From: a virus
Lineage: Duplodnaviria; Heunggongvirae; Uroviricota; Caudoviricetes
Virus record (IMG/VR): IMGVR_UViG_2681813268_000014
Location: 1 to 6,873 of that record
Length of the DNA: 6,873 nucleotides
Reading direction: 5' to 3' (one strand)
Shown here: piece by piece, positions 1 through 6,873 of the stretch
How the letters are laid out: every line of letters starts with the position of its first letter
How positions within the stretch are numbered: position 1 is the first letter of the stretch
Translations under genes and position numbers: made by a program
The notes under the pieces: generated by a model
What the model was told of the DNA's origin: nothing
Databases searched by the model: none
The model's input: the letters and a program-made list of their open reading frames with translations, nothing else

Positions 1-1
1 T

Positions 2-148
2 AGTATTAAGACTATCACTTATTTAAGTGATACTGGTTGTCTGGAGATTCAGGGGGCCAGTCTACGGACATTTTCTGCCTGTGGACCAGGAAAGTGCACG
101 GGTGCTTTCCACTCCCATGAAGCCCGGCAATCCGCGCAGATACAGTAA
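2..148 (+). CDS. 3'-terminal fragment of an upstream phage gene (5' end outside window); function unknown
   Basis: Frame 2 is open from the window edge to TAA at 146-148 (...SACGPGKCTGAFHSHEARQSAQIQ*). Same orientation as and 36 bp upstream of the rusA-Q operon. Absent from the ORF track because it has no in-window start. Confidence 0.3.
   Translation, partial: SIKTITYLSDTGCLEIQGASLRTFSACGPGKCTGAFHSHEARQSAQIQ
13..32. repeat. Perfect 9-bp inverted repeat TATCACTTA-tt-TAAGTGATA (possible protein-binding palindrome)
   Basis: Read directly from sequence; the arms are exact reverse complements with a 2-bp spacer. The TATCAC half-site resembles lambdoid operator half-sites. Lies inside the putative upstream coding fragment. 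Confidence 0.35.
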
Positions 149-184
149 TAAACGAACTGACAGCAGTAAGATGGAGCGTTTCTT

Positions 185-442
185 TTGAACAACCAGACAA
201 TGACTTTTACCCCTGAACAATTGCGTAAACACGCGCAGGAAATGCTGCGTCATGCTGAACAACTCGAAAAAACGGGCATAACAAAAGACGCTATCCGTAA
301 AGATATGGTACCCGCGCTTCGGGAACTGATGCAGGCGAAGCATCGCGCACAGAAAGCAGTAGATGAGCTGGTGGACTGTGTGGCAGAGCTGGAAACCAGA
401 GTCGGAAAGTTTGAAAAACTGGTGCAGGAGGTGCTGCGCTGA
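185..442 (+). CDS. Hypothetical small phage protein (85 aa, charged, helix-rich), first gene of the rusA-Q operon
   Basis: ORF 185..442 with TTG start and GGAG 7 nt upstream (alternative ATG at 200). Stop TGA overlaps the rusA ATG (ATGA at 442-445 region), indicating translational coupling. Confidence 0.55.
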   Translation: MNNQTMTFTPEQLRKHAQEMLRHAEQLEKTGITKDAIRKDMVPALRELMQAKHRAQKAVDELVDCVAELETRVGKFEKLVQEVLR

Positions 443-816
443 TGCGCCATGAGTTTATTTTACCTTATCCGCCGACGGTGAATACTTACTGGCGACGTCG
501 TGACAACACATATTTTGTATCAAAAGCCGGTGAGCGTTATCGCCGGGATGTGGCGCTTATTGTCCGTCAGCAGCGACTGAAATTAAGCCTGTCCGGAAGA
601 CTGGCGATAAAGATTATTGCAGAGCCACCGGATAAGCGCCGTCGTGACCTGGACAATATCCTGAAAGCACCACTGGATGCACTGACACATGCGGGAGTGT
701 TAATGGACGATGAGCAGTTTGATGAAATCAATATCGTTCGTGGTCAGCCAGTATCTGGTGGACGTCTGGGGGTGAAGATTTACCCCATAATGCATGAAGA
801 GCAGGTCAAAAAATGA
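442..816 (+). CDS. rusA: RusA-family crossover junction endodeoxyribonuclease (Holliday junction resolvase)
   Basis: 124-aa product with the RusA signatures LPYPPTVNTYWRRR and DKRRRDLDNILKAPLDALTHAGVLMDDEQ, closely matching E. coli RusA (LPWPPSNNRYYR ... [27 protein letters not shown]) as recalled from memory. Conserved lambdoid position just upstream of Q. Confidence 0.9.
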   Translation: MRHEFILPYPPTVNTYWRRRDNTYFVSKAGERYRRDVALIVRQQRLKLSLSGRLAIKIIAEPPDKRRRDLDNILKAPLDALTHAGVLMDDEQFDEINIVRGQPVSGGRLGVKIYPIMHEEQVKK

Positions 817-1667
817 AACTGGAAGATTTACCGAAATACTACTCCCCAAAATCCCCTTGCCTGACCGATGCATCGGCCTCAACGTCAAAAGATGCGCTGA
901 GTATCACTGATGTGATGGCCGCGCAGGGCATGACACAGAATCGGGCTGAGATGGGGTTTTCTGCGTTCCTGGGGAAAATGGGCATCAGTATGAATGACAG
1001 GGCGCGGGCAACAGAATTACTGGCAGATTATGCACTCAGTCGGTGCGATCGTGTGGCGGCGTTGAGAAAACTTCCGGCAGAAATAAAACCGGTAGTGATG
1101 CGCATTATGGCTTCGTACGCTTTTGAGGATTATGCCCGCAGCGCAGCGAGTAAAAAGCAGTGCCCTTGTTGCTATGGGGAAAAATTTATTGAAAGCGTAG
1201 TTTTTACAAACAAGGTCCAGTATCCGGATGGTAAGCCGCCGGTATGGGCAAAGTGTACGAAAGGTGTGTATCCGTCTTACTGGGAAGAATGGAAAAAAGT
1301 CAGGGAGGTGGTAAAAGTTGCCTGTCCGGAGTGTGGCGGAAAGGGTGAGGTTTCCACCGCCTGTAAGGATTGCCGTGGGCGTGGTGTCGCCATTCATCGT
1401 GAAGAGTCGGTAAAACGTGGTATGCCTGTTATCAGAGACTGCCAGCGTTGTGGTGGTCGTGGCTATGAAAGACTACCATCAACGGAGGCATTTAATGCTA
1501 TATGCGAGGTGACAAACCAGATAACACGCGCGTCATGGGAAAAAACAGTTAAGAAATTCTATGATGCGCTGGTGACTCGGTTTGATATTGAAGAAGCATG
1601 GGCTGAGCGGCAGTTAAAAAAGGTAACTAGGTTGATTTTTCCGGAATCTGTGGTAAATTCGTCATAA
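813..1667 (+). CDS. Late-gene antitermination protein Q-like, large zinc-finger variant
   Basis: 284-aa ORF whose ATG overlaps the rusA stop (ATGA). Contains three DnaJ-like CxxCxGxG motifs (CPECGGKG, CKDCRGRG, CQRCGGRG) plus additional CxxC. Position between rusA and the pR'/tR'/tRNA block is the canonical Q position; family assignment rests on synteny and motifs, not a homology search. Confidence 0.65.
   Translation: MKLEDLPKYYSPKSPCLTDASASTSKDALSITDVMAAQGMTQNRAEMGFSAFLGKMGISMNDRARATELLADYALSRCDRVAALRKLPAEIKPVVMRIMASYAFEDYARSAASKKQCPCCYGEKFIESVVFTNKVQYPDGKPPVWAKCTKGVYPSYWEEWKKVREVVKVACPECGGKGEVSTACKDCRGRGVAIHREESVKRGMPVIRDCQRCGGRGYERLPSTEAFNAICEVTNQITRASWEKTVKKFYDALVTRFDIEEAWAERQLKKVTRLIFPESVVNSS
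1632..1659 (+). promoter_or_regulatory. Candidate late promoter pR' (-35 TTGATT, 16-bp spacer, -10 TAAATT) overlapping the 3' end of Q
   Basis: Sigma70-like hexamers read from sequence, predicted start near 1666-1668. Placement directly after Q and before an intrinsic terminator matches lambdoid pR'/qut architecture. Confidence 0.4.
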
Positions 1668-1731
1668 CTATGGGCGTTTTATGCCTGACGTTAGAAGAGT
1701 TTCTACAACCCGCCGCCGAGCGGGTTTTTTA
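1667..1731 (+). ncRNA. Short pR'-to-tR' terminated transcript (6S-like/StxS-like late leader RNA), predicted ~65 nt
   Basis: Inferred from the predicted pR' start and the intrinsic terminator at 1708-1733. Early-terminated pR' transcripts are known sRNAs in lambdoid and Stx phages. Ends not mapped. Confidence 0.3.
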
Positions 1732-1733
1732 TT
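1708..1733 (+). terminator. Rho-independent terminator tR' (stem ACCCGC/GCGGGT, 6-nt loop, T6 tract)
   Basis: GC-rich hairpin aACCCGCcgccgaGCGGGT followed by TTTTTTATT, read directly from sequence, ~45 bp downstream of the Q stop. Confidence 0.65.
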
Positions 1734-1769
1734 GCGGAATTAATTACGGACCGTTATTATTCTGCTCCC

Positions 1770-1845
1770 GGCCCTTTAGCTCAGTGGTGAGAGCGAGCGA
1801 CTCATAATCGCCAGGTCGCTGGTTCAAATCCAGCAAGGGCCACCA
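1770..1845 (+). tRNA. ileZ: tRNA-Ile2 (anticodon CAU, lysidine-type, reads AUA); phage-borne ileZ-like
   Basis: 76-nt cloverleaf folded by hand: acceptor GGCCCTT/AAGGGCC, D-stem GCTC/GAGC, anticodon loop CTCATAA, T-arm GCTGG-TTCAAAT-CCAGC, discriminator A, encoded CCA. Near-identical in architecture to E. coli ileX, including the C4-G69/C5-G68 acceptor pairs. Confidence 0.88.
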
Positions 1846-1945
1846 TCACAAACCGCCATTAGCTTATCAGGAAGAGCAGACGACACGATAACAGGGTTGT
1901 TGGTGCGGGGGCGGGTCCCCGATGGCGGTCCATTATCGGTATTCA

Positions 1946-2022
1946 GCGTTGTTAGCTCAGCCGGACAGAGCAATTGCCTTCTAAGCAATCGGTCACTGGT
2001 TCGAATCCAGTACAGCGCGCCA
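1946..2022 (+). tRNA. tRNA-Arg (anticodon UCU, reads AGA); phage-borne argN/argO-like
   Basis: 77-nt cloverleaf folded by hand: acceptor GCGTTGT/ACAGCGC (one G-U pair), D-stem GCTC/GAGC, anticodon stem ATTGC/GCAAT with loop CTTCTAA, T-arm ACTGG-TTCGAAT-CCAGT, discriminator G, encoded CCA. Confidence 0.85.
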
Positions 2023-2132
2023 TATTCATTCTTCCAGATTCCTTCCGGCAGAGCCTTATACTGAAATATACCTGGCTCAGGATATTGTTGAAAATATTTT
2101 ATGTTTGTCAAAAATAAAAGTTCTGTTAAGTA

Positions 2133-2486
2133 TTGATTGAGTGTTTGTTATACGGTCTAATGGTTTTTTCAGCATTAAATATTTATCATTCATATGGTGT
2201 GGGTAGAGTGAATATTGATGAGGCGTCGGGGTGTTTCATCCTTAGGCAGCGTATTGATATAGTCAATGCAGCACGAGCAAAGGCCTTCAGCCGTTTGACA
2301 GTTTTGTTCTGTACTCCTGATCGTCTTTCGGGAAGAGACGTTATTATTCTGAATAGTGATGCTATACAGAGGGTTTGCGATGAGTTCATGGTTGCTAATT
2401 CAGAATTATTTGCTCTTGTTCAGGAGTACAACAGAATAGCCAGGACCTGTGGTATGGATGAACTTCGGATTACTCATCTGGGGTAG
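2133..2486 (+). CDS. Hypothetical cargo protein (117 aa from TTG, ~108 aa from ATG at 2160), no recognisable family
   Basis: Longest ORF in the segment immediately downstream of the phage tRNAs, in late-transcript orientation. No strong Shine-Dalgarno sequence; no motif I recognise. Confidence 0.4.
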   Translation: MIECLLYGLMVFSALNIYHSYGVGRVNIDEASGCFILRQRIDIVNAARAKAFSRLTVLFCTPDRLSGRDVIILNSDAIQRVCDEFMVANSELFALVQEYNRIARTCGMDELRITHLG

Positions 2487-2589
2487 ATACATATCTGGAT
2501 TATCACCTGTTACGGTAAAAAGTGATTGCTTACTGTTTTTGTGAATGGCATTGCAGCAGCCGGATAATGTCAGTGCTGGCTGACGGTGT

Positions 2590-2597
2590 GCTGGTGG
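2590..2597 (+). other. Chi site (5'-GCTGGTGG-3')
   Basis: Exact octamer match read from sequence; the only Chi octamer I found on the + strand of this window. Confidence 0.6.
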
Positions 2598-2689
2598 CGG
2601 GTGTGGTGGTTGTTGCTTTCCCGTTGCTGAAAAAGAAAACGCCAGACTGTTAGCCGGGTATCAGTTAGCGGGAGAAATTTTTAAATACT

Positions 2690-2976
2690 TCACAATTCAG
2701 GCGGTTGACTGTTGTCTGGTTTGCGGGGAGTTTGTTAAAAGAAACTGGCATGGTGAATCCCCCTGTGCGGAGGGGCAATCAGCGAGTAGGTATATGGGAT
2801 AATCGCGGATTCAGGTGCTGGTACTGAATTCACCGGGAGGCACCCGGCATCATGCAATGGCACATAGCGCCACTCTCCAGCCCTCTCCGGAGGGGCTTTT
2901 CTGTGCCGGATACATCACAGTTTCTGGAACCTTAGGTACTACAGTATCAGTCAGGGTGCTATATTTTCAGATGTGA
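2690..2976 (+). repeat. Copy 1 of a duplicated structured element (candidate sRNA gene) ending in an intrinsic terminator
   Basis: 2690-2897 aligns to 4798-5006 with one substitution (T2850 vs C4958) and one 1-nt indel in a C-run. Homology resumes after a ~62-bp copy-1-specific insertion (2898-2959) through TATATT...TCAGATGTGA (to 2976). Nested hairpins are listed in the findings. Confidence 0.85.
2879..2902 (+). terminator. Intrinsic terminator at the 3' end of repeat copy 1 (AGCCCTC-tccg-GAGGGGCT + TTTTCT)
   Basis: GC-rich 7/8-bp hairpin with tetraloop followed by a U-tract on the + strand. Confidence 0.6.
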
Positions 2977-3129
2977 TGAAAGCCTGTCAGCAGGCAGGGC
3001 GTATCGGAAATGACCCAGTAGAGAAAACGTTGACTCAGATACCGGTGCTGAGTTACCGGGAAACCGGCATCACATGACCGCTATCCTGAGGTGTACTGGC
3101 AATAGCGGACACTACCATTTGTTCTTTTT

Positions 3130-3948
3130 TTAAGCAGCCATCTGATGATATTTTTCCCTGAAGGCTGCCGGGGAGATATTCCCCAGACGAGAGTGACGAC
3201 GCTGACGATTGTAGAAAATCTCAATGTATTCCCGTATTACTGAGATGGCTTCATCCCGGTTATTAAAACGATAGTGGCTCAGGCTCTCATTTTTCAGCGT
3301 TCCCCAGAAGCTTTCCATCGGAGCGTTGTCGTAACAGTTACCTTTACGCGACATTGATGTTTTCAGACCAGACTGCTCCTGTATGACCCGGTAATCGTAT
3401 GCGCAGTACTGTGAACCTCGATCAGAGTGGTGGATTAGCCCGGCAGGTGGGCGCTGGCTCCTGAGCGCCATAAACAGGGCTTTACCTGTCAGCTCTTTTG
3501 TCATGCGCTCTCCCATGGCGTAGCCGACAATTTCGCACGTATAAACATCTTTGATGCCAGCGAGGTACAACCATCCCTCCTGTGTGGCAACATACGTCAG
3601 GTCCGCCACCCAGACCTGATTTGGTGCTGTAGGAGCGAACGTCTGGTTCAGCAGATTTGGCGCAACTGGCAGATTGTGGTTCGAGTTCGTAGTCGCTCTG
3701 AACTTGCGTTTCTGCTTACAGCGTAGCCTTAGCTCCTTACGAAGACGTGCCAGTCGGTCACGACCAACGATGATGCCATTCTCTGCCAGCTCCGTCTGGA
3801 GCCGCCGGGTTCCATATGTTTCGCGAGTGCGGATATGTGCCACCTTAATCTCCAGTTTTAGCCGCTCATCACTTTGTTTTCTGTCTGAGGGTTCATGCTG
3901 TACCCAGTTGTAATAACCGCTCCTGGATACACCAAATACCTGACACAT
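3130..3948 (-). CDS. IS3-family transposase OrfB (DDE integrase-like catalytic domain), expressed as an OrfAB fusion by -1 frameshift
   Basis: 272-aa ORF from the first ATG; the same frame stays open upstream to the slippery site near 4029-4035. Contains characteristic IS3-family OrfB segments (HHSDRGSQY..., KGNCYDNAPMESFWGTLKNE). Confidence 0.9.
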   Translation of the reverse strand: MCQVFGVSRSGYYNWVQHEPSDRKQSDERLKLEIKVAHIRTRETYGTRRLQTELAENGIIVGRDRLARLRKELRLRCKQKRKFRATTNSNHNLPVAPNLLNQTFAPTAPNQVWVADLTYVATQEGWLYLAGIKDVYTCEIVGYAMGERMTKELTGKALFMALRSQRPPAGLIHHSDRGSQYCAYDYRVIQEQSGLKTSMSRKGNCYDNAPMESFWGTLKNESLSHYRFNNRDEAISVIREYIEIFYNRQRRHSRLGNISPAAFREKYHQMAA

Positions 3949-3983
3949 CGCTTCAATGGGAAATTGTTGTCGCCATTGTTCGA

Positions 3984-4286
3984 TTAACGCGTATTTTTCA
4001 GCGACTCCTGTGCAAAATACGCTGTTGCTTTTTTTAATATATCTCGCTCAAGTCGTGCTTCATTTAAAGCCTTACGCAGTTGCATAACTTCAGATTCCAG
4101 CTCAGCCACTGTGCGGGAGCCTGGTGTATTGAGCCCTTTTCTTGCGGCGGTAACCCATTGTCCTAAAGTGCCTTCAGGAAGAGATAATCGGGAAGCGCCT
4201 TCACTGATCGAAAGTTGATTTTCAGGAACCGTTTTGACGGCTTCGGCTTTAAACTCCGTAGAGTAACGTTGGGTTTTTCTGCTCAT
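3984..4286 (-). CDS. IS3-family transposase OrfA (helix-turn-helix / leucine-zipper DNA-binding protein)
   Basis: 100-aa ORF with AAGGAG Shine-Dalgarno 7 nt upstream of the ATG. Sequence MSRKTQRYSTEFKAEAV...LERDILKKATAYFAQESL is typical of IS3-group OrfA and closely matches what I recall of IS600 OrfA. Confidence 0.9.
   Translation of the reverse strand: MSRKTQRYSTEFKAEAVKTVPENQLSISEGASRLSLPEGTLGQWVTAARKGLNTPGSRTVAELESEVMQLRKALNEARLERDILKKATAYFAQESLKNTR
4029..4035 (-). other. Programmed -1 ribosomal frameshift site A_AAA_AAA linking orfA to orfB
   Basis: T7 run on the + strand equals A7 on the coding strand, positioned in the orfA zero frame as TTA-AAA-AAA-GCA (L-K-K-A). The orfB frame is exactly -1 relative to orfA (coordinate arithmetic from the stops at 3984 and 3130). 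Confidence 0.75.
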
Positions 4287-4797
4287 TATTGGCTCCTTCT
4301 GATGCCATTCTATTTCAGGAAGGAGTGTCCGTTAAACTCAGGCTACCTCACTCCCGTAAAGACGGGAGTCAAGTTCCCGCTCCGACATAACTGCGTGCAA
4401 TGGATTTTGAAGGAACCGTCAGCCCATTCCCCGGAGGCAAACATGGGCTGGCAAAAGTGTAGCGGTATTAGGCACAGCTATTTAGGAAAGAGGGACCATC
4501 TCCATCTCATTAAATGGACCACGCCAGACAATTCACTGTCATGCTGATGCTGCACTGTGGGGACAGAATCACTCATGATGACTTCGATAATCGACGACAT
4601 TATTATTTGGCCGAGCTTTTAGGTCATATCTCAAATCGTTTGCCTAATATTGCTCCATTTTTTAATAAAAAATCAATCATTTTTGAATCTTTGCTTTTCA
4701 TTGCATTGTCAAGCATAGTGTCCCCACTATTTGCTTTTTGAAATTTTTTGTTTACATCAACCAATCCATTATTGATAAAATATTCTAGCACTTTATA

Positions 4798-5032
4798 TCA
4801 CAATTCAGGCGGTTGACTGTTGTCTGGTTTGCGGGGAGTTTGTTAAAAGAAACTGGCATGGTGAATCCCCCTGTGCGGAGGGGCAATCAGCGAGTAGGTA
4901 TATGGGATAATCGCGGATTCAGGTGCTGGTACTGAATTCACCGGGAGGCACCCGGCACCATGCAATGGCACATAGCGCCACTCTCCAGCCCCTCTCCGGA
5001 GGGGCTGTTTATATTGATTTTGTCAGATGTGA
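4798..5032 (+). repeat. Copy 2 of the duplicated structured element (candidate sRNA gene) ending in an intrinsic terminator
   Basis: Aligns to copy 1 at ~99% identity over ~209 bp with a tail match (TATATT...AGATGTGA). A promoter-like TTGATA-N16-TATATC lies at 4772-4799, immediately upstream. Confidence 0.85.
4987..5015 (+). terminator. Intrinsic terminator at the 3' end of repeat copy 2 (AGCCCCTC-tccg-GAGGGGCT + GTTTATATT)
   Basis: Perfect 8-bp GC-rich hairpin with tetraloop followed by a T-rich tract, read from sequence. Confidence 0.55.
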
Positions 5033-5041
5033 GTAAACTCC

Positions 5042-5377
5042 TTATGGACTTTGTTGTTTTAGCCCATAAGGACATATTTGCAGAGTGCAACGGTTATTAA
5101 AGCATTCATTCAATACGTTATCTGTATTTGTAGGGCATTCCTGGCTGTTTTTGATTAAATTCCAGAATGTTTTATTGAATGGTACTACGTTGTAAATGGT
5201 TACAGGTAGCACTTTGTTATTGAGCATGATGCCTGTGTGAGTCAGTGTAAATATACTTTCAGGAGGTAAGAAAGCATCCGATTGATACCAGATTATTAAT
5301 TTTATTTTACTCCATATGACTGAAAAAGATATTCCGCATGATGGCTGGATAACTGTATCAATCACAATCCACTTCAT
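5042..5377 (-). CDS. Hypothetical Cys-rich small protein (111 aa) encoded antisense to the late operon in AT-rich cargo DNA
   Basis: ATG preceded by AAGGAA Shine-Dalgarno at 5-6 nt spacing (coding strand AAACAAGGAAACTAA-ATG). Six cysteines, six AUA codons. Ends 5 bp from the repeat-2 homology tail and 27 bp from its terminator. No family recognised. Confidence 0.4.
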
Positions 5378-5637
5378 TTAGTTTCCTTGTTTATGCCTTG
5401 CTGGTGATGTTCTGAAAAGTATAAATGATATTTTTGATTGTAAACCATAGAGCAGAATTATTTTTCTGATGTTGTTTATTGTTTATTTAAATGCAGGGTG
5501 GTTTATATCTCGTCTTGTAGTTTATCCATGCATATCTGCTTGATGATGAGGTTTTTATTTAAGGTATGGTTTTGTGTTTTTTCTGTATTACATGTCAGGT
5601 ATTTTAAAGAATCATTTTTCAGATGGTGGAAAGAACC

Positions 5638-6873
5638 ATGGCATTTAAACACTATGATGTTGTCAGGGCGGCGTCGCCGTCAGATCTTGCGGAAAAGCTG
5701 ACACATAAACTGAAAGAGGGCTGGCAGCCGTTTGGTAGTCCGGTGGCCATAACCCCTTATACCCTGATGCAGGCGATTGCAGCAGAAGGTGATGTGGTCG
5801 TCAGTGGTGCAACTGAGCCGGAGTGGTACTACGTCATCGTACTGGCCGGGCAGTCCAATGCCATGGCTTACGGTGAAGGGCTTCCGCTTCCGGATTCATA
5901 CGATGCGCCCCATCCGCGCATTAAGCAACTGGCCCGTCGTAACACAGTGACTCCCGGTGGTGAAGTATGCGTATTTAACGACATCATTCCTGCTGACCAT
6001 TGTCTGCATGATGTTCAGGATATGAGTACGATTAACCATCCCCGGGCTGACCTGAGCAAAGGGCAGTACGGCTGTGTCGGACAGGGCTTACATATTGCCA
6101 AAAAACTGCTTCCGTATATCCCTAATAATGCGGGGATCCTGCTGGTACCATGCTGTCGTGGTGGTTCGGCATTCACCCAGGGCACGGAGGGGACATTCAG
6201 CGAGTCCACGGGAGCCAGTCAGGATTCGGCTCGCTGGGGAGTGGGTAAGCCGTTATATCAGGATCTGCTTTTCCGCACGAAGGCAGCATTGCAGAAAAAC
6301 CCGAAAAACGTTTTGCTGGCGATATGCTGGATGCAGGGGGAATTCGATATGACGAATGCCAGTTACGCCCAGCAGCCAGCAGCATTTCTTGCAATGGTAC
6401 AGCAGTTCCGTGCTGACCTTGCCGGGCTGGCAGCGCAGTGTCACGGTGGAAGTCCGGCATCAGTCCCCTGGATTTGTGGCGACACGACATACGCGTGGAA
6501 ACAAGAACACGGTACGCAATATGAAGTGGTATATGGTGCATATAAAGGTAAAGAATCCCAGCAGATTTATTTTGTTCCCTTTATGACCGATGGTAGCGGA
6601 GTTAATACACCGACAAACAACCCGTCAGAAGATCCTGATATTGCCGGGTCTGGTTATTACGGTTCGGCATCCCGAACGAACAAAAACTGGGTATCATCAA
6701 ATCGCCCGACGCATTTCAGCTCATGGGCGCGTCGTGGCATTATTCCCGATCGTATGGCAACTGCTATTCTGAACGTAGCCGGTCGCACCTTAGCCTTCAT
6801 TAGTGGTAAGGCACCGGAAATCAAACCCTCGCCCGGCGGCGACACGCCATCGGGGCCGTCTGAAGATGCATCC
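5638..6873 (+). CDS. nanS-p: Prophage sialate O-acetylesterase (NanS-p-like; N-terminal DUF1737-like region plus SGNH/SASA esterase domain), 3' end beyond window
   Basis: Uninterrupted 412-codon frame from ATG 5638 to the window edge; missing from the ORF track because there is no in-window stop. Contains the esterase motif GQSNAMAYGEG. Occupies the conserved position between the stx/cargo slot and the lysis genes in Stx-type prophages. Confidence 0.82.
   Translation, partial: MAFKHYDVVRAASPSDLAEKLTHKLKEGWQPFGSPVAITPYTLMQAIAAEGDVVVSGATEPEWYYVIVLAGQSNAMAYGEGLPLPDSYDAPHPRIKQLARRNTVTPGGEVCVFNDIIPADHCLHDVQDMSTINHPRADLSKGQYGCVGQGLHIAKKLLPYIPNNAGILLVPCCRGGSAFTQGTEGTFSESTGASQDSARWGVGKPLYQDLLFRTKAALQKNPKNVLLAICWMQGEFDMTNASYAQQPAAFLAMVQQFRADLAGLAAQCHGGSPASVPWICGDTTYAWKQEHGTQYEVVYGAYKGKESQQIYFVPFMTDGSGVNTPTNNPSEDPDIAGSGYYGSASRTNKNWVSSNRPTHFSSWARRGIIPDRMATAILNVAGRTLAFISGKAPEIKPSPGGDTPSGPSEDAS

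Follow-up and report, generated by a model that had tools for sequence, protein, structure and literature searches.

The Q-to-nanS-p region of a stx-negative lambdoid prophage: known passengers and a probable IS600/pINV rearrangement

Background

In Shiga toxin-converting (Stx) phages, the toxin genes stxAB lie downstream of the antiterminator gene Q, between a block of tRNA genes and nanS-p. What occupies this place in a prophage of similar layout that carries no stx, and are its contents new? The question was raised by a stretch of 6,873 nucleotides of Caudoviricetes DNA (IMG/VR record IMGVR_UViG_2681813268_000014, positions 1 to 6,873; hereafter the window). An initial annotation, made from the letters alone, had described it as a Stx-phage-type late region with only two of the three usual tRNAs and a single 'toxin slot' of uncharacterised cargo. 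Coordinates are those of the window, and genes, RNAs and control signals lie on the plus strand unless otherwise stated.

The window is very probably the Q-to-nanS-p late-control region of a lambdoid prophage that belongs to the Shigella/E. coli group and lacks stx; on this standard layout an IS600/pINV rearrangement joining two prophage late regions has been superimposed. Every element of the annotation was found at or near the coordinates first claimed, with open reading frames, tRNAs, Rfam matches and Pfam domains in place. The locus itself is ordinary and nearly all of its parts were previously known, among them the passengers: IraL, a stress regulator, the sRNA STnc100 and two rare-codon tRNAs. 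The hoped-for novelty is largely absent, and the feature specific to the window is a 2.1-kb scramble.

Results and discussion

Layout and closest relatives

The anticipated Stx-phage order (Q, tR', tRNA-Ile2(CAU), tRNA-Arg(UCU), non-toxin DNA, nanS-p) was borne out, the layout being homologous to those of phages Stx2_EH1910 (LC567834) and 933W (NC_000924). In both phages, as in the window, Q, pR'/tR', tRNAs, a payload, STnc100 and nanS-p follow each other; in the phages, S-R-Rz come next. Stx2_EH1910, a Stx2a phage 87.5% identical to the window over matched parts, carries rusA, the Q type of the window, three tRNAs, stx2AB, STnc100, iraM and yjhS, its iraM homologue being located between STnc100 and yjhS, next to stx2. 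Phage 933W displays ileZ-argN-argO, stx2AB, STnc100 just downstream of stx2B, and nanS-p; it differs from the window by another Q family and by AsxR, which replaces iraL after STnc100. The window and the Stx phages very probably share one module family, the passengers of the window being others than those of the phages but likewise known before.

This comparison did not support a single slot but gave sub-slots divided by conserved landmarks. The stxAB sub-slot extends from argO to STnc100, where both phages carry stx2AB; in the window, the equivalent interval (2036-2689) holds only ORF117 and a DUF3927 gene. The second sub-slot, from STnc100 to nanS-p, is the home of ORF111 (iraL). The absence of stx-like A or B subunits was confirmed, since tblastn of 933W StxA2 and StxB2 against the window returned only chance fragments of 6-18 amino acids (E ≥ 1.1). 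No ORF proved to be a piece of any structural gene.

The cargo of the window, minus IS600, is present in uropathogenic E. coli CFT073, in the potB-island lambdoid prophage described by Hryckowian et al. in 2014 (PMC4045071). This prophage has the same Q type, ileZ and argO, ORF117-homologous DNA, the same DUF3927 protein (WP_000562553.1), an identical IraL (WP_000871291.1) and, ahead of its holin and lysis genes, the beginning of DUF1737/nanS-p, with 96-98% nucleotide identity to the window over shared parts (97% over 1728-2900). Unlike the window, it displays an intact argN (hence three tRNAs), an IS200C after Q, a truncated nanS-p and a single STnc100, and it contains neither IS600 nor an ospC4 fragment. 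Another single-copy version without IS600 was found in E. coli elppa4.

Late control

Upstream of Q, a RusA Holliday-junction resolvase gene (442-816; PF05866, 61 bits) was identified, in agreement with the RusA annotation of three relatives (L001, L002 and L025). The late antiterminator Q (813-1667; PF03589, 184 bits) is a quuQ-like protein of 284 amino acids. The exact protein is encoded by chromosomes of S. sonnei, among them that of 53G (HE616528), while E. coli relatives are annotated with a 273-residue version. A candidate late promoter pR' (TTGATT-16-TAAATT, with TG before the -10 box) was read from the sequence at 1632-1659, overlapping the end of Q; it scores below the threshold of the consensus scan, which did not list it, and its position matches that of the annotated pR' of 933W. 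It is followed by a tR'-like intrinsic terminator (1707-1733), made up of a 7-bp G+C-rich stem (1707-1726) and then TTTTTATT. A weak Rfam Trp_leader match at 1627-1733 reflects this tR'-like hairpin. By analogy with lambda and 933W, transcripts from pR' would end at tR' in the lysogen, the passengers being expressed on their own, while upon induction the Q-modified polymerase would read through the whole passenger region into nanS-p and the lysis genes.

tRNAs and the argN relic

Two tRNAs and no more were called by ARAGORN, as had been anticipated: tRNA-Ile2 with anticodon CAU (1770-1845; Rfam tRNA 72.5 bits) and tRNA-Arg with anticodon UCU (1946-2022; 68 bits). The former is equivalent to ileZ of 933W, with which it aligns without any change, and is labelled tRNA-Ile by PGAP in relatives; the latter aligns with 933W argO. 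The pair may supply tRNAs for the rare codons AUA and AGA.

In Stx2_EH1910 and 933W, unlike in the window, all three tRNAs are intact. The suspected loss of one of them was confirmed, and it proved to be a decay in place of argN. Neither ARAGORN nor the Rfam tRNA model called a tRNA in the 100-bp spacer (1846-1945); however, argN from 933W, ATCC 11775 and CFT073 can be aligned with its positions 1853-1932. According to alignments and fold, this pseudo-tRNA-Arg keeps the acceptor stem, D-arm, T-stem and CCA, while its anticodon arm has been replaced and its T-loop has changed from TTCGAGT to GCGGGT. The spacer had been said to contain neither T-loop nor cloverleaf; this detail was wrong, since a cloverleaf-like relic is retained. 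Among 5,426 complete E. coli genomes, 1,827 carry the same relic, the variants of which differ in poly-G length and in uncompensated changes.

The stx position

ORF117 (2133-2486; phrog_2873, E = 3.8e-70) has a conserved coding core of 92 amino acids, starting at GTG 2208. Its homologues are confined to E. coli and Shigella, and searches of Pfam, NCBIfam and PADLOC gave no match. Compared with an equal-length homologue (L010, ~60% identical), the core showed a dN/dS of 0.25 and zero indels over 92 codons, which shows ORF117 to be coding and under purifying selection. An AF2 model with two long helices (pLDDT 71.5) suggests a small helical-hairpin protein, for which the fold search gave no informative match. 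The adjacent gene (2522-2653; PF13064, 95.6 bits; phrog_1470) encodes a 43-residue DUF3927 small membrane protein, annotated as WP_000562553.1 in relatives L001 and L019 as well as in CFT073.

The core (ORF92) and DUF3927 recur in the stx position in several other E. coli genomes, and our best guess, based on analogy, is that they form a small-protein moron expressed during lysogeny. A stronger proposal would make them a true alternative payload: two genes forming a functional moron whose activity matters to the host, for example by excluding phages or colicins or by acting on the envelope. The pair fills exactly the stx interval, ORF117 has the dN/dS of 0.25 given above, and the DUF3927 protein belongs to a conserved Pfam family, has a single predicted membrane helix and bears the PHROG label 'TciB-like inhibition of cell division or resistance to colicin'; moreover, other prophages carry a diverged ORF92 homologue in the same slot, adjoining an AraC-family regulator. 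Against this, searches with both proteins returned zero toxin, defence or enzyme families, the ORF117 fold is a generic hairpin, PGAP left ORF117 unannotated in RefSeq relatives and no literature on the pair was found. We regard this proposal as a rather doubtful possibility, and even a functional pair would not be new, given how often both genes are found in E. coli, whether commensal or pathogenic.

iraL and nanS-p

The minus-strand ORF111 (5042-5377) had been taken for uncharacterised cargo. Profile searches identified it as iraL, a gene of the IraM/IraL family of RssB anti-adaptors (NF007393, 162 bits, cut-off 121 bits). The protein is 100% identical to IraL of CFT073 and 59.5% identical to K-12 IraM, and matches the IraM structure 8twd in the PDB (E = 9e-32). 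In the assembly collection, 34,862 blocks list the exact protein, with the same gene context in 10 of the 10 places listed. CFT073 IraL is an experimentally characterised RssB anti-adaptor, the transcription start and promoter of which were mapped upstream of the gene, in a region at least 96% conserved among iraL strains (PMC4045071). In the window, iraL would likewise be transcribed from its own promoter on the opposite strand, and its product would bind RssB and thereby stabilise RpoS, as experimentally shown for the identical protein. The promoter probably lies, by comparison with CFT073, in the AT-rich divergent intergenic region (5378-5637, 30% GC), which also includes the upstream region of nanS-p. 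The second of the two AT-rich stretches (4500-4800 and 5100-5640) consists of iraL and its upstream region.

The nanS-p gene (5638-6873; PF08410 and PF03629) encodes a SASA-family sialate O-acetylesterase with a DUF1737 N-terminus, of which the first 412 codons run without stop up to the end of the window. It is 99.86% identical to its counterpart in L001, there labelled SASA family carbohydrate esterase.

STnc100, IS600 and the pINV fragment

The duplicated 'RNA-like element' was not uncharacterised either, since both copies match the Rfam family STnc100 (RF02076, also PasD). Copy 1 (2690-2908; Rfam match 2719-2908) scores 122.5 bits and ends with a terminator hairpin at 2879-2897; copy 2 (4798-5016; match 4827-5016) scores 132.4 bits and has a stronger terminator at 4986-5007. 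Both cover the full 206-position model, far above the gathering score of 47, and occupy the usual place of the family, after the payload and before the esterase gene. STnc100 would be a structured sRNA of ~200 nt with a terminal terminator hairpin, marking the right edge of the stx position. The direct repeat (2690-2883 and 4798-4991) is 99% identical over 194 nt, with the copies 2108 bp apart. In contrast, natural tandem pairs in other prophages are diverged (~80% identical); the near-identical pair of the window, 2.1 kb apart, is the product of a rearrangement, and the 12 nt natively preceding copy 2 have been replaced by ospC4 DNA.

Copy 1 is followed by unannotated DNA (2909-3086), 99.5% identical to 348 E. 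coli genomes and contiguous with STnc100 in L004 and L019; this order is the natural one in the prophages of E. coli 2D and ATCC 11775. It is interrupted by IS600 (3087-4350, minus strand), an IS3 family element of 1264 bp with terminal inverted repeats, orfA at 3984-4286 and orfB at 3130-3948 (Pfam HTH_Tnp_1 and rve). No 3-bp target duplication flanks this IS600 copy, the adjoining triplets being TCC and CTC.

In S. dysenteriae type 1, the stx region is flanked by IS600. The prophage might likewise be a former Stx phage that recently lost stxAB by IS600-mediated deletion or replacement, its present contents being debris; the IS600 without target duplication and the rearranged DNA between the tRNAs and nanS-p point in this direction. 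However, IS600 is located beyond STnc100 and not within the stx position, and CFT073 carries the tRNA block through STnc100 copy 1 (1728-2900) with 97% identity and without IS600 there; elppa4 and S. sonnei also lack IS600 at this place. With ORF117 under purifying selection and no Stx-like remnant at E < 1, this scenario is largely refuted already, and we consider it hardly credible.

What the IS600 sequence itself suggests is recombination. Its left three quarters match the chromosomal IS600 of S. sonnei, and the remaining quarter, on the right, matches the copy located beside ospC4 on the virulence plasmid pINV. Along 86 informative sites, 65 of S. sonnei chromosomal type were followed by 13 of pINV type, 2 of S. 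sonnei type and 6 of pINV type, and the element therefore appears to be a recombinant with a crossover at 4012-4052. The 447 bp that follow (4351-4797, minus strand) are 100% identical to pINV of EIEC and S. sonnei, where an IS600-like copy adjoins the same base. They comprise 273 bp downstream of ospC4 and the last 174 nt of this gene (4624-4797), which encode its ankyrin-repeat C-terminus (PF06128 Shigella_OspC, E = 8e-26, profile positions 241-292 of 292). This dead gene remnant accounts for the first AT-rich stretch, previously left uncharacterised. Its joint with STnc100 (4797/4798) shows no microhomology and falls exactly where family-wide conservation starts, at TCACAATTCAG.

The two sides of this scramble differ in their closest relatives: identity to S. 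sonnei and elppa4 amounts to 99.9% and 96.6%, respectively, for the left arm (1-2900), and to 99.2% and 99.86% for the right arm. For this reason, the window appears to be a composite of two prophage late regions. Neither the IS600 junction nor the 4797/4798 junction was found elsewhere in the collections searched, which contain almost no Shigella chromosomes, so the composite rests on this one sequence. An assembly artefact, in which two loci and a plasmid fragment were stitched together through the repeated IS600 and STnc100, deserves consideration: Shigella genomes contain many IS600 copies, a mosaic of two copy types like the one seen here can also arise from repeats that were collapsed or mis-polished, and both junctions are absent from the other sequences. 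Yet the 4797/4798 joint connects unique ospC4 DNA to the STnc100 module, with no shared repeat to mislead an assembler, the mosaic changes type cleanly and once, at 4012-4052, instead of having scattered mixed sites, and absence from collections of this composition is weak evidence. An artefact is thus very unlikely.

Duplication in place within one prophage, for instance by a small circle of STnc100, downstream DNA, IS600 and the ospC4 scrap integrating at STnc100, would fit the direct repeats of 99% identity over 194 nt, 2108 bp apart, which have the geometry of a Campbell-type insertion. It is nevertheless improbable, as the nearest relatives of the arms differ and the DNA after copy 1 is the slot allele of the ATCC 11775/2D type, versus the iraL allele after copy 2. 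Furthermore, closure of the circle at a site internal to ospC4 has no evident mechanism.

For the preferred composite of two prophages, the following path can be proposed. An IS600 located downstream of STnc100 in one prophage would have recombined homologously with the IS600-like copy that neighbours ospC4 on pINV, the crossover at 4012-4052 bringing in 447 bp of pINV DNA, and this DNA would have been joined illegitimately, at 4797/4798, to an arm consisting of STnc100, iraL and nanS-p from a second prophage with different relatives. Such a rearrangement would account for the STnc100 duplication, the missing target site duplication and the first AT-rich stretch together. IS-mediated recombination between pINV and the chromosome is a known aspect of the plasticity of this plasmid in Shigella, and the window likewise seems to join a prophage to pINV DNA by a crossover inside an IS600-family copy. 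Since only 447 bp of pINV are left here, ending illegitimately inside ospC4, the fragment is best viewed as a scar and not as an integrated plasmid.

Organization of the late region and position of the toxin genes

Searches for ORFs, tRNAs and Rfam and Pfam families recovered all the elements that the initial annotation had listed from the Q antiterminator gene to nanS-p. A RusA gene (442-816) was followed by Q (813-1667, PF03589), a terminator consisting of a G+C-rich hairpin and a T-run (1707-1733), the ileZ/argN/argO block and nanS-p, which starts at 5638, carries DUF1737 and SASA domains and stays open for 412 codons up to the end of the window. This order is that of Stx-phage late regions, argN being present as a relic only. 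The homology to Stx phages proposed earlier was right, as the same order was found in the annotations of the Stx2 phages 933W and Stx2_EH1910; the latter, an Stx2a phage, also shares its Q type with the window. A candidate late promoter pR' could be read from the sequence at 1632-1659, where it overlaps the end of Q (TTGATT-16-TAAATT with an upstream TG). Its placement draws on an analogy, the pR' annotated in 933W, and all statements on expression in the window are likewise analogies. A weak Rfam match to Trp_leader (1627-1733) was discarded as merely reflecting the tR' hairpin. The Q protein has 284 aa in the window and in S. sonnei versus 273 aa (822 bp) as annotated in E. coli relatives; the versions differ at the 3' end of the gene, and the longer end overlaps the candidate pR'.

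No ORF for stxA or stxB was present between the tRNA block and nanS-p, and tblastn with StxA2 and StxB2 of 933W returned only fragments of 6-18 aa in the window (E ≥ 1.1). The absence of stx-like subunits was thus borne out, and the window does not qualify as Stx-converting. In 933W, argO is followed by stx2AB, by STnc100 (RF02076, 208 bits), which starts 75 nt beyond stx2B, by AsxR and by nanS-p, and the order in Stx2_EH1910 is Q, methylase, three tRNAs, stx2AB, STnc100, iraM on the minus strand and yjhS. Since stx2AB lies between argO and STnc100 in both phages, the true toxin position is the argO-STnc100 interval. By this comparison of gene orders, it corresponds to 2036-2689 in the window, where two predicted genes are found, ORF117 and a DUF3927 gene. 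The single toxin slot assumed at first has to give way to several slots.

The initial observation was therefore confirmed and its interpretation partly supported. The locus type, the sRNA, the tRNAs and the main protein passenger are already described, and the arrangement is common among E. coli and Shigella genomes, giving the locus little weight as a discovery. It is of some use to annotators, in that the stx position proper turns out to be a short interval, and the iraL/iraM slot is separate from it and can coexist with stx2.

A decayed argN gene in the tRNA block

Two tRNA genes were detected with both ARAGORN and Rfam, at 1770-1845 (anticodon CAU) and 1946-2022 (anticodon UCU). The block (1731-2035) aligned throughout with the three-tRNA blocks of the E. 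coli strains ATCC 11775 and CFT073 and of 933W, the 100-bp spacer between the two genes corresponding to argN. The loss of one tRNA from this spacer (1846-1945), as suggested in the initial annotation, was hence upheld, but the alleged lack of a cloverleaf was not, since the argN relic (1853-1932) retains the 7-bp acceptor stem, the D-arm, a 5-bp T-stem, the discriminator base and CCA. The anticodon arm has given way to a 7-bp stem closed by a 3-nt loop, and the T-loop reads GCGGGT instead of TTCGAGT. Neither ARAGORN nor Rfam (E up to 1) recognized the relic as a tRNA.

The 100-nt variant with the relic occurred in 1,827 of the 5,426 complete E. coli genomes (about a third), and none of the matches listed carried any annotation over it. 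Among related loci (L022-L024 and L019), variants were found whose former T-stem contains a poly-G run of 2, 5 or 10 G, which breaks the stem, together with uncompensated substitutions. These changes fit a decaying pseudogene rather than a selected structure. A functional, if odd, tRNA was rejected, as a 7-nt anticodon loop cannot be drawn and the variants do not preserve the structure. The very common 'two-tRNA' variant should thus be annotated as three genes with argN decayed. A literature search on ileZ/argN/argO yielded nothing relevant.

Identity of the cargo

The cargo had been presented as uncharacterized, which proved mostly wrong: the duplicated RNA-like element matches STnc100 and ORF111 matches IraL. 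The two copies of the RNA element, lying in modules 2690-2908 and 4798-5016 and sharing a direct repeat (2690-2883 and 4798-4991), scored 122.5 and 132.4 bits against RF02076 (gathering score 47). Both matches spanned model positions 1-206 of 206, and each copy closes with a terminator-like hairpin, so that on sequence grounds the element is STnc100. This prophage sRNA family is related to PasD (bioRxiv 10.64898/2026.05.13.724894). It has been predicted directly downstream of stx2B, where it is overlapped by the Hfq-binding sRNA EcOnc27/sRNA103 in O157 strains (PMC12711010), and it was detected in OMVs by RT-PCR (PMC12370729). A third match at 2947-3135 (21.8 bits, E = 0.16), spanning the end of IS600, was attributed to chance because the second STnc100 of the intact allele lies past the break point. 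Tandem pairs of STnc100-family elements, about 80% identical, occur naturally between the tRNAs and nanS-p in several prophages (L004, 3850-4040 and 4318-4527; L019, 4820-5010 and 5288-5497; also L006 and L010).

Profile searches separated the two unassigned ORFs of the initial annotation. ORF111 (5042-5377, minus strand) scored 162 bits against the IraM subfamily model NF007393 (curated cut-off 121), whereas ORF117 matched nothing in Pfam, NCBIfam or PADLOC and was only recognized as a member of phrog_2873, a PHROGs family of unknown function. ORF111 shared 100% identity with WP_000871291.1 of CFT073 and 59.5% with IraM of K-12, and it matched the solved IraM chain (PDB 8twd) with E = 9e-32; its sequence identifies it as IraL. 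IraL of CFT073, formerly ycgW, is encoded on the potB island, binds RssB and stabilizes RpoS in log phase; iraL has its own mapped promoter and is enriched in UPEC and Shigella (Hryckowian et al., PMC4045071). The protein of the window, being identical, would be expected to act likewise. The potB island is a lambdoid prophage whose late region (Q, IS200C, three tRNAs, DUF3927, STnc100, IraL, DUF1737, holin) was 96-98% identical to that of the window. The assembly collection lists the exact IraL protein in 34,862 blocks, with the standard context in 10 of the 10 places shown. In Stx2_EH1910, a bona fide Stx2a phage, an iraM-family gene (5051-5374) sits between STnc100 and yjhS, so that an RpoS-stabilizing anti-adaptor and the toxin can travel together.

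ORF117 (2133-2486, plus strand) had homologues in E. coli and Shigella only. Compared with an equal-length homologue of about 60% identity and free of indels, its 92-codon core from the GTG at 2208 showed a dN/dS of 0.25, and we regard it on this basis as a real gene, left unannotated by PGAP in RefSeq relatives. Its AF2 model is a two-helix hairpin (pLDDT 71.5), for which Foldseek returned no match at E ≤ 0.001 in PDB and BFVD. Matches to TraM-like and efflux-adaptor hairpins were given no weight, this being a generic helical hairpin. The DUF3927 gene (2522-2653, plus strand) encodes 43 aa with one hydrophobic helix and belongs to PF13064 (95.6 bits, gathering threshold 25); the literature on DUF3927/TciB yielded nothing relevant. 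None of the proteins from ORF117, ORF111 and the DUF3927 gene matched a PADLOC defence profile (E up to 0.1) or a toxin family in Pfam or NCBIfam.

A homologue of ORF117, 57-60% identical, occupies the same slot in other prophages (L010, 3969-5062; L006, 2933-5360). It lies directly downstream of a gene for a 241-aa AraC-family (HTH_18) regulator in L010, and in L006 and in L007-L009 an IS3-family element lies between the two. This neighborhood hints at a functional pairing of regulator and ORF117 homologue.

A probable IS600/pINV scar between two prophage late regions

E. coli relatives such as elppa4 have a single STnc100 and no IS600, and window segments 439-2900 and 4798-6873 both mapped onto that single copy. 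The extra DNA of the window relative to elppa4 amounted to 2108 bp, in three parts. The first (2909-3086) follows STnc100 in a different allele of the slot, found in ATCC 11775 and in E. coli strain 2D, the latter also carrying ORF117 and DUF3927 upstream. The second is IS600 itself (3087-4350, about 1264 bp), 98.2-98.4% identical to copies annotated as IS600. Its terminal inverted repeats begin with TG, and its orfA/orfB code for HTH and DDE (rve) domains. The third (4351-4797, 447 bp) was 100% identical to the virulence plasmid pINV as found in EIEC and in S. sonnei, where the IS adjoins the same base. It consists of 273 bp downstream of ospC4, which encodes a type III effector, and the last 174 nt of that gene. 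Full-length ospC4 has about 485 codons, encoding an N-terminal catalytic region and C-terminal ankyrin repeats; here the Pfam OspC match was restricted to profile positions 241-292 of 292, and only a fragment of the gene is left.

The IS600 copy is a recombinant. Eighty-six informative sites separate the chromosomal IS600 of S. sonnei from the IS that flanks ospC4 on pINV, and along the element they were, in order, 65 of the chromosomal type, 13 of the pINV type, 2 chromosomal and 6 pINV, with one clean switch, located between 4011 and 4053. This switch is direct evidence of homologous recombination between two IS copies. No 3-bp target site duplication was found, the flanks being TCC and CTC, as explained by the crossover at 4012-4052 that joined two IS copies.

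The left arm was 99.9% identical to S. sonnei and 96.6% to elppa4, and the right arm 99.86% to elppa4 and 99.2% to S. sonnei. As the arms differ in their nearest relatives, we take the window to consist of two late regions of prophages joined through an IS600/pINV scar, rather than to be a duplication made in place or a product of stx loss. A plasmid origin of the whole window was rejected, no plasmid covering more than IS600 and the ospC4 part. An assembly artefact would also produce such a scramble, and both junctions (3070-3099 and 4783-4812) were absent from all collections searched, with 0 matches in GTDB species representatives and JGI metagenomes, among which Shigella chromosomes are few. 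Identity look-up of the 55-aa ORF over the ospC4 tail gave only a pINV-type contig ending inside ospC4, not the junction, and the S. sonnei chromosomes with the exact Q protein, which match the left arm, have the single-copy arrangement. We assign a small probability to the artefact. Read as a joining of two late regions, the IS600 mosaic is a single-locus record of pINV-chromosome recombination, of modest interest for Shigella genome plasticity.

In the same prophage remnant of the S. sonnei chromosomes (L012-L017), another IS600 interrupts nanS-p after 57 codons. An IS21-family element lies just upstream of this remnant, and an ipaH (LRR_TTSS/NEL) gene about 7 kb upstream.

The left edge of STnc100

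The conserved STnc100 block started at the same nucleotide, TCACAATTCAG, in eight different contexts (alignment A4), among them after stx2B, after tRNAs and after ORF92. In most natural contexts, a degenerate TTAAAT-like motif, possibly a -10 box, lay 3-9 nt upstream of this edge; it is missing from copy 2. The ospC4 scrap is joined to copy 2 at exactly the TCACAATTCAG start nucleotide (4797|4798), without microhomology. Most simply, transcription of the RNA would begin at this edge, and the ospC4 junction would have fallen there by chance or selection. Alternatively, STnc100 would be a preferred recombination landmark for attaching foreign payloads and not just a passenger sRNA, which we consider improbable. 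If its edge were such a hotspot, STnc100 and the tRNA block would be two anchors making the stx position a site of cargo exchange. In a lesser version, ORF117 and DUF3927 may form a functional alternative payload.

RefSeq pipelines leave out ORF117 and STnc100 or call a partial ORF over the sRNA. In relatives, PGAP places a 'hypothetical protein, partial' pseudogene opposite STnc100 (L001, 5308-5433), probably a spurious call, whose equivalents in the window lie on the minus strand at 2735-2863 and 4843-4971.

Follow-up and report, generated by a model that had tools for sequence, protein, structure and literature searches.

Gene content around the Q antiterminator

The window analyzed here (the whole stretch of 6,873 nt, positions 1 to 6,873 of IMG/VR record IMGVR_UViG_2681813268_000014) belongs to a decayed lambdoid prophage, of which its genes make up the late-control region. 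A RusA gene (442-816) is followed by the gene for a 284-aa antiterminator Q (813-1667, plus strand), whose membership of the Q-lambda family is established by sequence comparison (Pfam PF03589, E 7e-55). An earlier note had placed a pR'-tR' unit at the end of this gene, and all of its elements were found at, or within a few bases of, the proposed positions (1632-1733). As had also been noted, the unit lies just upstream of tRNA genes: the first gene past the terminator tR' is a tRNA(CAT) (1770-1845, plus strand), and a tRNA-Arg(TCT) (1946-2022, plus strand) lies further downstream, both called by ARAGORN and Rfam. Homologues of the two genes carry the names ileZ, argN and argO in Stx-phage records. 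The gene order continues with an IraM-like ORF after both tRNAs, IS600 and an OspC fragment between two STnc100 copies, both signs of the prophage's decay, and then a DUF1737/SASA esterase. The joint with the Stx-phage-type tRNA module is mosaic and falls at ~1730, directly past the U-run of tR', and homology to alternative downstream modules breaks at the same place, right after the U-run.

The window Q is 28.8% identical to lambda Q (tblastn). In alignment with the Q-lambda structure (PDB 7UBM), its residues 1-113 correspond to Q-lambda 1-113 and its residues 182-273 to 116-207, the latter being the last residue of Q-lambda; between them sits a 68-aa CxxC-rich zinc-finger insertion (residues 114-181) that is absent from Q-lambda. 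The tail of the protein is abnormal. The C-terminal end ...KVTR (...VTR) is kept in 14 diverse homologues and coincides with the last residue of Q-lambda, and the window Q runs on for a further 11 aa (LIFPESVVNSS). In mEp460 and 75 of the 80 close relatives the usual stop follows KVTR directly, 39 nt before the predicted transcription start; in the window, 8 bp that mEp460 and most relatives retain have been deleted, this stop with them, and a TAA at 1665-1667 is reached only by reading through the promoter. The overlap between promoter and Q stop codon, to which the earlier note had drawn attention, is thus present in this copy but does not stand as a design feature: because a rare 8-bp deletion removed the normal stop, the overlap is, judged against the sequences of the relatives, a derived accident. 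In structures of Q-lambda, the C-terminal residues refold and touch the nozzle (PMC9388147). Since this C-terminus is conserved and makes that contact in Q-lambda, the 11-aa extension may impair antitermination in this copy, with promoter and terminator still intact.

Promoter, pause element and terminator

The cassette begins within the final 36 nt of the Q gene. Its pR' -35 element, read from the sequence, is TTGATT (1632-1637, plus strand), a position occupied by TTGACT in lambda and P22 and by TTTACT or TTGATT in the closest Q clade. It is separated by a 16-nt spacer (TTTCCGGAATCTGTGG, 1638-1653, plus strand), which contains the TG of an extended -10 (TGn, 1651-1652, plus strand), from the -10 element TAAATT (1654-1659, plus strand). 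The same -10 hexamer is found at pR' of lambda and P22, and the P22-pbi record annotates it as part of the pR' promoter. With its 16-nt spacer the promoter has 8 of 12 consensus matches, below the 9-of-12 listing threshold of the scan, and sites that score 8 of 12 or better and also carry TGn occur once in the window compared with 2.4 ± 1.3 times in shuffles. The promoter match by itself is no better than chance; the unit is identified by homology.

The spacer is kept as TTTCC[C/G]GAA[T/A]CTGTG at loci where Q is at least ~50% identical to the window Q, and it is unrelated in other clades (SfV/Qin, TTTTCAAAAAATATGG; ES18-like, AAAGTGGCGATATTTGT; lambda/P22, TATTGAATAAAATTGGG), with the Providencia clade differing too. 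The Q-binding element (QBE) has been placed between the -35 and -10 elements (PMC4914094), and a spacer that tracks the Q clade is the pattern expected of a QBE. The spacer is consequently a candidate for a Q-clade-specific QBE, at which the cognate Q would bind.

Downstream of the -10 element, the window sequence TAAATT-CGTCAT-AACTATGGG parallels TAAATT-TGACTC-AACGATGG of lambda and P22 (TAAATT-N6-AACTATGGG with TAAATT-N6-AACGATGG). In the P22-pbi record, promoter, qut site, 5' nucleotide and tR' (t-late) are all annotated at positions that match those of the window, and the late RNA is marked there as starting with the first A of AACGATGG, 7 nt past TAAATT. Alignment with this annotated 5' end places the predicted start at A1666, in agreement with the start near 1666 proposed previously, and identifies 1666-1674 (plus strand; AACTAT followed by GGG) by homology as the sigma-dependent pause element (SDPE), with both start and pause taken from lambda/P22 biochemistry and record annotation. 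The composite of a -10-like hexamer, N6 and AANNATGG occurs once in the window, exactly here, with 0.04 occurrences expected by chance.

The family consensus at the start is AACGATGGG, and A+1, A+2, T+6 and G+8 are invariant among 45 distinct leaders. The AACTAT form of the pause element is a minority allele, present in 7 of 81 close copies, and the family consensus is AACGAT. The -35-like segment just 5' of the pause element reads TCGTCA in the window and TTGACT in lambda. Copies that are otherwise identical differ recurrently at positions +3 and +4 of the pause element (1668-1669), with A+2 and T+6 fixed. Further into the leader, TATG at 1680-1683 (+15 to +18, plus strand) matches the pause-site consensus T-N-Y-G, which was defined at +14 to +17 of lambda pR' (PMC9191641); across 22 related leaders, T stands in column 15 of at least 90% and in column 17 of every one, and 18 of them have G in column 18. 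By analogy with lambda, this arrangement predicts pausing at approximately +17/+18.

The intrinsic terminator tR' (1707-1733, plus strand) comprises a stem of five G-C and two A-U pairs (1707-1713/1720-1726) closed by the loop CGCCGA (1714-1719) and followed by the U-run TTTTTTATT (1725-1733, plus strand), with predicted 3' ends at ~1731-1733. It is listed by a generic terminator scan, folds at -11.2 kcal/mol and lies ~42 nt downstream of the start, consistent with the earlier expectation of a terminator within ~45 bp. Comparison of the 45 distinct leaders (RNAalifold) revealed compensatory changes in five of the eight pairs of the consensus hairpin, and the records of SfV, ES18 and P22 list the homologous hairpin as a terminator. 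The predicted leader RNA, from 1666 to ~1731-1733, is therefore 66-68 nt long, close to the ~65 nt suggested before; its whole-leader fold is not unusual (z = -1.3).

A probable Q-dependent late-gene cassette and its relatives

To place the unit in its family, loci with relatives of the window Q were collected: 80 from IMG/VR, 79 from bacterial contigs (one genome per species, gathered with a 5-sequence Q alignment) and others from ~20 annotated phages. Most of ~96 loci, from phages and Enterobacterales, share the same ordered anatomy past Q (-35, spacer, -10, 6 nt, AACGATGGG, G+C-rich hairpin and U-run), and the unit keeps both its position and its anatomy 3' of homologous Q genes across dozens of genomes of Enterobacterales. 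In most relatives Q terminates 5' of the -35 element. Units at least 80% identical to that of the window are present in 2394 of 5426 complete E. coli genomes (~44%). The Qin prophage of E. coli K-12 carries a homologous cassette 3' of ydfT/quuQ at a site that bears no annotation, and a literature search on ydfT/quuQ returned nothing relevant. The corresponding K-12 stretch runs from 1,642,422 to ~1,642,360 on the minus strand of NC_000913.3.

Late-control cassettes of this kind have been defined as a Q gene followed by pR', SDPE, terminator and late genes, with PF03589 as the Q-lambda family (PMC9388147). In the window, a PF03589 Q lies directly upstream of a pause element and of an intrinsic terminator that precedes late genes, and we consider it very probable that 1632-1733 is the Q-dependent late-gene cassette of a lambdoid prophage (pR' with embedded QBE, SDPE and tR'), served by a Q of the Q-lambda family. 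The unit is real and correctly located as a pR'-tR' of Q-lambda type, a widespread textbook example of normal size. On the model of lambda and P22 biochemistry and the annotation of the records, sigma70 holoenzyme would initiate at approximately A1666 from TTGATT-16-TGgTAAATT. Sigma region 2 would then re-bind the -10-like AACTAT on the non-template strand (+1 to +6), holding the complex in a pause near +17/+18. Without Q, the polymerase would escape and terminate at 1707-1733, leaving the 66-68-nt RNA as a by-product, whereas Q bound to the clade-specific spacer element TTTCCGGAATCTGTG would load onto the paused complex and generate a terminator-resistant polymerase that continues into the tRNA genes and on to the late region.

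A close annotated parallel is the P-late (pR')/qut/t-late region past gene 23 of P22, which shares with the window the Q family, the -10 TAAATT and the 6-nt distance to the start. The pause elements correspond (AACGATGG in P22, AACTATGG in the window), and in both an intrinsic terminator follows ~30-40 nt further on, giving leaders of ~59 nt in P22 and 66-68 nt in the window. The two differ in that the Q proteins are only ~29% identical, with the 68-aa insertion in the window Q; the spacers (candidate QBEs) are unrelated; the terminator sequence and linker are different; and the downstream genes are tRNAs in the window and a holin in P22. The pR'-qut-tR' region of lambda likewise has a PF03589 Q, the same logic of promoter, QBE, pause and terminator, the same -10 and a near-identical pause element, although its promoter has a 17-nt spacer without TGn, compared with 16 nt with TGn in the window, and its terminated 6S RNA is ~194 nt long.

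The earlier note had called the unit unusually short, but this impression, formed against lambda, does not survive comparison with the family. Among the 45 distinct Q-lambda-family leaders, the hairpin of the terminator has its end between +51 and +68, and the annotated coordinates of P22 give a leader of ~59 nt; a terminated leader of 55-70 nt is thus normal in the Q-lambda family, and it is the 194 nt of lambda that is the outlier. In SfV, where a 'putative rho-independent terminator' is on record, the leader is 78.5% identical to that of the window over +1 to +65 and has the same layout, and K-12 Qin reads TAAAAT-N6-AACGATGGGCTTTGTATACC...terminator, again a homologous leader. The SfV and Qin Q proteins are ~39-41% identical to the window Q, and their spacer and candidate QBE differ. 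Recognition of the unit is of value mainly for annotation, as it marks where late transcription starts, pauses and stops in a very common prophage family whose cassettes are unannotated in RefSeq, including that of K-12 Qin.

Alternative readings of the unit and its leader RNA

The alternative that survives best concerns the RNA rather than the cassette, and proposes that the terminated 66-68-nt leader is a stable, Hfq-associated, trans-acting sRNA of lysogens, analogous to StxS or HnrS. As an extrapolation by analogy it is legitimate but unsupported, and we regard it as unlikely. In lysogens, pR' promoters fire constitutively and their transcription is terminated, and StxS illustrates that such RNAs may gain targets (PMC7547250); a second prophage sRNA, HnrS, is 66 nt long and regulates hha (PMC13502914). 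The leader itself ends in a hairpin and U-run, carries an unstructured A/G-rich stretch (UAGAAGAG, +27 to +34) and, as described above, belongs to a unit found widely in complete E. coli genomes. Against this, its conserved parts (+1 to ~+27 and the terminator) are accounted for by the requirements of pausing and termination, while the linker between ~+27 and the terminator varies freely among relatives in both length and sequence, and so does not resemble a conserved seed. The similarity of the leader to StxS and HnrS is limited to generic terminator stems, and lambda 6S RNA has no function assigned (PMC7547250). The leader matches no Rfam family at threshold (over the unit, Rfam 15 returned only Trp_leader, at 25.7 bits compared with a gathering score of 41), and a full-text literature search with the sequences of the leader, its K-12 counterpart and the spacer returned no papers.

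The two precedents resemble the window in arrangement rather than in sequence. StxS also arises from a terminated, constitutive late promoter past Q and upstream of an ileZ/argN/argO-type tRNA module, and its Hfq binding and its rpoS and stx1 targets have been demonstrated (PMC7547250). In its primary form StxS is not of comparable shortness: the pR' RNA is 258 nt and is cut by RNase E to the 74-nt StxS (PMC7547250). The Q of the StxS phage is 144 aa long (record annotation), compared with 284 aa in the window, and probably belongs to a different Q family. The suggested alignment with StxS gave no homology: across the Q-to-tRNA interval (blastn, word size 7), the sole match was 24 nt at 87.5% identity to a terminator-like hairpin just past the Q of the Stx2a phage, outside the StxS part.

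HnrS (EcOnc10-12; multicopy) agrees with the window leader in size, in its location in a prophage late region and in its intrinsic terminator, but the sequences are unrelated. HnrS contains a 15-nt mazF complement (CTACCCAATCAGTAC) and a CUUCU anti-RBS, both of which are missing from the window, and it does not have the AACGATGGG start found in the window family. Identity of the leader with HnrS was accordingly rejected: an HnrS candidate, recovered by scanning viral contigs for the complement of the 3' end of K-12 mazF, is unrelated to the leader.

A broader form of the sRNA proposal would have the leader and its homologues, found in ~44% of complete E. coli genomes and also in K-12 Qin, act as a stable, Hfq-dependent, trans-acting sRNA made constitutively from resident and even decayed prophages. 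On this view a paused bubble that persists for long would be the site either of tuning or of transcription-associated mutagenesis, which the recurrent changes at +3 and +4 would reflect. This we consider decidedly improbable. Should the leader prove functional as an sRNA, StxS and HnrS would be joined by a further prophage regulator of wide distribution; nothing found here requires this.

A simpler possibility is that the hairpin does no more than close the Q (early/middle) operon as its terminator, with the promoter-like and pause-like sequences being chance matches. The chance-level promoter score and the position of the hairpin, ~40 nt past the Q stop, are both compatible with this, yet the reading is very unlikely, as the -10/N6/AANNATGG composite occurs nowhere else in the window, against an expectation of 0.04, is kept across genera 3' of homologous Q genes, and aligns base for base with the annotated P22 pR', qut and 5' end. 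Furthermore, Q ends upstream of the -35 element in most relatives.

It is more improbable still, and scarcely credible, that the unit is a leader-peptide attenuator in which translation of a short ORF, beginning with an AUG at +5 (1670), governs the terminator as in a trp leader. The subthreshold Trp_leader match (1627-1733, 25.7 bits, E 0.066; gathering threshold 41) and a frame that is open through the terminator (1670-1807), with similar open frames in several relatives, point toward it, but the T+6 GGG of the pause element entails this AUG, which has no Shine-Dalgarno sequence and is preceded by a 5' leader of only 4 nt. A stop interrupts the frame at codon 3 in lambda, mEp237 and YeP1; in locus L262 it comes at codon 7, and in locus L253 the ATG is replaced by CTG. 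Codons 3 and 7 keep their third positions unchanged throughout the 22 closest leaders, while first positions vary, which is not a coding pattern. With an ORF that is not conserved and substitutions that are not coding-like, a leader peptide was rejected.

Within the leader of the Q-dependent cassette, a possible 5'-terminal RNA hairpin (1666-1692, plus strand) would pair +1 to +4 with +24 to +27 and +7 to +12 with +16 to +21. In it 91% of cells pair, compared with 30-46% for slid partners, and locally it folds at -6.3 kcal/mol, but its covariation is no better than that of shuffles; the lambda-like class contains one compensatory event (AATGA/TCATT).

Variation within the pause element of pR'

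Across 81 near-identical copies, positions +3 and +4 (1668-1669) of the pR' pause element (1666-1674 in the window, +1 = A1666) are hypervariable. The base counts are C52/T24/A5 at +3 and G66/A8/T7 at +4, corresponding to entropies of 1.18 and 0.88 bits, respectively; the means of 50-column bins taken Q-wide are 0.005-0.05 bits per site. The resulting alleles in these copies are AACGAT, AATGAT, AACTAT, AAAGAT, AACAAT and AATAAT, with no variation at either A+2 or T+6 in the 81 copies. Each of four flank haplotypes carries two alleles at +3/+4 with no difference in the remaining 921 aligned columns, which indicates that these two positions change recurrently. Such variability could arise from tuned pausing, or from mutagenesis acting on the non-template strand where a long-lived paused bubble leaves it exposed.

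Alterations to the Q reading frame

Relative to most relatives (loci encoding homologues of the window's Q), an 8-bp deletion has removed the Q stop codon in the window (1628-1667), where the sequence reads AGGTAACTAGGTTG vs AGGTAACTAGGTAACAAGGTTG in most relatives. Q consequently runs on for 11 residues (LIFPESVVNSS) past ...KVTR, the C-terminus shared across the family, and now overlaps pR'. This is a rare variant, present in 5 of 80 IMG/VR relatives and in 5 of 2397 E. coli records (at 95-99% identity). Separately, the clade to which the window's Q belongs features a 68-aa insertion (residues 114-181, window 1152-1355), separating the Q-lambda body from the zinc-ribbon arm and holding an extra CxxC...CxxCxGxG (DnaJ-like) zinc-finger motif.

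A related cassette in the K-12 Qin prophage and a terminator-like hairpin in an Stx2a phage

The same type of cassette, TTTGCA...TAAAAT-N6-AACGATGGGCTTTGTATACC...AAACCCGCTGATGAGCGGGTTTT, lies 3' of ydfT/quuQ in the Qin prophage of E. coli K-12 (L327, the Qin locus, 3858-3960; NC_000913.3 ~1,642,357-1,642,459, minus strand). The RNA predicted from it is ~60 nt long, and the annotation checked at this site contains no feature. In the Q-to-tRNA region of an Stx2a phage (L325), a terminator-like hairpin, GAACCCGCCGATGCGCGGGTTTTTTT, is present at 940-972, ~45 nt 3' of the Q933-type Q gene, with a stem similar to that of the window's tR' (1707-1733). It is positioned well upstream of a further hairpin, CCAGCC...GGCTGGCTTTTTT (~1151-1180), which appears to be the terminator of StxS, the pR'-derived sRNA of Stx phages.

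The tR'-tRNA junction and the downstream late region

The window becomes homologous to the Stx-phage tRNA module (ileZ/argN/argO) at ~1730, directly after the tR' U-run, a position at which some close relatives enter another module instead (TTTTTTAT|GACTGAAATC...). The tRNA at 1770 is adjoined by a weak promoter-like sequence (TTGCGG 1732-1737, 17 nt, TATTAT 1755-1760); the tRNAs may therefore not rely solely on pR' read-through for their expression. Downstream of the tRNAs, a 117-aa ORF (2133-2486) is the counterpart of the RefSeq 'anti-adapter protein IraM' in related prophages, and returned no match in a Pfam search. Strong Rfam matches to STnc100 (RF02076) are found at 2719-2908 (122 bits) and 4827-5016 (132 bits), with a weak third match at 2947-3135. 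Between the two strong copies, which are direct repeats, lie an IS600 (3130-4286) and a 55-aa fragment from the C-terminus of OspC (4624-4791), both on the minus strand; the arrangement is suggestive of a late region that has been duplicated or rearranged.

What the first reader, a model, noticed from the sequence alone, without database searches (positions are those of the whole stretch)
2567..2653. Possible 28-aa hydrophobic peptide ORF (MSVLADGVLVAGVVVVAFPLLKKKTPDC) overlapping the Chi site
A short ORF encodes a single predicted transmembrane-like stretch followed by KKK, reminiscent of small membrane proteins and type I toxin peptides. It has only a weak GGA ribosome-binding site, and the hydrophobicity may simply reflect a GT-rich tract containing the Chi octamer. 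Speculative.
Basis: inference. Interest (0 to 1): 0.22.

Follow-up and report, generated by a model that had tools for sequence, protein, structure and literature searches.

The report
Truncated relic of phage tciB gene
The 28-codon hydrophobic ORF is real, but it is only the back half of an already catalogued small phage membrane-protein gene (DUF3927/TciB) that has lost its start, its first membrane segment and its TerB partner gene here, so it is most likely a dead remnant and not a toxin.

Summary
The ORF (2567-2653) and the Chi octamer (2590-2597) are present exactly as described. The ORF is not a free-standing gene. It is the 3' part of a 43-codon open frame (2522-2653) that RefSeq already annotates as a 'DUF3927 family protein' (Pfam PF13064, 95.6 bits; PHROG 1470 'TciB-like'). 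Intact family members are 50-60 aa with two hydrophobic segments. In every intact locus examined here (85 loci, 35 distinct genes) they sit directly behind a TerB-domain gene, usually with overlapping stop and start codons, as in the phage P1/P7 tciA-tciB pair. They evolve under purifying selection (dN/dS about 0.15-0.4). In the window the TerB gene is replaced by an unrelated ORF. The Shine-Dalgarno GGAG has become GGAT, the GTG start has become GTT, and 29 nt of the first membrane segment are missing, which shifts the frame. The 28-aa ORF begins at an internal Met codon. Chi is a by-product of the V-L-V-A codons: only 15 of 27 distinct intact genes encoding that motif carry it. There is no antisense promoter, no known antitoxin RNA, and no complementarity to the neighbouring STnc100 sRNA. 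The relic occurs in 1185 of 5426 complete E. coli genomes. Verdict: an ordinary, already annotated, probably non-functional gene remnant; the type I toxin reading is not supported.

The parts
2567..2653 (+). The 28-codon ORF of the finding. It corresponds to the C-terminal half of a DUF3927/TciB protein: part of the linker, the second hydrophobic segment and the KKK tail. It begins at an internal Met codon of the ancestral gene.
   Evidence: Pfam PF13064 58.3 bits, profile positions 26-53 of 53. Alignments with intact 54-57 aa proteins.
2522..2653 (+). 43-codon open frame from a GTG, MIAYCFCEWHCSSRIMSV...TPDC. RefSeq/PGAP annotates it as 'DUF3927 family protein' WP_000562553.1. Its first 11 or so residues are out-of-frame or junction sequence and are not homologous to the family's N-terminus at the protein level.
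   Evidence: Pfam 95.6 bits. PHROG 1470 'TciB-like', E = 7.8e-13. DNA alignment A1.
2494..2553 (+). Degraded 5' end of the ancestral tciB-like gene. It holds the relic of the terB 3' end with SD GGAG changed to GGAT, the start GTG changed to GTT (2509-2511), and an ancestral frame reading TVK..LLFL that then hits TGA at 2542-2544. It is 29 nt shorter than the 57-aa allele (gaps of 11, 4 and 14 nt), which removes hydrophobic segment 1 and shifts the frame.
   Evidence: Alignment A1 of the window against L004 and L008; sequence read.
2590..2597 (+). Chi octamer GCTGGTGG, formed by the codons GTG-CTG-GTG-GCG of V-L-V-A. It is co-oriented with the late genes.
   Evidence: 15 of 27 distinct intact genes encoding DG[VM]LVA carry Chi and 12 do not. 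G2590A removes it in 5 relic loci.
2133..2486 (+). ORF117 (phrog_2873, unknown function). It occupies the place that the TerB/TciA gene holds in intact cassettes.
   Evidence: E = 3.8e-70. No TerB match. Always found upstream of the relic and never upstream of intact genes.
2719..2908 (+). STnc100 prophage sRNA with an intrinsic terminator at 2879-2897. It lies 66 nt downstream of the ORF and is also present downstream of intact tciB genes.
   Evidence: Rfam RF02076, 122.5 bits. Terminator. Shared downstream sequence in A1.
813..1667 (+). Late antiterminator Q gene. It is followed by a terminator-like hairpin at 1707-1726 and by tRNA genes at 1770-1845 and 1946-2022. This places the ORF in the Q-dependent late transcript, in the moron region between Q and the lysis genes.

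Best explanation
The ORF is the 3' relic of a tciB-like (DUF3927) gene in the moron region of a lambdoid prophage, between Q plus tRNA genes and the lysis cassette. In its intact form the gene encodes a 50-60 aa protein with two hydrophobic segments joined by a conserved DF(S/T)xx..MSxLADG linker. It is translated by coupling to the TerB-domain gene just upstream: a GTGA (or equivalent) stop/start overlap, with a GGAG 8 nt ahead of the start. In the lineage of this window, a recombination replaced the TerB gene with an unrelated ORF. The junction is near 2494. The tciB 5' end then decayed or was already decayed: SD GGAG to GGAT, start GTG to GTT, and 29 nt fewer in the first hydrophobic segment, which shifts the frame. 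The unchanged 3' half happens to stay open from a GTG (43 codons) or from an internal ATG (28 codons). Gene callers therefore still label it 'DUF3927 family protein'. Shown here: the homology, the missing parts, the lost partner, and Chi as a codon by-product. Inferred: the relic is not productively translated and has no function. It persists because it is young and because it hitch-hikes in a very successful prophage module. Also inferred, for the intact pair: TciB acts as the small membrane partner or anchor of the soluble TerB-like TciA. That function is itself unproven.
For: (1) Family membership: Pfam PF13064 95.6 bits (43 aa) and 58.3 bits (28 aa); PHROG 1470 'TciB-like'; RefSeq annotation.
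(2) Intact relatives are 54-57 aa, e.g. MTVKMRLAVVALLLFLVVMVVMVDFSSRIMSVLADGVLVAGVVVVAFPLLKKKASGD. In a profile search of 1.84 billion representatives, only 92 clusters match, and the typical match is 50-64 aa covering profile positions 1-50.
(3) Every intact locus has a TerB gene ending at the DUF3927 start, with TerB identity ranging from 38 to 100%. P7 has terB-upf69.4 (54 aa, 89.8 bits).
(4) Intact genes are under purifying selection in both halves: dN/dS 0.15-0.4 with dS often above 1.
(5) Alignment A1 shows GGAG to GGAT, GTG to GTT and 29 missing nt, then near identity from CAGCAGCCGGATAATG onward.
(6) All relic loci have ORF117 upstream and no TerB gene.
(7) Relic alleles carry changes at family-invariant residues: L19P, G22C and G22S in the LADG motif, M16I which removes the ATG, and a nonsense codon at codon 8.
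(8) Neither candidate start has a usable SD.
(9) P1 tciA/B/C are dispensable for lytic growth (PMC10695390).
Against: The relic frame is intact in 120 of 123 sampled loci. Within the 28 codons, the allelic changes are 6 synonymous against 5 non-synonymous, fewer non-synonymous than the roughly 3:1 neutral expectation. This could reflect residual constraint. It could equally reflect gene conversion from intact paralogues in co-resident prophages, or simply too few events; the test has little power. The relic is very common, in 1185 of 5426 complete E. coli genomes, and it is carried by a sequenced phage record, mEp460_ev081. It lies in the Q-dependent late transcript, so it is very probably transcribed during induction. 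No expression data were available to show that it is not translated.
Confidence: 0.8

Rival explanations
1. The truncated gene is still expressed, from the GTG at 2522 or the ATG at 2567 on the Q-dependent late transcript. It yields a single-pass membrane peptide that has kept or acquired a function, for example perturbing the membrane late in infection or interfering with intact TciB/TciA made by co-resident prophages.
For: The frame is open in 120 of 123 loci. The 28 codons show 6 synonymous and 5 non-synonymous changes. The relic is present in 22% of complete E. coli genomes and in the sequenced phage record mEp460_ev081. The peptide has a 15-residue apolar stretch followed by KKK.
Against: There is no usable SD at either start, and translational coupling is lost along with the TerB gene. 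Alleles hit residues that are invariant in the family, and one allele removes the ATG. The apolar stretch of 15 residues is short for a stand-alone membrane span. Overall divergence among relics is below 1%, so an intact frame is expected even without selection.
Confidence: 0.1
2. The segment is retained as a DNA or RNA element and not as a coding sequence. It could serve as a Chi site that protects or recombines phage DNA attacked by RecBCD from the cos end, or as the upstream leader or promoter region of the STnc100 sRNA.
For: Chi is present and co-oriented with the late genes, as is the second Chi at 367. The relic junction creates a promoter-like TTGTGA-18-GATAAT at 2539-2568 on the + strand. 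The sequence from the ORF's 3' end into STnc100 is shared by relic and intact loci.
Against: Chi is absent from 12 of 27 distinct intact genes that encode the same motif, and it is lost in 5 relic loci through G2590A. The promoter-like site matches only 9 of 12 positions, and such sites are barely more frequent than in shuffles (5 found, 2.1 expected). RNA folding of 2500-2718 is unremarkable (z = 0.34). The Rfam STnc100 model starts at 2719, about 150 nt downstream.
Confidence: 0.07
3. It is a type I toxin-antitoxin toxin peptide controlled by an antisense or trans-acting sRNA.
For: The only support is superficial: a short hydrophobic peptide with a basic tail, and an sRNA gene (STnc100) 66 nt downstream.
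Against: The ORF is a fragment of a longer conserved gene whose intact form is co-translated with a TerB protein. There is no minus-strand promoter-like site between 2111 and 2963. No Sok, Sib, Rdl, IstR, OhsC or SymR-type Rfam hit occurs anywhere in the window. The duplex energy between STnc100 and the translation-initiation region is no better than 77% of shuffles. There is no PADLOC hit.
Confidence: 0.02

Closest known systems
TciB of phage P1 / Upf69.4 of phage P7 (Pfam DUF3927, PHROG 1470), partner of TciA (TerB-like)
   Same: The C-terminal 28-32 residues (SSRIMSVLADGVLVAGVVVVAFPLLKKK) are homologous to the linker and second hydrophobic segment of this family. Like the lambdoid-phage versions, the window's copy lies in a phage accessory region next to tRNA genes.
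   Different: The window's copy lacks the N-terminal K/R-x-R...LLFL...DF half, the start codon, the SD and the upstream TerB gene. [quoted passage not shown] No function has been demonstrated, and P1 tciABC are non-essential (PMC10695390).
Intact terB-DUF3927 cassettes of E. coli lambdoid prophages, e.g. phage JLK-2012 tciA/tciB (RefSeq 'tellurite resistance TerB family protein' + 'DUF3927 family protein')
   Same: They occupy the same position between Q/tRNAs and the esterase and lysis genes, and the same STnc100-type sequence lies downstream. DNA is nearly identical from the linker to the KKK codons.
   Different: The intact cassettes encode 54-57 aa with a GTGA stop/start overlap with terB. 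They are found in 799 of 5426 complete genomes, against 1185 for the relic type.
Type I toxin peptides (TisB, ShoB, Ibs, Ldr, Hok families)
   Same: Small size, one apolar stretch and a basic C-terminal tail.
   Different: There is no antitoxin RNA, no dedicated promoter or 5' UTR, and no homology to these families. The ORF originated as a gene fragment.
Chi recombination hotspot (RecBCD)
   Same: Exact octamer 5'-GCTGGTGG-3'.
   Different: It is not conserved independently of the coding sequence. It appears or disappears with synonymous codon choice in V-L-V-A.

Membership tests
DUF3927 / TciB (Pfam PF13064) | Significant match to the family HMM above the gathering score | tested here: met
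   95.6 bits for the 43-aa frame and 58.3 bits for the 28-aa ORF, against a cut-off of 25. PHROG 1470 E = 7.8e-13.
DUF3927 / TciB (Pfam PF13064) | Full-length architecture: 50-60 aa, two hydrophobic segments, conserved N-terminal K/R-x-R...LLFL...DF motif | tested here: not met
   The window has a single apolar stretch (residues 22-36 of the 43-aa frame). The N-terminal half is replaced by IAYCFCEWHC. The 28-aa ORF covers only profile positions 26-53.
DUF3927 / TciB (Pfam PF13064) | Sits immediately downstream of a TerB-domain gene (tciA) with abutting or overlapping stop and start codons | tested here: not met
   All 85 intact loci have a TerB gene ending at the start. The window and all relic loci have ORF117 (phrog_2873) and no TerB match.
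DUF3927 / TciB (Pfam PF13064) | Family start codon and Shine-Dalgarno preserved | tested here: not met
   GTG to GTT at 2509-2511, GGAG to GGAT, and a 29-nt deficit that shifts the frame.
Type I toxin-antitoxin toxin | Cognate antisense or trans-encoded antitoxin sRNA with complementarity to the toxin mRNA | tested here: not met
   No minus-strand promoter-like site near the ORF. No antitoxin RNA family in the Rfam scan at E <= 1. The STnc100 duplex is no better than shuffles.
Type I toxin-antitoxin toxin | Independent toxin transcription unit (own promoter, structured 5' UTR) | tested here: not met
   The only + strand promoter-like site (2539-2568) has its -10 overlapping the ATG, so the transcript would start inside the ORF. 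The fold z-score of 2500-2718 is 0.34.
Type I toxin-antitoxin toxin | Growth arrest or membrane damage on overexpression | not testable with these tools
   Needs an experiment.
Chi hotspot as a selected element | The octamer is conserved beyond what the coding sequence requires | tested here: not met
   15 of 27 distinct genes encoding DG[VM]LVA carry Chi and 12 do not. It is lost in 5 relic loci.

The most novel reading that the evidence does not exclude
The widespread 5'-truncated TciB relic, found in about 22% of complete E. coli genomes, is translated from the late phage transcript as a 28-43 aa single-pass peptide with a function of its own. That function might be membrane perturbation or antagonism of intact TciA/TciB pairs from co-resident prophages. 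This would be a small-protein gene born from a pseudogene.
Probability: 0.06. Interest if true: 0.4.

Novelty: already known. Interest (0 to 1): 0.08.

Why it matters
It matters little for biology. The main value is for curation. A RefSeq protein annotated in over a thousand complete E. coli genomes as 'DUF3927 family protein' (43 aa; elsewhere called as 28 aa) is a start-less, frameshifted fragment of the TerB-linked tciB gene. The Pfam model scores this fragment higher than intact members (95.6 against 70.8 bits), so the family definition itself is probably contaminated by relics. The more interesting open question lies outside the window: what the conserved, translationally coupled TerB-TciB pair does in P1-like and lambdoid phages.

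Tried and rejected
- tblastn of the 57-aa protein against the phage collection found nothing, most likely because of the low-complexity filter.
An exact 24-nt junction pattern scan of viral contigs replaced them.
- The genome-contig scan gave only one locus.
- The P1 genome paper (PMC523184) is not held. The 'TciB' text search was swamped by Trypanosoma 'TcIb' papers.
- NCBIfam has no model for the ORF. PADLOC has no meaningful hit for the ORF, the intact protein or ORF117; TerB gave only a marginal E = 0.0035.
- There is no PDB relative of DUF3927. TerB matches 2JXU.
- AlphaFold on a 7-sequence alignment gave one continuous helix covering residues 3-55 (pLDDT 84.8). This neither confirms nor excludes a helical hairpin.
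- The E. coli K-12 e14/iraM region contains no copy of the relic.
- Complementarity between STnc100 and the ORF's initiation region, and special RNA structure over 2500-2718, were both tested and rejected.
- The type I toxin reading and the 'Chi explains the hydrophobicity' reading were considered and rejected, as set out above.

Full report
**Observation**

The window is part of the late regulatory and moron region of an E. coli lambdoid prophage. Its features, in order, are:
- RusA (442-816);
- antiterminator Q (813-1667);
- a terminator-like hairpin (1707-1726);
- tRNA(CAT) at 1770-1845 and tRNA-Arg(TCT) at 1946-2022;
- a 117-codon ORF (2133-2486);
- the ORF in question;
- an STnc100 sRNA (2719-2908);
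- an IS3-family element;
- a second STnc100 copy (4827-5016);
- an iraM-like gene on the minus strand.

The 'weak GGA' sits only 2 nt before the ATG. The frame is open upstream to a GTG at 2522, giving 43 codons. A 28-codon ORF means nothing by itself. Its significance comes from homology.

**What it is**

RefSeq annotates the 43-codon frame as 'DUF3927 family protein' WP_000562553.1.
- Pfam PF13064 matches with 95.6 bits.
- The 28 aa alone match with 58.3 bits, but only to profile positions 26-53 of 53.
- PHROGs places it in phrog_1470, 'TciB-like'.

A search of 5.8 billion proteins returned three kinds of relative:
- 43-aa forms;
- 28-aa forms. These are the same locus with the ATG chosen as start: the P0035 allele is encoded in loci whose frame is open to the GTG;
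- 54-57-aa forms such as MTVKMRLAVVALLLFLVVMVVMVDFSSRIMSVLADGVLVAGVVVVAFPLLKKKASGD.

The long forms have two apolar stretches, residues 7-23 and 36-50. A profile search of 1.84 billion cluster representatives found only 92 matching clusters. The typical match is 50-64 aa long and covers profile positions 1-50. The native family architecture is therefore the long, two-segment form.

**Context of intact genes**

Every intact gene I retrieved lies directly behind a TerB-domain gene (PF05099, about 143 aa) that ends where the DUF3927 gene starts. In E. coli the junction is a GTGA overlap, with a GGAG 8 nt upstream of the start. The sample was 85 loci and 35 distinct DNA sequences, with the upstream TerB ranging from 38 to 100% identity.
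- Phage JLK-2012 annotates the pair as tciA/tciB.
- Phage P7 has terB-upf69.4-upf69.6 between tRNA genes in the ban operon. Upf69.4 (54 aa) is a DUF3927 protein scoring 89.8 bits.

[quoted passage not shown] The genes are non-essential for P1 lytic growth by CRISPRi (PMC10695390).

Across diverged lineages the intact gene shows dN/dS of about 0.15-0.4, with dS often above 1, in both its N-terminal half and its C-terminal 28 codons. It also shows conserved K/R-x-R, LLFL, DF and MSxLADGxLVAG motifs. It is a real protein-coding gene, and both halves are constrained.

**What happened in the window**

I aligned window 2440-2760 with intact loci (A1).
- Homology begins at about 2494, in the last codons of terB.
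- The SD GGAG has become GGAT, and the start GTG has become GTT (2509-2511).
- The ancestral frame reads T-V-K, then after a deletion L-L-F-L, and then hits TGA at 2542-2544.
- Between ACGGTAAAAA and CAGCAGCCGG the window has 32 nt where the 57-aa allele has 61. The 29-nt deficit (gaps of 11, 4 and 14 nt) removes the first hydrophobic segment and shifts the frame.
- From CAGCAGCCGGATAATG onward the sequence is almost identical to intact alleles.

Upstream, the TerB gene is replaced by ORF117 (phrog_2873, no TerB match). This association is absolute in my sample: all relic loci have ORF117, and no intact locus does.

By the usual criteria this is a gene remnant: lost start, lost SD, frameshift, internal deletion and lost partner gene.

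**Is the relic still constrained?**

A 24-nt junction-specific pattern retrieved 123 relic loci.
- 120 keep the 43-codon frame.
- Two have a nonsense codon at codon 8.
- One has M16I, which removes the 28-aa ORF's ATG.
- One has an in-frame valine deletion.

In 80 well-aligned loci, the 28 codons carry 6 synonymous and 5 non-synonymous changes. The non-synonymous ones are L19P, G22S, G22C, V31I and V31A, three of which fall in the LADG motif, which is nearly invariant among intact genes. The segment has about twice the segregating-site density of its flanks. Protein databases also hold frameshifted and repeat-slippage alleles.

Relic copies differ from one another by less than 1% overall. An intact frame is therefore expected without selection, and the synonymous/non-synonymous ratio has little power. 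It could also be shaped by gene conversion from intact paralogues in co-resident prophages. I conclude 'probably non-functional' but cannot prove it.

The relic junction is present in 1185 of 5426 complete E. coli genomes. The intact terB-DUF3927 junction is present in 799 genomes, with a median of 4 copies each. The relic arrangement also occurs in the sequenced phage record mEp460_ev081.

**Chi**

Chi is formed by the codons GTG-CTG-GTG-GCG of V-L-V-A. Among 27 distinct intact genes that encode DG(V/M)LVA, 15 carry Chi and 12 do not, because of synonymous changes. In 5 relic loci, G2590A removes it. The peptide motif is the conserved entity, and Chi is a by-product.

The window's two Chi sites are both on the + strand, against 0.23 expected from shuffles. 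From my own knowledge, this matches the general Chi enrichment of E. coli DNA.

**Type I toxin idea**

This reading fails on every feature I could test.
- No promoter-like site lies on the minus strand anywhere near the ORF.
- The only + strand site (2539-2568, 9 of 12 matches) has its -10 overlapping the ATG, so any transcript would start inside the ORF.
- The Rfam scan at E <= 1 finds tRNAs and STnc100 but no antitoxin RNA.
- The STnc100 duplex with the initiation region is no better than 77% of shuffles, and the region's fold is unremarkable at z = 0.34.
- PADLOC has no hit.

**Mechanism (inferred)**

For the intact pair, conserved translational coupling and the two apolar segments suggest that TciB is the small membrane partner of the soluble TerB-like TciA. 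TciA's nearest solved relative is TerB 2JXU. AlphaFold gave one long helix, which does not settle the topology.

For the window's relic, the most likely state is transcription as part of the Q-dependent late RNA with no productive translation.

**Verdict**

The feature is already known: an annotated Pfam/PHROG family member, though in truncated form. Interest is low.

Noticed in passing
window 2133-2486 (+): A 117-codon ORF matches phrog_2873 over its full length (E = 3.8e-70), but RefSeq leaves it unannotated in two near-identical genomes. Among 80 allelic loci it shows 14 non-synonymous and 4 synonymous changes, so there is no sign of constraint. It occupies the slot that the TerB/TciA gene holds in intact cassettes.
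   Followed up: partly
window 2690-2883 and 4798-4991; STnc100 at 2719-2908 and 4827-5016 (+): Two 99%-identical 194-nt direct repeats each carry an STnc100 prophage sRNA (122 and 132 bits). They bracket about 2.1 kb that includes an IS3-family element (orfB 3130-3948 and orfA 3984-4286, both minus strand). A weak third STnc100-like hit lies at 2947-3135.
   Followed up: partly
window 5042-5377 (-): An iraM-like anti-adapter gene (NF007393, 162 bits) lies just after the second STnc100 copy. It is about 71% identical at DNA level to K-12 iraM.
   Followed up: partly
Pfam PF13064 versus window 2522-2653: The Pfam DUF3927 model scores the truncated 43-aa relic (95.6 bits) higher than an intact 57-aa protein (70.8) or P7 Upf69.4 (89.8). 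This suggests that relic sequences contributed to the model.
   Followed up: no
L003-L013 and proteins P0056, P0062, P0065, P0094: Intact alleles differ in the length of hydrophobic segment 1 by VVM units (54, 57, 58 and 60 aa), consistent with slippage in a 9-nt GTGGTGATG repeat. The second segment also shows in-frame VLVAG or VLADG duplications.
   Followed up: no
window 2567-2653 in 80 allelic loci: Segregating-site density is about 11.5 per 100 bp in the 28 codons, against 5-6 in the flanks. This may reflect gene conversion from intact paralogues in co-resident prophages or mutability of the GT-rich repeats.
   Followed up: no
window 367-374 (+): A second Chi octamer lies inside the 85-codon ORF upstream of rusA, in the same orientation as the one in the finding.
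   Followed up: no
window 1770-1845: ARAGORN calls this tRNA-Met(CAT), whereas RefSeq annotates the equivalent gene as tRNA-Ile. From my own knowledge, this probably reflects a lysidine-modified CAT anticodon, as in the ileZ-type tRNAs of Stx-phage late regions.
   Followed up: no

Follow-up and report, generated by a model that had tools for sequence, protein, structure and literature searches.

What is the near-identical element that occurs twice, in direct orientation, on either side of an IS600 copy in this stretch of Caudoviricetes DNA (IMG/VR record IMGVR_UViG_2681813268_000014, positions 1 to 6,873; the whole 6,873-nt stretch is called the window below), and how did its two copies come to be apart? 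A sequence-only reading had proposed a duplicated phage sRNA gene that is structured, ends in a terminator and does not code for protein. Our analysis agrees and gives the RNA a name: the repeated element is two copies of STnc100, a known sRNA family already catalogued in prophages.

Two STnc100 copies in a prophage late region

A repeat search of the window returns a 194-nt direct repeat (2690-2883 and 4798-4991, 99% identity), which pairwise alignment extends to 2690-2897 (copy A) and 4798-5006 (copy B), with similarity breaking off sharply at both edges. As had been read from the letters, the copies differ by a single substitution, T2855 of copy A being C in copy B, and by a 1-nt indel that makes the C-run in the stem of the terminator CCC in A and CCCC in B. 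Both match the Rfam model RF02076 (STnc100), copy A at 2719-2908 (122.5 bits, E 2.7e-27) and copy B at 4827-5016 (132.4 bits, E 7.5e-30), and given these E-values the resemblance is not due to chance. Family membership is defined as a covariance-model score of at least the gathering score, 47 bits, over the full model; both copies cover model positions 1-206 of 206 at 2.6-2.8 times that score, so that the covariance search suggested in the sequence-only reading comes out far above threshold.

STnc100 is a gammaproteobacterial prophage sRNA, first listed in Salmonella, and its location in the late region of lambdoid prophages is also that of the window, where RusA, Q, tRNA-Ile2/Arg and DUF3927 lie upstream of the copies and IraM and the SASA esterase downstream. 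The proposed cargo slot between Q/tRNAs and nanS-p is thereby borne out by gene context. Copy B is 100% identical to the copy of phage Nil3 and to the single copy of many E. coli prophages, and represents the commonest sequence variant, which is carried by hundreds of E. coli genomes.

The absence of a conserved ORF likewise holds, since the small ORFs in the copies have no Pfam match and their C-termini diverge after the indel. A small-protein or dual-function gene, in which a GTG-initiated frame (2815-2976, 4923-5036) or another short ORF is translated, could be argued from EDL933, where some STnc100 copies have ribosome coverage >1 (RCV up to 3.2) and an SD-like 'tatgggata' is listed for one copy (PMC5331693); this motif occurs in the window at 2792-2800. 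However, near-identical EDL933 copies vary in ribosome coverage between 0.04 and 3.2 (PMC5331693), the relative PasD lacks a start codon at the equivalent place and has a stop codon there, and the family varies by compensatory pairs, indels and module swaps, not codon-wise. We find a coding role hardly credible.

Features of the two STnc100 copies and of the interval between them (window coordinates)
Feature	Position	Strand	Basis
Direct repeat copy A: STnc100 gene and promoter region	2690..2897	+	repeat search, alignment, Rfam
Putative sigma-70 promoter of copy A	2712..2741	+	homology to PasD2 promoter
Predicted transcript of copy A, ~156 nt, with a 5' domain of five helices, a linker and a weakened terminator	2748..~2903	+	fold and PasD2 homology
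Third, diverged STnc100-family unit (x), terminator removed by IS600	2925..3087	+	weak Rfam match, homologue fold
IS600 (IS3 family)	3087..4350	-	terminal inverted repeats 3087-3113 / 4324-4350
IS600 transposase ORFs	3130-3948, 3984-4286	-	ORF list
Invasion-plasmid fragment: 3' end of T3SS effector gene ospC4 and flank adjoining IS600	4351..4797	-	pINV identity
Direct repeat copy B: STnc100 gene and core promoter	4798..5006	+	repeat search, alignment, Rfam
Predicted copy B transcript, ~156-157 nt: five-helix 5' domain, linker, terminator	4856..~5012	+	fold and PasD2 homology
Copy B P1	4856-4863/4956-4963	+	predicted fold
Copy B P2	4868-4872/4879-4883	+	predicted fold
Copy B P3	4890-4893/4911-4914	+	predicted fold
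Copy B P4	4915-4922/4932-4939	+	predicted fold
Copy B P5	4941-4945/4951-4955	+	predicted fold
Copy B small hairpin	4966-4969/4977-4980	+	predicted fold
Copy B terminator	4986-4994/4999-5007	+	predicted fold

Predicted transcript and fold

The start of the RNA can be placed by homology to PasD2, whose RNA-seq-mapped 5' end is the G of GCAUGGUG and whose 3' end lies in the U-tract. By this analogy, the RNA of the window copies probably starts at GCAUGG (2748 and 4856). The proposed structured sRNA gene stands, while its predicted product is shortened from ~200 to ~156 nt. With the start at these positions, the first ~58 nt of each repeat would be promoter DNA, and the RF02076 model (206 positions), whose first position falls ~29 nt before the probable start, seems to take in promoter DNA as well.

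The putative copy A promoter consists of a -35 TTGTCT (2712-2717), a 17-bp spacer ending in TG and a -10 TTAAAA/TAAAAG (2735-2741), and is modelled on the PasD2 promoter, TTGACT-17-TTAAAA, which lies 8 nt upstream of the RNA-seq 5' end. We note that PasD2, the reference for both start and promoter, has another promoter type than the window copies, and that a consensus promoter scan of the window did not call the copy A promoter or start proposed here. TTGACT (2705-2710) is an unlikely -35, being 24 nt from the -10; TTGTCT with its 17-nt spacing fits better. At the other end, terminator-like hairpins lie at 2879-2897 and 4986-5007, so that each copy does carry the hairpin read in it earlier, with a bulged stem in copy A.

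For the predicted copy B transcript, the MFE and centroid structures coincide (-69.5 kcal/mol, z = -3.14) and form the Rfam-type junction. The STnc100 consensus fold, which comprises a closing helix around a CCCCU/AGGGG hairpin, a variable arm, a GGRUUCAG/CUGAAYUC helix and a CCGGG/CCCGG hairpin, followed by a terminator, is recovered in this structure. Copy A (MFE -56.8 kcal/mol) has the same 5' domain, and over its full length it does not fold better than shuffled sequences (z = -0.48) because the terminator is damaged: the missing C leaves a bulge in the terminator stem at 2879-2897. Its other change, C to U at 2855, turns a P1 G-C pair into G.U.

Comparison of 44 distinct 5' domains from phage contigs supports this fold. 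Paired cells amount to 94.5%, as against 37-47% with partners slid, and 39 cells are double changes compared with 15.4 in shuffles (0/500), an excess that is significant in P3 and P4; in the same set, P4 swaps GC<->AU and AU<->UA/GC. The pattern used to collect the homologues fixed the P1 5' arm and all of P2, which therefore could not vary on that side, and the informative parts are P3, P4 and the x unit only. The compensatory base changes that had been named as a check are thus present, in P3 and P4 of the phage-contig homologues.

These results revise the helices proposed from the letters in two respects: (I) the set was incomplete, as the 8-bp closing helix P1, GCAUGGUG/CACCAUGC, had been missed, and (II) the TGAATCC/GGATTCA helix is displaced by P4, in which GGAUUCA pairs downstream with CUGAAUUC and which has the compensatory changes. 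TGAATCC/GGATTCA is 94.7% pairable, but it cannot form together with P1 and P4, and neither the x unit nor L186-type members can form it. This pairing may exist as a minor alternative conformer. A tRNA-like reading of the cloverleaf-shaped 5' domain was also rejected, as ARAGORN and the Rfam tRNA/tmRNA models find two true tRNAs only.

The interval between the copies

IS600 does lie between the copies, as the sequence-only reading had it. The interval also contains the x unit and the ospC4 fragment, and a simple duplication around an IS gives way to a composite block. The x unit is a weak STnc100 match (2947-3135, 21.8 bits, below the gathering score of 47). Its intact homologue, at L003 4072-4224, scores 30.1 bits and has the same P1-P5 junction and a terminator; it differs from the copies in the sequence of every helix, with P1, P2, P4 and P5 kept.

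The insertion sequence takes its name from homologous copies, which PGAP names IS600. The segment 4340-4797, which includes the 447 bp at 4351-4797, is 100% identical to pINV-type plasmids of Shigella/EIEC, and the ORF at 4624-4791 (minus strand) has a Pfam Shigella_OspC match (8.2e-26). IS600 and ospC4 are contiguous on S. sonnei pINV, too. At the IS600 ends (3087 and 4350) no shared target duplication is found, one flank being the x unit and the other the pINV ospC4 flank. The 208-bp repeats stand 190 and 447 bp from IS600. An IS600-flanked, composite-transposon-like duplication was rejected on both grounds, the missing target-site duplication at the IS ends and the repeats not adjoining the IS.

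The 2,108-bp block between the cassettes is made up of the third family unit on the downstream side, the IS600 by which this unit is truncated, and the fragment of ospC4. The block was produced by recombination, IS600-mediated as well as illegitimate, in what was probably a Shigella/EIEC host; the two copies are not the outcome of tandem gene duplication. In many E. coli, a single STnc100 copy occurs in the order DUF3927-STnc100-IraM-SASA, and copy A with the x unit is found at 99.5% identity in at least 672 genomes. The junction of the ospC4 fragment with copy B was not found in genome, viral or metagenome contigs, and among E. coli complete genomes and phage and plasmid records, none spans ≥80% of the region. 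The ospC4/IS600 block is a record of exchange between a prophage and a virulence plasmid.

This setting raises the question of whether copy A in particular, or both copies, are non-functional debris of prophage/IS rearrangement in a pseudogene-accumulating host. The two copy A changes are private, being absent from 245 fetched loci, and no E. coli complete genome has a 100% match to copy A. One of them weakens the terminator, the neighbouring x unit is truncated by IS600, and copy B has an effector-gene fragment next to it, in place of its sequence upstream of -58. Against decay, the P1 change from G-C to G.U recurs naturally in other members, the core promoter and 5' domain are intact in both copies, and copy B is the commonest variant unchanged. 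We therefore regard a relic as unlikely.

Mode of action and known relatives

We consider it highly probable that both copies are ordinary STnc100 'moron'-type sRNA cassettes, separated by an IS600/pINV rearrangement, whose RNA would act in trans in an Hfq-dependent manner. Each cassette, with a putative weak sigma-70 promoter of its own and an intrinsic terminator, would yield an RNA of ~156 nt. Its 5' end would be locked in the 8-bp closing helix P1 around the multi-helix junction P2-P5, and a short, mostly single-stranded linker would follow 3' of the junction, ahead of the terminator hairpin. The variable linker (AAUGGCACAUAGCGCCACUCUCC here) may be the seed for Hfq-dependent base-pairing in trans with target RNAs, and the conserved 5' domain may be a scaffold of protective or structural function.

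A trans-acting, Hfq-dependent base-pairing role is most likely because relatives are Hfq-bound (EcOnc27/sRNA103 and PasD1/PasD2) and PasD contacts fall in the 3' ~50 nt. For the window variant, whose linker is unlike those of both EcOnc27 and PasD, this role is suggested by analogy with EcOnc27 (Hfq-CRAC) and PasD (RIL-seq, Hfq-dependent stability). Across the family, 82 unique elements show 39 combinations of promoter type, P3 arm and 3' linker/terminator module, with at least seven such modules, a mosaic that fits a constant scaffold with exchangeable seeds.

More tentatively, and with considerable doubt, the STnc100/PasD superfamily as a whole may be a modular platform, in which a near-invariant five-helix scaffold, also that of the diverged x subfamily missed by the Rfam threshold, is joined to swappable promoters and at least seven 3' seed/terminator cassettes, and in which many members have a CRP-like site. 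This site, T[GT][TC][TA]A-N6-TCACA, is centred at -61.5 from the proposed start in many members; it is kept in copy A and has lost its left half in copy B at the ospC4 junction. In this respect, copies A and B would form a natural experiment on whether a prophage sRNA is under catabolite control.

The genomic position of the units lends itself to a different explanation, namely that the structured domain has its effect in the Q-antiterminated PR' transcript itself, for instance by signalling processing or stability or by serving nanS-p and the lysis genes as a leader, and that the short RNA is no more than a terminated by-product. In fact, the units sit within the Q-dependent late transcript, always sense-oriented between Q/tRNAs and nanS-p/lysis genes and often stacked in tandem ~470-480 bp apart, and in E2348/69 the esterase start codon lies 87 nt downstream of the end of PasD2. 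Yet every unit has retained a promoter-like region and a terminator of its own, and relatives appear as discrete bands that depend on Hfq and form RIL-seq chimeras with distant mRNAs (PMC8550237). Copy B, moreover, is followed by the convergent IraM (5042-5377, minus strand), which is not a gene to lead, and the free swapping of 3' modules fits seeds better than a fixed cis signal. A cis role is thus quite improbable.

About half of the complete E. coli genomes have STnc100, with as many as 12 places in one genome, and as the copies are a textbook match to a curated RNA family, they add no new kind of biology. Their value lies mainly in annotation, since PGAP either passes over such units or annotates a spurious antisense pseudogene in their place. 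One family member adjoins stx2, and its variants are statistically linked to HUS. The mosaic of constant scaffold and swappable 3' module, together with the cryptic third unit, could be of use to those who work on prophage sRNAs. In a scan of 596 Gb of genome contigs with the 16-mer GCATGGTGAATCCYCC, a pattern too short for that amount of sequence, the matches listed were all chance ones in unrelated phyla, and loci L006-L125 were ignored. The long 5' UTR of the cold-shock genes ydfK/ynaE of K-12 prophages was discarded as a candidate: the window contains nothing like those genes, and one paper lists STnc100 as an RNA that its non-pathogenic reference strain lacks.

AgvB and AsxR of EHEC prophages are Hfq-binding prophage sRNAs from the same cargo slot, and the sequence-only reading had pointed to them. 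Their Rfam models (RF02702, RF02703) give no match in the window at E<=1, and the copies resemble them in neither sequence nor structure. An anti-sRNA of this kind, a sponge that titrates a core-genome sRNA rather than regulating mRNAs, would suit the shared slot and the Sakai 'dyads' reported between the late promoter and the lysis genes, where the AsxR partner EcOnc27 is of STnc100 type (PMC7873438); EcOnc27 itself is reported as the AsxR neighbour in the dyad, not as an anti-sRNA, and AgvB and AsxR as dyad partners of STnc100-type RNAs rather than their homologues (PMC7873438). The 5' CACAA motif, once likened to GcvB targets, lies upstream of the likely start site, PasD relatives ligate mostly to mRNAs in RIL-seq (PMC8550237), and no target of that kind is known for any STnc100 member. 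A sponge is accordingly very unlikely.

Closer to the window copies is EcOnc27/sRNA103 of EHEC Stx2 phages, an STnc100-type unit in the same late-region slot that is reported as Hfq-bound and Northern-positive and overlaps STnc100 downstream of stx2B (PMC12711010; PMC7873438). Identity between the Stx2-phage copies and those of the window is only ~69-77%, and the 3' modules of the former are different ones; the window has no stx genes, and the reported fimZ and espA effects belong to the EcOnc27/sRNA103 variant, not to that of the window. In EDL933, 11 STnc100 copies are transcribed and one, STnc100_4, is Northern-positive (PMC5331693); its coordinates are given on NC_002655, and the CP008957 region is offset.

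PasD and STnc100 are structurally homologous (bioRxiv 10.64898/2026.05.13.724894), PasD stability is Hfq-dependent, and RIL-seq chimeras map to the PasD 3' end (PMC8550237). PasD1/PasD2 of EPEC E2348/69, which are EcOnc13 homologues, have in common with the window copies the 5' end (GCAUGGUGAAUCC...) and the helices P1, P2 and P4; they, too, lie between DUF3927 and the SASA esterase and are in general built of a structured 5' domain followed by a linker and a terminator. In contrast to the window copies, PasD is without the P5 hairpin, its promoter type has no TCACA box, and it has its own 3' module (seed UGUGAG, terminator GGCUGCGCAUUGCGCAGCC), whose pattern, TTCCTTGTGAGTTCTGGCTGCGCA, has 0 matches in the window at <=3 mismatches, which places the copies outside PasD. 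With STnc100 itself (RF02076), both copies have the helices, the terminator and the lambdoid late-region context in common, and there is no essential difference, copy A having the P1 G.U pair and the 1-nt terminator deletion.

The repeat and its place in the prophage

Repeat search and pairwise alignment recover two direct copies, A and B, differing by one substitution (T2855 in A, C in B) and by one C fewer in the terminal-hairpin C-run of A. Similarity between them ends abruptly on both sides, and each copy closes with a GC-rich hairpin followed by Ts. The repeat match, the sharp borders and the terminal hairpins exclude chance, and the near-identical, terminator-capped copies described by the sequence-only reading are therefore real. 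Searching the whole window with Rfam 15, the check proposed with that reading, matched both copies over the full length of RF02076 ("Gammaproteobacterial sRNA STnc100"), well over its gathering score of 47 bits. No other sRNA family matched the window, and the suggested link to AgvB and AsxR finds no support, as neither model gave a match at E<=1; it is beside this result that the rival reading of the copies as encoding an anti-sRNA sponge has to be placed. Judged by its sequence, the RNA left unnamed earlier is essentially certain to belong to STnc100, a curated and published family.

The element is thus already known. Phage Nil3 and many E. coli prophages carry copies identical to the variant in the window. 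Among 5,426 complete E. coli genomes, 2,718 contain the family, with a maximum of 12 places in one genome. What is new here is modest: corrected ends and fold, a cryptic third unit, a mosaic "scaffold plus seed" pattern, a possible CRP-type site and a prophage/virulence-plasmid rearrangement.

The window covers the late-regulatory and cargo genes of a lambdoid prophage; here the DUF3927 gene is followed by copy A, the interval, copy B, an IraM-like gene and nanS-p. Many E. coli prophages (for example the homologous locus L002) are arranged alike with one copy, DUF3927-STnc100-IraM-SASA, and PGAP leaves their STnc100 unit unannotated or under a spurious antisense pseudogene. As a prophage homologue of an RssB anti-adapter that adjoins an sRNA gene, the IraM-like gene may tie the cassette to RpoS control. 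We note that region 1667-1733 is where PR'/qut and a short leader RNA ending at tR' are expected, which in Stx phages is the position of StxS-type RNAs; Rfam gave only a sub-threshold Trp_leader match there.

Features of the window
Feature	Position	Strand	Remarks
RusA	442-815		
Q antiterminator	813-1666		
tR'-like strong intrinsic terminator	1707-1733		AACCCGCCGCCGAGCGGGTT + T6, just 3' of Q
tRNA-Met(CAT)	1770-1845		named tRNA-Ile by PGAP in homologues
tRNA-Arg(TCT)	1946-2022		
Unassigned ORF, 117 aa	2133-2486		between tRNA-Arg and DUF3927 gene; no Pfam match; without annotation in L002
DUF3927 gene	2522-2653		5' of copy A
Possible CRP-like site, copy A	2679-2694		
Copy A	2690-2897		terminal hairpin and Ts 2879-2897
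RF02076 match, copy A	2719-2908		122.5 bits, E 2.7e-27
x unit	2925-3087		21.8 bits
IS600	3087-4350		transposase ORFs on minus strand; 27-nt imperfect terminal repeats
pINV fragment	4351-4797		IS600-adjacent intergenic flank and 3' end of type III effector gene ospC4 (ORF 4624-4791, minus)
Copy B	4798-5006		terminal hairpin and Ts 4986-5007
Possible CRP-like site, copy B	4798-4802		right part only
RF02076 match, copy B	4827-5016		132.4 bits, E 7.5e-30
IraM-like anti-adapter gene	5042-5377	minus	111-aa ORF, converges on copy B; protein identical to WP_000871291.1 ("anti-adapter protein IraM" per PGAP); no Pfam match
nanS-p	from 5638		DUF1737/SASA esterase

Predicted transcript ends and promoter

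RNA-seq estimates for PasD2, an sRNA of EPEC E2348/69 (741157-741328), put its 5' end at the G of GCATGGTGAATCC and its 3' end within the U-tract of the terminator, with the promoter TTGACT-17 nt-TTAAAA 8 nt upstream of the RNA 5' end. The window copies share GCATGGTGAATCC and carry TTAAAA/TAAAAG 7 nt upstream of it, with TG directly before this element and TTGTCT at a spacing of 17 nt. From these shared elements we infer starts at 2748 (A) and 4856 (B) and ~156-nt transcripts; promoter DNA would make up the initial ~58 nt of each repeat. A generic promoter scan of the window did not call either promoter. Positions 1-29 of the RF02076 model (window 2719-2747 and 4827-4855) appear to cover the -35/-10 region UGUUAAAA, and since the model starts upstream of the mapped PasD2 5' end, STnc100 coordinates in Rfam and Bakta probably begin ~30 nt before the true 5' end.

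A pattern scan of IMG/VR, which also supplied the fold test, returned at least 119 phage contigs; those listed hold 82 unique 260-nt elements and 48 unique 5' domains. Among the matches listed (L126-L244), 51 of the 82 elements have a TCACA box at -58 from the inferred start, with a T[GT][TC][TA]A motif (TGTTA, TGTAA or TTTTA) 6 nt 5' of it; PasD-type promoters are without the box. Motif and box together resemble a possible CRP site centred at -61.5, the class I position, whose left half copy B has lost at the ospC4 junction.

Fold and family architecture

In copy B (4856-5012) the minimum-free-energy structure equals the centroid (-69.5 kcal/mol, z -3.14). In the predicted fold P1 (GCAUGGUG/CACCAUGC) closes a junction with P2 (CCCCU-GUGCGG-AGGGG), P3 (GCGA...UCGC), P4 (GGAUUCAG/CUGAAUUC) and P5 (CCGGG-AGGCA-CCCGG). 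The closed junction is followed by AA, a short hairpin (UGGC-ACAUAGC-GCCA), CUCUC and a terminator of 9 bp. The 5' domain of copy A folds in the same way, its C-to-U change turning one P1 pair into G.U, a variant natural in other family members too, and its missing C leaving a bulge in the terminator stem (-56.8 kcal/mol, z -0.48). Two rival readings, that the copies are a decaying relic and that they encode a small protein, are best considered beside these changes and the pairing kept across the family.

In a MAFFT alignment of 44 distinct listed domains, P1-P5 pairing reaches 94.5%, versus 37-47% with the 3' partners slid by 1-3 columns, and changes on both sides occupy 39 cells against 15.4 +/- 2.8 in shuffles (0/500). 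Covariation is concentrated in P4 and P3, with P4 pairs such as GC 24/AU 15 and AU 33/UA 5/GC 3. Because the search pattern fixed the P1 5' arm and all of P2, allowing no variation on that side, independent support was taken from the diverged x unit, whose helices are P1 AUGUGAUG/CAUCACAU, P2 GCCUG/CAGGC, P4 UGACUCAG/CUGAGUUA and P5 CCGG-GAAA-CCGG. Members of the L186 type strengthen the case, having a P4 wholly different in sequence, still fully paired.

The hairpins CCCCU/AGGGG, CCGGG/CCCGG and UGGC/GCCA and the terminator of the sequence-only reading are all correct in this fold. Its enclosing helix, UGAAUCC/GGAUUCA, is 94.7% pairable, in most members, but excludes P1 and P4 and is impossible in the x unit and L186; at best it would be a minor alternative conformer.

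Promoters of three types, a number of P3 arms and seven or more unrelated 3' linker/terminator modules, that of PasD included, are mixed in 39 different combinations among the 82 unique elements listed, with breakpoints at the conserved P1 strands. RIL-seq contacts of PasD fall within the last ~50 nt (PMC8550237). Mixing, breakpoints and contacts agree with a structured scaffold that stays constant while its 3' seed is exchanged. Tandem STnc100 pairs ~470-480 bp apart are common in the phage contigs listed. In many phages AAAAAAAGCCCGCGCTGGGAGACGCGGGC lies 3' of the STnc100 terminator (L003 4495-4560 and many L126-L244 loci), and its opposite strand matches the 3' end of the EPEC RIL-seq sRNA candidate E2348C_1409.E2348C_1408.IGR; this element, absent from the window, is probably a convergent partner in EHEC-type sRNA "dyads".

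The interval between the copies and the probable mode of action

The copies had been described as bracketing IS600; IS600 does lie between them, together with the x unit and an ospC4 fragment. Hundreds of E. coli prophages carry stretch 2898-3088 at 100% identity, 3' of an STnc100 unit, and copy A plus this stretch is found at 99.5% identity in at least 672 genomes, the only differences being copy A's two private changes. In E. coli ATCC 11775 (L003) the intact order is tRNA-Arg, STnc100 (136 bits), a weak match (30.1 bits, 4072-4224) and STnc100 (161 bits). The weak match is a diverged, cryptic third unit of the family, x, scoring under the Rfam threshold both there and in the window. It too begins with the TCACA box, and when intact it folds (-54.9 kcal/mol, z -2.65) into the STnc100 layout of closing helix, inner helices (three or four), linker and terminator; every helix differs in sequence from STnc100, the fold being kept by compensatory changes. 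In the window, IS600 severs the unit directly 3' of the closing helix's 3' strand and removes the terminator, so that any transcript would enter IS600 antisense to the transposase genes.

On the other side of IS600, 4351-4797 is 100% identical to IS600-flanking DNA of Shigella/EIEC invasion plasmids, and the ospC4 fragment matches Pfam Shigella_OspC (8.2e-26). The two IS600 flanks are unrelated and without a shared target duplication, a sign that different IS600 copies recombined. The ospC4'/copy B joint (4797/4798) lacks microhomology, and searches of genome, viral and metagenome contig collections did not recover it. Were a circular molecule "unit - x' - IS600 - ospC4'" to recombine with a resident unit by one crossover, exactly the window structure would result, provided that this odd joint existed earlier. 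The host was probably Shigella or EIEC.

By analogy with relatives, STnc100 rather probably acts as an Hfq-dependent, trans-acting sRNA. Each copy would be transcribed on its own and capped by its terminator; the seed would be the linker between P1 and terminator, here AAUGGCACAUAGCGCCACUCUCC, with its CU-rich, anti-Shine-Dalgarno-like stretch, and the 5' domain, whose own 5' end is paired, would protect and shape the RNA. During lytic growth the copies' sequence also lies within the Q-antiterminated late transcript, the setting in which the rival reading of a cis-acting late-operon element belongs.

Published work describes the family and its relatives as follows. E. coli O157:H7 EDL933 has 11 STnc100 copies, all transcribed, with STnc100_4 confirmed by Northern blot (PMC5331693), and STnc100 has been detected in STEC outer-membrane vesicles (PMC12370729). 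In Stx2 phages a copy directly downstream of stx2B overlaps the Hfq-binding sRNA EcOnc27/sRNA103, whose overexpression raises fimZ and espA transcripts and whose sequence variants are among HUS-predicting features (PMC12711010; PMC7873438). The Hfq-dependent EPEC sRNAs PasD1 and PasD2 are structural homologues of STnc100, and their genes adjoin Q and a sialic-acid esterase gene (2026 preprint, 10.64898/2026.05.13.724894).

Follow-up and report, generated by a model that had tools for sequence, protein, structure and literature searches.

A two-parent IS600 element with prophage DNA on one side and virulence plasmid DNA on the other

Organization of the locus

The DNA analysed here (hereinafter the window) comprises 6,873 nt, positions 1 to 6,873 of the IMG/VR virus record IMGVR_UViG_2681813268_000014, and is the late-regulatory region of a defective lambdoid prophage. 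Its features, from left to right, are as follows.

1-64: last 64 nt of an IS2-like element, at the left end of the window
between the IS2-like end and rusA: 85-aa ORF
442-816: rusA
813-1667: Q antiterminator
1770-1845: tRNA(CAT)
1946-2022: tRNA-Arg(TCT)
2133-2486: conserved ORF, function unassigned
2690-2897, plus strand: direct repeat R1, an STnc100-family sRNA gene (Rfam RF02076, 122.5 bits at 2719-2908)
2879-2897: terminator hairpin of R1 (terminator scan)
2898-3086, plus strand: segment B, native to the prophage; body of the degenerate STnc100-like unit in the middle
3087-4350, minus strand: complete IS600 element (IS3 family), 1264 bp, by end-to-end alignment to annotated IS600 copies
4351-4623: 273-nt spacer of pINV origin between IS600 and the ospC4 stop codon
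4624-4797, minus strand: ospC4 fragment, last 57 codons and stop of a 484-aa gene product (annotated ospC4 under the match)
4798-5006, plus strand: direct repeat R2, an STnc100-family sRNA gene with the consensus sequence (RF02076, 132.4 bits at 4827-5016)
4986-5007: terminator of R2 (terminator scan)
5377-5042, minus strand: iraM, downstream of R2
from 5638 onward: DUF1737/SASA esterase gene

In Stx-type lambdoid phages, the cargo region consists of the Q antiterminator, tRNA genes, the cargo, an esterase of the nanS-p type and the lysis genes. The window shares with these phages the order rusA, Q, tRNA(CAT), tRNA-Arg(TCT) followed by an esterase, and these parts of the late region show sequence matches to Stx-converting phages. 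Unlike them, it has no stx genes, the slot being occupied by sRNA genes, iraM, an IS and a plasmid remnant, and the prophage is defective, with the IS2-like end at 1-64.

A complete IS600 element

IS600, which was first described in Shigella sonnei, belongs to the IS3 family, the members of which transpose by the copy-out-paste-in route with a -1 frameshifted OrfAB transposase and normally generate a 3-bp target duplication. The original prediction, made from the nucleotide sequence, placed an intact IS600-like element in the cargo slot, and this assignment holds over the full length: 3087-4350 aligns from position 1 to 1264 with elements that are annotated in RefSeq as 'IS3-like element IS600 family transposase' in 1614 of the 5426 complete E. 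coli genomes, with an identity of 98.3% in the typical case and 99.4% at best. The components of the element are the following.

3087-3113: right inverted repeat (IRR), TGAGGTGTACTGGCAATAGCGGACACT
4324-4350: left inverted repeat (IRL), TGAGGTAGCCTGAGTTTAACGGACACT
3984-4286, minus strand: orfA, 100 aa, HTH_Tnp_1 domain, AAGGAG ribosome-binding site with a 6-nt spacer
4029-4035, minus strand: A AAA AAA slippery heptamer, -1 frameshift
3130-3948, minus strand: orfB frame, DDE/rve catalytic domain, open over its full length (rve 89.7 bits, rve_3, rve_2)

The terminal inverted repeats are complete, as anticipated; they are imperfect, end in 5'-TG...CA-3' (TGAGGT...ACCTCA, the same ends as in copies that are flanked by duplications), and IRL contains a promoter-like site. 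The strong ribosome-binding site of orfA, the slippery heptamer and the full-length orfB frame that had been read from the sequence are all in place, and the impression that the element looks functional is borne out, at the sequence level, by the length and domain content of the predicted OrfAB protein. Built as a -1 fusion at the heptamer, this protein would consist of 385 aa, a length equal to that in the canonical, pINV and EIEC copies; canonical copies are annotated with a 'programmed frameshift'. It matches the full profile of NF033516 ('IS3 family transposase') with 412 bits against a cut-off of 160 and includes the Pfam domains HTH_Tnp_1, HTH_21, rve, rve_3 and rve_2. The DDE (rve) transposase with an N-terminal HTH is a hallmark of the IS3 family, as is the predicted arrangement of overlapping orfA (frame 0) and orfB (frame -1) with an A-rich slippery site. 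Thus, in its 1264-bp length, ends, orfA/orfB organization, A AAA AAA(G) frameshift site, 385-aa OrfAB with HTH and DDE (rve) domains and 98.3% overall identity, the window copy is like other IS600 copies, and a relative carries a 3-bp duplication at the same site; the differences are that the window copy is a chimera of two parents, with the right ~300 nt coming from a pINV isoform of 93% identity, and that it has no target duplication.

Flanks from two replicons

On the left, the DNA that adjoins IS600 is that of a prophage. Many E. coli, strain 042 for example, have an uninterrupted prophage site that matches 2901-3086 with 99.5% identity, such that relatives with an empty site, the search for which had been proposed, do exist. 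The uninterrupted site reads GCTATCC|TTCCAGG (GCTATCC|TTCCAGGCCC and GCTATCC|TTCCAGGCCCATCC), and IS600 entered the degenerate middle unit immediately ahead of its terminator, so that the element separates segment B from this terminator (segment B').

The right flank comes from a different replicon. Over all 447 nt between 4351 and 4797, the window and the EIEC virulence plasmid NZ_CP011417 are 100% identical; on the plasmid, this stretch comprises the last 174 nt of ospC4 and the 273 nt downstream of this gene. An IS600-type element adjoins the shared sequence there at the identical junction, ACCTCA|CTCCCG. Four Shigella species (S. sonnei, S. boydii, S. dysenteriae and S. flexneri) have this junction on their pINV, and in these species, as in EIEC, the IS-ospC4 block of the plasmid (window 3086-4797) is conserved. 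The ospC4 fragment matches positions 241-292 of the 292-position Pfam profile Shigella_OspC (91.8 bits) and falls short of a complete OspC type III effector gene; it is a dead remnant rather than a gene. A query that joined the left and the right flank retrieved no record covering both. The sequences that mark these borders are listed here.

window junction k-mers: CATGACCGCTATCCTGAGGTGTACTGGC and TTCTAGCACTTTATATCACAATTCAGGCGG
pINV, left flank of the IS600 copy next to ospC4: ends in ...CCCAGAAC
4797|4798, blunt joint between the ospC4 fragment and R2: ...GCACTTTATA|TCACAATTCAGG...

Immediately adjacent to IS600 in the window are TCC (left) and CTC (right), that is, the clean duplication reported as lacking is indeed lacking. 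Could the element nevertheless have arrived by simple transposition, with the duplication hidden by a right boundary that is off by one, as had been considered in view of the TCC one base further in, at 4352-4354? We attach next to no weight to this possibility. The 1264-nt ends match those of copies with perfect duplications (ATG/ATG in the contigs L001 and L005) as well as thousands of full-length alignments, and the fact that copies with the same ends carry perfect duplications implies that the boundary is right and the TCC/CTC pair reflects a true absence of duplication. Furthermore, the conservation of CTCCCG next to IS600 on pINV indicates that the TCC at 4352-4354 is plasmid sequence and a coincidence; the native site continues after TCC with TTCCAGG, not with CGTAAAG. 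The absence of the duplication is secondary and caused by recombination, and is not evidence against membership of the element in the IS3 family.

Two parents of the element

The IS600 copy next to ospC4 on pINV is an isoform that is 93% identical to canonical IS600, and the 88 positions that separate the two were used as informative sites. These sites divide the window element into the following parts.

3087-4011, minus strand: canonical-IS600 tract, canonical base at 65 of 66 informative sites
4012-4052: crossover interval, 41 nt identical in both parents, containing the frameshift site
4053-4350, minus strand: pINV-isoform tract, pINV base at 20 of 22 informative sites (all located in 4053-4291)

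The last informative site of the canonical type is 4011 and the first one of the pINV type is 4053; the split of alleles across this interval is highly significant (Fisher p=1.5e-16). From the crossover interval rightwards, the window follows the plasmid, with a single mismatch in 786 nt (4012-4797) against the pINV-type contigs L018, L022 and L023. An exact look-up of the OrfA protein retrieved 17 contigs, with only pINV-type IS600 copies among the matches listed, and in most of the 10 listed of these 17, the IS lies beside an OspC-family gene. Thus, the IS600 element in the window is a two-parent chimera. With both canonical ends and, as judged from the reading frames, an intact OrfAB retained, this chimera is probably still mobile. 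Mosaic IS600 copies with other breakpoints are present on draft pINV contigs, and part of the mosaic could predate the event or stem from gene conversion.

The parental insertion in relatives

The 28-mer that spans the left junction is present in four IMG/VR provirus contigs. In one of these, IMGVR_UViG_2869953405_000008 (21.5 kb, rebuilt from L043 and L041), a 1264-nt IS600 is inserted at the same nucleotide and is flanked by a perfect TCC duplication (gctaTCC|IS|TCCttccaggcccatcc, with the native-site sequence from there onward). This copy shows no differences from the window over 3087-4052; within 4053-4291, where the two differ at 20 sites, it is canonical at every one of them. The upstream arm of its host prophage is of the E. 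coli 042 type, not of the window type. Another contig, L039, is 100% identical to the window over 2317 nt (1736-4052), including the private variants of repeat R1, after which it switches to canonical alleles. The canonical alleles in L039 could be an artefact of short-read assembly consensus; the 21.5-kb contig with the TCC duplication is less open to this doubt because it runs through three IS600 copies. The existence of this parental copy with a duplication implies that IS600 first arrived by ordinary transposition and that its right end, as seen in the window, was exchanged later. One of the two alternatives offered in the original prediction, namely recombination rather than simple transposition as the source of the present structure, is thereby substantiated, jointly with the chimeric make-up of the element and the pINV right flank.

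The same evidence bears on a very different scenario, under which one-ended or surrogate-end transposition moved the pINV isoform together with the 447 bp next to it, the left 930-970 nt being converted to the canonical form later. This scenario would account for the fact that the IS and the flank are contiguous exactly as on pINV, but it would also demand that the isoform inserted independently at the very base used by an older canonical insertion, given that the left junction is nucleotide-identical in the four IMG/VR contigs, including the TCC-duplicated one; such a coincidence is unlikely. Moreover, the would-be end (...GCACTTTATA) lacks a final CA and bears no resemblance to the inverted repeat of IS600, and B and R2, which flank the 1711-bp unit, are kept apart in native prophages by the 70 nt of B'. 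Altogether, we deem surrogate-end transposition very improbable and retain the exchange between two IS600 copies as the preferred reading.

The STnc100 repeats

The direct repeats on the two sides of the patch, previously described as ~99% identical and 2.1 kb apart, are 99.5% identical (one substitution and one 1-nt indel) and are separated by 2108 nt. Both cover positions 1-206 of the Rfam model RF02076, that is, the full model, with scores well above the gathering threshold of 47 bits. STnc100 is a known prophage sRNA that is related to PasD and is often found near esterase genes (bioRxiv 10.64898/2026.05.13.724894); the window repeats, far above the threshold and upstream of a prophage esterase gene, fit this description (bioRxiv 10.64898/2026.05.13.724894). 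R1 differs from all other copies examined by a T at 2853 and by one C missing in the terminator stem. R2 runs directly into iraM and then the SASA esterase gene, as in native prophages, and from R2 to the right end, the window (4798-6873) shows only 3 differences in 2076 nt from E. coli elppa4.

Comparison with E. coli 042 clarifies the native arrangement. In this prophage, three units occur in a row, with 136, 30 and 165 bits against STnc100, the 30 bits, below the threshold, being the score of the intact B+B' unit. A total of 316-320 E. coli genomes share the layout unit-B-B'(70 nt)-unit-iraM-esterase, and a 1060-nt reconstruction of the window, in which the IS/plasmid patch is replaced by B', gives a colinear alignment of exactly 1060 nt with 88% identity. 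The patch has replaced the right part of the IS, one TCC copy and B'. Given that tandem sRNA units are native to these prophages, the repeats were not made by the IS event, and we reject this explanation of their origin; the native tandem units in E. coli are ~80-92% alike, in contrast to the 99.5% identity of the window pair. Interpretation of the repeats as a PR'-tR' late promoter module was rejected as well, because the stretch immediately behind Q (1632-1726) offers a better PR'/terminator candidate (by scan and by eye).

Alleles with a single repeat, which had been suggested as potential products of deletion between the repeats, are common, being present in many E. coli and in S. sonnei, yet none of those found is demonstrable as a simple deletion product of the window structure. 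The S. sonnei locus has no differences from window positions 1-2849, including the IS2 junction, and continues with one unit and then iraM, but its right arm differs from that of the window at 8 of 970 positions, so it was rejected as a simple deletion product. Because the left arm is identical to S. sonnei whereas the right arm is closer to elppa4, an exchange between phages must have occurred at or near the STnc100 units. The predicted instability of the segment is plausible all the same: RecA-dependent deletion of 2.1 kb between the two 208-nt STnc100 genes could occur and is expected in principle.

The joint between the plasmid fragment and R2

The second border of the patch, 4797|4798, is of a different kind than the first. 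It lies in unique sequence and shows no microhomology, no IS end and no shared k-mer, a combination that points to an illegitimate joint. A natural cassette boundary was considered for R2 and rejected: native units share the sequence TTAAAT... upstream of TCACAATTCAG, and R2 does not have it, which places the joint inside the conserved region. The ospC4|R2 joint was not found in complete E. coli genomes, PLSDB plasmids, JGI metagenomes or IMG/VR, nor, with both junction 28-30-mers, in GTDB representatives. An exact look-up of the 55-aa OspC4 remnant returned one pINV contig, cut at its end, which is not the joint, and that of the 75-aa ORF returned no match; the exact look-ups of Q, RusA, ORF117 and IraM for a second example yielded only single-repeat loci or unrelated prophages.

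Could, then, the entire structure be a product of assembly, with no such cell in existence? An assembler might have entered the prophage IS600, left it via the pINV copy and, perhaps, also switched in the STnc100 repeats. Several features are compatible with such an error: with one exception, the breaks of identity are located in repeats (the identical tract of IS600, 4012-4052, and the STnc100 units), the two arms have different nearest matches (S. sonnei, with full identity, for the left one and an E. coli prophage for the right one), the first nucleotide of the window falls 64 nt inside an IS, a frequent starting place of contigs, and draft contigs of related genomes break at exactly these repeats. 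The one remaining break is, however, the ospC4|R2 joint, which is located in unique sequence and cannot be created by a repeat-driven misjoin; at least one real fusion of plasmid and phage DNA is required to explain it. In addition, the continuity of the contig through a multicopy IS of 1264 bp and two repeats of 208 nt is suggestive of long reads or finishing. We therefore consider an assembly chimera improbable and return to recombination between the prophage and pINV in a real genome.

A probable three-step history

The findings can be accommodated by a history of three steps, which we regard as likely. First, a canonical IS600 would have transposed into the defective lambdoid prophage, between B and B' of the degenerate sRNA unit that is flanked by two STnc100 genes and is located upstream of iraM and the esterase gene, and duplicated TCC; this is the state seen in the relative. 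Second, the prophage IS600 and the 93%-identical isoform next to ospC4 on pINV would have undergone homologous recombination within the 41-nt identical tract, a mechanism suggested by the pattern of informative sites, with the outcome that the right ~300 nt of the IS were replaced and pINV DNA became attached; such an exchange leaves a phage flank on the left, a plasmid flank on the right and no duplication. Third, an illegitimate blunt join would have fused the last 57 codons of ospC4 to the downstream STnc100 gene, exactly at the first base of the latter, and everything else from the plasmid would have been lost together with the TCC copy and B' (70 nt). Because the joint has neither homology nor a parallel in the collections searched, we infer this last step from the end product only. 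Two routes to it can be envisaged: a cointegrate of the whole plasmid might have formed by IS600 x IS600 recombination and then suffered a large illegitimate deletion, or a patch with one homologous and one illegitimate end might have been acquired in a single step.

The first route would make the IS600-ospC4 patch the scar of an integration of the entire pINV via IS600-IS600 recombination, followed by imprecise deletion, a tentative idea that we consider less likely than not. Laboratory experiments have demonstrated the integration of pINV into the chromosome through IS1294 as well as recombination between pairs of IS600 copies on the plasmid (Pilla et al. 2017, PMC5629016); deletions in pINV that are mediated by IS600, ISSfl4 and IS1294 are documented as well (PMC5629016). 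Common to those integrations and the present case would be homologous recombination between a plasmid IS and a chromosomal IS that joins pINV to the chromosome (PMC5629016). The difference is that the documented cases involve IS1294 and retention of the whole plasmid (PMC5629016), whereas the window features IS600, a prophage site, only 447 bp of plasmid DNA and a second joint that appears illegitimate. Should the integration reading be true, the locus would be a footprint, in a natural isolate, of the reversible pINV integration so far known from laboratory cultures, albeit via a different IS; the junctions would then be evidence of cointegration of pINV and the chromosome outside the laboratory and could be used to trace how frequently, and in which lineages, integration takes place.

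[quoted passage not shown] The locus is a worked example of why many IS copies in Shigella and EIEC have no target duplications: recombination between IS copies shuffles their flanks, and a 41-nt identical tract within copies of 93% identity is enough for such an exchange. There is also a practical side to the dead chromosomal ospC4 fragment, which annotation pipelines could mistake for a remnant of a chromosomal effector gene. The two junction sequences can serve as lineage markers.

Apparent exchange at the small RNA genes

Identity between the prophage and its relatives changes sharply across the STnc100-family small RNA genes. The left arm (1-2849) does not differ from S. sonnei at a single position, whereas the right arm (4798-6873) shows 8 differences from S. 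sonnei over 970 nt and is closest in count to E. coli elppa4, with 3 differences over 2076 nt; the left arm of the latter genome, in turn, departs from the window at 83 positions. The STnc100 units therefore appear to be points of exchange between lambdoid prophages.

The left repeat, R1 (2690-2897), carries a C to T substitution at 2853 and lacks one C in the terminator stem (around 2881), and neither variant is found in the right repeat, R2 (4798-5006), or in the other aligned copies. Both variants, however, recur in L039, an IMG/VR locus, and therefore are not errors private to the window. E. coli 042 (L004 3818-4495) has three tandem units of the STnc100 type upstream of the esterase gene, scoring 136, 30 and 165 bits, and units within the arrays are 80-92% identical to one another. 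Such arrays of small RNA genes seem to be usual in prophages of this family.

The same units, like IS600, are where draft contigs of related genomes break. The IMG/VR entry L042 (IMGVR_UViG_2681813267_000008) is not one molecule but three contigs linked by single N characters at 2769 and 6012, and each of these contigs terminates within an STnc100 unit or within IS600. N-joined entries of this kind are unfit to be taken as contiguous proviruses.

Other copies of IS600

Insertion of IS600 without a target-site duplication is encountered again in S. sonnei, where another copy (L016 10845-12108), flanked by CCC on the left and CTA on the right, cuts the esterase gene of the prophage some 130 nt into the gene, at a point equivalent to window position ~5767. 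Further IS600 copies in its vicinity in S. sonnei likewise lack duplications, and recombined flanks seem to be the rule for this element there. On L022, a draft contig of the pINV type, several modules combine the 3' end of an ospC gene with IS600 (5490-7101, 9703-10515 and 10871-12148), and the IS600 copies in these modules are mosaics with differing breakpoints, one of them located between 3909 and 3935. Either IS600 copies frequently recombine or undergo conversion with one another on the virulence plasmid, or the mosaics are artefacts of draft assembly; the contig sequence includes an N.

Q and other features of the left arm

The Q antiterminator ORF (813-1667) encodes 284 amino acids in the window and in S. 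sonnei, compared to 273 in the E. coli relatives, and comparison with FDAARGOS_944 shows that the C-terminal tail is altered by an 8-nt indel near position 1629. Immediately 3' of Q and ahead of the tRNA genes, two candidate signals are located:

1632-1659, candidate late promoter, picked out by eye: TTGATT (1632-1637), 16-nt spacer, TAAATT (1654-1659)
1707-1726, strong terminator, from a terminator scan

In Stx-type phages, PR'-tR' occupies this same position, and the 1632-1726 segment is a stronger candidate for PR' than are the STnc100 repeats.

A 117-aa ORF (2133-2486), situated after the tRNA genes and before the small RNA units, is annotated as a gene in hundreds of assemblies, with zero matches to its product in Pfam or NCBIfam profile searches. 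At the left edge, the window opens inside an IS3-family element, presumably IS2-like, whose last 64 nt (1-64) match the end of such an element in the comparison locus L003. S. sonnei genomes share this junction, and in them the remainder of the element is broken by an IS21-type element.

Follow-up and report, generated by a model that had tools for sequence, protein, structure and literature searches.

A minus-strand phage gene lying between STnc100 and a nanS-p-like gene is almost certainly iraL, which encodes an RssB anti-adaptor

What is encoded by the minus-strand open reading frame (ORF) that runs against the late genes in a 6,873-nucleotide Caudoviricetes sequence (IMG/VR record IMGVR_UViG_2681813268_000014, positions 1 to 6,873; the whole of this stretch is referred to here as the window), and is it an independently expressed gene? 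A previous sequence-only reading had described this ORF as a 111-aa, Cys-rich frame of no recognised family, and had proposed that it was either a novel accessory or anti-defence protein or a chance ORF in AT-rich DNA. The ORF was borne out by our analysis, with an ATG start and a TAA stop, as were the AAGGAA ribosome-binding site and the AT-rich divergent spacer shared with nanS-p that had been reported for it. Six cysteines had been claimed, and five were counted in the 111-aa product (positions 14, 81, 92, 97, and 102). The ORF and its neighbors are as follows.

5042-5377, minus strand: coding sequence of iraL, 111 aa, with the ATG at 5375-5377 and the TAA at 5042-5044 (ORF call and homology).
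5383-5388, minus strand: Shine-Dalgarno-like AAGGAA, 5 nt 5' of the iraL ATG (sequence reading).
4827-5016, plus strand: STnc100 sRNA gene (Rfam RF02076, 132 bits against a gathering score of 47), convergent with iraL.
4986-5007, plus strand: terminator hairpin of STnc100 (terminator scan), 34 nt past the iraL stop codon.
5638-6873, plus strand: 5' part of a nanS-p-like esterase gene with DUF1737 (PF08410) and SASA (PF03629) domains, phrog_143, which exits the window.

The spacer between iraL and the nanS-p-like gene (5378-5637) has 260 bp and 30% G+C. The nanS-p-like gene, divergent from iraL, is apparently intact across the 412 codons that lie inside the window; in the related prophages that were examined, it precedes the holin as the next gene on the late strand.

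The identity of the product was established by several comparisons. The protein was identical in 111 of 111 residues to C_RS06710/WP_000871291.1 of strain CFT073, and the coding sequence matched CFT073 iraL at 335 of 336 nucleotides, the single difference being synonymous, which places it in the iraL lineage as delimited in the IraL paper (nucleotide identity of 95% or more to CFT073 iraL across the whole coding sequence; Hryckowian et al., 2014, PMC4045071). In that paper IraL was located on the potB island of CFT073 and was found to be 58.9% identical to IraM. The gene for WP_000871291.1 sits in a prophage integrated next to potB/potC/potD, and it is the sole IraM-family gene annotated in the CFT073 stretch examined around these three genes. 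Identity to K-12 IraM (b1160) was 62%, gap-free across 107 residues; 66 identities were counted, and 66/112 gives 58.9%, the published figure. The profile search that the previous reading had called for identified the family through NCBIfam NF007393, "anti-adapter protein IraM", with 162 bits against a curated cutoff of 121 and with residues 1-110 aligned onto profile positions 1-113 of 114. Additionally, the PDB search returned chain A of 8twd (IraM residues 1-78) with E=9e-32 over residues 1-78, and PGAP labels the same gene "anti-adapter protein IraM" in E. coli genomes. By the NCBIfam profile, 8twd chain A, K-12 IraM and the identity to the CFT073 protein, the ORF that had been said to belong to no recognisable family is a member of the IraM/IraL family. 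We regard it as almost certain that this ORF is iraL, a prophage-borne lysogenic-conversion gene encoding an RssB anti-adaptor; its product is already known and characterised, the family is not novel, and none of the observations speaks against this identification.

The possibility that the frame is an untranslated chance ORF was judged negligible. Its composition would suit that explanation, as the G+C content of iraL is low (35%) and equal across all three codon positions, but only 3 of 2000 mononucleotide shuffles of 4991-5640 contained an ATG-initiated frame of 111 aa or more. The conservation and dN/dS check proposed along with the previous reading was carried out by the Nei-Gojobori method, and a dN/dS of 0.16-0.17 was obtained both against K-12 iraM (dS 1.5) and against the paralogue of Stx2 phages (dS 0.95). 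The frame is intact in the homologues, down to those of 32% identity found in Pseudescherichia and in one Enterobacteriaceae MAG, and published experiments exist with the His-tagged protein and with deletion phenotypes. A dN/dS of about 0.16 across lineages with dS of at least 0.95, together with this wide conservation, refutes the chance-ORF alternative, and iraL is under purifying selection as a coding frame. The 84 iraL copies gathered from viral and genome collections comprised 11 distinct nucleotide sequences encoding one protein, the loci behind them being the best-scoring 80 of 279 and so pre-selected for protein identity. At least 80% of window positions 4800-5700 was present in 1431 of 5426 complete E. 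coli genomes. A decayed iraM-like copy, with four in-frame stops and 32% residual identity, was also observed in E. coli ECGI0523 (L013:6001-6318), where it occupies the position that iraM has in K-12, between ycgX and mcrA.

The function of this protein has been described in other strains. [quoted passage not shown] Deletion of iraL in CFT073 shortens the log-phase half-life of sigma-S from about 5 to about 2.5 min, log-phase sigma-S is lowered in an S. sonnei iraL mutant, and sigma-S is raised in K-12 carrying on a plasmid only iraL with its native promoter, from -100 (PMC4045071). In the crystal structure of IraM(1-78) with RssB (8TWD), IraM folds into a beta-barrel with hairpin and helix, an architecture that besides IraM has been seen only in PmrD, and it bridges both RssB domains, covering the alpha4-beta5-alpha5 face that binds sigma-S (PMC10844676). 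The IraM contact residues given in that work were mapped onto IraL by gap-free pairwise alignment, as follows.

Cluster I of IraM, contacting the RssB N-terminal domain (I4, I6, W22, K26, I42): 5 of 5 identical in IraL.
Cluster II of IraM, contacting the RssB C-terminal domain (T13, C14, F18, W30, L75): 3 of 5 identical in IraL (T13S, L75I).
Cluster III of IraM, contacting the RssB linker and helix alpha8 (I61, Y62, H63, I64): 2 of 4 identical in IraL (H63N, I64V).

By this count the RssB-contact residues of IraM are conserved in IraL; the two non-identical residues of cluster II are conservative changes, and Pro66 is kept. We infer that this pattern, complete for the N-terminal domain, fits the binding of IraL to the RssB N-terminal domain only. 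An AlphaFold2 model of IraL from a 16-sequence alignment reached a mean pLDDT of 36.9 and a pTM of 0.24, values too low for use, and the putative fold of IraL is assigned solely by sequence homology to 8TWD.

A comparison with PmrD was also made. PmrD (PF11183) is induced by PhoP and acts as a connector by binding the phospho-PmrA receiver domain. PmrD and IraM/IraL are alike in being small connectors that dock on the receiver domain of a response regulator; the target of PmrD is PmrA, not RssB, and PmrD has no C-terminal four-Cys tail. PmrD and IraM share the same unusual fold, with an rmsd of about 1 A to 4HN7 (PMC10844676). When the family alignment was compared with E. coli PmrD by hhalign, a marginal probability of 11.8% was obtained; this value was too weak, so homology to PmrD at the sequence level was dropped, and the link rests on the published structure comparison.

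Could the ORF still be a novel accessory or anti-defence protein without known relatives that needs the phage tRNA-Ile2 for its translation? The full-length match in PHROGs was to phrog_4407, listed as "unknown function", and in a Pfam scan (PF11183.13 model set) neither IraL nor K-12 IraM nor a 98%-identical homologue was assigned to a family, even with E up to 10. PF11183.15, the PmrD accession, is precomputed on 19 of 20 database homologues, a label that evidently stems from a model more recent than PF11183.13. The prophage also carries an ileZ-like tRNA, and six AUA codons had been reported in the ORF, a number which agreed with our count (6 ATA among 13 Ile codons). The tRNA is placed as follows.

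1770-1845: tRNA with a CAT anticodon, identical to the PGAP tRNA-Ile of CFT073 and to the ileZ-type tRNA of an Stx2a phage.

The previous reading had called this tRNA-Ile2 adjacent and had proposed that it supplies the AUA codons. The identity of the tRNA was supported by that of CFT073, but its location was not, since it lies 3.2 kb from iraL. The AUA share of iraL (6/13) equals the expectation from a third-position A fraction of 0.43, and it is equally high in K-12 iraM, in which 8 of 18 Ile codons are AUA and for which no tRNA gene is annotated in the surrounding 12 kb. In addition, iraL is active in K-12 from the plasmid with the stretch from -100 through the coding sequence alone. AUA richness is a compositional trait of the IraM/IraL family, and a codon supply by the phage tRNA is unneeded; the phage tRNA-Ile may help iraL translation but is not required. 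The product is identical to a characterised protein and scores above the IraM cutoff of NCBIfam, so that the "novel family" part of this explanation is already refuted, and the explanation as a whole is highly improbable. The anti-defence proposal was not supported, the product being IraL, an experimentally characterised RssB anti-adaptor (PMC4045071), and no link between IraL and phage defence was found in the IraL literature searched. The middle tRNA of the usual Ile-Arg-Arg array was seen to be degenerate at 1846-1945, where it was called neither by ARAGORN nor by Rfam; its acceptor ends align with the tRNA-Arg(TCG) of CFT073 and of the Stx2a phage, and its anticodon-arm region is scrambled.

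The next question is whether iraL has its own promoter in the window. The 5'-RACE sequence of CFT073 iraL, ACATCACCAGCAAGGCATAAACAAGGAAACCA (PMC4045071), matches window 5410-5379 at 31 of 32 bases. The resulting 5' UTR of 33 nt agrees with the "-100 to +33" fragment used for complementation in that work, and the predicted -10/-35 elements of iraL were described there as similar to the sigma-70 consensus (PMC4045071). The corresponding elements of the window are as follows.

5378-5410, minus strand: 5' UTR of iraL, 33 nt, in which 5410 is the equivalent of the CFT073 5'-RACE start.
5418-5444, minus strand: candidate sigma-70 promoter, with TATACT at 5418-5423, TTTACA at 5439-5444 and a 15-nt spacer.

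The hexamers, TATACT as the -10 element and TTTACA upstream of it, were assigned in the present analysis and probably form a sigma-70 promoter. A generic sigma-70 scan missed this RACE-supported promoter because the 15-nt spacer falls outside the 16-18 nt allowed; it gave two minus-strand hits, one within the coding sequence and the other upstream of the mapped start. The proposal that the ORF is an independently expressed moron antisense to the late genes was upheld, its own promoter lying within 5378-5637 and the RACE start corresponding to 5410, and iraL is a lysogenic-conversion "moron".

The 140 nt upstream of the ATG differ from those of CFT073 at three positions (about 98% identity), namely A/T just 3' of TTTACA, A/G at -2 and T/C in the UTR, which places them among the iraL-type promoter/5' UTR regions (at least 96% identity to the CFT073 upstream region; PMC4045071). 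These differences, one of them directly beside TTTACA, raise the alternative that a functional IraL is encoded, but from a weak or silent promoter allele, as a carried-along copy with little effect on the RpoS of the host. The iraL2 copy of JJ1886, a -35 point mutant whose expression was reported as unknown (PMC4045071), is a point in its favor. Against it, 49 of the 84 fetched copies carry the upstream allele of the window, more than any other allele; the coding sequence is fully preserved; and the -10 hexamer, transcript start and ribosome-binding site are all intact. Sigma-S also falls in the S. sonnei iraL deletion, whose promoter allele may differ. We consider this alternative unlikely.

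A PhoP-box-like direct repeat with one mismatch, TGTTTATTGTTTATTTA, was noticed at 5473-5489 (plus strand), 63-79 nt upstream of the iraL start and inside the -100 fragment that is sufficient for complementation. A site with one mismatch arises in 27 of 200 shuffles and the region is AT-rich, so that this one is non-significant alone and may be taken as a lead only, a candidate regulatory site. Up-regulation of iraL has been reported in a fur mutant of CFT073 (PMC7157518).

The position of the gene is also conserved. The order Q, tRNAs, cargo (stx2AB or STnc100), iraL/M on the minus strand, nanS-p and holin is shared by the related prophages and the Stx2 phages that were examined. In the CFT073 prophage it reads antiterminator, tRNA-Ile, tRNA-Arg, tRNA-Arg, iraM-like gene on the minus strand, DUF1737 gene, holin and lysozyme, and iraL is convergent with the STnc100 gene in both the window and CFT073. 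In the window, the Q antiterminator is encoded at 813-1667 (plus strand; 284 aa, PF03589 type), with a DnaJ-like CXXCXGXG zinc-finger match (E=1.2e-6) that is below the Pfam cutoff. The window thus shares with CFT073 an identical IraL, the gene order Q-tRNAs-STnc100-iraL(-)-DUF1737/nanS-p-holin, the 5' UTR and the -10 region. By contrast, it carries an IS600/ospC4 insertion and a duplicated STnc100 upstream, its nanS-p is apparently intact in the part inside the window whereas that of CFT073 is truncated, and one synonymous change in the coding sequence and three changes in the promoter/UTR set it apart.

The published functions and this arrangement suggest how IraL would act in a lysogen. The AT-rich spacer would supply the gene with a promoter of its own, from which transcription would run leftward and antisense to the late operon of the phage, and iraL would in this way be expressed in the lysogen during ordinary growth. 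The product would be a cytoplasmic protein of 111 aa related to IraM, whose solved fold resembles PmrD. IraL would bind the receiver (N-terminal) domain of the adaptor RssB and probably occupy the alpha4-beta5-alpha5 face used for sigma-S, the exact binding mode being drawn by homology from the IraM-RssB structure. RssB would then be unable to deliver sigma-S (RpoS) to ClpXP, and the half-life and level of log-phase sigma-S would rise, so that the general stress response would be armed in advance. To reach nanS-p and the lysis genes, transcripts that start at the late promoter downstream of Q have to traverse iraL in antisense; thus, we infer that in the lysogen convergent transcription would be kept off iraL by the STnc100 terminator, and that upon induction the antiterminated, Q-dependent late transcription would oppose iraL and shut it off.

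The insertion upstream of iraL was also delimited. Strong STnc100 (RF02076) copies were found at 2719-2908 (plus strand, 122 bits) and at 4827-5016, and a weak third match of 22 bits, below the gathering score, at 2947-3135 (plus strand). Window positions 439-2900 and 4798-6873 map to one continuous sequence in related loci, in which a single STnc100 copy aligns with 2678-2900 as well as with 4798-5010; therefore, 2901-4797 is an insertion flanked by duplicated STnc100. This stretch of about 1.9 kb is absent from 80 related viral loci, and besides the weak third STnc100-like match it contains the following genes.

3130-3948, minus strand: orfB of IS600.
3984-4286, minus strand: orfA of IS600.
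4624-4791, minus strand: 3' end (55 codons) of an OspC-family type III effector gene (PF06128, E=8e-26).

Positions 3086-4797 (IS600 and ospC) are 96% identical to the IS600/ospC4 region of pINV-like invasion plasmids of EIEC, which points to a Shigella or EIEC origin and to recombination at the sRNA gene. The whole arrangement was found in no complete E. coli genome when at least 80% coverage of 2600-5100 was sought, an absence that suggests Shigella or EIEC as the source. Small minus-strand ORFs inside the STnc100 copies (2735-2863 and 4843-4971) look spurious; the equivalent STnc100 ORF is labeled "hypothetical protein, partial" by PGAP in CFT073 and DLI.5a. STnc100 has been related to the PasD sRNAs in a 2026 preprint.

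Within the family, IraL was compared with its K-12 relative. K-12 IraM (YcgW, b1160) is a PhoP/PhoQ-induced RssB anti-adaptor. The two proteins are alike in their four C-terminal cysteines, in the five identical contacts with the RssB N-terminal domain and in being encoded on the minus strand beside prophage remnants; they differ in that the upstream regions are unrelated and in the four additional C-terminal residues (QQSP) of IraL. Mg starvation induces IraM, which contacts both domains of RssB, whereas IraL is expressed in log phase and binds the N-terminal domain only (PMC4045071).

Moreover, the IraM-like proteins of Stx2 phages (for example LC567834 BCI50065.1; some records annotate the gene as iraM) are 73% identical to IraL and 65% identical to K-12 IraM and form a distinct third lineage. 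Their genes share with iraL the orientation and the slot between the cargo (stx2AB) and nanS-p; they lie on the opposite strand immediately after stx2B, at L004:5001-5324 in the Stx2a phage Stx2_EH1910 and in 40 other Stx2 phage records. Judged from titles and abstracts, no functional study of this lineage was found in the literature. This lineage would have escaped the IraL survey, which applied 95%-identity criteria.

A last feature concerns the C-terminus of the protein, which was defined by alignment as follows.

5042-5137, minus strand: IraL residues 81-111, the four-Cys tail.

All 16 aligned homologues (53-98% identity) retain C81, C92, C97 and C102, as do the 32%-identity homologues; Cys14 varies among homologues. 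The motif of the tail is C81-P, nine variable residues, C92, four variable residues, C97, four variable residues, and C102-P-Y/H-G; its first gap is of 10 residues in one 32%-identity homologue, and its second gap is of 5 in three divergent homologues. The tail of IraM was removed for crystallography and was called less conserved and flexible (PMC10844676), and no metal or redox role for the four C-terminal cysteines was mentioned in the IraL/IraM literature searched. We tentatively suggest, as a speculative possibility raised by this conservation, that the four cysteines might form a metal-binding or redox-sensing knuckle controlling the stability or activity of IraL/IraM. If this were true, the IraL/IraM anti-adaptors would be direct sensors, and not purely transcriptionally controlled switches.

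The identification of this ORF as iraL strikes one "novel Cys-rich moron" off the candidate list. Since phrog_4407 and the Pfam release used leave the family unnamed, readers working from the sequence only will keep rediscovering IraL. The effect of IraL in uropathogenic E. coli and Shigella is a higher RpoS level during growth. EHEC strains with high log-phase RpoS and yet without iraL have been reported (PMC4045071), and the lineage found in Stx2 phages might explain such strains.
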